A stretch of DNA of 37,536 bases. Source: Promethearchaeota archaeon (GTDB taxonomy: Archaea; Asgardarchaeota; Lokiarchaeia; Sigyniarchaeales; SOKP01). Location: contig JALGVJ010000035.1 of NCBI GenBank assembly GCA_029838195.1, positions 1-37,536 of the forward strand. Reading direction: 5' to 3'. Of the stretch, positions 1 to 37,536 are shown one piece after another (the stretch's first letter is position 1; every line of letters starts with the position of its first letter). The notes below the pieces were generated by a model. It was not told where the DNA came from. It saw nothing but the letters and a program-made list of their open reading frames with translations, and ran no database searches. Both the position numbers and the translations under genes were made by a program.

Positions 1-374
1 AAGCGTCGTTATTGTGCTTATATTTCCATGAGTGAGATGAAATCGCCATGTACATGATGCGAAAAAAAAATTTAAGGGAGAGGAAAAAATATAATGAATT
101 ACATATTAAATGTTTATAAAAAAAAAGAATCGCCACTTTTTTAATCCAATAAATAATTTTTACTTATGATGAGAATAAAATCTTTAAAAAGTTTAATAAT
201 CCAAGTTTTAAAATATCTATTTTTTTTCAGTTAATATGATCCGAGATATGGGTGGTTCAAGCGTTTAAATAAACGGTCATGATTCTCAAAATTAAAAAGA
301 TTTTTATCCTTTATTCATGAAAAGGTATTATCATAAATTCTATATCTAATAATGAACTTTATATGTAGAAAAAA

Positions 375-968
375 ATGATCTTTTTCATCCAGTCCAATAC
401 GGTAAATATTAATAATTATACAATTAAAGATATTCCAGGCTCTACTGGAAGATTAGACGTTATTTCAAGATGTATTTTAGCTGCTTTACTAAATAAGGAC
501 GATTTCGAGCTTCAAAATGAAATTTGGGTTTTTTTAAAGAATTATGGAAATTTTATTTTTAAACCTAAAAAATTTAATTATGCAATTTTTCCTAAAAATG
601 AACTCCTATTAACAAAATATTTTGTAAAAATTATTAAAAATGAGTGTTTATATGGGGAAACGAAATTAAATCCTCTCCATAATATCGAAAAAATTAAGGA
701 GGACATGGTAACTTCTATCCACCATTTTATCACAAAAGGATTCAAGATTTATGTTTTATTAGAATCGGGAATTCCTATATATCAATTTGATAGAAAAGAA
801 CTTTTCCGAGAGGATACCCTATTCATTATCGGGAGTCAAGTAGGCATGACTTTTGATTATACTCAATTTTCTTCTAATGACATTACTCCTTTAAGTTTAA
901 ATAATAAATCTTACTTAGCCTCTTCGGTAATTCGGCTTATTACGGTATTAGCCAAGATATCAGAATAA
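375..968 (+). CDS. trmY: tRNA (pseudouridine54-N1)-methyltransferase, SPOUT family
   Basis: N-terminal DIPGSTGRLDVISRCILAAL matches the TrmY signature DLPGxxGRLDxxxRC; LxExG and FIIGSQVG SPOUT knot motifs; about 200 aa. Confidence 0.8.
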   Translation: MIFFIQSNTVNINNYTIKDIPGSTGRLDVISRCILAALLNKDDFELQNEIWVFLKNYGNFIFKPKKFNYAIFPKNELLLTKYFVKIIKNECLYGETKLNPLHNIEKIKEDMVTSIHHFITKGFKIYVLLESGIPIYQFDRKELFREDTLFIIGSQVGMTFDYTQFSSNDITPLSLNNKSYLASSVIRLITVLAKISE

Positions 969-1029
969 AAAATTTTTTATGTTAACTCTCGTTAATTCAA
1001 ATGAGAATGGAATAAAAAAAGGAAATACT

Positions 1030-1695
1030 ATGAACAGGTCGGAAGAACTTTCGGATAAAAGGAAAAAACAAAAGGAATTAATAAGCAAAATAATTGATAA
1101 ACCTGTTAATTTTTTAATTAAACACGATTTCACGCCAAATATTCTCTCTTTTTTAGGATTTTTGTGCATTCTTGTCTCAGCCATACTCATCTCGCTTGGA
1201 TTCATTCATTATAGATTTTGGCTATCTTGGCTCGTTCCATTTTTCCTTCTTTTAGGGGGCGTTTTTGACGTATTTGATGGAGAAGTGGCAAGAAGGACTG
1301 ATAAAGAATCTAATACGGGAGCATTCTTGGATTCAAATTTAGATCGAGTATCTGACATCATTATTATTTTAGGTTTAATTTTAGGGGGGCTCCTTCATTT
1401 TTTACTTGCATTTGTCATCATGTTTTTAATTATTATGATTTCCTACACGCGCGCTAAAGCAGAAAATCAAGGCCTTAATATGCAAGGGATTGGGTTCCTC
1501 GAACGAGCAGAACGATTAATTCTATTAACTCTTGCATTAATCATCGAAAGTTGGATATATAATCTTACGAGGATTTTCTTGCAAACCCCGGTCATGATTT
1601 TTTTCCCAATTTTCATGATAATTTTTACCTTCTTACTATTATTTACATTAGGACAGCGGATTTATTTCTGCATCATTAAACTTATTCATTATTAA
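1030..1695 (+). CDS. CDP-alcohol phosphatidyltransferase (archaetidylinositol phosphate synthase-like)
   Basis: TPN motif, DVFDGEVAR...GAFLDSNLDRVSD family signature, SYTRAKAE and GFLERAER motifs; ORF is open from 979 but ATG 1030 has an upstream AGGA. Confidence 0.88.
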   Translation: MNRSEELSDKRKKQKELISKIIDKPVNFLIKHDFTPNILSFLGFLCILVSAILISLGFIHYRFWLSWLVPFFLLLGGVFDVFDGEVARRTDKESNTGAFLDSNLDRVSDIIIILGLILGGLLHFLLAFVIMFLIIMISYTRAKAENQGLNMQGIGFLERAERLILLTLALIIESWIYNLTRIFLQTPVMIFFPIFMIIFTFLLLFTLGQRIYFCIIKLIHY

Positions 1696-1906
1696 TTTCT
1701 TCAAATCATCTTTCTAATGGGAAAAGAGGTTTCTCTTGAATTTTTTATATTTCAAAATTACATGAATATTATAGCTATTAATTATTTTTTCCCTCTTACT
1801 AAGAAGGCGCTTGGAGGCAAGAAGATTGGAAGAAGTTAATAAAATTTTTTAGGTTTAGAAAACTAATTAACTTTAGAAAAAAACTCAAATAAAAAAATTT
1901 CAAAAA

Positions 1907-1911
1907 GAGGT
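1907..1911 (+). promoter_or_regulatory. Shine-Dalgarno-like GAGGT 7 nt upstream of the eS26 ATT start
   Basis: aaaaaGAGGTaatagatATTcct read directly from the sequence. Confidence 0.6.
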
Positions 1912-1918
1912 AATAGAT

Positions 1919-2194
1919 ATTCCTAAAAAACGAAGGAGCGGAGGTCATACTGGTTCTTCAAAAGGAAATTACGGAAAAGTACAATGTTCAAATTGTGGGC
2001 GATTTGTTGCACGTTCTAAAGCGAAAAAATTTACAACTAAAAGTTCCTTGATTGATAGCCGAATGTATAAAGAGCTTAAGAAAGAAGGAACGATAATTTT
2101 AGGTGGTACTACCAATAAATATTATTGTATTTCTTGTGCAATCCATAAGGGTAAAGTAGCTCAGAGAGCAAAAGTTGAAAGAAAAGGACCGTAA
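1919..2194 (+). CDS. rps26e: 30S ribosomal protein eS26 (S26e), 91 aa, non-canonical ATT start; not in ORF track
   Basis: Manual translation: (M)PKKRRSGGHTGSSKGNYGKVQCSNCGRFVARSKAKKF...YYCISCAIHKGKVAQRAKVERKGP*. It has the MPKKR start, CxxC...YCxSCAIH zinc ligands and length of eS26. No ATG/GTG/TTG between in-frame TAG 1874-1876 and the Pro codon. Confidence 0.93.
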   Translation: MPKKRRSGGHTGSSKGNYGKVQCSNCGRFVARSKAKKFTTKSSLIDSRMYKELKKEGTIILGGTTNKYYCISCAIHKGKVAQRAKVERKGP

Positions 2195-2216
2195 TTTTCT
2201 TTCTTTTTGTTTTTTC
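2195..2216 (+). terminator. Oligo-T archaeal terminator after rps26e
   Basis: ttttctttctttttgttttttc directly after the stop, between convergent genes. Confidence 0.45.
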
Positions 2217-2219
2217 CGC

Positions 2220-4223
2220 TTAAATATTTAATTGCTTGAAAAAAGTAGGCAGAGTGTAAATAATCTCACAGTAATTTTTTTCTATGATTTCAATTATAGC
2301 GCGAATTAAAAACGTTTCTCTCACATCGGGATCTGGTTCATAAATTTTTACTTTTGCTCCTGGTTTTATTTTTAAGGAATAATTTTCCGCAACGCCTGTA
2401 ATGAGCTCATCGGTCCTAATTAAAATCCCTAATAATCCTAATTCATAATGCGAAACAATAAATAGGATTGGTTCTCCCGCTTTTTCTTTCTTTTCTATGT
2501 GAACCACTTCGAGATAATCATTTTGAAGCTCTTTAGGCAAGTTTTTATATGAAATTGTTTTTCTTTTTCCTTTCACGTGAGGAAAAGGTTCATAAAATAG
2601 TTTGTTAAACCCCGATATTTTTTTTATTTGTTCATTATATTTTTCAATATTTTTTACGGAATAAGCCTTATCTAATAATCGATCTAAATTTATTTCCATT
2701 TCATCCATACTATATCCATCTAAAACGGTTGATATGTAAGCCCTTTTCAATTTTTCAATTAAAATTTCACTTTTTAAATCCAAATTATAATCTATAGAAA
2801 TTTCTAAAGCTTGATTATAAAGATTAGTAGCAATTTGAGAATGTCCTAATGCGAGAAAATAATCTCCTAAATCGGTAAAGACGATTATCGAATCTAAAAA
2901 ATTCTCTTCCAGATTCATATTTGAAATATCTTCCATGATTGCCATGGCGGCTCTTCTATCATCGTCATCTTCTCCTCCTTGAAGATATAAAGCAATGGCT
3001 TTCCCAATCAAGCATTTTAATTTAAGCTTGTCATCATGATAAATTTCTGCTAATTCTTCCGTGAAATTGTATTGTTTAATTGCCTCATCAAAAAAAGAAT
3101 GAAAGAGAAGAATTAAAGCTTTTAAATAATTTAGCGTGAGGCAAGTGGGATAATTATGGATGATGGTAGAGAATAGAGCTGCTCGTTCCAATGAATCGAT
3201 AGAAGTGCTGATACGTCCTAAAGAAACTAGCAAAAAAGATCGGAGAAACTCCATCTTAGAAATTTCTGAACAAATCAATTGTTCCACGATTTCATAATCA
3301 CTGGTTTTTTCTAACCGTCCAGAAGCTAATTGCAAAAGGGAGATTAAAAATCCATTTCCTTTCTTTAGAAATGTAACGGCTTGTTTTGTTTCATTTTTTA
3401 TTATAGAGTCTCTTGCTCTTTTTACATACTCTCTTGCTATTTTTAAATTTTCAAGGAAAATTATTATATTTTGAATCATTTCTTCTTCGCTTTGGGGTAA
3501 ATTTTGGTTTTCTAAAAATTTCTCAGCAATAGAAATTTGTTCAGAGAATTTTTTAATTCCAATCTTGAATTCCACCGTTTTATCCCGAATTAATCGAGAA
3601 TCTTGCGTGATGATGGAATCTTCCGTAACAGCTACCGCTCGTTCAATAAGCCATTGAATTTTTTGCTCTGCTGGATAAATATTAGAGCGTTCAATCATGT
3701 AAGAAAGAGTATAATTTAAACTTTTCTTCCAAATATTTTTAAAATAATTTCTCCTCACTTTTTTTATAGTAGTTCGCTGGATCTTAAGAAGAAAACTAGA
3801 TAAAGATAGAGTATTTATTTTCCCATGATATAATAAATTGGTATTTTTTACTAATTTAAAATCATCAGTAACTAAATGGACGGCGCTTGAATTAGTACCC
3901 TCCCGGAGTAATTTTTCCGCCAAAACAATTAAACTTAAATCAGGATCTTGAGCTGGAAATCTTATATTGAAAGATTTTAGTTGATTTTTTATTTTTTCAA
4001 TCTCATCATCTTGAATTTCATGAATTTTCACGACCTCTTTAAATTCTTCTAAAAATGAGGATGATGCTTTAATTTCATGAAAAACTCGTTTGGAAATGTA
4101 ATAATCGTATCCTAATTCCACTCCTACCTTTTTTAAATTATTTAAAAAATCTTTCGCGTGGATGGAATTCATGCAAATAAAGAAATTAGCATCAAATATT
4201 ATCTTCTGTTTTTTTTCCGACAT
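2220..4223 (-). CDS. PIN-domain (Nob1/VapC-like) nuclease fused to TPR-like helical repeats and a C-terminal beta domain
   Basis: IIFDANF, VFHEI, DPDLSLIVLA and LVTDDFKL supply the PIN acidic tetrad; central TPR-like segments such as LGDYFLALGHSQIATNLYNQAL. Confidence 0.7.
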   Translation of the reverse strand: MSEKKQKIIFDANFFICMNSIHAKDFLNNLKKVGVELGYDYYISKRVFHEIKASSSFLEEFKEVVKIHEIQDDEIEKIKNQLKSFNIRFPAQDPDLSLIVLAEKLLREGTNSSAVHLVTDDFKLVKNTNLLYHGKINTLSLSSFLLKIQRTTIKKVRRNYFKNIWKKSLNYTLSYMIERSNIYPAEQKIQWLIERAVAVTEDSIITQDSRLIRDKTVEFKIGIKKFSEQISIAEKFLENQNLPQSEEEMIQNIIIFLENLKIAREYVKRARDSIIKNETKQAVTFLKKGNGFLISLLQLASGRLEKTSDYEIVEQLICSEISKMEFLRSFLLVSLGRISTSIDSLERAALFSTIIHNYPTCLTLNYLKALILLFHSFFDEAIKQYNFTEELAEIYHDDKLKLKCLIGKAIALYLQGGEDDDDRRAAMAIMEDISNMNLEENFLDSIIVFTDLGDYFLALGHSQIATNLYNQALEISIDYNLDLKSEILIEKLKRAYISTVLDGYSMDEMEINLDRLLDKAYSVKNIEKYNEQIKKISGFNKLFYEPFPHVKGKRKTISYKNLPKELQNDYLEVVHIEKKEKAGEPILFIVSHYELGLLGILIRTDELITGVAENYSLKIKPGAKVKIYEPDPDVRETFLIRAIIEIIEKNYCEIIYTLPTFFKQLNI

Positions 4224-4380
4224 TTTATAATTTCAATTTGTAATTACATTTTTTTTTGTTACTTTGAATGTAATGAAAAAAATCAAATCATTTAATCTTT
4301 TTTTTTTAATTAATTTGAGGTTTGATCAATTGTTCTTAAGATTTTTCTGAAATCGAGTATATTTTCAAGGGAGGTTTAAA

Positions 4381-4887
4381 ATGAAGGTAATCTGTTTCAT
4401 TGGTTATTCCGGAAGTGGAAAAACACATCAAATTTTAAATATTATTAGATTATTAGATGAGAAATTTAATTATAAAGCTTGCGTGATTAAAAACATCCAT
4501 GAACATCCCATTGATAATATAGGAAAAGATTCCTATCGTTATTCAGAAAATGGGGCTGCTTTTTCAATTACCAGAAATAAATTTAATGAAACAGCAATTT
4601 ATATCAGAAATAATCTATTCATCCCAGAATTAGTAAATTGGATAAAAAAAGGCCCTTTTCCGTTTCACGTGCTCATCATGGAAGGCTTTAGAAACACGGC
4701 GTTTCCTACTGTTCTTTGCGTGAAAGAGGTATCTGAAATAGAAGAACAATTAACGGACAAAGTTTTAATGATATCCGGACGGATTTGTGAAAGAGCATCA
4801 CGACGTATAATCCCGGGTTTAACTTGTCCTTGTTTTGATATTGAAAAGAACTTTTCCGAATTCATTAAAATTTTTAATTTACCCTAA
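4381..4887 (+). CDS. mobB: Molybdopterin-guanine dinucleotide biosynthesis protein B
   Basis: IGYSGSGKT P-loop, IKxxH, GKDSYRY...GA and LIMEGF motifs; GGAGGT SD at 4370-4375. Confidence 0.85.
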   Translation: MKVICFIGYSGSGKTHQILNIIRLLDEKFNYKACVIKNIHEHPIDNIGKDSYRYSENGAAFSITRNKFNETAIYIRNNLFIPELVNWIKKGPFPFHVLIMEGFRNTAFPTVLCVKEVSEIEEQLTDKVLMISGRICERASRRIIPGLTCPCFDIEKNFSEFIKIFNLP

Positions 4888-4903
4888 AATATTGGATTTT
4901 CCG

Positions 4904-6862
4904 TCATTCTACGTATTTCCAAAAAGGAGCAAGCAGCTTGCACGCGGTTTTAACTCTCTTAATGAGTTGTTTATCAGTAACTCCTTGTAATAAGAATTCA
5001 TGTAATGCTTCATAAATTTCAATTTCATTGGAGGTATTTTGTACTAAATCTTTAACATGTAATATAAAATCATTAAATGGGATGATGATTTTATTGATTA
5101 ATTCCTCTTCAAAATATCGTGGTTTTATGAAAGATTGAATGTTATGAAATAACATGATACTCGTTAATTCATTTACTGAATAAAAACGTTGTTCGGGTAT
5201 GACCATGTTTTCCTTTAATTCTGTTAATAAATTTATTTTATTCAAGCTTATGAGATAATCGGGCCATAAATCATCGGAAATATTTAAAGCTTGAAAGAAA
5301 AACAATTCTAATACTCTTAAAGCAATATTTTTTCCAATATATCGACTGCGAGGATCAATGAAATTCTTAGAAGCTTCGTCTGGACTCTTTCTAATGAATA
5401 TTTTATCAATAAGAACATATAAAATCCGGCATAAATCGCTAATAACGCCTTCAAAAGTAAATTTTCCATTATATGATTCATCCGATAACTCCTTATTTTC
5501 TTGCTCAACGAGATTGAGAACGGATTTATTCAAACTATTTAAAAATGCTTTTAATAACTCGTTGTTTAGATTAAAAACCTTCATTCCCGTTATTTTTTGA
5601 AAAATGAATGTTATGTCATGCTCATCATCAAATAATTTAGAAAAATAATTCATGAAATTATTAATATTATTAATGGTCTTTGCATTGATTATTCGATGGT
5701 GCCCGTTAGAATTGACTTGATTTATCTTTTTTTTAAAAATTTCAGGGAAAAATAATAAATTCCCTACTTCTAAACCCTCTAATCCCGAACTAAAATAATA
5801 TTTAATAAAGAGTAAAAATAGATTCAATTGAGATTTTTCTGAAGGTAGATTATTAGCTTGAAACGTGCTATATAACGTGCTTTCTTTATCTATAAACTTA
5901 AAAATTCTTAGAATTGCATTTTTTTCCCCGGTTGTATATTCTAAATGATTCAATAAATGTTTTTTTATGATTTCTTCTTTAGAAAAAATAGAATCTTCTA
6001 CTCTTGAGCATACGAAATTTAGAAAATCTAATAGAGGGCTTATATTTTGTAAGATTATGCACTTTTTATAAAAATAATAAAATAAATCAAGTAGTTTTGA
6101 TTTGGCATGAGGATATTGTTTTAGAGCAAATTGAAACAATCGCTCTCTTCCGACTAGCAATTTCTCAAAATAAGATTCTGGAATCCCCTTGAAAGGTCTC
6201 AAAAAATAATAAAGATCTTTATAAAAATAATACTGAAATGGCTCATCCATGGAATCTCTTCCTATAATTAAAAAATGAATATAATTTCTATTATTCTCTT
6301 GTTTTAAAATTGCTGCTTCTAATACTATGAACAGATTCTTTTTAATTATTTTTCTTAAAATAATTCCAAAAATAGAAGTCGCAAAAAATAAAAAACCAAA
6401 AGGAAATAAAATTCCATATAATTGGTCCTTTAACTCATCTAAGGTTTTTTTATAAATTTTTTCAATTTCATGGGTGATATAATATTTATACTCAAAATAA
6501 ATATCTGTATCTGAAATTCGTTCAATGGATATAAGTTCCATGGATTGAACATCAAGGCCGTAAAAAATCTTAAAGTAACTCATATAAAATTCATGAAAAT
6601 GCTCTAATAAAAAATTCGTATAAGATTTCGGTAAGAGCCTTTTATGATTTTTTACATTAAACTCATGCCATTTTTTATATATATCTTTCTTGAATTTTTT
6701 CAGATATTCCTTCTTCTGATTTAAAATTTCGAAAAAGAACTCCTTTTCTTCATTAAAACTCTTTGCTTCTCGTTTACTCCTTTCAATTAAAAAATTTATG
6801 GTGTTTTTTAGCTCTGTATTAATCACTTTTTCTCTTTTTAAAAGATCGTTTAAAATAATCAA
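4904..6862 (-). CDS. Hypothetical protein, 652 aa, predominantly helical
   Basis: Long uninterrupted ORF, TTG start uncertain, no motif recognised. Confidence 0.7.
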   Translation of the reverse strand: MIILNDLLKREKVINTELKNTINFLIERSKREAKSFNEEKEFFFEILNQKKEYLKKFKKDIYKKWHEFNVKNHKRLLPKSYTNFLLEHFHEFYMSYFKIFYGLDVQSMELISIERISDTDIYFEYKYYITHEIEKIYKKTLDELKDQLYGILFPFGFLFFATSIFGIILRKIIKKNLFIVLEAAILKQENNRNYIHFLIIGRDSMDEPFQYYFYKDLYYFLRPFKGIPESYFEKLLVGRERLFQFALKQYPHAKSKLLDLFYYFYKKCIILQNISPLLDFLNFVCSRVEDSIFSKEEIIKKHLLNHLEYTTGEKNAILRIFKFIDKESTLYSTFQANNLPSEKSQLNLFLLFIKYYFSSGLEGLEVGNLLFFPEIFKKKINQVNSNGHHRIINAKTINNINNFMNYFSKLFDDEHDITFIFQKITGMKVFNLNNELLKAFLNSLNKSVLNLVEQENKELSDESYNGKFTFEGVISDLCRILYVLIDKIFIRKSPDEASKNFIDPRSRYIGKNIALRVLELFFFQALNISDDLWPDYLISLNKINLLTELKENMVIPEQRFYSVNELTSIMLFHNIQSFIKPRYFEEELINKIIIPFNDFILHVKDLVQNTSNEIEIYEALHEFLLQGVTDKQLIKRVKTACKLLAPFWKYVE

Positions 6863-7016
6863 AAATATATTTTATTATAATTGTAGTATTAAAATATGAA
6901 AATAAAAATCTTAGGATATATATTTTCTCTCTCCATGGATGCCCCCTCTTCTCTAAAAAATTTATTAAATACCGTTAAAACGTGATTTAAAAAAGCACAT
7001 GATGTTTTCTTTTTTA

Positions 7017-8063
7017 TTAATAGATTTTAAGTATTTCGTCAATTTCTGTATAATTTAAGGCGCTAATGTTCCCATTAGAATTTTTAATTAATAAACCCTT
7101 TTTCTCTGAAATAAAATTTCCGATCTTACAAGCAAGTATATCATGATTTGTTAATAATTCAATGAGTGAGGTTGATTTTTCGTCATTTATTGCAATTAAT
7201 AAAGAGCCTGAGGAGATGGTATTAAGAGGGTTCAAATTAAATACTTTACTAAGTTCTTGAGGTTCAGATAATACTGGAATTTTCTCTTCCTCAATTAACA
7301 CTCCAACATGAGAGGCTCTTGCTAATTCGGCTATACCGCATGCCACCCCCCCTTCTGTAGGATCATGAAAAGCTTTAATTTTGAAATTTTCATGGGCTAA
7401 GCGCGCTTCTTTAAAAATACTAATACCTGGCGTAAACAAGTAATTCTTACATTTATCAATGAAATCCTCGTGAAATCCCTTCTCTCGTAAAATAGCCTCT
7501 TTATCCCTTGCGATGATCGACGTTCCCTCTATAAAAATCCCTTTCGTTAAAATTAACGCATCTCCTTCCTCTACTCCCGAACTAGTAACTAAATCTTCTT
7601 TCTTTACTTCTCCCAACAAGGACCCTACTATAATCGGTTTTTTTAAACCTGTAGTGATCTCCGTGTGCCCCCCCACAATGGAGATATTAAATGTTTTGCA
7701 TGTATCATGAATATCTTTAAAGATTTTCTTTACTAAATTTTCATTGGTTTCTTTTTCAGGTAATAAAATGGTTGATTGAAACCATTTTGGAATCGCTCCC
7801 ATGCAAGCCACGTCGTTTACATTGATATTCACAACATAATAGCCAATTTCCTCCGTGGCAAATGTTATAGGATCGGTTTTTGCGACTAAATATTTATGTC
7901 CCATATCTATAACTGCTGCGTCTTCTCCTACTTTACTTCCTAAAATCACTCGCTCATCTTTTAGCTCAAGATCTTTAACGTGCTCCGATATCAGTTTCTC
8001 TAAAAATTTATGCCTTAATTTGCCTGTTTCCAAATCCTTTTTTTTCGAATTCATTGATAACAT
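7017..8063 (-). CDS. AIR synthase (PurM/HypE-like) family protein
   Basis: GEDAAVID, TDPIT, NDVACMGA, GGHTE, HDPTEGG and ISSGSLL motifs; lacks the HypE C-terminal PRIC. Confidence 0.85.
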   Translation of the reverse strand: MLSMNSKKKDLETGKLRHKFLEKLISEHVKDLELKDERVILGSKVGEDAAVIDMGHKYLVAKTDPITFATEEIGYYVVNINVNDVACMGAIPKWFQSTILLPEKETNENLVKKIFKDIHDTCKTFNISIVGGHTEITTGLKKPIIVGSLLGEVKKEDLVTSSGVEEGDALILTKGIFIEGTSIIARDKEAILREKGFHEDFIDKCKNYLFTPGISIFKEARLAHENFKIKAFHDPTEGGVACGIAELARASHVGVLIEEEKIPVLSEPQELSKVFNLNPLNTISSGSLLIAINDEKSTSLIELLTNHDILACKIGNFISEKKGLLIKNSNGNISALNYTEIDEILKIY

Positions 8064-8168
8064 AAAGTTATGGATTATTTTTAAATACGAAGCTCTTCCT
8101 TATAGCTTTTCTCGTAAACATGAATTCCTTTTCACATAATGATAGAAAAGGCGAATTGTGAATACTCC

Positions 8169-9749
8169 TTAAAAAGTGTTCAGAATATCATTGCGTCGCG
8201 AAACGAATAATTGATAAAACCACTCAATTATGTATTGATAAAAAAATCTCTCTTTTAATACGTCATAGTGCGACTTACCTCGCAAGCTAGTTAATTTAGC
8301 AACATCCTCAGCTTTAATTTTTCCTTCTAAGATTAAATTCATTCTACACTTAAATTGATCCACTAAATTTATTGGCCTGAGAATGATCGTAATGGCATCC
8401 GAAATCTTTTTCATCAATACATCGAGTTCCTCCAAGATTTCCTCCCGAATGGCTTCTCCCTCTTCCCATAAATAATTTTTTATCTCTTTAAGTATTTCGC
8501 CCCTCCTGTAGATCGTAATCCTTTCTTTATCATTTAAAATTTCAAGCAAATACGTGTTTATCTTTTCTATAACTGAAGGGGGCATGTTAAACTTCATGAG
8601 TTCTTTCCTCAATCGGTTTAGAAATTGCATTTTTAAGAATTGCTTGTATTGAACGATAATGGCATCATTTTCGCGGCGATCTGAGCAAATTTCCACGAGC
8701 TCCCCTCTTGGCGTGCTATATGTAAATCCATGCCCTTGAGGACCAAGCCCACCTAGAAGCACCATGGATATGCATAAAAAATTATAGTTTTTACATGAGA
8801 TAATCTTTTTATAATTTTTCCTCAAATTTAAGGGAGAAATGAGATGACACTTATATTCAGAATTTTTAATTTCGAGTTGAAACATTGAAAATCTTCTATA
8901 TTCATGCTCAACTTCAAACTCAACAAAATCCTCTTCATTCTTTAATAACTTTTCCTTGTTATTAATATTCCATTTCGATTCTAATTTTTTCTTTTGATAA
9001 TAATCCTTGAATTCTTCAATGAATTTTTTAATAGAACCCAGATTCTTGACGCTTAATCCGTAGATTGCATATTGATTAAAAAAGATCTCCTTCACGTAAT
9101 GAATTAAAGCATGAGGCTCCGGAAAATAGGGATTGGGATTATGAATGAAAAAATCATATAATAGGCCGGGTAGCTCTTTTCTTACATGATAGATGAGAAA
9201 ATCGGATACATTGTCAAATAAATCTTTTAAATTAGCCATGAATAACGGATCTTTTTTAAGCTCTTGAATTATTTTCATGTCATTCTCCGTTACCTTCTTC
9301 TCTAAGAGCCCAAATTTATTATAAAAGCGAATGATATCAATTATATCCCCTAATCGATCTGTTTGATAAGATTCACTCACGTCTATTAAACAATCTCTAA
9401 TGTTTTCCGATAGAATCTTCAAGCGATTTAGAATCTTATCTGGAGCCAAGAAAATATTAAAATTGCTAGCAATTTTCAATAAATCCTCAAAAAATTCAAA
9501 TTCATTCTCACTTAAACATTTTGACAAGAACTCATGAAATGTAATTTCAAACGCTTCTCTAATCTCTAAATTGCCTGGAAATTCAAGAAAATAAAGCACG
9601 TCCTCCCGTTTTAAATCATCAAGTAAAAGCTGAAAATACTTAAAATTTCCTGTATTAAGTGTCTCTTTCATTAATTTCACTATACACTCCTGAAATAATA
9701 CCTTCTCTTGAGGACTCTTTAAATGGCTTTCTGAAAATATTTTTAGCAA
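8169..9749 (-). CDS. Hypothetical protein, 526 aa, with a Gly-rich central motif; reading frame may extend to ATG 9818 through an in-frame TAA
   Basis: Long ORF; SMVLLGGLGPQGHGFTYSTPRGELVEICSD stands out from the helical background. Confidence 0.7.
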   Translation of the reverse strand: MLKIFSESHLKSPQEKVLFQECIVKLMKETLNTGNFKYFQLLLDDLKREDVLYFLEFPGNLEIREAFEITFHEFLSKCLSENEFEFFEDLLKIASNFNIFLAPDKILNRLKILSENIRDCLIDVSESYQTDRLGDIIDIIRFYNKFGLLEKKVTENDMKIIQELKKDPLFMANLKDLFDNVSDFLIYHVRKELPGLLYDFFIHNPNPYFPEPHALIHYVKEIFFNQYAIYGLSVKNLGSIKKFIEEFKDYYQKKKLESKWNINNKEKLLKNEEDFVEFEVEHEYRRFSMFQLEIKNSEYKCHLISPLNLRKNYKKIISCKNYNFLCISMVLLGGLGPQGHGFTYSTPRGELVEICSDRRENDAIIVQYKQFLKMQFLNRLRKELMKFNMPPSVIEKINTYLLEILNDKERITIYRRGEILKEIKNYLWEEGEAIREEILEELDVLMKKISDAITIILRPINLVDQFKCRMNLILEGKIKAEDVAKLTSLRGKSHYDVLKERFFYQYIIEWFYQLFVSRRNDILNTF

Positions 9750-9957
9750 ATTTATTTTTTCTGCCCGAAGATCCCTTCTTATCTTCGAAATGATTTTGTC
9801 TTACTTGCTATTAGGCATCAAAAATGATCGATCCAATCTGAATACTTGTATCTTTCCCTATATTTTAAAAATTCAATAATAATAAAAAATCATTCATCGC
9901 TCCTGAATTACAGGCTACTCGCAAAAATCATGAGCAAACATGATCAAGAAGCTTGAA

Positions 9958-10329
9958 TTAATCTAATAATTCTGCAATCCGCTTACTAACACTTTGAATA
10001 TTCAAAAAAACCATTCCAAGGCTGGCGTTGGATTTTGCGAGCGTGCAAAGAATTGCGTTGTTTCCGGCGCGAGAAAGGATTATAAGGCCCTCATTTCCTT
10101 CAATAAGTATGCGTTTTAATTGACCCCGATTTAGTTCTTCCACAGCCCTCTCCGAAACACTTAAAATCGCAGCACTCATGGCAGAAACAATCCCTTCATT
10201 GCTGTTTTGACTAAGAACAGAACAAATGGGAAGTCCTTGTACGCTAACTATTGCACTGCCTTGAATATCCGAATTTACCGCTTCAAGCTGTTTTAGCATT
10301 TCCATCAATTCGGAGATGTTCTCGCTCAA
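9958..10329 (-). CDS. Roadblock/LC7 domain protein
   Basis: DIQGSAIVSVQGLPI, VSAMSAAILSVSERA, GQLKRILIEG and SLGMVFL form the canonical Roadblock pattern; 123 aa. Confidence 0.92.
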   Translation of the reverse strand: MSENISELMEMLKQLEAVNSDIQGSAIVSVQGLPICSVLSQNSNEGIVSAMSAAILSVSERAVEELNRGQLKRILIEGNEGLIILSRAGNNAILCTLAKSNASLGMVFLNIQSVSKRIAELLD

Positions 10330-10465
10330 GTTAATCCAACTATGGTTAGGAGTAGCCGAATTTATATATAATAATTTAATGATGTTATATATTTTTATAT
10401 TTAATTTATCTCTATTAAATTTTTATTAGTTATTAATTTTTATTAGTTTTCATGTAACTAATTTA

Positions 10466-11428
10466 ATGAGTAAGAAAAATTCTAAAGAAGAAGAAAAGAA
10501 AGAGACGGAAGAAGAAGCAGAAGAAAAGCGAATAAAAATTGAATCTTTAAGAAAAGCAGGAGAAATTGCGAAGCAAGTAAAACAAGAATTAAAACCAAGC
10601 ATTAAAATTGGTGCTAAGGCACGAGAGATCATCTTAATGGCAGAGTCAAAGATAAAGGAATTAGGAGGAGCTTGTGCATTTCCTGTTAACTTGAGCGTGA
10701 ACAATGTCGCTGCTCATTATACATCTCCCTTGAAAGATGATAACTTGATCCTTCAAGAGGGAGATATTGTAAAAATCGATCTGGGGGTTCATGTGGAAGG
10801 TTGGTTAGTGGATACGGCATTTACGGTGAGCTTTAATGATTCTGAGAGAGCAGAGAATATCATTCAAGCCACGCAAGTGGCTCTTGAGGCTGCAAAAATG
10901 ATGGCAAAACCCGGAGTGAATACCCAAAAAATTGGAAAAAAAATCGAAGAGATCGTAAAAGGGTTCAATTACAATCCCATTAAAGAATTAGGAGGGCATC
11001 AAATAGAACGGTGGGTGGTTCATGGTACGAAACCTTTACCGGATCTAGGAAATCAAGGAGGTGCTTTAATGGAAGAAGGCGACATTTTCGGGGTGGAAAT
11101 TTTTGCCTCTACGGGCTTAGGATCCATTCATAGGACGAATGCCGCCTACATTTATGAGTTGAATCCCCTCGTGGGGAGAGTACCCTTGCGGAGAAAAAAT
11201 TCCAAGAAACTTTTGGGTTTCATAAATAAGAACTATAAGACATTACCTTTTGCTGAGAGATGGTTGGCAGAAGAATTTGAATTCGGGCTGACATTTGGTT
11301 TACAAGAATTAATTCAACAAGGAAAACTCAGGCCTCATTATGTATTAGTAGAAAAAAAAGGAGAACTTGTAGCTCAATCCGAAGAAACTATTCTGATCAC
11401 GAGTGATGGATACGAGCAGCTCACGTAA
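10466..11428 (+). CDS. map: Methionine aminopeptidase type II
   Basis: AFPVNLS, AAHYT, KIDLGVHVEG, DTAFT, GHQI, EIFAS and AQSEET metal motifs, with the type II helical insert. Confidence 0.95.
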   Translation: MSKKNSKEEEKKETEEEAEEKRIKIESLRKAGEIAKQVKQELKPSIKIGAKAREIILMAESKIKELGGACAFPVNLSVNNVAAHYTSPLKDDNLILQEGDIVKIDLGVHVEGWLVDTAFTVSFNDSERAENIIQATQVALEAAKMMAKPGVNTQKIGKKIEEIVKGFNYNPIKELGGHQIERWVVHGTKPLPDLGNQGGALMEEGDIFGVEIFASTGLGSIHRTNAAYIYELNPLVGRVPLRRKNSKKLLGFINKNYKTLPFAERWLAEEFEFGLTFGLQELIQQGKLRPHYVLVEKKGELVAQSEETILITSDGYEQLT

Positions 11429-11460
11429 AATGAAAAATGATCAATATATCGTGGAAATGA

Positions 11461-12573
11461 ATGGATAAATTAAAAATATGTCTTATTTCATTAACCATAA
11501 GTCCTGATATCCAAGATGGGAGTGCTAAATTTTTCCGTGGTATTTTCAATTATTTGAAATCCAAGCATCATGAAGTGCAATTAATAACGGGTTTGTGGAA
11601 TCATGAACTTCATGAGGAGTATCTTTACCAAATAAAAGTTATAAAAAAGAGTTATTTATGGGCACCTCAATTTATTTTCAAGACCTTGCAATTCATACAA
11701 AAAGCTAACTCATTTGATATTATTCATTGTAATGGTCCAAAAGGAGCTCTTCCTTTATTATTTAGGAAGTCCCCACGATTTATTTCGACGATTCATGATC
11801 TTGGCCCCATCGAAACTCGATTATCATCAATTTCCTTGGAAAAATTCCTGATTCAGCAAGTTATTCATAAATCGACATTTATAACGACATGTTCAAAATT
11901 CATAAAAGAAGAAATTACACGATACTTTCCTGATGTAGAAAAATCAAAAATATATAACTTATATTCTGCTATAGAGGAGAAATTTCGCCCACATCCTCAA
12001 GAAGCTAAAAAATTAAAGGAGAAACTGCAAATTGATGGTCCAATATTATTATATATTGGACGCATCACCCAATATAAGGGAATCGAAGATTTAATTAAAG
12101 CCTATACCCTTGTAAAACAAAAAATAAAAAATGTTACTTTAGTGATTGGCGGTGTACCTGATTTTTCGATGGAAAAAATGTATCATCAGTGGAAGAAAAA
12201 ATACGAGGATATTCACTTTGTGGGGAAAGTTCCGGATTATCAACTTCCTTGGTATTATTCCATGGGAGATCTTTTTATAACTTGTTCTATAGCTGGCGAG
12301 GGCTTTGGGCTAACTCCAATTGAGGCAATTGCTTGCGGAAACCCGGTTATTTGTACTTCTTTGAGAACTTACATAGAAGTATTAAGGGATAATGCTATCT
12401 ATGTGGAGCCTCGCCATCCCAAGCAATTAGCTGAACGCATTGTTGATTTATTGGAGAATAAGGATAAAAGAATAAAATTAGTCAATAAAGCTCGGCAGTT
12501 TATTACCCGTTATACTTGGAAGTCCGTGGGAGAGAAACTTGAAAAAGTATATGAATTATTCTTGAATCCGTGA
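11461..12573 (+). CDS. Glycosyltransferase family 4 (GT-B)
   Basis: TIHD, YIGRITQYKG and EGFGLTPIEAIACG (EX7E) motifs. Confidence 0.9.
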   Translation: MDKLKICLISLTISPDIQDGSAKFFRGIFNYLKSKHHEVQLITGLWNHELHEEYLYQIKVIKKSYLWAPQFIFKTLQFIQKANSFDIIHCNGPKGALPLLFRKSPRFISTIHDLGPIETRLSSISLEKFLIQQVIHKSTFITTCSKFIKEEITRYFPDVEKSKIYNLYSAIEEKFRPHPQEAKKLKEKLQIDGPILLYIGRITQYKGIEDLIKAYTLVKQKIKNVTLVIGGVPDFSMEKMYHQWKKKYEDIHFVGKVPDYQLPWYYSMGDLFITCSIAGEGFGLTPIEAIACGNPVICTSLRTYIEVLRDNAIYVEPRHPKQLAERIVDLLENKDKRIKLVNKARQFITRYTWKSVGEKLEKVYELFLNP

Positions 12574-12585
12574 AATTTAACGGGG

Positions 12586-13686
12586 TTATTCCCCCGTTAG
12601 CTTCTTTTTTATCACGTCGAAACATAAGAAATTTGGATTTTCATATTTTCGTATTTCTTTCTGAAAATTTGACTGTTCTGCTTCACTGATAGGATTTTTA
12701 GAGAGAATTTCTAGGGCGTGAGAGATTATTACTTTAGGTTCTTTAATATGGGCAAGAGGATATCCATTATTTATTAAAAAACGTTCTTGAGGAGCCGTAT
12801 CTCCTGGAAAAAATTCAATGCAGGGCGTATTCATTAGGCTTGCTTCCCGAACGAGCGTCCCTCCTCCACTAATTACTAAGGCGGCATGAAAGCATAAATC
12901 AAGCATGCTAGGAAAAAATTGCGTTATTATAACTTTATTGAGAAAATTTTTTAATTCTGCTTTCAAATATTTCTCTTGCTCTTTATTCCTTGCTATGATC
13001 AGATAATTGAGGTCAGGATGATGTTCATATATTTTGGGTAAAATTTCACTTATTAAACTCGTGTTAGGACTCAATTCTTTTAAAAAATAACTTGCTTGGG
13101 AAGGCTCCGTTCTCAAGATAATATATTTTTTTCTTTTTAAATTAAATCTTTTAAGAACCCTTGAATTGGGCACGTAATCCCAGAGCCAAGCAATTTCATC
13201 AATACCATTATAGGGTAAAAGCTTTTCCTTGGATGCTCCTAAATCCAAATACCATTGAATGGGCACGCAGCTTGGAATTAAAATGGTATCTAAAATGGGC
13301 AGAATCAATTTACAAACGGCTTGATTTCGTGGCTCATCATTAAATCCCACGGAAGGGATGTTTAATCCAAAAGCCAATCGCGCACCTTCCACGGAGGAAA
13401 AAGTTAAAAAGAAGTCGGGGTTAAAAGATGTAACCATGGGAAATAATTTTACGAGACGATGAATGTATGCTTGTAATTTATTTTTTAAGGAAGCTCCGCC
13501 GTGTTTTCCTACTTTTTTATATTCTATATTAAAATGATTTAAAATCTGAAGAGTCGCATCATAATCTCTTGCAGTAATCAATAACTTTGCTTTCTCCTCC
13601 TTAAATCTCTTGAATAATGATTGAAACATGACGGCCGTTTTTGGTTCTTCTACATCAATCCAAATTTTTTTCTCTTGTAATGACAT
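12586..13686 (-). CDS. DUF354 family protein (GT-B-like fold)
   Basis: KIWID, ITARDY, VGKHGG, YNGIDE, IILRTEP and GGGTLVREA are typical DUF354 motifs. Confidence 0.82.
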   Translation of the reverse strand: MSLQEKKIWIDVEEPKTAVMFQSLFKRFKEEKAKLLITARDYDATLQILNHFNIEYKKVGKHGGASLKNKLQAYIHRLVKLFPMVTSFNPDFFLTFSSVEGARLAFGLNIPSVGFNDEPRNQAVCKLILPILDTILIPSCVPIQWYLDLGASKEKLLPYNGIDEIAWLWDYVPNSRVLKRFNLKRKKYIILRTEPSQASYFLKELSPNTSLISEILPKIYEHHPDLNYLIIARNKEQEKYLKAELKNFLNKVIITQFFPSMLDLCFHAALVISGGGTLVREASLMNTPCIEFFPGDTAPQERFLINNGYPLAHIKEPKVIISHALEILSKNPISEAEQSNFQKEIRKYENPNFLCFDVIKKKLTGE

Positions 13687-13743
13687 TTTATATTACGACT
13701 GAATAATGAGCTGTATCAAATTAATAATTAATGTTTTTATCCT

Positions 13744-14508
13744 TTATTTCCAATTAACCGGTTTTTTCCTCAACAATTTCGCAGGATTTCCTACTAAGAT
13801 CTCATTTTTCTCACTGGGTTTGGTTACAATGGCTCCAGCACCCACCATCATGCCCTCTCCTAATTGGATTCCTGGTAAGATCACGGCATTGGCTCCAATC
13901 GAAACCCCATCCTTTATTACAGGTCCCTTTAATTCCTTGCCTGCTCTTGTCATGTATTTATCATTAGTTTGACACGAACAGGGTCCTAAAAAGACATCGT
14001 TTCCAATTTTGCAATAAAGAGGGATGTATACTCCTGTTTGAATATTAACTCTTGTTCCAATTCGGGTTTCTCCTTCTATTACGGTATTTGTTCCAATTAA
14101 AGCTCTTTCACCAATTTGGGTGTTTTCTCGGATTAATACATTATGTCCCGTTTGACAATAATCCCCTAATGAAACCCCCGAATAAATGATGGTTCCCGAG
14201 CGCAAAATGCTCCCCTTTCCTACATGTACGAGCGGACCTTCATGTTCATGGATTGGTTCTTTCTTCATCGTGATTGAATTAAGAAACGTTCTATTAGGAT
14301 GTCCTATAATACAGTTGGGTCCAATATAAGTTTCTTTTTCAATGAGAGCCTTACCGTAAATCTTCACACCCGAAGAAATGTAAACATTTTCTTGAATGAT
14401 AACTCCTTTTCCGATGATGATGAAATCCTCGAGATATGTACTTTCGTGAACCTCAGCATTCTCATGTATCACGACGGATTTGTTTTTCAAGTTAAAATTT
14501 TTCATCAT
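13744..14508 (-). CDS. Hexapeptide-repeat (left-handed beta-helix) N-acetyltransferase, WbpD/WlbB-like
   Basis: Hexapeptide repeats; GHNVLIRE, VFLGP...TNDKY, IGANAVILPG and VGNPAK. Confidence 0.85.
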   Translation of the reverse strand: MMKNFNLKNKSVVIHENAEVHESTYLEDFIIIGKGVIIQENVYISSGVKIYGKALIEKETYIGPNCIIGHPNRTFLNSITMKKEPIHEHEGPLVHVGKGSILRSGTIIYSGVSLGDYCQTGHNVLIRENTQIGERALIGTNTVIEGETRIGTRVNIQTGVYIPLYCKIGNDVFLGPCSCQTNDKYMTRAGKELKGPVIKDGVSIGANAVILPGIQLGEGMMVGAGAIVTKPSEKNEILVGNPAKLLRKKPVNWK

Positions 14509-14642
14509 GTAACCAATAAATTTAATGTAATAAATACCCCATTATTTAATTAAAATAAATTCTTATCATTTTAGTACATGGTTCCCTTTAACGTGTGAGC
14601 ACCTTAAAAAATTATTCCGTTATAAAATCTTGATTAATAAAT

Positions 14643-14939
14643 TTAAAGTTCCTCGCACGTGCAAGGATTAGTTCCACATTTTATACACTTGGAAGGATAT
14701 TTTGTTTTAAAAGCAGATTCCAAATCAATGTTTAATAAATTTGCTAAAGAACAAGTCCAAGCAAGGATATCAGCAAGCTCTTGAGCTATTTTTTCTGCAT
14801 TTAGATCCTTTTTTTTAATGATATTTGCTACTTCTCCAAGTTCTTCCACCAACCAAACAAAAGTGCCTTGCACTCCCCGCTTTTTATCTTTTTGAAAGTA
14901 GAGTTCATGAATTAGTTCTTGAATTTTAGATAATTTCAT
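14643..14939 (-). CDS. MazG-like nucleotide pyrophosphohydrolase with C-terminal Cys cluster
   Basis: WLVEELGEVA...ELADILAW MazG motif, KYP..CIKCGTNPCTC tail; start moved to ATG 14939 (GAGGAG SD upstream, avoids overlap with Sec61beta). Confidence 0.87.
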   Translation of the reverse strand: MKLSKIQELIHELYFQKDKKRGVQGTFVWLVEELGEVANIIKKKDLNAEKIAQELADILAWTCSLANLLNIDLESAFKTKYPSKCIKCGTNPCTCEEL

Positions 14940-14994
14940 GATTTGCTTTTGGCACTCCTCTTTAAATAGATTTAAAACTATGGAAGCAGATAGA

Positions 14995-15219
14995 TCATGT
15001 TCCCGCCCCCGGAGTAAAAAGCCAAGTAAATACATCCAAATGTGCTAATATAACAATCAATATGAGCAAAGCTGATAATAATACCGTTGTAATGGGCCCT
15101 ACTTTTACTCCAACGGAACTATCTTCAAAAAATCGCATTAATCCAGCGCCCCCCATTGGCATTGGAGCGTTTTTTGTCCTTCTTCTCCTCCTTCTCGAAG
15201 TTCTGCGTCGTGTTGACAT
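14995..15219 (-). CDS. secG: Preprotein translocase subunit Sec61beta (archaeal SecG)
   Basis: AGLMRFFED...KVGP followed by a single C-terminal TM helix ending LAH; 74 aa. Confidence 0.9.
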   Translation of the reverse strand: MSTRRRTSRRRRRRTKNAPMPMGGAGLMRFFEDSSVGVKVGPITTVLLSALLILIVILAHLDVFTWLFTPGAGT

Positions 15220-15369
15220 GTTCCATCCAATTAAAATAATATTTGCGTTCTTATAATTTTAATATTTACACCCTTTAAAATTTATTCAATCGGGAAAAAA
15301 ACCTCTAACACTCTAATATTGATAAATTTTTATTAATTTTTTAATTACACTATTTAATTGTAAAAGATT

Positions 15370-17238
15370 GTGAAGAAAAACATATTTTTCCATATCATGC
15401 GAAGAAAAACGCTCTTAATTTATTTTTCCCTTGTAATTTTCACCATTATCCTTTTAGTTTCAAATTTCCCGATTAATAGTTATGATGAGGAAATTGAAAC
15501 GAATTACAGGGGAGATTTAGAGAGTTCTGCTACTTTAGAAGATCAAAATAAATTGGTAATTACTAAAATAAATAGAGAAGTAAATCTAACACGGTATGGT
15601 TTGGTAGATATTAGTGATGAATTAGAAATTAAAAACGTTAATGACAATCCCGTAGATTCGTTCTTATTTGGAATTCCAAAACTTCATGCGGAGGATTTGG
15701 TGTATTTAGAAGTTCTTGGAGATCAAAAAAGCTCTTTATATTATCAAAGAAAATACAAGATTGTAGATCAATTTGAATTAATAGAAGTTTATTTGGATGA
15801 TCCAATATTACCCCTGGAAACGATCAATGTATCCATTATTCAGACATATAAAGATCGCTTAGAATATGGTATTGTCGGATTTCAACAGCAAGTGAATTAT
15901 ACGGGTTATATCTATCCCATTTTACCGTACACGGCACAAGGAGATAATCTCATATCGACCTTTAGAATTCCTGACAGTGCCACCTTTATTGACCAGCCAG
16001 ATGCCGTAGATAATACCATTTCTTATAACTTCACAACCTATTTTACAAATAGAAAACAAATTGATCCGTTATTATCAAATCTCGGTGCGAAAATGAATGT
16101 TTCCCTTGCTTTTTCCGAAAATACGTATACGAAAATAGAAATGGTCGAATTAACCAGAGAAATTTATATTTCGTCATGGGGTATTATTAAAATAAGCGAA
16201 GAATACGTGCTTCAAAATAAAGGAGAAATCGATGTTTCCAGAATTACTCTCATCGTTCCAGGCGCAGCAAAGAGCATTCGAGTACATGATAAATTAGGTG
16301 AGTTATCAGGTGTAGTAATCGATCCTGCTTATAATTATACTTTTGAAGAAAAAGAAGTGAATATTGATTTTTCCATTAATCGAATCAGAATTGGAAAGAA
16401 CTCAAAATTTCGATTTACTTTAGAATATAATTTACCCATTGAAAATTACATGAGTTTTAACTGGATTTTAGAATCCATCCACTTGAATATTTTTACTACA
16501 AAATATGACTTTTTAGGAAGAGATCAAACAATTAAAATAATCTTAGATGGTGTATATCGAATAAATTTTATATCTCATCCACCTGATGCCATTGAATATG
16601 AAATAGATAAAAAGATCCTTATTTATCATGAAGAAATAGTGAGTCCAAAAGAAAAAAAATTTATTCAATTCACATTTACCATAGATATATTTAACCTCCT
16701 TCTTAGACCACTCGCGATTATTCTTTGTCTAATAGGAATTTCCTCAATCTTCGTAGTTGTCGTGAAAACACGAAAGAAAGAAGTGGGTCTACTGATCCCT
16801 AAAGAAATTATCCCATCCACCGAAATTAGAGAATTTTGCTTGTTATATGAAGAGAAAAGCGCTCTATTAATTGAAAATAGAAATTTACTCGAAGATTTAA
16901 GGTATAAAAAAGTATCTAAACCTAAATTTAAAAATATCATTACTAGAAATGAAAAAAGGATAGAAGAAATCAATAAGGATTTAGAACCGCTGCAAGAAAT
17001 TCTTATAGAAACAAATGAAACCTTTGCGAATATCATAAAGCGACTTGAAGTTTTAGATGCAGAAAGACAATCTATTAAGGATAGCTTGAATCTTCTCGAA
17101 ATTCGCTATAAAAAAGGAAAATTACCCTCTAAAACAGCTTATGAGAAATTAACACGTGATTTCATTAAACGGCGTAATAAAGTCGATCGAACTATCGATC
17201 GGTTGATTCAGCAATTACGTTCGTATCTCTTAAAATGA
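15370..17238 (+). CDS. Ribophorin I (OST1/RPN1)-like oligosaccharyltransferase accessory subunit
   Basis: Signal peptide (start may be ATG 15397); two beta-rich repeats (REVNLTRYGLVDISDEL, REIYISSWGIIKISEEYVLQNKG, like RPN1 EVSHWGN..EE..L.N.G); HDKLG; TM helix after LLRPL; C-terminal helical bundle; six N-X-S/T sequons in the external part. Confidence 0.78.
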   Translation: MKKNIFFHIMRRKTLLIYFSLVIFTIILLVSNFPINSYDEEIETNYRGDLESSATLEDQNKLVITKINREVNLTRYGLVDISDELEIKNVNDNPVDSFLFGIPKLHAEDLVYLEVLGDQKSSLYYQRKYKIVDQFELIEVYLDDPILPLETINVSIIQTYKDRLEYGIVGFQQQVNYTGYIYPILPYTAQGDNLISTFRIPDSATFIDQPDAVDNTISYNFTTYFTNRKQIDPLLSNLGAKMNVSLAFSENTYTKIEMVELTREIYISSWGIIKISEEYVLQNKGEIDVSRITLIVPGAAKSIRVHDKLGELSGVVIDPAYNYTFEEKEVNIDFSINRIRIGKNSKFRFTLEYNLPIENYMSFNWILESIHLNIFTTKYDFLGRDQTIKIILDGVYRINFISHPPDAIEYEIDKKILIYHEEIVSPKEKKFIQFTFTIDIFNLLLRPLAIILCLIGISSIFVVVVKTRKKEVGLLIPKEIIPSTEIREFCLLYEEKSALLIENRNLLEDLRYKKVSKPKFKNIITRNEKRIEEINKDLEPLQEILIETNETFANIIKRLEVLDAERQSIKDSLNLLEIRYKKGKLPSKTAYEKLTRDFIKRRNKVDRTIDRLIQQLRSYLLK

Positions 17239-17310
17239 TCATTATTATTCAAGACTTTTAATATCTGCTTTCTTTATATTACTAAATTAATAAAAAAATA
17301 TTCATGTAAA

Positions 17311-17940
17311 ATGAAACCTTGGCTCTTTGATATCCTCGCATGTCCTATTGATAAACATTTTCCACTTAAATTATTTATCTTTGGATACGAAACCCCAATC
17401 GAAAAATTTCAATCAATTCTAAATATTTATGCCCACAGAGATTTAAAATTAATAAAAAATAAAAAAATCGTGGAGATTTCCAAGGAAAACGAAAATTTGG
17501 TCGTCAAAGATAACATCATTTTAGATTTTACGCCCCTCGATCAATACCTTAAAAAAATTATTGCTAGTATCGAAGAATTGGAACACGTGGAAGATCGATC
17601 GGGCAATGAACTAAGTATCAAGTGTTTTGAACTCAGTAGGACAACAATAAAACAAAAATTACTAGAATTCCAAGACCACATGAAACCGGAAAAGCTCGAC
17701 TCTATATTACCAGAATTAGTATTCTTAAATCAGGTAAAATTGGAAATGGAAATTGAGACCGGAATACTATTTTGTGAAAAATGCAAGCGATGGTATCCCA
17801 TTGTTGAAACTATCCCCCAAATGCTTCCCGATCAATATAGAGAGAAAAATAAAGATCTTGAATTCCTAAAAAACCATCGACACTTTCTACTTGACAAATT
17901 TTTTAATCAAGATTTAAAACCTTTTACCCTCAATTCATGA
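17311..17940 (+). CDS. trm112: Trm112-family methyltransferase activator with long helical insertion
   Basis: MKPWLFDILACPIDKHFPL N-terminus and EIETGILFCEKCKRWYPIVETIPQMLPD C-terminus. Confidence 0.85.
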   Translation: MKPWLFDILACPIDKHFPLKLFIFGYETPIEKFQSILNIYAHRDLKLIKNKKIVEISKENENLVVKDNIILDFTPLDQYLKKIIASIEELEHVEDRSGNELSIKCFELSRTTIKQKLLEFQDHMKPEKLDSILPELVFLNQVKLEMEIETGILFCEKCKRWYPIVETIPQMLPDQYREKNKDLEFLKNHRHFLLDKFFNQDLKPFTLNS

Positions 17941-18101
17941 CCTAACTTCCTCTTCCTCATCAATGAATTAATATAGGTAAAAAAAATATTTATTGAATGT
18001 AGCATTCTTCCCCACATCTTTTAAGTATAACCCATAATGGAAATAAATAACTATTTTATTATTAAAAAATCTCTCTCTATTAAAAAATACGAGCAAATTT
18101 T

Positions 18102-18203
18102 AGCCCGGTGGTGTAGTGGACAAGCATATGGGGCTTTGAGATGCTTTAATCTCCTAGAGCATGAAGAAACCCCGTGACCACGGTTCGAATCCGTGCCGGG
18201 CTA
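18102..18203 (+). tRNA. tRNA-Gln(TTG) with 29-nt intron at canonical 37/38 (18140-18168); CCA not encoded
   Basis: Acceptor AGCCCGG/CCGGGCT (A1-U72); anticodon stem TGGGG/CCCCG; anticodon TTG at 18136-18138; T arm CACGG-TTCGAAT-CCGTG; bulge-helix-bulge with CUUU/GAAG helix, 3-nt bulges GAG and AAA, intron stem AUGCUUUA/UAGAGCAU. Confidence 0.95.
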
Positions 18204-18492
18204 TTAATTATCTCTTTTATCATGTTCATATTTTTCAAATTAAAGCTTTTTCTCATTCTATTTTCATTTATTCTTCATAAAAATTGAATTTGAAATAGTA
18301 TTTTAGATTAAAAAAAGATTTAGATTAAATTCAAGCAATTAGAAAAGTAATTACTATAAAGGATTCTAATTAAATTTGGGTTAAATTTAAAATTTGATCA
18401 TTGGTTATTTTTTATTTACCATCAATTTAGACTCTAAATACTTTATAAGATATCGTAAAAGATTTTTAATAAGAAAGGTTTAAACACTAAAC

Positions 18493-19848
18493 ATGACATC
18501 ATTTTCAGCGTTACAATGGGGTTTTTTAGAAGTCTTGTATTTACTACTCATTTTTATCGTGGTGTTTTTTATTACGTTTATAATATCTTCTCCGATGATT
18601 AAATTTTTAAAGAAGAGAGGGTATGTCGGTCATGATATTCATAAAAATGCTAAACCTGAGGTACCGGAATCTGGGGGGCTAATAATAGTTATTGGGATTA
18701 GTATTGGGGCATTATTACTAATGTTTTTTTTTCCAATGTTTTTAAATGAGATACTAATTTTTCTGATAACGATCTTAATTTCTGGCTTAATCGGATTCAT
18801 TGATGATCGTTTTAAATTGCGTCCATTAATAAAGATCTTGCTCACCATGTTTACGGGAAGCGTGTTATTCTTGGCTAATTATTTTGGGTTTATTAATATT
18901 ACCTCGCCTACGGTTCCCTTTTTAGGGAAATTAAGATTAACTATTATTTACCCTTTTGCGGCCCCCATAATTGTAGCTGTTTTTACAAATACAGTTAACA
19001 TGCTTGAGGGATATAATGGAGAAGGATCGGGGACGTGCTTAATAGCTTGTATATTTTTATTAATATGTGCCATCTTATGGGATTCTGTAGAAGCCTTGAT
19101 GTTTATCATGATTGGTATTGGGGTATTAATTCCTTTTTTCATTTATAATAAATATCCCTCTCAAGTTTTTCCTGGAGATATAGGGACGTTAAGTTTGGGG
19201 GCATTAATGGCGTGTATTGCATTATTTGGTTCGCTTGAAGCTGCTGTTTTCTCTGCCTTATTGCTTCACGTGTTTAATAGCTTTTACGTGTTAATTTCGG
19301 TACGAGGGTTTCTGGAAAGTTCAAGTATTCAAGGAAAAATTGATGATATCGTGCTTCTCGAGAATGATAAAATTGCGGCTTCCACAAATAAAAAAGCCGT
19401 ATTAACCATACCAAGATTATTATTAGCAAGAGGGCCTTTATCAGAGCCGGATTTATTAAAATACATTTATATAATTACCGTGTCATGTGGTTTTTTTTCT
19501 CTCATGACGACAACGTTGATGATGGCAAGCGTGGGACGAATGACGTATTTTTATAGCGGAGTAATTTCAAGCTTATTATTAATTCCGGTTTTTATTTTTT
19601 TAAAATTGTTTCCAAGAATTCGAGGTATCATTATCTTAATGCTATTATTAATCGGAAGTGGATTTGTTTTCTTAATTTTGATTGATATATATATCATGCC
19701 AATAGAAATGGAGCATTTTCAGATCTTTACCATTCAAATCCCTGTGAATATTTTATTGTCTCTTCTTCTCCTTACTCCGGGTTTACTAATTTGGTATGTA
19801 GTGACCATTAAATATTTTAATTTTGCAATAAAACACGCAAGGGAATGA
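18493..19848 (+). CDS. aglH: UDP-GlcNAc:dolichyl-phosphate GlcNAc-1-phosphotransferase (AglH/Alg7-like, PNPT/MraY family)
   Basis: GHDIHK..KPEVPESGG, GFIDD, NTVNMLEGYNG and YNKYPSQVFPGDIGT motifs; polytopic membrane protein. Confidence 0.83.
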   Translation: MTSFSALQWGFLEVLYLLLIFIVVFFITFIISSPMIKFLKKRGYVGHDIHKNAKPEVPESGGLIIVIGISIGALLLMFFFPMFLNEILIFLITILISGLIGFIDDRFKLRPLIKILLTMFTGSVLFLANYFGFINITSPTVPFLGKLRLTIIYPFAAPIIVAVFTNTVNMLEGYNGEGSGTCLIACIFLLICAILWDSVEALMFIMIGIGVLIPFFIYNKYPSQVFPGDIGTLSLGALMACIALFGSLEAAVFSALLLHVFNSFYVLISVRGFLESSSIQGKIDDIVLLENDKIAASTNKKAVLTIPRLLLARGPLSEPDLLKYIYIITVSCGFFSLMTTTLMMASVGRMTYFYSGVISSLLLIPVFIFLKLFPRIRGIIILMLLLIGSGFVFLILIDIYIMPIEMEHFQIFTIQIPVNILLSLLLLTPGLLIWYVVTIKYFNFAIKHARE

Positions 19849-20037
19849 ATCCCATTATTACAAGATGGTTTGCTCCTAATACCTTTTATAATAAACGCGT
19901 TATTTTTTGATTTTACCTTAATCAATAAAAATTTAAATAAACAAAATAAAAATCTTTTTTATTGGGCTTTTTAATTAACTAACCTTAAAAATAATTAATA
20001 ACATAAAAAAATACAATCGTTAAAGAGGCTCTTTCGG

Positions 20038-22533
20038 GTGAGAAAAAACTATAGAATTTTTACCTGCATTATCTATTATTTAGCTTCTCTCTTTTTTTTT
20101 ACATTCATTCTCGTTTTGCTCTATCACGATAATTGGAATGTCTTGTTTTTAGATTGGACCTTTTATCCAATGATGATTTTTTACTTTTTTTCTTTGGAAG
20201 AAATGTACTCTTGGGCAAAGATTAACAGGCGGAGTGAATTGTCGGATATAGTAGCAATATTTTTCTTCTTGTTCGTGATTTTATTCTTTACTAAAGATTT
20301 ATTAACATCTTTAATGGGCGCTTTTGCCATTTATTTATGGGCCGGTGTTATAGAATTAAAAGAATACCCCGTAATTAATAAAATTTTAGCAATTTCTTTA
20401 ATTACTTACAATATAATTTTTATTGCAGGGCTTATTTCTTTTTTCACCGCTAATCCTTTATTTCTAAATACAACTATCTCATTTTCGTTTTGGATAATAT
20501 TGCTCTTGGGATTTCTATTTTTCGGAAGAAAGTACCTTATAATTTTTCGTTTCATGTCGCCCTCTTATTTAACTTTATTTTTATATATTATCGCTTGGTT
20601 AGGCGTGGTTTTCATTAATCATTATACACCGCTTAATTTCATGGATTACATTTATATCGTGTTAATCGGCGTTAATTGGCTTGTTTATTTTCTCTCCGGT
20701 GCTATATTAGATAAACTATTAGGAATTAAAAGAGTTAAAGACGAAAGCATGATTAAATTAGTAGAAAATGTTAAAGACGATATAGGATTAAATAAAAAGG
20801 TTAAAGTAGGTCATGGAAAATATCCCATTTTAAACGCTATGGCATATGGGCCGATTTTTGATAATCGAATTGTCATTATCGCTGAAGATTTAAATCAAGT
20901 CCCTCCCGATGAATTAAAAGGAATAGTTTCCCATGAATTAGCTCACGTGAAAGGGCATCATACATTAATATTGACAATTATCGCGTCCATTGATTTATTA
21001 ATTCGGATGTTATTTAATATCCCTGCCACGCTCTATGATTACACGTTTGGTAATCCTTCTATGCCACTTATCGTTTTTATTGCGGTAAATATAGGGTTTT
21101 ATATCATCATTTACGTGTTTGTCAGATATTTAGAAGGATTAGCGGATCTAACTTCTAAAAAAGCCGGATATTCTAAAGAACTCGCTAAAGCGTTATATAC
21201 TTTGGAAAGCTTTTACGTGGAAGGTAAAGAAATAGGAATCAATACTATGCTATTATGTGATGAGAAAGTCTCTCAAGAGAATAAATTATTAGATTATCTT
21301 GAAACCGCTCAATATATAAATAATTCCCTGATTAAACCATCGAAAATTTCATTAATTTCTAACATCTTAAATTCGCATCCCCCTACTTTCTTTCGAATTG
21401 CAGCATTATTAGGAAAAGATCTCGATGCAAAAGTGGAAGCCGTGTTGCCCTTCATATGTCTGGTTAATAAAATACAATCGCGTTATTCTCTACGTTTTGA
21501 TGCTGCTCGCTTGGCATTTAAGGAAATTGCTAACGAAAAATTTAAAACTGCTTTTAACGTTTCAAGTATCCCCGATCTCATGGTAAAATTTGAAAAAAAA
21601 AACCATTATAGATTTGATTTGGGTAAAACATTTATATTTATAGATAAACGTAATGAGTTTATTTTTTTAGGAAAATTATTAGATGTGCAATTTTCTGATG
21701 ATGTGAGCGATACAGACCTTTTAATCACGGAAAATCTCAATGATCGAAAAATATATAACTTGAAATCCTCGTTATATTCCAGAATTCCTGTTTTCTTAAA
21801 TGAGAAATATCCTTTAAAAAATAAACATCTAATAAATTTAAAAAAGATTGAAATTGATGAGACTAAAATAAAAGTCTATTATATTTTTGAAAATGAAAGT
21901 AAGAAAATTGTACGTAAATCCATTAAAAAATTTAAATTACCAAATCCCGTCAGCTTACTTGAAAAATTAGAAAACAAAATTCTATTTCTAAAATTAAAAG
22001 GAATAATTCAAATGGTTAAATGTACCAAAATTAAAATTAATAATGTGTGGAATCAATCAATAATTAAAGTATCCCCGTTGGATGCCTACCATCGCTTATC
22101 AAGAATCTCTTTTCAATTAAAAGAGCTCATTATTCGTCCTAAAACGATTCACTTTTCAATAAAAAAGGATAAAAAAAATAGAGAAGCCCTTCTTAAAATA
22201 TTTAAATGGGCATGTCGTGAAAAAATCAAAATTTCCTTTTTTTTGAAAAAACCCGTTAATAATATTGAAAAAGGATATATTAGTAAAATTGAAATTCGAC
22301 CTAATGCTGATAATTTGGAACGTGAAATTAAAAAGGATTACTCTCGATTTAACATTTTAGTGAATAACATGTTTGGAAACAAGATAATTCTCTCCAGTGA
22401 ATTAATTGAATCCATTTCATTTGAACATGATACGGCTTTACTTCAAAAAAAGTCAGAAACTAGCATTTTTAGCAAAATTGGCTACAAGATTTTAAAAAAT
22501 TGGAAACCTCGGGAAATTTGGTACCTCAAATAA
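20038..22533 (+). CDS. M48 family (HtpX/Ste24-like) membrane zinc metalloprotease with N-terminal TM extension and long basic C-terminal region
   Basis: LNAMAYG, ELKGIVSHELAH (HExxH), EGLAD third ligand, LAKAL and SHPPTFFRI. Confidence 0.85.
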   Translation: MRKNYRIFTCIIYYLASLFFFTFILVLLYHDNWNVLFLDWTFYPMMIFYFFSLEEMYSWAKINRRSELSDIVAIFFFLFVILFFTKDLLTSLMGAFAIYLWAGVIELKEYPVINKILAISLITYNIIFIAGLISFFTANPLFLNTTISFSFWIILLLGFLFFGRKYLIIFRFMSPSYLTLFLYIIAWLGVVFINHYTPLNFMDYIYIVLIGVNWLVYFLSGAILDKLLGIKRVKDESMIKLVENVKDDIGLNKKVKVGHGKYPILNAMAYGPIFDNRIVIIAEDLNQVPPDELKGIVSHELAHVKGHHTLILTIIASIDLLIRMLFNIPATLYDYTFGNPSMPLIVFIAVNIGFYIIIYVFVRYLEGLADLTSKKAGYSKELAKALYTLESFYVEGKEIGINTMLLCDEKVSQENKLLDYLETAQYINNSLIKPSKISLISNILNSHPPTFFRIAALLGKDLDAKVEAVLPFICLVNKIQSRYSLRFDAARLAFKEIANEKFKTAFNVSSIPDLMVKFEKKNHYRFDLGKTFIFIDKRNEFIFLGKLLDVQFSDDVSDTDLLITENLNDRKIYNLKSSLYSRIPVFLNEKYPLKNKHLINLKKIEIDETKIKVYYIFENESKKIVRKSIKKFKLPNPVSLLEKLENKILFLKLKGIIQMVKCTKIKINNVWNQSIIKVSPLDAYHRLSRISFQLKELIIRPKTIHFSIKKDKKNREALLKIFKWACREKIKISFFLKKPVNNIEKGYISKIEIRPNADNLEREIKKDYSRFNILVNNMFGNKIILSSELIESISFEHDTALLQKKSETSIFSKIGYKILKNWKPREIWYLK

Positions 22534-22567
22534 AATTTATTTTTTAAGGGGATTTACATAAATTATC

Positions 22568-23515
22568 ATGAAGAAAAAAATAAAGAGCTTTCTTAACCTC
22601 TTCAGAATCCGACAATATTATAAAAATGGATTAATTTTTATCGGAGCATTTTTTAGTAGGAATATTTTAAATGTTTCTTTATACCCCTTGTTAATATTAG
22701 GATTTATTATTTTGTGTTTTACTTCTTCAATTAATTACATAATTAATGATATTGTGGACATTGAAAACGATAAAAATCATCCTGAAAAATTGAAAAAAAA
22801 GCCGTTAGCTTCAGGAGATATTTCTATTGTCACGGCAATAATTACGCTTATTGTGTTGTCAATTTTTATCGCCTCAACATTCATTATTTTTATTAAAAAT
22901 TTAAATTTTCTATTCATGGTTCTTTTAATCATATTAACAGGACAATCTTATAATCATTTTTTTAAAAAACATGCTTTTATTGATATCCTCGTTCTCTCTT
23001 TAGGTTATCTCTGGAGAGCCTTAGCAGGGTGCTTGTTGATAGATGTATTCATTTCGGCATGGTTATTTTTAGCTACTATAGAAATCGCTTTATTCTTGGT
23101 TATTGCTAAAAGAAAGGGAGATCTGCTACTATTAGGTGAAAATAATGCTGTTGAACACAAGAAATCTTATGACCAATATTCCCTTAAATTATTGGAACAA
23201 TTCCACGTGCTCATTGCCGGATCCATTTTCATGACATATTCTCTTTATTTAATCTTGAGTTTTAAATTATTTTCAGCAGAAGAAGTTAACATTCAACAAT
23301 ATTTTGTGGTTCTCACGATTCCTTTACTCTTATACATTATCATGCGATACATGTATTTAACCTCTTCAAAGCCAAAAATAGCACGTAATCCTGAACTTAT
23401 TTTTTTTGATAAAGGTGTTCTTATTGCAGGAATTTCCATCTTCTTAATTTTAGCTTATTCTTTTTATTTTGATGTAATTCTTAATTTTTTATCTACTCTA
23501 TTAAAATTACAGTAG
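22568..23515 (+). CDS. UbiA-family polyprenyl-phosphate phosphoribosyltransferase (Rv3806c-like)
   Basis: RxxQYYKN, NYIINDIVDIENDKNHPEK...PLASG, RALAG, LFLVIAKRKGD and YSLY motifs of the decaprenyl-P phosphoribosyltransferase subfamily. Confidence 0.82.
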   Translation: MKKKIKSFLNLFRIRQYYKNGLIFIGAFFSRNILNVSLYPLLILGFIILCFTSSINYIINDIVDIENDKNHPEKLKKKPLASGDISIVTAIITLIVLSIFIASTFIIFIKNLNFLFMVLLIILTGQSYNHFFKKHAFIDILVLSLGYLWRALAGCLLIDVFISAWLFLATIEIALFLVIAKRKGDLLLLGENNAVEHKKSYDQYSLKLLEQFHVLIAGSIFMTYSLYLILSFKLFSAEEVNIQQYFVVLTIPLLLYIIMRYMYLTSSKPKIARNPELIFFDKGVLIAGISIFLILAYSFYFDVILNFLSTLLKLQ

Positions 23516-23526
23516 GAGTATTCTAA

Positions 23527-24216
23527 TTGTCACAATTAAGAATCGATCTTCACGTGCACACTATTTATTCAAAAGATTCATTAATAAAACCTCAAGAATC
23601 AATTCAACAAGCGATAAAAAAGAATCTGAATGGTATTGCTATATGTGACCATAATACATTAAAAGCTTGGAAAATTTTGAAAAAAGATTTAAACATGGAT
23701 GATTTTTTTTTAATTCCTGGAATGGAAATAAAGACAGATTTAGGAGAAATCCTCGCTCTCTTCATTGAGAACGAAATTTTTGGAAAACAAGATGATTTCT
23801 ATGAAATCATTGATGCTATCCGAGAAGAAGATGGGTTAATCGTTATTCCTCATCCTTTTGATTTTTTACGGTTTAATCGCTTAAAGATATCAAATATTGA
23901 TGAGCATGCTTTAAAAAAAAGCATTGATGGTATAGAAATCATGAATTCCAGAATTGTTTTCCAAAATTGCATTAATAAGGCTAAAAATTTCAATAAACAT
24001 TTCGAATTTTTTGAAACAGGAGGGTCAGATGCCCATACCCTCAATGAGATTGGTAATGGATTTACAATTTTTACTAATGAGCAACACATAAATTCCTTGG
24101 AAGATATTAGAAAAGCATTAACTTCTAAAAGATCCAAAGCGGGTGGTTGTTTATCATCCCCTCTCGTTCATGTAAAAACGATTTTAAATAAACTATGGAA
24201 AGGACTCTATTTTTAA
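23527..24216 (+). CDS. PHP domain metal-dependent phosphoesterase
   Basis: DLHVHT, ICDHN, GMEI, PHPFD, IEIMNSR and GGSDAH; AGGAG SD; 11 nt after the ubiA-like stop. Confidence 0.9.
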   Translation: MSQLRIDLHVHTIYSKDSLIKPQESIQQAIKKNLNGIAICDHNTLKAWKILKKDLNMDDFFLIPGMEIKTDLGEILALFIENEIFGKQDDFYEIIDAIREEDGLIVIPHPFDFLRFNRLKISNIDEHALKKSIDGIEIMNSRIVFQNCINKAKNFNKHFEFFETGGSDAHTLNEIGNGFTIFTNEQHINSLEDIRKALTSKRSKAGGCLSSPLVHVKTILNKLWKGLYF

Positions 24217-24559
24217 AGAAATCTCATATTTTAATTTAAATTTTTTTTAAATATGAATTTGGTTTCAGACTGACATCCGGGAATAATTTTATCTTTTCTG
24301 AAAAATATGGAATCATTCTCTATTTTTCTCAGTCATAACATTACTATATTGGAAATTTCACTTTTTTTAAGAAATATAAGATAAATTAACGTATATCTTT
24401 CGCCCTCCTCGCATTCCTTATTAGTTCTATTTTTCGATTTAATTTTTGCCTCATGTTCTTGCACGTTTTTAATGTTTCATGATATTTTTTCCAAATTTAT
24501 CCTTGTAGTTTTTAATATTAACTTTAAAAATAACATAATAATCATTACTCATCGCTATC

Positions 24560-25561
24560 ATGGAATTAAAAGAAAAAATTAACCAATCGTTGGAAGAAAT
24601 AAAACGTTTAAAAGGTGTGGAAAACGTTGTTTTAACGCAGAGAGATGGGAATCCCATTCAGTCGACAGGCATTTGGTTTTCGAAAAAAGAAATTTTCAAT
24701 GTTTCTTCGGCTACGAGCGCCGTGTTTAATGTGGGCATTCACTTGCATCCTAATGATTTAAAATATATTCTCATTGAAGGGAAAAAAGCAAAAATTTTAA
24801 TTGCTCCTCTCAACAATCCGCTTCATGCTAATTTAGATGAGTTGATCAAAGAAATGAATCTCATTGATAAGGACAACGAATTCTTCATAGCTATTACTGC
24901 GCATCCTCACGTAAATTTAGGAGGTATTTTCCTCCAAACAAGTGAAAGCTTAAAAAAAATAAAAGCAGCCCTCATTACTTCTGGAAAATCATTTAAACCT
25001 CCCCTAATAGAATTTGATGCTAAGGAGATTAAAAAAATTCTCGAAGGATTTAATTTAAAGGATGAAGATAACACGATTTATAATATTTCTAATGCCTCTC
25101 TTTCTATTCCTTCCATTACAACAAAAGAATTAAACGATACATTATATGCATTTAGTCTCACCTTGCCTGACCTAAAATATGCATTTGTTTCTCTCGATGG
25201 AGGCGTTATTGTTTCTAAAGTTTTTAAAAAAATGAAAGAACAAGAAATTATTTTAGACAACATTTCCGCAATGAGTTATTCCTTGTTAGAAATTGGAGAT
25301 AGATGTGCTTGGTTGTTGAAAAAAATGAAAGTGGAAAACATTCTCATAGATTGTAAGAGTTCTTTCCAATTCATTAACAGATTGAATCATGCCATATTTA
25401 GTGCTGAAATTGGTAAAACGGGTCAAAAATTAGGATTATTGCGGCTAATACTTCCCCAATTTTCAAATAAAATTCAAGAAATCATCAATGAAGCTTCTCG
25501 AATGAGCCAAGAAGCCACTTTTGACATTCAAGATTTATTAGGAGAAATCATGATAAAATGA
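24560..25561 (+). CDS. Tandem double Roadblock/LC7 domain protein
   Basis: Domain 1: GVENVVLTQRDGNPI...LKYILIEG...VNLGGIFL. Domain 2: PDLKYAFVSLDGGVIVS...ISAMSYSLL...VENILID...KLGLLRL. Confidence 0.75.
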   Translation: MELKEKINQSLEEIKRLKGVENVVLTQRDGNPIQSTGIWFSKKEIFNVSSATSAVFNVGIHLHPNDLKYILIEGKKAKILIAPLNNPLHANLDELIKEMNLIDKDNEFFIAITAHPHVNLGGIFLQTSESLKKIKAALITSGKSFKPPLIEFDAKEIKKILEGFNLKDEDNTIYNISNASLSIPSITTKELNDTLYAFSLTLPDLKYAFVSLDGGVIVSKVFKKMKEQEIILDNISAMSYSLLEIGDRCAWLLKKMKVENILIDCKSSFQFINRLNHAIFSAEIGKTGQKLGLLRLILPQFSNKIQEIINEASRMSQEATFDIQDLLGEIMIK

Positions 25562-25631
25562 TAAAGCTTGACTCAAAGTTCTAAATAAATTGTAGAGAAG
25601 TAAATAAAAGTAGAAAGAACATTCACGATTT

Positions 25632-26807
25632 TCAATCTTCAGGATAACTCGTGAATAATTGTCCCCATTCCGTGTTTAAGAACTTTTTAATCCTCCTTTT
25701 CCCAATCAATGGGTACCACAACATGTCATGATACACGAGAGAACTCATTATGGGTAAAGCCATAAAAATTTTATTTCTCATGAGAGGATTAAGAAATTGT
25801 AGGGGTCCCTTTCGTACCATTTGATCTCCCCAAATAACTAAACTCCTTTTCACGTGAAATCTCCAGTTTATAGTCGAAACATCTTCCCCAATGATTTCAA
25901 TTTGATCAAAATCTCCACATCCTAACCCCTCATCATGGGCTAATTTAATGGCAGGCAAAGAAAGTGGATCAAATCCCATCATTTTAGCCACTACAGTATC
26001 CACAGCCACTTGATCATATCCCGCTAATATATAATTCTTAATGCGAGGGATCATGGTTCTCGGTCCCGCTCCATCCCCGCATACAGTGCCATCCACCACG
26101 GCGAAAATTTCCGGATGAATTTGTTTCTGAATGATGAGAAGATCCACTAAAACTTCTGACATGTATTGATGAGAATAATGTCGCCGTTTGGTCAAGAGCC
26201 CACCAAATGCATTTTTCATCGCACATGTTATACCTCCATGCTTTTGTGCTCCATGCGTGTGTTTTAATGACCCTCCCACTGCTCCCGTATGTCCGTGTGT
26301 TTTCATTGTTGGCAAATGAATGATGGGTTTACCTATATAGAATTTCGGAATAGAAAAACCTTCTGGAAAAATAATAGAATCTAAAACATGAAGTTTTCTA
26401 TCTTTCAAACCTTCAAATCGCGAGCGTAATTCATCGTCATAAGGAATGAAGGGGATTCTTGTCAAGGGTACGAAATATGCTCCATATTTCCTGATTATCG
26501 GACCCCAGCGATTTCCTTTTAACCCCCTTTCAATGTTTGTAACAACCGTGCGATTTTCCGCTGTAAACAAGTTCCTTGGATCGTACCCATCCTCCACTAT
26601 GGTTTTTAACACGCCTTCTACCTGCCAAGGTGGACTAGAACAAGCCGGAAAGAATTTTGACCAACTTAAATTTAATTTAATGATGATTTTTAAATCTTTA
26701 GGAAATCTCTTTTGATATTCTGCTAAATGCATTAAATCTGCATAATCTTTCAAAACGCTCTTCGGGGAAGTCTTCTTCACGTATACTTTAGGTTTTTCTT
26801 GCATCAT
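25632..26807 (-). CDS. DUF362 domain protein
   Basis: IIKLNLSW, LPTMKTH, TCAMKNAFGG, VVDGTVCGDGAGP and DQVAVD...MMGFDP. Confidence 0.85.
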   Translation of the reverse strand: MMQEKPKVYVKKTSPKSVLKDYADLMHLAEYQKRFPKDLKIIIKLNLSWSKFFPACSSPPWQVEGVLKTIVEDGYDPRNLFTAENRTVVTNIERGLKGNRWGPIIRKYGAYFVPLTRIPFIPYDDELRSRFEGLKDRKLHVLDSIIFPEGFSIPKFYIGKPIIHLPTMKTHGHTGAVGGSLKHTHGAQKHGGITCAMKNAFGGLLTKRRHYSHQYMSEVLVDLLIIQKQIHPEIFAVVDGTVCGDGAGPRTMIPRIKNYILAGYDQVAVDTVVAKMMGFDPLSLPAIKLAHDEGLGCGDFDQIEIIGEDVSTINWRFHVKRSLVIWGDQMVRKGPLQFLNPLMRNKIFMALPIMSSLVYHDMLWYPLIGKRRIKKFLNTEWGQLFTSYPED

Positions 26808-27034
26808 GGTTTAAAAAATTCCCTCCTTTTTCTATATTACGTTTATTTTCATGAAATTTTTATTAGCTATTATCCACGAAATTTAAATGGTCTACCCTCC
26901 TGCTTAAAATTCTCTCATTATCAACATGGAATAAAATTCTTCTTATATCCACCTCTCTTCCCTCAATGATTATTAGAGAGATAATAGGGGTAATTTTATA
27001 AGAAAAGGAAAAAAATTCAAATTAAAAATTGTTT

Positions 27035-28426
27035 TTATACTTCAAGGGTTTCTTCTGGAATGGTTTTACAAATCTCCTCTATATCAATACCTTTCTTTTC
27101 TAACCATTTTCTCCGTAATATATAGTAAAGCATGGCAATCGCATAAAAAATTAACGCTCCAACAACCACCCCCGGACTCAAGACAATCATGGCTATTATT
27201 GCAAACAAGTTATAAATGATATTGAAAATGATAATACCTACTATCACCTTCCGATTTAATATGAATCGGGATTTTTTCAATAACTCTGGAAATTTTTTTT
27301 CCAATTTTATTGGAAGGTATGCTAAAGCCAATCCGGGTATCGTGACCGCAAAATTACACAACACGCTTAAATCAATGATACTCGTCTGAAAAAATAACAA
27401 AATAATCGTTGCTATTACAAAAAATGTCAACGACCAATGTGGCGTCCCATACTTCTTATTTATTTTTGAAAGAACAGAAGGTACAATCCGATCCCTTGCC
27501 GCCGAAAATAAATCTCTCGAAAATGCTATCAGAATTCCATGAATCGTCGAAGCAATTGCTATCAATACCAGAATGTTCAAAATTATGACAAATTCGATGG
27601 GCAAAAATAACGCTGCAACATCCGTGAGCGTGCCTTCCATTGCCCCTAACGTGCGCCAATCCATATTACCCGTCATCACTACTGCTACTAAGGTATAAAC
27701 AACAGCAATCAAGAAAAAGCTGAGTAAAATGCCCAAAGGAATGTTCCGACGAGGATTTTTAATTTCTCCCCCAATTTCTATCACGCTCGTGAAGCCTGCA
27801 TAGCTGAAACTTAAAATTACCGCGCCCATGAAAATGCCTACAAAACCTGTTGGAAACATGCCTCCACTCCCAGCTCCCGTTAATTTTGCGGGATCTATAT
27901 GAGGCAATCCAAAAATGATGAAAATGAAAATTACTAAAAAGTCACCGCAAATAGCCATGAGGATTTGCACCCAACCTGCAAATTTAATCCCAAATAGATT
28001 CACTACATAAAATATTATCATTATAATTATTGCCATGGGTAATAAGGATCCTGGAATGAAGAGTTCAAAATAGTTTCCGAATCCAGCAGCGAGTAAAGCT
28101 AAGGCACCAATAATATGTAAGATGACAGAAGCAACTACGATAAATCCAATTAAAGGAGAGCCCAAGCGGGAACTATACACCCATGCTCCTCCTGAAACCG
28201 GAAAGGCCGACACGATATAAGCTACGATAATAGCGGAAAGTATGTTAGGAATCCCCGCTATAATGAAAGCTAACCATAAGGATGGTCCCGTAATTCCGGC
28301 AGTAACTCCTGTTTGGATCAAGATCCCGGCTCCTACGACATATCCAAAAATGAAGAAAACTACCGTGGAAAGACCGAGTTCTCGTCTTAATTTTCCTTCA
28401 TTAGCTTCATTCTTATTAAGAGTCAT
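27035..28426 (-). CDS. APC superfamily amino acid/polyamine permease
   Basis: LRRELG, VVGAGI, FPVSGG, FSYAGF...EIKNPRRNIP and SR..FSAARD..VP...YGTP; about 12 TM helices. Confidence 0.92.
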   Translation of the reverse strand: MTLNKNEANEGKLRRELGLSTVVFFIFGYVVGAGILIQTGVTAGITGPSLWLAFIIAGIPNILSAIIVAYIVSAFPVSGGAWVYSSRLGSPLIGFIVVASVILHIIGALALLAAGFGNYFELFIPGSLLPMAIIIMIIFYVVNLFGIKFAGWVQILMAICGDFLVIFIFIIFGLPHIDPAKLTGAGSGGMFPTGFVGIFMGAVILSFSYAGFTSVIEIGGEIKNPRRNIPLGILLSFFLIAVVYTLVAVVMTGNMDWRTLGAMEGTLTDVAALFLPIEFVIILNILVLIAIASTIHGILIAFSRDLFSAARDRIVPSVLSKINKKYGTPHWSLTFFVIATIILLFFQTSIIDLSVLCNFAVTIPGLALAYLPIKLEKKFPELLKKSRFILNRKVIVGIIIFNIIYNLFAIIAMIVLSPGVVVGALIFYAIAMLYYILRRKWLEKKGIDIEEICKTIPEETLEV

Positions 28427-28458
28427 AAATCTAATTAGTGGTTATTCGATTTAAAAAT

Positions 28459-29595
28459 TTAAGTTTTTGCTGTTTTGTCATTGAATAAGGAAATGATTGT
28501 ATTTTTAAGGGAAAAATTCATGGTAATATCGCTTAATTCAGAGCTAAGGAAGGATATGAGGAATTTTAATGAAAATTTTTTTCCAACTTTATCATGAGCG
28601 AATTTTAATAAGAATCTCAAGGAGATCACGGTTATACTGGAAAAAAGGAGATATTCCATGAAAGTGAGTTGTCCGAGAAATAAGAAATAAAACAAGTTGT
28701 GGGCTAAATACAGCGTTAGAGAATAATATGAGAAATAGTAAAGAAATTTAAATCGTTCCTTTTTATAAATGAATTGGTTTATTTCAAGGGTGATAAGGGT
28801 GGAGAAGAGGATTAAAATGCAGCCAAGAGCATAAAAGAACCATGGGAAGGTTCGGTGTTGCAAAAAAGTAGGATATTGAAAAGTAATTCCAAAAACAATT
28901 AAAAGCATTCCTGAAATAAGGGATGGTAAGGTGAGTTTTAAAGCAATATTGACTTTTCGTAGCTCGGGATAATTAATTTCCATGGTTTCATGGAGGATGT
29001 CACCAATAACCGTTCCTATTAAAAAGAAGGTGAAAAAACAAATGAGAGGGTCAAGATCTAGGGAATTATATAAAGCGTGGAATAAGATTCCTTGCAAATT
29101 CGATTGTCCTTGATATTGAATGAGATAGGATAAGGTGAAATAATGGGATATCCAAATTATAATCCCAATAGCACATCTCATTATTTTAGAGATTTTTAGC
29201 AAGGGCCAAGCAATAATGAGGGATATTCCAATAGTAATTAAGACAAAATATTTCCAAACATCTGCAAATCTTCCAATTGATAATGCTACAAAAAAATTAT
29301 ATGCTAAACCGATGAGTAAAATTAAAATTCCCTTGTTGAGATATTCATGCTTGATTCTTTTAATTTTTTCGAAATCCAACTCATCCAACTTCTTCATGCG
29401 AGAGTGATAGGAAATGGAAGTACTTACGCCGGCAATGAAAATAAAAGCCGAAGAACCTAAGGGTTCAAATAAAATTCTAAGAAGTACATAAGCCCAATAA
29501 TCTTCAGCTATAATCCACCATTGTAGAAAATGGCCAAAGAGCATGTAAACTATGCTCAAGCCGCGCATTGCATCAATACTTTTTATTCTTTCCAT
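28459..29595 (-). CDS. DUF1624 / HGSNAT-like transmembrane acyltransferase
   Basis: RIKSIDAMRGLSIVYMLFGH N-terminal signature with catalytic-type His, FIFIAGVS and YSLTLYLAH. Confidence 0.8.
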   Translation of the reverse strand: MERIKSIDAMRGLSIVYMLFGHFLQWWIIAEDYWAYVLLRILFEPLGSSAFIFIAGVSTSISYHSRMKKLDELDFEKIKRIKHEYLNKGILILLIGLAYNFFVALSIGRFADVWKYFVLITIGISLIIAWPLLKISKIMRCAIGIIIWISHYFTLSYLIQYQGQSNLQGILFHALYNSLDLDPLICFFTFFLIGTVIGDILHETMEINYPELRKVNIALKLTLPSLISGMLLIVFGITFQYPTFLQHRTFPWFFYALGCILILFSTLITLEINQFIYKKERFKFLYYFSYYSLTLYLAHNLFYFLFLGQLTFMEYLLFSSITVISLRFLLKFAHDKVGKKFSLKFLISFLSSELSDITMNFSLKNTIISLFNDKTAKT

Positions 29596-30043
29596 TTTCT
29601 ATCTTGCTATTAGATTTTTTCTAAAGGGTGAATCTTTATTTCGGGAGCGTGTTTTCTTAATTATTTGTTAGCTTCTTTCGGTTTCATGATCATCGTTTTA
29701 TTCCTTCTCATTTTTCAACGTTTCCATTTGAGTGTTATAAATCCCCTGCGTGCGAGTTAAAATGAGATAGAAAAATATCGATGTTAATATTTAAAAATAT
29801 ATCTTGTTTTTTAATATCTTTAGGATTTATTAATTAATTTTACAATTTTTAATAAGAAGGATTACCGTTGGAAATTCCTTTTTTAAGAAATTTAAAGATT
29901 AATTGTTATATTATTTGTAAGAAGCTTGGATTTTTATCACATTCCCCCGCCAAAAGGAAAAAAAGAAGCTATAATCAGAAGCGATTTTTGTATTACCAAA
30001 AACTTAACAATTTGTTAATTTAAATAAAAATTTCGGTAAGATT

Positions 30044-30907
30044 TTATTTATTTTTAAGATTTTTTAAGATTTTATTGGAGTTGTTTATCGCTTGTTCTCC
30101 TTTAATGATTTTTTCGGCCAACATGCCAAGTTCCTCTTTGAATTCTTTTGAATTTAAACCATGCTCTTCTTCAAGGCAATTTGTTTTAATTTTTTTAGAA
30201 GCAATTAAATTAAAAATGGTGTTAAAATTTTCTGATTTTATTTCTATGCCATTTCGCAAACCTAAAATTAAAGCAGAAGTTTCATGCTTTGAAATTCTTA
30301 TTTTTTTATCGGGAATGCGAATTTTTGAAGATCGGGTTTCATCTATTAAATAGACCTTTAGATTTTTCCATCTTTTAAAATTTTGAAAAATACTTTTAAT
30401 TAATCCTTTTGTTAAGGGTAAGACACCTATGCCCACCTTAAAAACCACGTTTAACCGCTCATGAGCAAGCTCCTTAATGGCGTTACGATATTGCTTGATT
30501 TTTTTCATCAAGAGAGCAAGCTCGTAAAAAGTATGAGAATGTAAAAAATAATTGTCTAAAATCACAACTAACCCAATCTTACTGCTACCGGGATCAATTG
30601 AAAAAATTAGTTCGGAAAAATTACTATTACCAATGCGATAAAAAGATAACACTTTTATCAAATATTCATCAAAACTGTTTTTTTTATCATATGGTAAAAA
30701 TCGTGTTTCTAACCCACGGAATTTACTTTTTAAATTTTCATATTCTTCTAAAGTAATTAATATTAAGCAATTCTTAAAATTAGGAATTTTATCTCCTGCG
30801 GATAAAATTTTCAAGGGGACGCCTAATGCTGCCAAACTTTTATTAGTTTGGTAAAAAAAATTCGCATCCTCAGTTAAAATAATAATATTTTTTATAGGCT
30901 CTTTCAA
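30044..30907 (-). CDS. Hypothetical protein with RNase H-like (YqgF/RuvX-like) domain
   Basis: IFSIDPGSSKIGLVV, KVGIG, YLIDETRSS and HETSALILG pattern after a small N-terminal alpha/beta domain. Confidence 0.6.
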   Translation of the reverse strand: MKEPIKNIIILTEDANFFYQTNKSLAALGVPLKILSAGDKIPNFKNCLILITLEEYENLKSKFRGLETRFLPYDKKNSFDEYLIKVLSFYRIGNSNFSELIFSIDPGSSKIGLVVILDNYFLHSHTFYELALLMKKIKQYRNAIKELAHERLNVVFKVGIGVLPLTKGLIKSIFQNFKRWKNLKVYLIDETRSSKIRIPDKKIRISKHETSALILGLRNGIEIKSENFNTIFNLIASKKIKTNCLEEEHGLNSKEFKEELGMLAEKIIKGEQAINNSNKILKNLKNK

Positions 30908-30940
30908 ATTATATTAATAAATTAATGATAACATTAAAAA

Positions 30941-31147
30941 TTTCATGGGGGAATGGATCATGGGATTCTTGGATTTGGATCACCAAAGGACATTAAAGAA
31001 GAAGTAAAAAGATGCATTAAGGCAGCATCTCAGGGAGGAGGATATTTTGCGGAACCCGGGCATACCATTTTAAATGCTCCGTGGGAAAATACCTTGGCTT
31101 TTTGAGAGGCTATAGAAAAACATCGCAAATATCCTTTAAAATTTTAG
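30941..31147 (+). pseudogene. C-terminal remnant of a uroporphyrinogen decarboxylase / MtaA-CmuA family gene
   Basis: Manual translation FHGGMDHGILGFGSPKDIKEEVKRCIKAASQGGGYFAEPGHTILNAPWENTLAF*EAIEKHRKYPLKF*; internal TGA at 31103-31105; in-frame TAA at 30935-30937, so the 5' part is absent. Confidence 0.8.
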
Positions 31148-31215
31148 TGAAAAATTCTTTGTTGAACCTTTCTTTTTTAAATTAAAAGCGGAGCGAAAAA
31201 AAAATATAAAATAGT

Positions 31216-32388
31216 TTATTTTTTCATTTTAAGAAAGCCCCCTGTTCTCATGAGCTCACATGGTCTTAAATACTCTTTCCCTGTCTTATCTGCTAATTCA
31301 TCCAGCATTTTTGTCCATTTTTCATAATTTTTCTTTCCGGCGCCAAAAGGTCCAGGGGTATTCATTCCTGCGAGGTTTGCCTCATCAATTATTTTATATC
31401 CAGAGACTACACCTTCTTCTAATAGACGGCATCCTTCATTTAACATTATTGCAAGAGCTATTTCCGGGTTGAATAGGCCCGCTTTTTTTGATTTGTCAAT
31501 TTTAGGCCTTCCTTTACTCCAATCATAAAATCCTTGACCGCTCTTACGCCCAGTTTTTCCTTCATTTACAAGTTTTGTTATGACTTTTCCTGCTTTAAAA
31601 TCTGGAGAAAGGGTTTTTGCATAATATTCTCGAGCATGAATGGCCAAATCTAAACCCGTATAATCAGCTAATTCACATGGCCCCATTGGCATTACTCCAG
31701 CAGCATCAGCATCAATCTGCTCCCATGGGATGCCTTTTTCTGCTGCTTGATCATAGATCCAGTTCAAATAAATTCCAACAGGGGCATTTATTCGATTCAC
31801 GATAAATCCAGGACGATCTTTTAAAACTTTAGCAATATATCGTTTTCCACGGAGGCATGGCAAGTTTTCTCCAATTTTAATTGCAGTATCTATTGCTTCA
31901 TCTGAGGATTTTTCTCCATAAATAATTTCAATTAATCGCATGAGAATTGGAGGGTTGAAAAAATGCATGCCAATAACTTTATCTGGTCTATTTGTTGCTT
32001 TAGCAATTTCGGTAATGGACATTGTTGATGTATTTGAAGCTAAAATACAGGATGCCGGACTATTTTCATCACATGTTTTGAATACTTGTTTCTTAATGTC
32101 TAAATCTTCAATTACTGCTTCAATAACAAAATCTGCTTCTTTCACAGCTACGGCAGTATTAGTAGATGTTGTCAATCGTGATAGAACCTCACCAGTAGAG
32201 TTTCCATTTAGTTGATTTTTTGACTCTAATTTTTTAAGTCCTTGCTCAATTAGACTCACTCCTTTATTTAAAATTTTCTCATTTACATCCACGAGAACCA
32301 CATTATAACATGCCATTAGAGAAATCTGGGCAATATTATGACCCATTAAACCTGCTCCAATAATAGCTAAATTTTTTATTTCAATCAT
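31216..32388 (-). CDS. 3-hydroxyacyl-CoA dehydrogenase
   Basis: IGAGLMG, VIEAVIE, ASNTS, GMHFFNP, PGFIVNR, PMGP and GKTGRKSGQGFY; duplicated C-terminal domain. Confidence 0.95.
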   Translation of the reverse strand: MIEIKNLAIIGAGLMGHNIAQISLMACYNVVLVDVNEKILNKGVSLIEQGLKKLESKNQLNGNSTGEVLSRLTTSTNTAVAVKEADFVIEAVIEDLDIKKQVFKTCDENSPASCILASNTSTMSITEIAKATNRPDKVIGMHFFNPPILMRLIEIIYGEKSSDEAIDTAIKIGENLPCLRGKRYIAKVLKDRPGFIVNRINAPVGIYLNWIYDQAAEKGIPWEQIDADAAGVMPMGPCELADYTGLDLAIHAREYYAKTLSPDFKAGKVITKLVNEGKTGRKSGQGFYDWSKGRPKIDKSKKAGLFNPEIALAIMLNEGCRLLEEGVVSGYKIIDEANLAGMNTPGPFGAGKKNYEKWTKMLDELADKTGKEYLRPCELMRTGGFLKMKK

Positions 32389-32449
32389 TTCAAATTCCTC
32401 ATAATATTCATTTAACTTTCATGATTGGAAATATATTTTTATTTTTAAA

Positions 32450-32489
32450 TTATTATGTTGCCTCCTTTAACAGGGAACAACATTAATAA
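32450..32489. promoter_or_regulatory. Imperfect inverted repeat in the divergent HADH/thiolase promoter
   Basis: TTATTATGTTG-N17-CAACATTAATAA; a second palindrome TTTGTT-N6-AACAAA at 32525-32542. Confidence 0.35.
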
Positions 32490-32590
32490 AATAAATTGTA
32501 TAATCAATATATTAAGAATCTTCATTTGTTTTGATTAACAAACGAAAATTTATCATTAATAAATAAACATGAAAAAACTAAGAATAAAAG

Positions 32591-33868
32591 ATGGAGTTAA
32601 AAGAAGTTTGGTTAATTGATTATGCACGCACGCCTTTTTCACGTTCTCGACCAAAGCAACCTGAAAGAGATGTATTTAGTGAAAAAAGGGGAGACGAATT
32701 ATTGGCTGAATTATTAATGAAATTTTTTGATGATAAATTAGCTGATAAAGGAATAGAAAAGAAAGATGTAGATGAAATGTCCGTAGGAGTAGCTGCAAGT
32801 ATAAAAGAAAATTGGACATATGGAGGTAGAATTCCTGTTTTTTTAGCAGGATTTCCAATAACCGTTCCAGCATTCTCCATTGATAGGCAATGCGGTTCGG
32901 GGGGAAGTGGAATGCATGTCGGAATAATGGAGTTAATGACGGGATATAGTAAATGTTTTTTAGCAACGGGTTTTGAACACATGACTCGGGTGAGAGCTAG
33001 GGATGCGCTTCCTAATTTGAAAATGATGGATAAGAAGAGTAAATTTTATCGAGCGGATTTAGACATGCCAACAGCTTTTAACATGCTTCAAACCGCTCAA
33101 AAATTATACGAAGAAAAAATACCAAGATTCACTAAAGAAGATTTAGATAAATTTGGCATGAGGAGCCATAATTTAACGGTAAAAAATCAAGAAAGAGGAT
33201 GGTTTAAAGGAGAAATTATTCCCCTTGAGGGACATGTAGAGGGAAATATTGAAGAGCCCATGATTGTTGATAGGGATATGAATGCTAGAAAATCAACCTT
33301 GGAAGAAATTTCTAAATTGCCCCGCTTATCTAAACCGTTTTATTTAAAAAAAAATGGGGGGAAAAAGGGTTATATTGAAAGAGAAGGAACAAAAGAAGGA
33401 GTAATTACTGTTGGAAATTCCTCTCCATTAAATGCCGGAGCGACATCAGCTCTTTTAATGGAAGCAAAAGAAGCTGAAAGACGTGGACTTGAACCAATGG
33501 CTAAAATTAAATCGATAGGGTGGGCAGGAGTAGATCCTTCCCTAATGGGCCGTGGTCCTGTACCCGCAACTAAAATGGCATTAGAACACGCCAGATTAGA
33601 GGTAGATGATATCGATTATTGGGAAATAAATGAGGCTTTTTGCATAGTTACTTTAAATTGTATGGACGAATTGAATATTCCTGAAGAGAAAGTAAATATA
33701 ATGGGGGGCTCAACAGCTATTGGCCACCCATTAGGAGCAACCATGATACGTCTTACAGGCACGCTAGCAAGAATATTGAAAGAAAAAAAAGCAAGATTTG
33801 GTTGCGCTAATGCCTGTGTTGGAGGAGGACAGGGAGTGGCAACGATAATTGAGAATATAAACGCATGA
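32591..33868 (+). CDS. Acetyl-CoA C-acyltransferase (thiolase)
   Basis: RTPF, IDRQCGSG catalytic Cys, EINEAF, GHPLGATM and ACVGGGQG. Confidence 0.95.
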   Translation: MELKEVWLIDYARTPFSRSRPKQPERDVFSEKRGDELLAELLMKFFDDKLADKGIEKKDVDEMSVGVAASIKENWTYGGRIPVFLAGFPITVPAFSIDRQCGSGGSGMHVGIMELMTGYSKCFLATGFEHMTRVRARDALPNLKMMDKKSKFYRADLDMPTAFNMLQTAQKLYEEKIPRFTKEDLDKFGMRSHNLTVKNQERGWFKGEIIPLEGHVEGNIEEPMIVDRDMNARKSTLEEISKLPRLSKPFYLKKNGGKKGYIEREGTKEGVITVGNSSPLNAGATSALLMEAKEAERRGLEPMAKIKSIGWAGVDPSLMGRGPVPATKMALEHARLEVDDIDYWEINEAFCIVTLNCMDELNIPEEKVNIMGGSTAIGHPLGATMIRLTGTLARILKEKKARFGCANACVGGGQGVATIIENINA

Positions 33869-34031
33869 GAATGCCGACTTATTTATTCTATTTTTTGAAG
33901 TGAATTACTTAGTATTTTACATTTTTATATTTATTTTTTTATCAATATTTGAGGGTATTTTTAAGTTTATAATTTTGGTCGGTTTTTAAATCTTTTAAAT
34001 TTAAGGGCGACAGAAATCGAGATCATACCAA

Positions 34032-34388
34032 TCACAAATCTGTCGACTCTCCCTGGTAGTCCGGTAAAAGAATCTGAAAACCATCCTTAACGGCAACCTC
34101 GGGAAAAATCGAATAAAAATACACGCCCTTCGTCATGGTAAAAATGCGCGTTTTGCCGATCAAGTCAGGCTTGCCCACTTTATAGGCCATAAGGATCTTG
34201 AGAAGGTCTAAAATTAAAATTAAATAGCGATGCTTGGACACCATTTCGAGACCGCGCACGCTTGCCCGTTTCGCATGGTATGCCACTATATCGTGTGAAA
34301 ATTGCCGCTCTATTTCCGTCCTAATGTTCATCATCTTGATTAAAACCTCCTTCGTCCATTCGAAAGGAATGAAATCGATGTTAAGACA
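34032..34388 (-). mobile_element. Truncated IS4/IS5-superfamily (DDE_Tnp_1-like) transposase remnant
   Basis: RTEIERQF (R-x3-E, third DDE residue context) and VRGLEMV; frame stays open upstream of 34334 (CLNIDFIPFEWTKEVLIK) until AT-rich host DNA; visibly higher GC than flanks. Confidence 0.6.
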
Positions 34389-34570
34389 AAAATTATAAAT
34401 TTAAAAATAACCTTATTTAAAAGATCATTGTTTACAAAAAATATTTAAATTAATATTTTATTTATTTAATTAATAAAATTTAATGCAATTTAAGTCGGGT
34501 AAGAATCTATTTGAGAAAGATTTTCAAATAAAAATTAATAAACCCTCCAATTCTTTAGGATGAATAAAAA

Positions 34571-36385
34571 ATGGATGTACAAATGAAATATCTCATTGAT
34601 GATGATGAATTTAAAAGAAGATATAAACAAAAAGCAAAAATTTTTCGAAAAACCATCATTGATGTAATGAATTTACGTTCAAGGGAAAATATTTCATGGG
34701 GTACTATAATTGAGCGGAATGCGAGGGAATTTTCAAATAATGTTGCTATTAAATTCGAAGATATTACTTTAACGTATAAAGAATTTAATGAAAGAACAAA
34801 TCAATATGCTCATTTTTTCATCTCTCAAGGCATGAAAAAAGGAGATGTTGTTAGGATATTGATGCCAAATCGTCCGGAATACTTGCTCATTGTAGGCGCT
34901 TGCGCTAAAATAGGAGCTATTGCTTCTTTGATTAATATCGATTTACGGCGAAAATCTCTTGAACATTGTTTAAAGCTTACGCCCGGAAGATTCACTATTG
35001 TGGATGAGGCTTGTTTTAACGTATTTAATGAAATCAGTTTAAATCTTAATCTTTCAAGCAAGCATGTTCTTTTCTTTTTACCCAATAATGGTTTAATACC
35101 ATCTCCTAAAAAATATATCAATCTGACAGAATTTATTAATGATTATTCTACAGGAAATCCTCAAACTACTTCTCACGTTAAAGCTTCCGATCATTTTTTA
35201 TATATTTTTACTTCAGGAACCACGGGATTACCCAAAGCAACCGTTTTAATCCATCGTCGAATCATTTATGGTACCATTGTGTACAAGGAAGCATTAGTGG
35301 GAATTAGTCCGAAGGATACCATATATATAGCACTTCCCTTCTTCCATTCAACACCGATCGGAATTGGATGGTCTGCAGCTTGTAGCAATGGAGCAGCTAT
35401 CGCAATCGGACGAAAATTTAGCGTGAGCCGCTTTTGGGACGAAATACGCAAATATAATGCAACAATTTTTATCTATGTGGGTGAAGTGTGCCGTTATTTG
35501 ATGAACCAACCGCCCTCTCCTGATGATTTAAATAATTCTGTTTCAAAAATTATTGGAAATGGTTTACGACCCGACATTTGGGTGGATTTTAAAAAACGGT
35601 TTGGGATTACCACGGTCGGAGAGTTCTATGGGGCTTCGGAAGGTGGTGGTGGATTTTATAATTTTTTTAATTTCGATAATACTGTAGGGTATTGCCCTAC
35701 ACCTTACGCAATTGTTAAATATGATATAGAAGAAGATAAACCAATACGAAATAAAGAGGGCTTTATGGAAAAAGTTAATCGCGGAGAAACGGGGTTACTT
35801 CTTTTTCAGAACCAATTAGGAGGTTTTATCGGATATACTGATAAAAAAGAAACGGAAAAAAAGTTATTTCGTGATGTTTTTAAAAAAGGAGATGTGTGGA
35901 TAAATACAGGCGATTTACTTTTAGATCAAGGAAATAGACATGCATTATTTATTGACAGAATTGGAGACACATTCCGATGGAAGGCACATAATATATCCAC
36001 AACCGAATTAGAAGAACTAATTAATCAATTTGAAGATGTTTTAATATCTGCTGTTTATGGTGTCAAGATTCCCGGAACAGATGGACGAGCAGGTATGGCC
36101 ACTATCATTCCAAAAAATAGTATTAAAGAGTTTAAATTTGAACAATTATTCCATTATTTTAAAAAAAATCTCGCTCATTACGCAATTCCTATTTTCCTTC
36201 GGTTTAAGGAAAATCTCCATCTCACCGTATCTTATAAATTAAAAAAGTCAATCCTTAAACAAGAAGGCTTCAATATTGAGTCCATTAAAGACCCTATCTA
36301 TGTTTTGTTACCTGGAGATTCAAAATACGTACTATTAACAAGATCAATCCATAAAAACATATTAGAGCATGAATATAAATTCTAA
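34571..36385 (+). CDS. Long-chain acyl-CoA synthetase, FATP/SLC27-FadD6 type
   Basis: YIFTSGTTGLPKA, YVGEVCRYL, GNGLRPDIW, EFYGASEG, NTGDLL, DRIGDTFRWK and PGTDGRAGMA. Confidence 0.93.
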   Translation: MDVQMKYLIDDDEFKRRYKQKAKIFRKTIIDVMNLRSRENISWGTIIERNAREFSNNVAIKFEDITLTYKEFNERTNQYAHFFISQGMKKGDVVRILMPNRPEYLLIVGACAKIGAIASLINIDLRRKSLEHCLKLTPGRFTIVDEACFNVFNEISLNLNLSSKHVLFFLPNNGLIPSPKKYINLTEFINDYSTGNPQTTSHVKASDHFLYIFTSGTTGLPKATVLIHRRIIYGTIVYKEALVGISPKDTIYIALPFFHSTPIGIGWSAACSNGAAIAIGRKFSVSRFWDEIRKYNATIFIYVGEVCRYLMNQPPSPDDLNNSVSKIIGNGLRPDIWVDFKKRFGITTVGEFYGASEGGGGFYNFFNFDNTVGYCPTPYAIVKYDIEEDKPIRNKEGFMEKVNRGETGLLLFQNQLGGFIGYTDKKETEKKLFRDVFKKGDVWINTGDLLLDQGNRHALFIDRIGDTFRWKAHNISTTELEELINQFEDVLISAVYGVKIPGTDGRAGMATIIPKNSIKEFKFEQLFHYFKKNLAHYAIPIFLRFKENLHLTVSYKLKKSILKQEGFNIESIKDPIYVLLPGDSKYVLLTRSIHKNILEHEYKF

Positions 36386-36440
36386 ATTTTCTTTACTGAT
36401 TAATTCCTTTTTATGATTTTGCTTTAATTTTTTAAAAATA

Positions 36441-37536
36441 GAGCATGCTTCATAAATATTAGTTCCTTATTGTAGTTTTTCCAACAAGGCAGGCGAGACT
36501 ATCACGGGACATCCGAGACGATGCGATACTCTCATGCGAATATTTTCAAGAGTGCGCATCCCACACTGGGTTTGATACATGATATTCATCAATTTATTGC
36601 TCGACTCGTTAACCACCATAATGGAGGGAGAAAAGGTACGCCGAGGGAAAAGCTCATAAAAATGTTGGAATCGAAACACGTTCTCCTCATTGTTTAGTAA
36701 TGTCAATACGGCGCTTTTTAACCAAGGATGCAATTCGGGTTTTAATAAGCCCAAGAGGAATCGGAGGGACGCTCGTTTCTCAGGAGGAAGCCGAAATTGA
36801 TAATAAAATTTCACCGCTATGTGCCTATAAGGGCGGAGCCACGGGATATATTAAAAACAAATATTTAGCCCGGTTAAAATGCACCTTTTTCTCTTCCATG
36901 ACCTTGCGGAGGCTACGGATGACACTCCGGAATTGCCTGTAAAGGAATGCACGGATATAATGAACGCCTTTCTTGGTAAATTTGAGTTTTTAGGCATGAA
37001 AGAACGGTTGGTAATTCGCTAAAAAGGCTTGATGCTCCTTCCACGCAATAAAAAGGGTCGAGGCAAAGAGACGGAGCAATGCCTTTTTTAAATGTTCGGG
37101 TTTAGGGCGTGAATTGCATTTTTTGAGCGCACGTAGGATATATCGATAGTGTTCAACATCGGGAAAAGAAAAAGGAGCGTTCACGAGAAAAGTGCCTTTT
37201 TTTTCCACATGGAGGGAATCCTTGCACGAGACGTTCTATTCTGCAATATGAATCGCGAGGTGGAGCTTTTTAATGCGACTAAATTATTTTAGCAATCCTC
37301 GAGTGAGCAATTGAATGGCGTGAAACACGCATTTTTGGAGAGGCGCATCAAGAAATATTTCATCCACCCCTGCTTGAAAATGGGGCGAGAAATCGATGGT
37401 CATGAATGAAACTTGCTTTGGAAGCCATTGTTTCAGCTCTTTCAGCAAAAAGACCACCTCCTCTTCCTTTTCCCCCGTGATGAGAGCCCCGGCAAGGGGT
37501 ACATTTCGCAAGGAATCCGTGGCGAGCAGTAATCCG
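36441..37536 (-). mobile_element. Decayed ISL3-like insertion sequence (transposase pseudogene), runs off window end
   Basis: TIDFSPHFQAGVDEIFLDAPLQKCVFH, RAKYLFL and NESSNKLMNIMYQTQCGMRTLENIRMR resemble ISL3 motifs; in-frame stops at 37284-37286, 37236-37238 and 36990-36992 plus a frameshift near 36820; GC step at about 36441. Confidence 0.72.

Follow-up and report, generated by a model that had tools for sequence, protein, structure and literature searches.

The ATT start of the eS26 gene in an Asgard archaeon appears to be one case of family-wide weak starts

The window, a 37,536-nucleotide stretch of a contig from a Promethearchaeota archaeon, carries an intact gene for ribosomal protein eS26 (1919–2194, plus strand; Pfam PF01283), the sole copy according to a whole-genome profile scan of the 4.5-Mb assembly. 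The open frame extends from a TAG at 1874–1876 to the TAA at 2192–2194 and translates as KKTQIKKFQKEVID-IPKKRRSGG...; translation from the ATT at 1919–1921 gives IPKKRRSGGHTGSSKGNYGKVQCSNCG...YYCISCAIH.... From this ATT, the match to the Pfam model Ribosomal_S26e reaches an E-value of 3.6e-15 (56.8 bits versus a cut-off of 27), with residues 1–89 aligned to profile positions 1–93 of 108, so that the alignment opens at profile position 1. The four-cysteine zinc ribbon (CxxC...CxxC) and the basic N-terminus (M)PKKR are both present, and residues C23, C26, C70, C73, K4 and R5 are invariant in a 30-sequence alignment of orthologues. The features of the locus are as follows.

1874–1876, plus strand: in-frame TAG that closes the eS26 frame upstream (frame reading)
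1889–1891, plus strand: ATA, from which the public gene call (101-aa product P0001) begins; unlikely to be the true start
1907–1911, plus strand: Shine–Dalgarno element GAGGT, 7 nt 5' of the start codon (complementarity to the 16S 3' end)
1919–1921, plus strand: ATT, putative initiation codon at the conserved Met1 position of (M)PKKR (Pfam, orthologue column, independent contigs)
1919–2194, plus strand: eS26 coding sequence, 91 codons plus TAA (Pfam, single copy, alignment)
1985–1987, 1994–1996, 2126–2128 and 2135–2137, plus strand: zinc-ribbon cysteine codons C23, C26, C70 and C73
2048–2194, plus strand: truncated 48-aa TTG open reading frame (ORF) without the first CxxC, the sole canonical-start ORF-finder call here
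2195–2219, no strand: T-rich spacer between the convergent eS26 and PIN/TPR genes (sequence)

No ATG, GTG or TTG occurs in the eS26 frame between the TAG at 1874 and the ATT at 1919, and the first canonical codon is the TTG at 2048. A first-pass annotation had described an intact eS26 gene missed by its ORF track, with ATT at the Met of MPKKR, GAGGT 7 nt upstream and no canonical start back to the TAG. The Pfam match and the frame reading bear out each of these points, and a canonical ORF finder returns only the 48-residue fragment. For so short a frame the codon-usage log-likelihood (1.7) is indistinct from noise, and Shine–Dalgarno (SD) and homology criteria were used instead. The T-rich spacer likely forms a shared termination zone for the two convergent genes; a bacterial sigma-70/terminator scan, which is not applicable to an archaeon, found no hairpin terminator.

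The same annotation had raised a sequence error or a private mutation as possible sources of the ATT. We compared window positions 1500–2600 with Logan contigs from four hydrothermal-vent runs. Three of these runs (X1, X2 and X3), from three studies, cover 1907–1943, and all carry ATT, not ATG, at 1919–1921. The X1 contig comes from a divergent strain that differs at 31 of 369 bases, 1916 and 1924 among them, and keeps the ATT.

The 3' end of the genome's own 16S rRNA, ...GGATCACCTCCT, is complementary to GAGGT at 1907–1911. Across the genome, the spacing between GAGGT and ATG peaks at 6–12 nt, and the 7-nt spacer of eS26 lies inside this peak. SD-like tetramers concentrate at positions −17 to −10 (about 37% of well-scored ATG genes), and the TATA-like peak near −30 of the genome's ATG genes is weak; guidance by an SD is thus the usual mode of initiation here. 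In most eS26 orthologues the codon at the Met1 position, whichever it is, lies 7 nt from the SD anchor, and this constant spacing identifies the Met1 column as the initiation site. In a same-genus genome, an ACG stands 7 nt from the SD, and an in-frame ATT 6 nt upstream is only 1 nt from it. AUU 1919 is very probably the start of eS26. An A/T-rich stretch about 25–35 nt upstream could be the TATA box of a nearly leaderless transcript, in which case the mRNA would lack the SD.

The leader and first codons show no significant structure (z = −1.38; 17 of 200 shuffles were as stable), and the window's eS26 leader contains no upstream ORF. As a test of ribosomal-protein autogenous control, we looked for an rRNA mimic or a conserved structured leader of eS26 and found neither; the conserved element upstream of the gene complements the 16S tail rather than mimicking 16S. 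Looking for a second initiator tRNA, with an anticodon other than CAU, we ran the program aragorn, which found only 15–16 tRNAs in this genome; its single tRNA-Met(CAU) is an ordinary initiator, with A1:U72 and an anticodon stem that contains three G:C pairs.

eS26 was found in 40 of 40 relatives searched. For the 24 genomes of the source's family, the window included, we read the codon aligned to Met1 and scanned the open frame upstream. Nine have no canonical start (ATT in six, among them the window, ATA in two and ACG in the same-genus genome) and one is ambiguous (ATA with a GTG inside the SD); ATG occupies the position in seven, TTG in five and GTG in two. By contrast, eS26 starts with ATG in all 16 genomes of three sister families, a difference that amounts to effectively one evolutionary event, as related genomes are not independent. 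The recurrence of ATT, ATA or ACG among relatives argues against a private mutation. A wider sample, with one genome per species, placed the group in Promethearchaeia, the Lokiarchaeia-type Asgard archaea, and contained 61 distinct family eS26 sequences after removal of duplicates: 32–33 have ATT, four ATA, one ATC, one ACG, 13 ATG and nine GTG or TTG, and 38 of the 61 have a near-cognate codon and no canonical alternative. Heimdall-, Hel-, Bathy- and Nitrososphaeria-type eS26 genes in the same scan start with ATG, TTG or GTG.

In a tree built from the eS26 coding sequence without its start codon (270 columns, moderately supported and weakly resolved), ATT is found on every basal branch of the family clade and is for this reason probably the ancestral start in this family. 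At least 13 changes of class (ATG, GTG/TTG or near-cognate) and 17 changes of codon are needed on this tree. Several are reversions to ATG, some accompanied by a strong GGAGGT, and the weak codon is therefore not indispensable. Across the 61 sequences, the third start-codon base is distributed as T33/G23/A4/C1, versus A28/T18/C8/G7 at the adjacent fourfold-degenerate Pro site, which indicates that ATT and ATG are favoured over ATA and ATC. Predicted pairing with the anti-SD is absent (dG above −2.5 kcal/mol) from one of 39 near-cognate leaders versus five of 13 ATG leaders, counts that are descriptive only because the sequences are related. An excess of SD pairing at near-cognate leaders is what SD-dependent near-cognate initiation would predict.

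An initiation region of the form RGCTGAT-N5-ATT is common to about 29 species and represents an AGGTGAT-type SD with a conserved G-to-C mismatch. In these species (loci L058–L105, for example L061, L062 and L084) the sequence 5' of eS26 reads RGCTGATTTTT-ATT, often with a TAG directly before the CTG. The frame runs CTG ATT TTT ATT CCN, and the CTG or the first ATT may be the start. The entropy of ATT within this subset was set aside as circular, the group being defined by that very feature. Two further relatives have unusual eS26 loci. In one (L010:about 1455–1510; G013:C99), an out-of-frame ATG mini-ORF just 5' of eS26 encodes MLKKRKSGGKSSQKT*; it resembles a partial duplicate of the N-terminal coding segment of eS26 and overlaps the main start region, and the likely start of this eS26 is a GTG three codons before the PKKR block. 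In the other, a 10-contig genome (G024:C6:441741–442036, minus strand), eS26 appears as two overlapping matches with stops within the longer read-through, which suggests a frameshift arising from an assembly indel or a real lesion.

The initiation factor aIF1 is encoded by a single SUI1-family gene (G000:C92:9637–9954, plus strand; locus L164:1423–1740), in which no canonical codon precedes the first Cys of the N-terminal zinc knuckle (ICSMCGLPKDLCLC). Eighteen of 22 family genomes (relatives L165–L194) have aIF1 without a canonical start. In those 18, the frame opens just 3' of a stop, with the TGA of the SD-like GGTTGTGA acting as the in-frame upstream stop, which leaves a conserved ATT (ATC in two of them) as the one possible initiation codon and (M)KDDDIC... 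as the N-terminus. In the remaining four genomes GGTTGTGA itself contains a GTG in frame, and in sister families the start is TTG, GTG or ATG, 8–9 codons before the Cys. aIF1 of S. solfataricus was reported to discriminate against non-canonical starts (PMC6237735). Judging from the reading frames, the factor expected to police AUU itself begins at AUU, in the same family that has weak eS26 starts, and aIF1 is a candidate for autoregulation of the infC or eIF1 type.

To obtain a base rate for ribosomal proteins, we collected the uS19-to-uL15 cluster from 32 relatives (L132–L163), together with this genome's own (G000:C3:20737–30302), aligned 19 gene families and checked each start for a canonical codon 5' of the conserved N-terminal block. 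Automatic choice of the start column was dropped, as it picked internal Met columns for uS3, eS4, uS5, uL30 and uL15. A canonical codon is missing from 17 of 350 cluster starts (4.9%) in this family versus 0 of 122 in the sister families. The cases comprise uS14 (IPQGK; 6 of 21), uS3 (IPLAKHF; 4 of 25, this genome included), uL22 (IPNWGY; 3 of 22) and one each in uL14, eS4, uL5 and uL6. Ranked by gene, the rate is 82% for aIF1, 40–62% for eS26, about 29% for uS14, 16% for uS3 and 14% for uL22; the other 15 cluster families contribute 3–4 cases among about 280 starts (about 1%). At about 40% of family genomes, eS26 clearly exceeds the mean of the cluster, and only aIF1 has a higher rate.

A Pro codon (CCN) directly follows the start in all four ribosomal hot spots, eS26 (IPKKR), uS14, uS3 and uL22; the families without Pro at position 2 are the 15 low-rate cluster families. 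Genome-wide, no rule couples an ATH start to Pro in the next codon (Pro at position 2 in 4.8% for ATH versus 6.1% for ATG).

We also searched this genome for open frames with a coding 5' part that lacks a canonical start and an SD pentamer 4–11 nt before a near-cognate codon. Among 20 such frames sent to Pfam, 12 matched a domain from at or near profile position 1, a few to about 25 residues from the proposed start, which lies 23–114 codons 5' of the first ATG, GTG or TTG. The proposed start is ATT for an SDR, two ADH genes, one of two Ras-family GTPases, an ABC ATPase and uS3 (L047); ATA for a Dcm methylase, a phosphodiesterase, the second Ras-family GTPase and an Snf7 (ESCRT-III) protein; AAG or CTG for a MinD/CbiA ATPase; and ACG, immediately 5' of the nucleophile Cys, for a C69 peptidase. 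At least 11 of these genes are non-ribosomal (loci L032–L041 and L051), and their Pfam domains are complete only if translation starts at ATT, ATA, ATC or ACG behind an SD motif. We then classified every SD hexamer that faces, close to its 5' end, an open frame of 80 or more codons, using four shifted-window controls in place of tabulations that had been swamped by in-frame SD-like words and by codons beside true ATGs. The classes comprise 125 ATG, 32 TTG, 19 GTG and 72 ATH-only cases, the last versus about 44 expected from the controls. The ATH-only excess is roughly 28, about 15% of SD-led starts, which is a rough figure.

These results weaken the eS26-specific reading of the first-pass annotation, as the weak start is no peculiarity of eS26: aIF1, uS14, uS3 and uL22 have it too, and so do no fewer than 12 further genes in this genome. 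Because of this breadth, aIF1, as the classical fidelity factor, would be a more obvious hub than eS26. On the sequence evidence, the ATT start of eS26 appears real and conserved, and one case of family-wide weak starts.

We consider SD-dependent AUU initiation of eS26 within a lineage-wide permissive regime the best reading, and a likely one. Translation of the sole eS26 gene would begin at AUU 1919 with initiator Met-tRNA, which we infer reads the AUU, after the 30S subunit has been placed by pairing of GAGGU (1907–1911), 7 nt upstream, with the 16S 3' tail. Family-wide, AUU, AUA, AUC and ACG would serve as start codons behind SD elements, aIF1 included. A weak codon would make eS26 synthesis strictly SD-dependent and, often combined with an imperfect SD, keep its output low. 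Output would then respond to how stringently starts are selected under aIF1, and perhaps also to how many anti-SD tails are free of eS26. Whether the weak eS26 start is functionally tuned or merely tolerated is, in our judgement, evenly balanced.

One alternative is near-neutral, tolerated drift: a lineage of 29% G+C would accept AUH and ACG behind an SD, the codons would interconvert freely, and ATT would have no regulatory meaning. The start is indeed labile even within genera (ATT/ACG, ATT/ATG, TTG/ATT and ATA/ATT pairs), dozens of unrelated genes are affected, and the third-base entropy of the eS26 start (1.37 bits) resembles that of synonymous sites. However, the distribution over genes is strongly uneven, from 82% in aIF1 to about 1% in other cluster genes; ATT outnumbers ATA by 8 to 1 despite an A/T mutational bias; and RGCTGAT-N5-ATT is kept in about 29 species while nearby synonymous sites vary. 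Drift of this kind would account for the lability, but not for the concentration in a few genes or the preference for ATT; we regard it as possible but less likely than not.

Another alternative is the autoregulatory loop centred on eS26 that the first-pass annotation proposed. In archaeal (S. solfataricus) and eukaryotic ribosomes, eS26 binds at the mRNA exit channel of the small subunit around the 16S 3' end (PMC11698992), and the loop would have eS26-free 30S subunits initiate on the SD and AUU of the leader, eS26-loaded subunits fail to do so, and synthesis stop at saturation. The S. solfataricus protein wraps the 16S 3' end in a manner incompatible with the SD duplex and is loosely bound, and its excess abolishes the toeprint on an SD-leadered mRNA (PMC11698992). 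This exclusion of the SD duplex makes feedback by eS26 plausible. Reversible release of yeast Rps26 from mature ribosomes is reported (PMC8880767). In our data, near-cognate eS26 leaders nearly all have an SD at the fixed 7-nt spacing, and the near-cognate rate (about 40% in the family, 62% in the wider sample) is about eight times the cluster mean of 4.9%. Against the loop, the same arrangement is found in aIF1, uS14, uS3, uL22 and many enzymes, and the mechanism would be unspecific, every SD-led mRNA responding to it. Moreover, ATG returned several times, in some cases beside a strong GGAGGT, and the leader has neither a conserved structure nor an rRNA mimic. The only direct data that link eS26 to near-cognate starts have the opposite sign: in human cells, depletion of RPS26 lowers ACG-initiated translation (PMC12084008). 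We therefore regard the loop as doubtful, and the lineage-wide near-cognate regime that includes aIF1 as the stronger result. More speculative still, and improbable in our view, is a version in which the eS26 of Lokiarchaeia-type Asgard archaea would be a dissociable initiation factor that caps the anti-SD tail, thereby silences its own SD-led AUU mRNA and, together with the AUU-started aIF1, forms a two-node homeostat of SD-dependent and near-cognate initiation. Such a homeostat, if real, might mark an intermediate stage between SD-guided and eukaryote-like start selection.

That the ATT arose from faulty sequencing or assembly or is a lesion in a pseudogene, or that the real start is the ATA at 1889 used in the 101-residue public call or the TTG at 2048 chosen by canonical ORF finders, is very improbable: three independent assemblies agree on the ATT, the only eS26 copy of the genome has every invariant residue intact, a start at TTG 2048 would lose the first CxxC, the ATA has no SD upstream and adds a 10-residue extension that is not conserved and is closed in the same-genus genome by a stop six codons before the Met1 position, and the SD spacing indicates 1919.

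Existing annotation reflects the unusual start in several ways. A public protein collection lists the eS26 of the window as product P0001 from the ATA at 1889, MKKFQKEVIDIPKKR.... NCBI names many relatives '30S ribosomal protein S26e', with inconsistent starts that are either the ATT (MPKKR..., 90 aa) or other upstream ATH codons (98, 101 or 111 aa). The expectation that eS26 is often unannotated in related genomes thus holds for gene finders limited to ATG, GTG and TTG, but not for NCBI records, which annotate many with non-ATG starts; near-cognate starts of eS26 are implicitly present in GenBank annotations. Full-text literature searches returned no paper that describes near-cognate eS26 or aIF1 starts from Asgard archaea.

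The practical consequence is that gene finders confined to ATG, GTG and TTG would overlook eS26, aIF1 and dozens of further genes of these genomes or call them too short, and homology-based annotators choose inconsistent eS26 starts (101, 98 or 111 aa versus a probable real length of about 90). Such miscalls distort lists of gene content, and comparisons that rely on marker genes, in the archaea most closely related to eukaryotes. In one Asgard family, weak starts appear on both aIF1, which acts on codon fidelity, and eS26, which acts on access to the anti-SD tail. Feedback on initiation stringency, known for IF3 and eIF1, would thereby become directly testable in archaea.

Among known systems, one close likeness is to bacterial infC. 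ATT is a permitted start in NCBI translation table 11, and E. coli pcnB also starts at AUU. IF3, the product of infC, discriminates against AUU and so closes the infC loop; eS26 is not known to have such an activity. Translational autoregulation through the AUU start of infC was reportedly described by Butler in 1987 and Sacerdot in 1996. Like infC, eS26 is an essential gene of the translation machinery with an AUU behind an SD and no canonical alternative. As to conservation of the abnormal codon, many relatives retain ATT (32–33 of 61 family sequences), which is probably ancestral, but the start class changed at least 13 times, several times to ATG. The AUU of eS26 is less conserved than that of infC. 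The functional analogue of IF3 here would be aIF1, which also carries an AUU start.

In eukaryotes, eIF1 is autoregulated through its poor start context (Ivanov 2010, as cited in PMC6237735), and eIF5 and eIF1 control start stringency (PMC3326321). The likeness is that output from a weak site follows global start stringency, so that many genes could be co-regulated through weak starts. The difference is that the eukaryotic systems rely on scanning and Kozak context, whereas here the SD positions the subunit and the weakness would lie in the codon.

S. solfataricus eS26 belongs to the same protein family and occupies the same ribosomal neighbourhood, and it suggests how, in physical terms, eS26 abundance could repress SD-dependent mRNAs, that of eS26 among them. 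The start codon of its gene is not discussed in PMC11698992. In contrast to the present genome, which has mostly SD-type signals, S. solfataricus is a crenarchaeon with mainly leaderless mRNAs. Finally, work on Rps26-deficient ribosomes of yeast and human cells indicates that eS26 occupancy alters the initiation sites used, near-cognate ones included (PMC8880767, PMC12084008), which resembles what is considered here. That mechanism, however, depends on scanning, and loss of RPS26 lowers initiation at ACG, opposite to what an eS26 loop would predict (PMC12084008).
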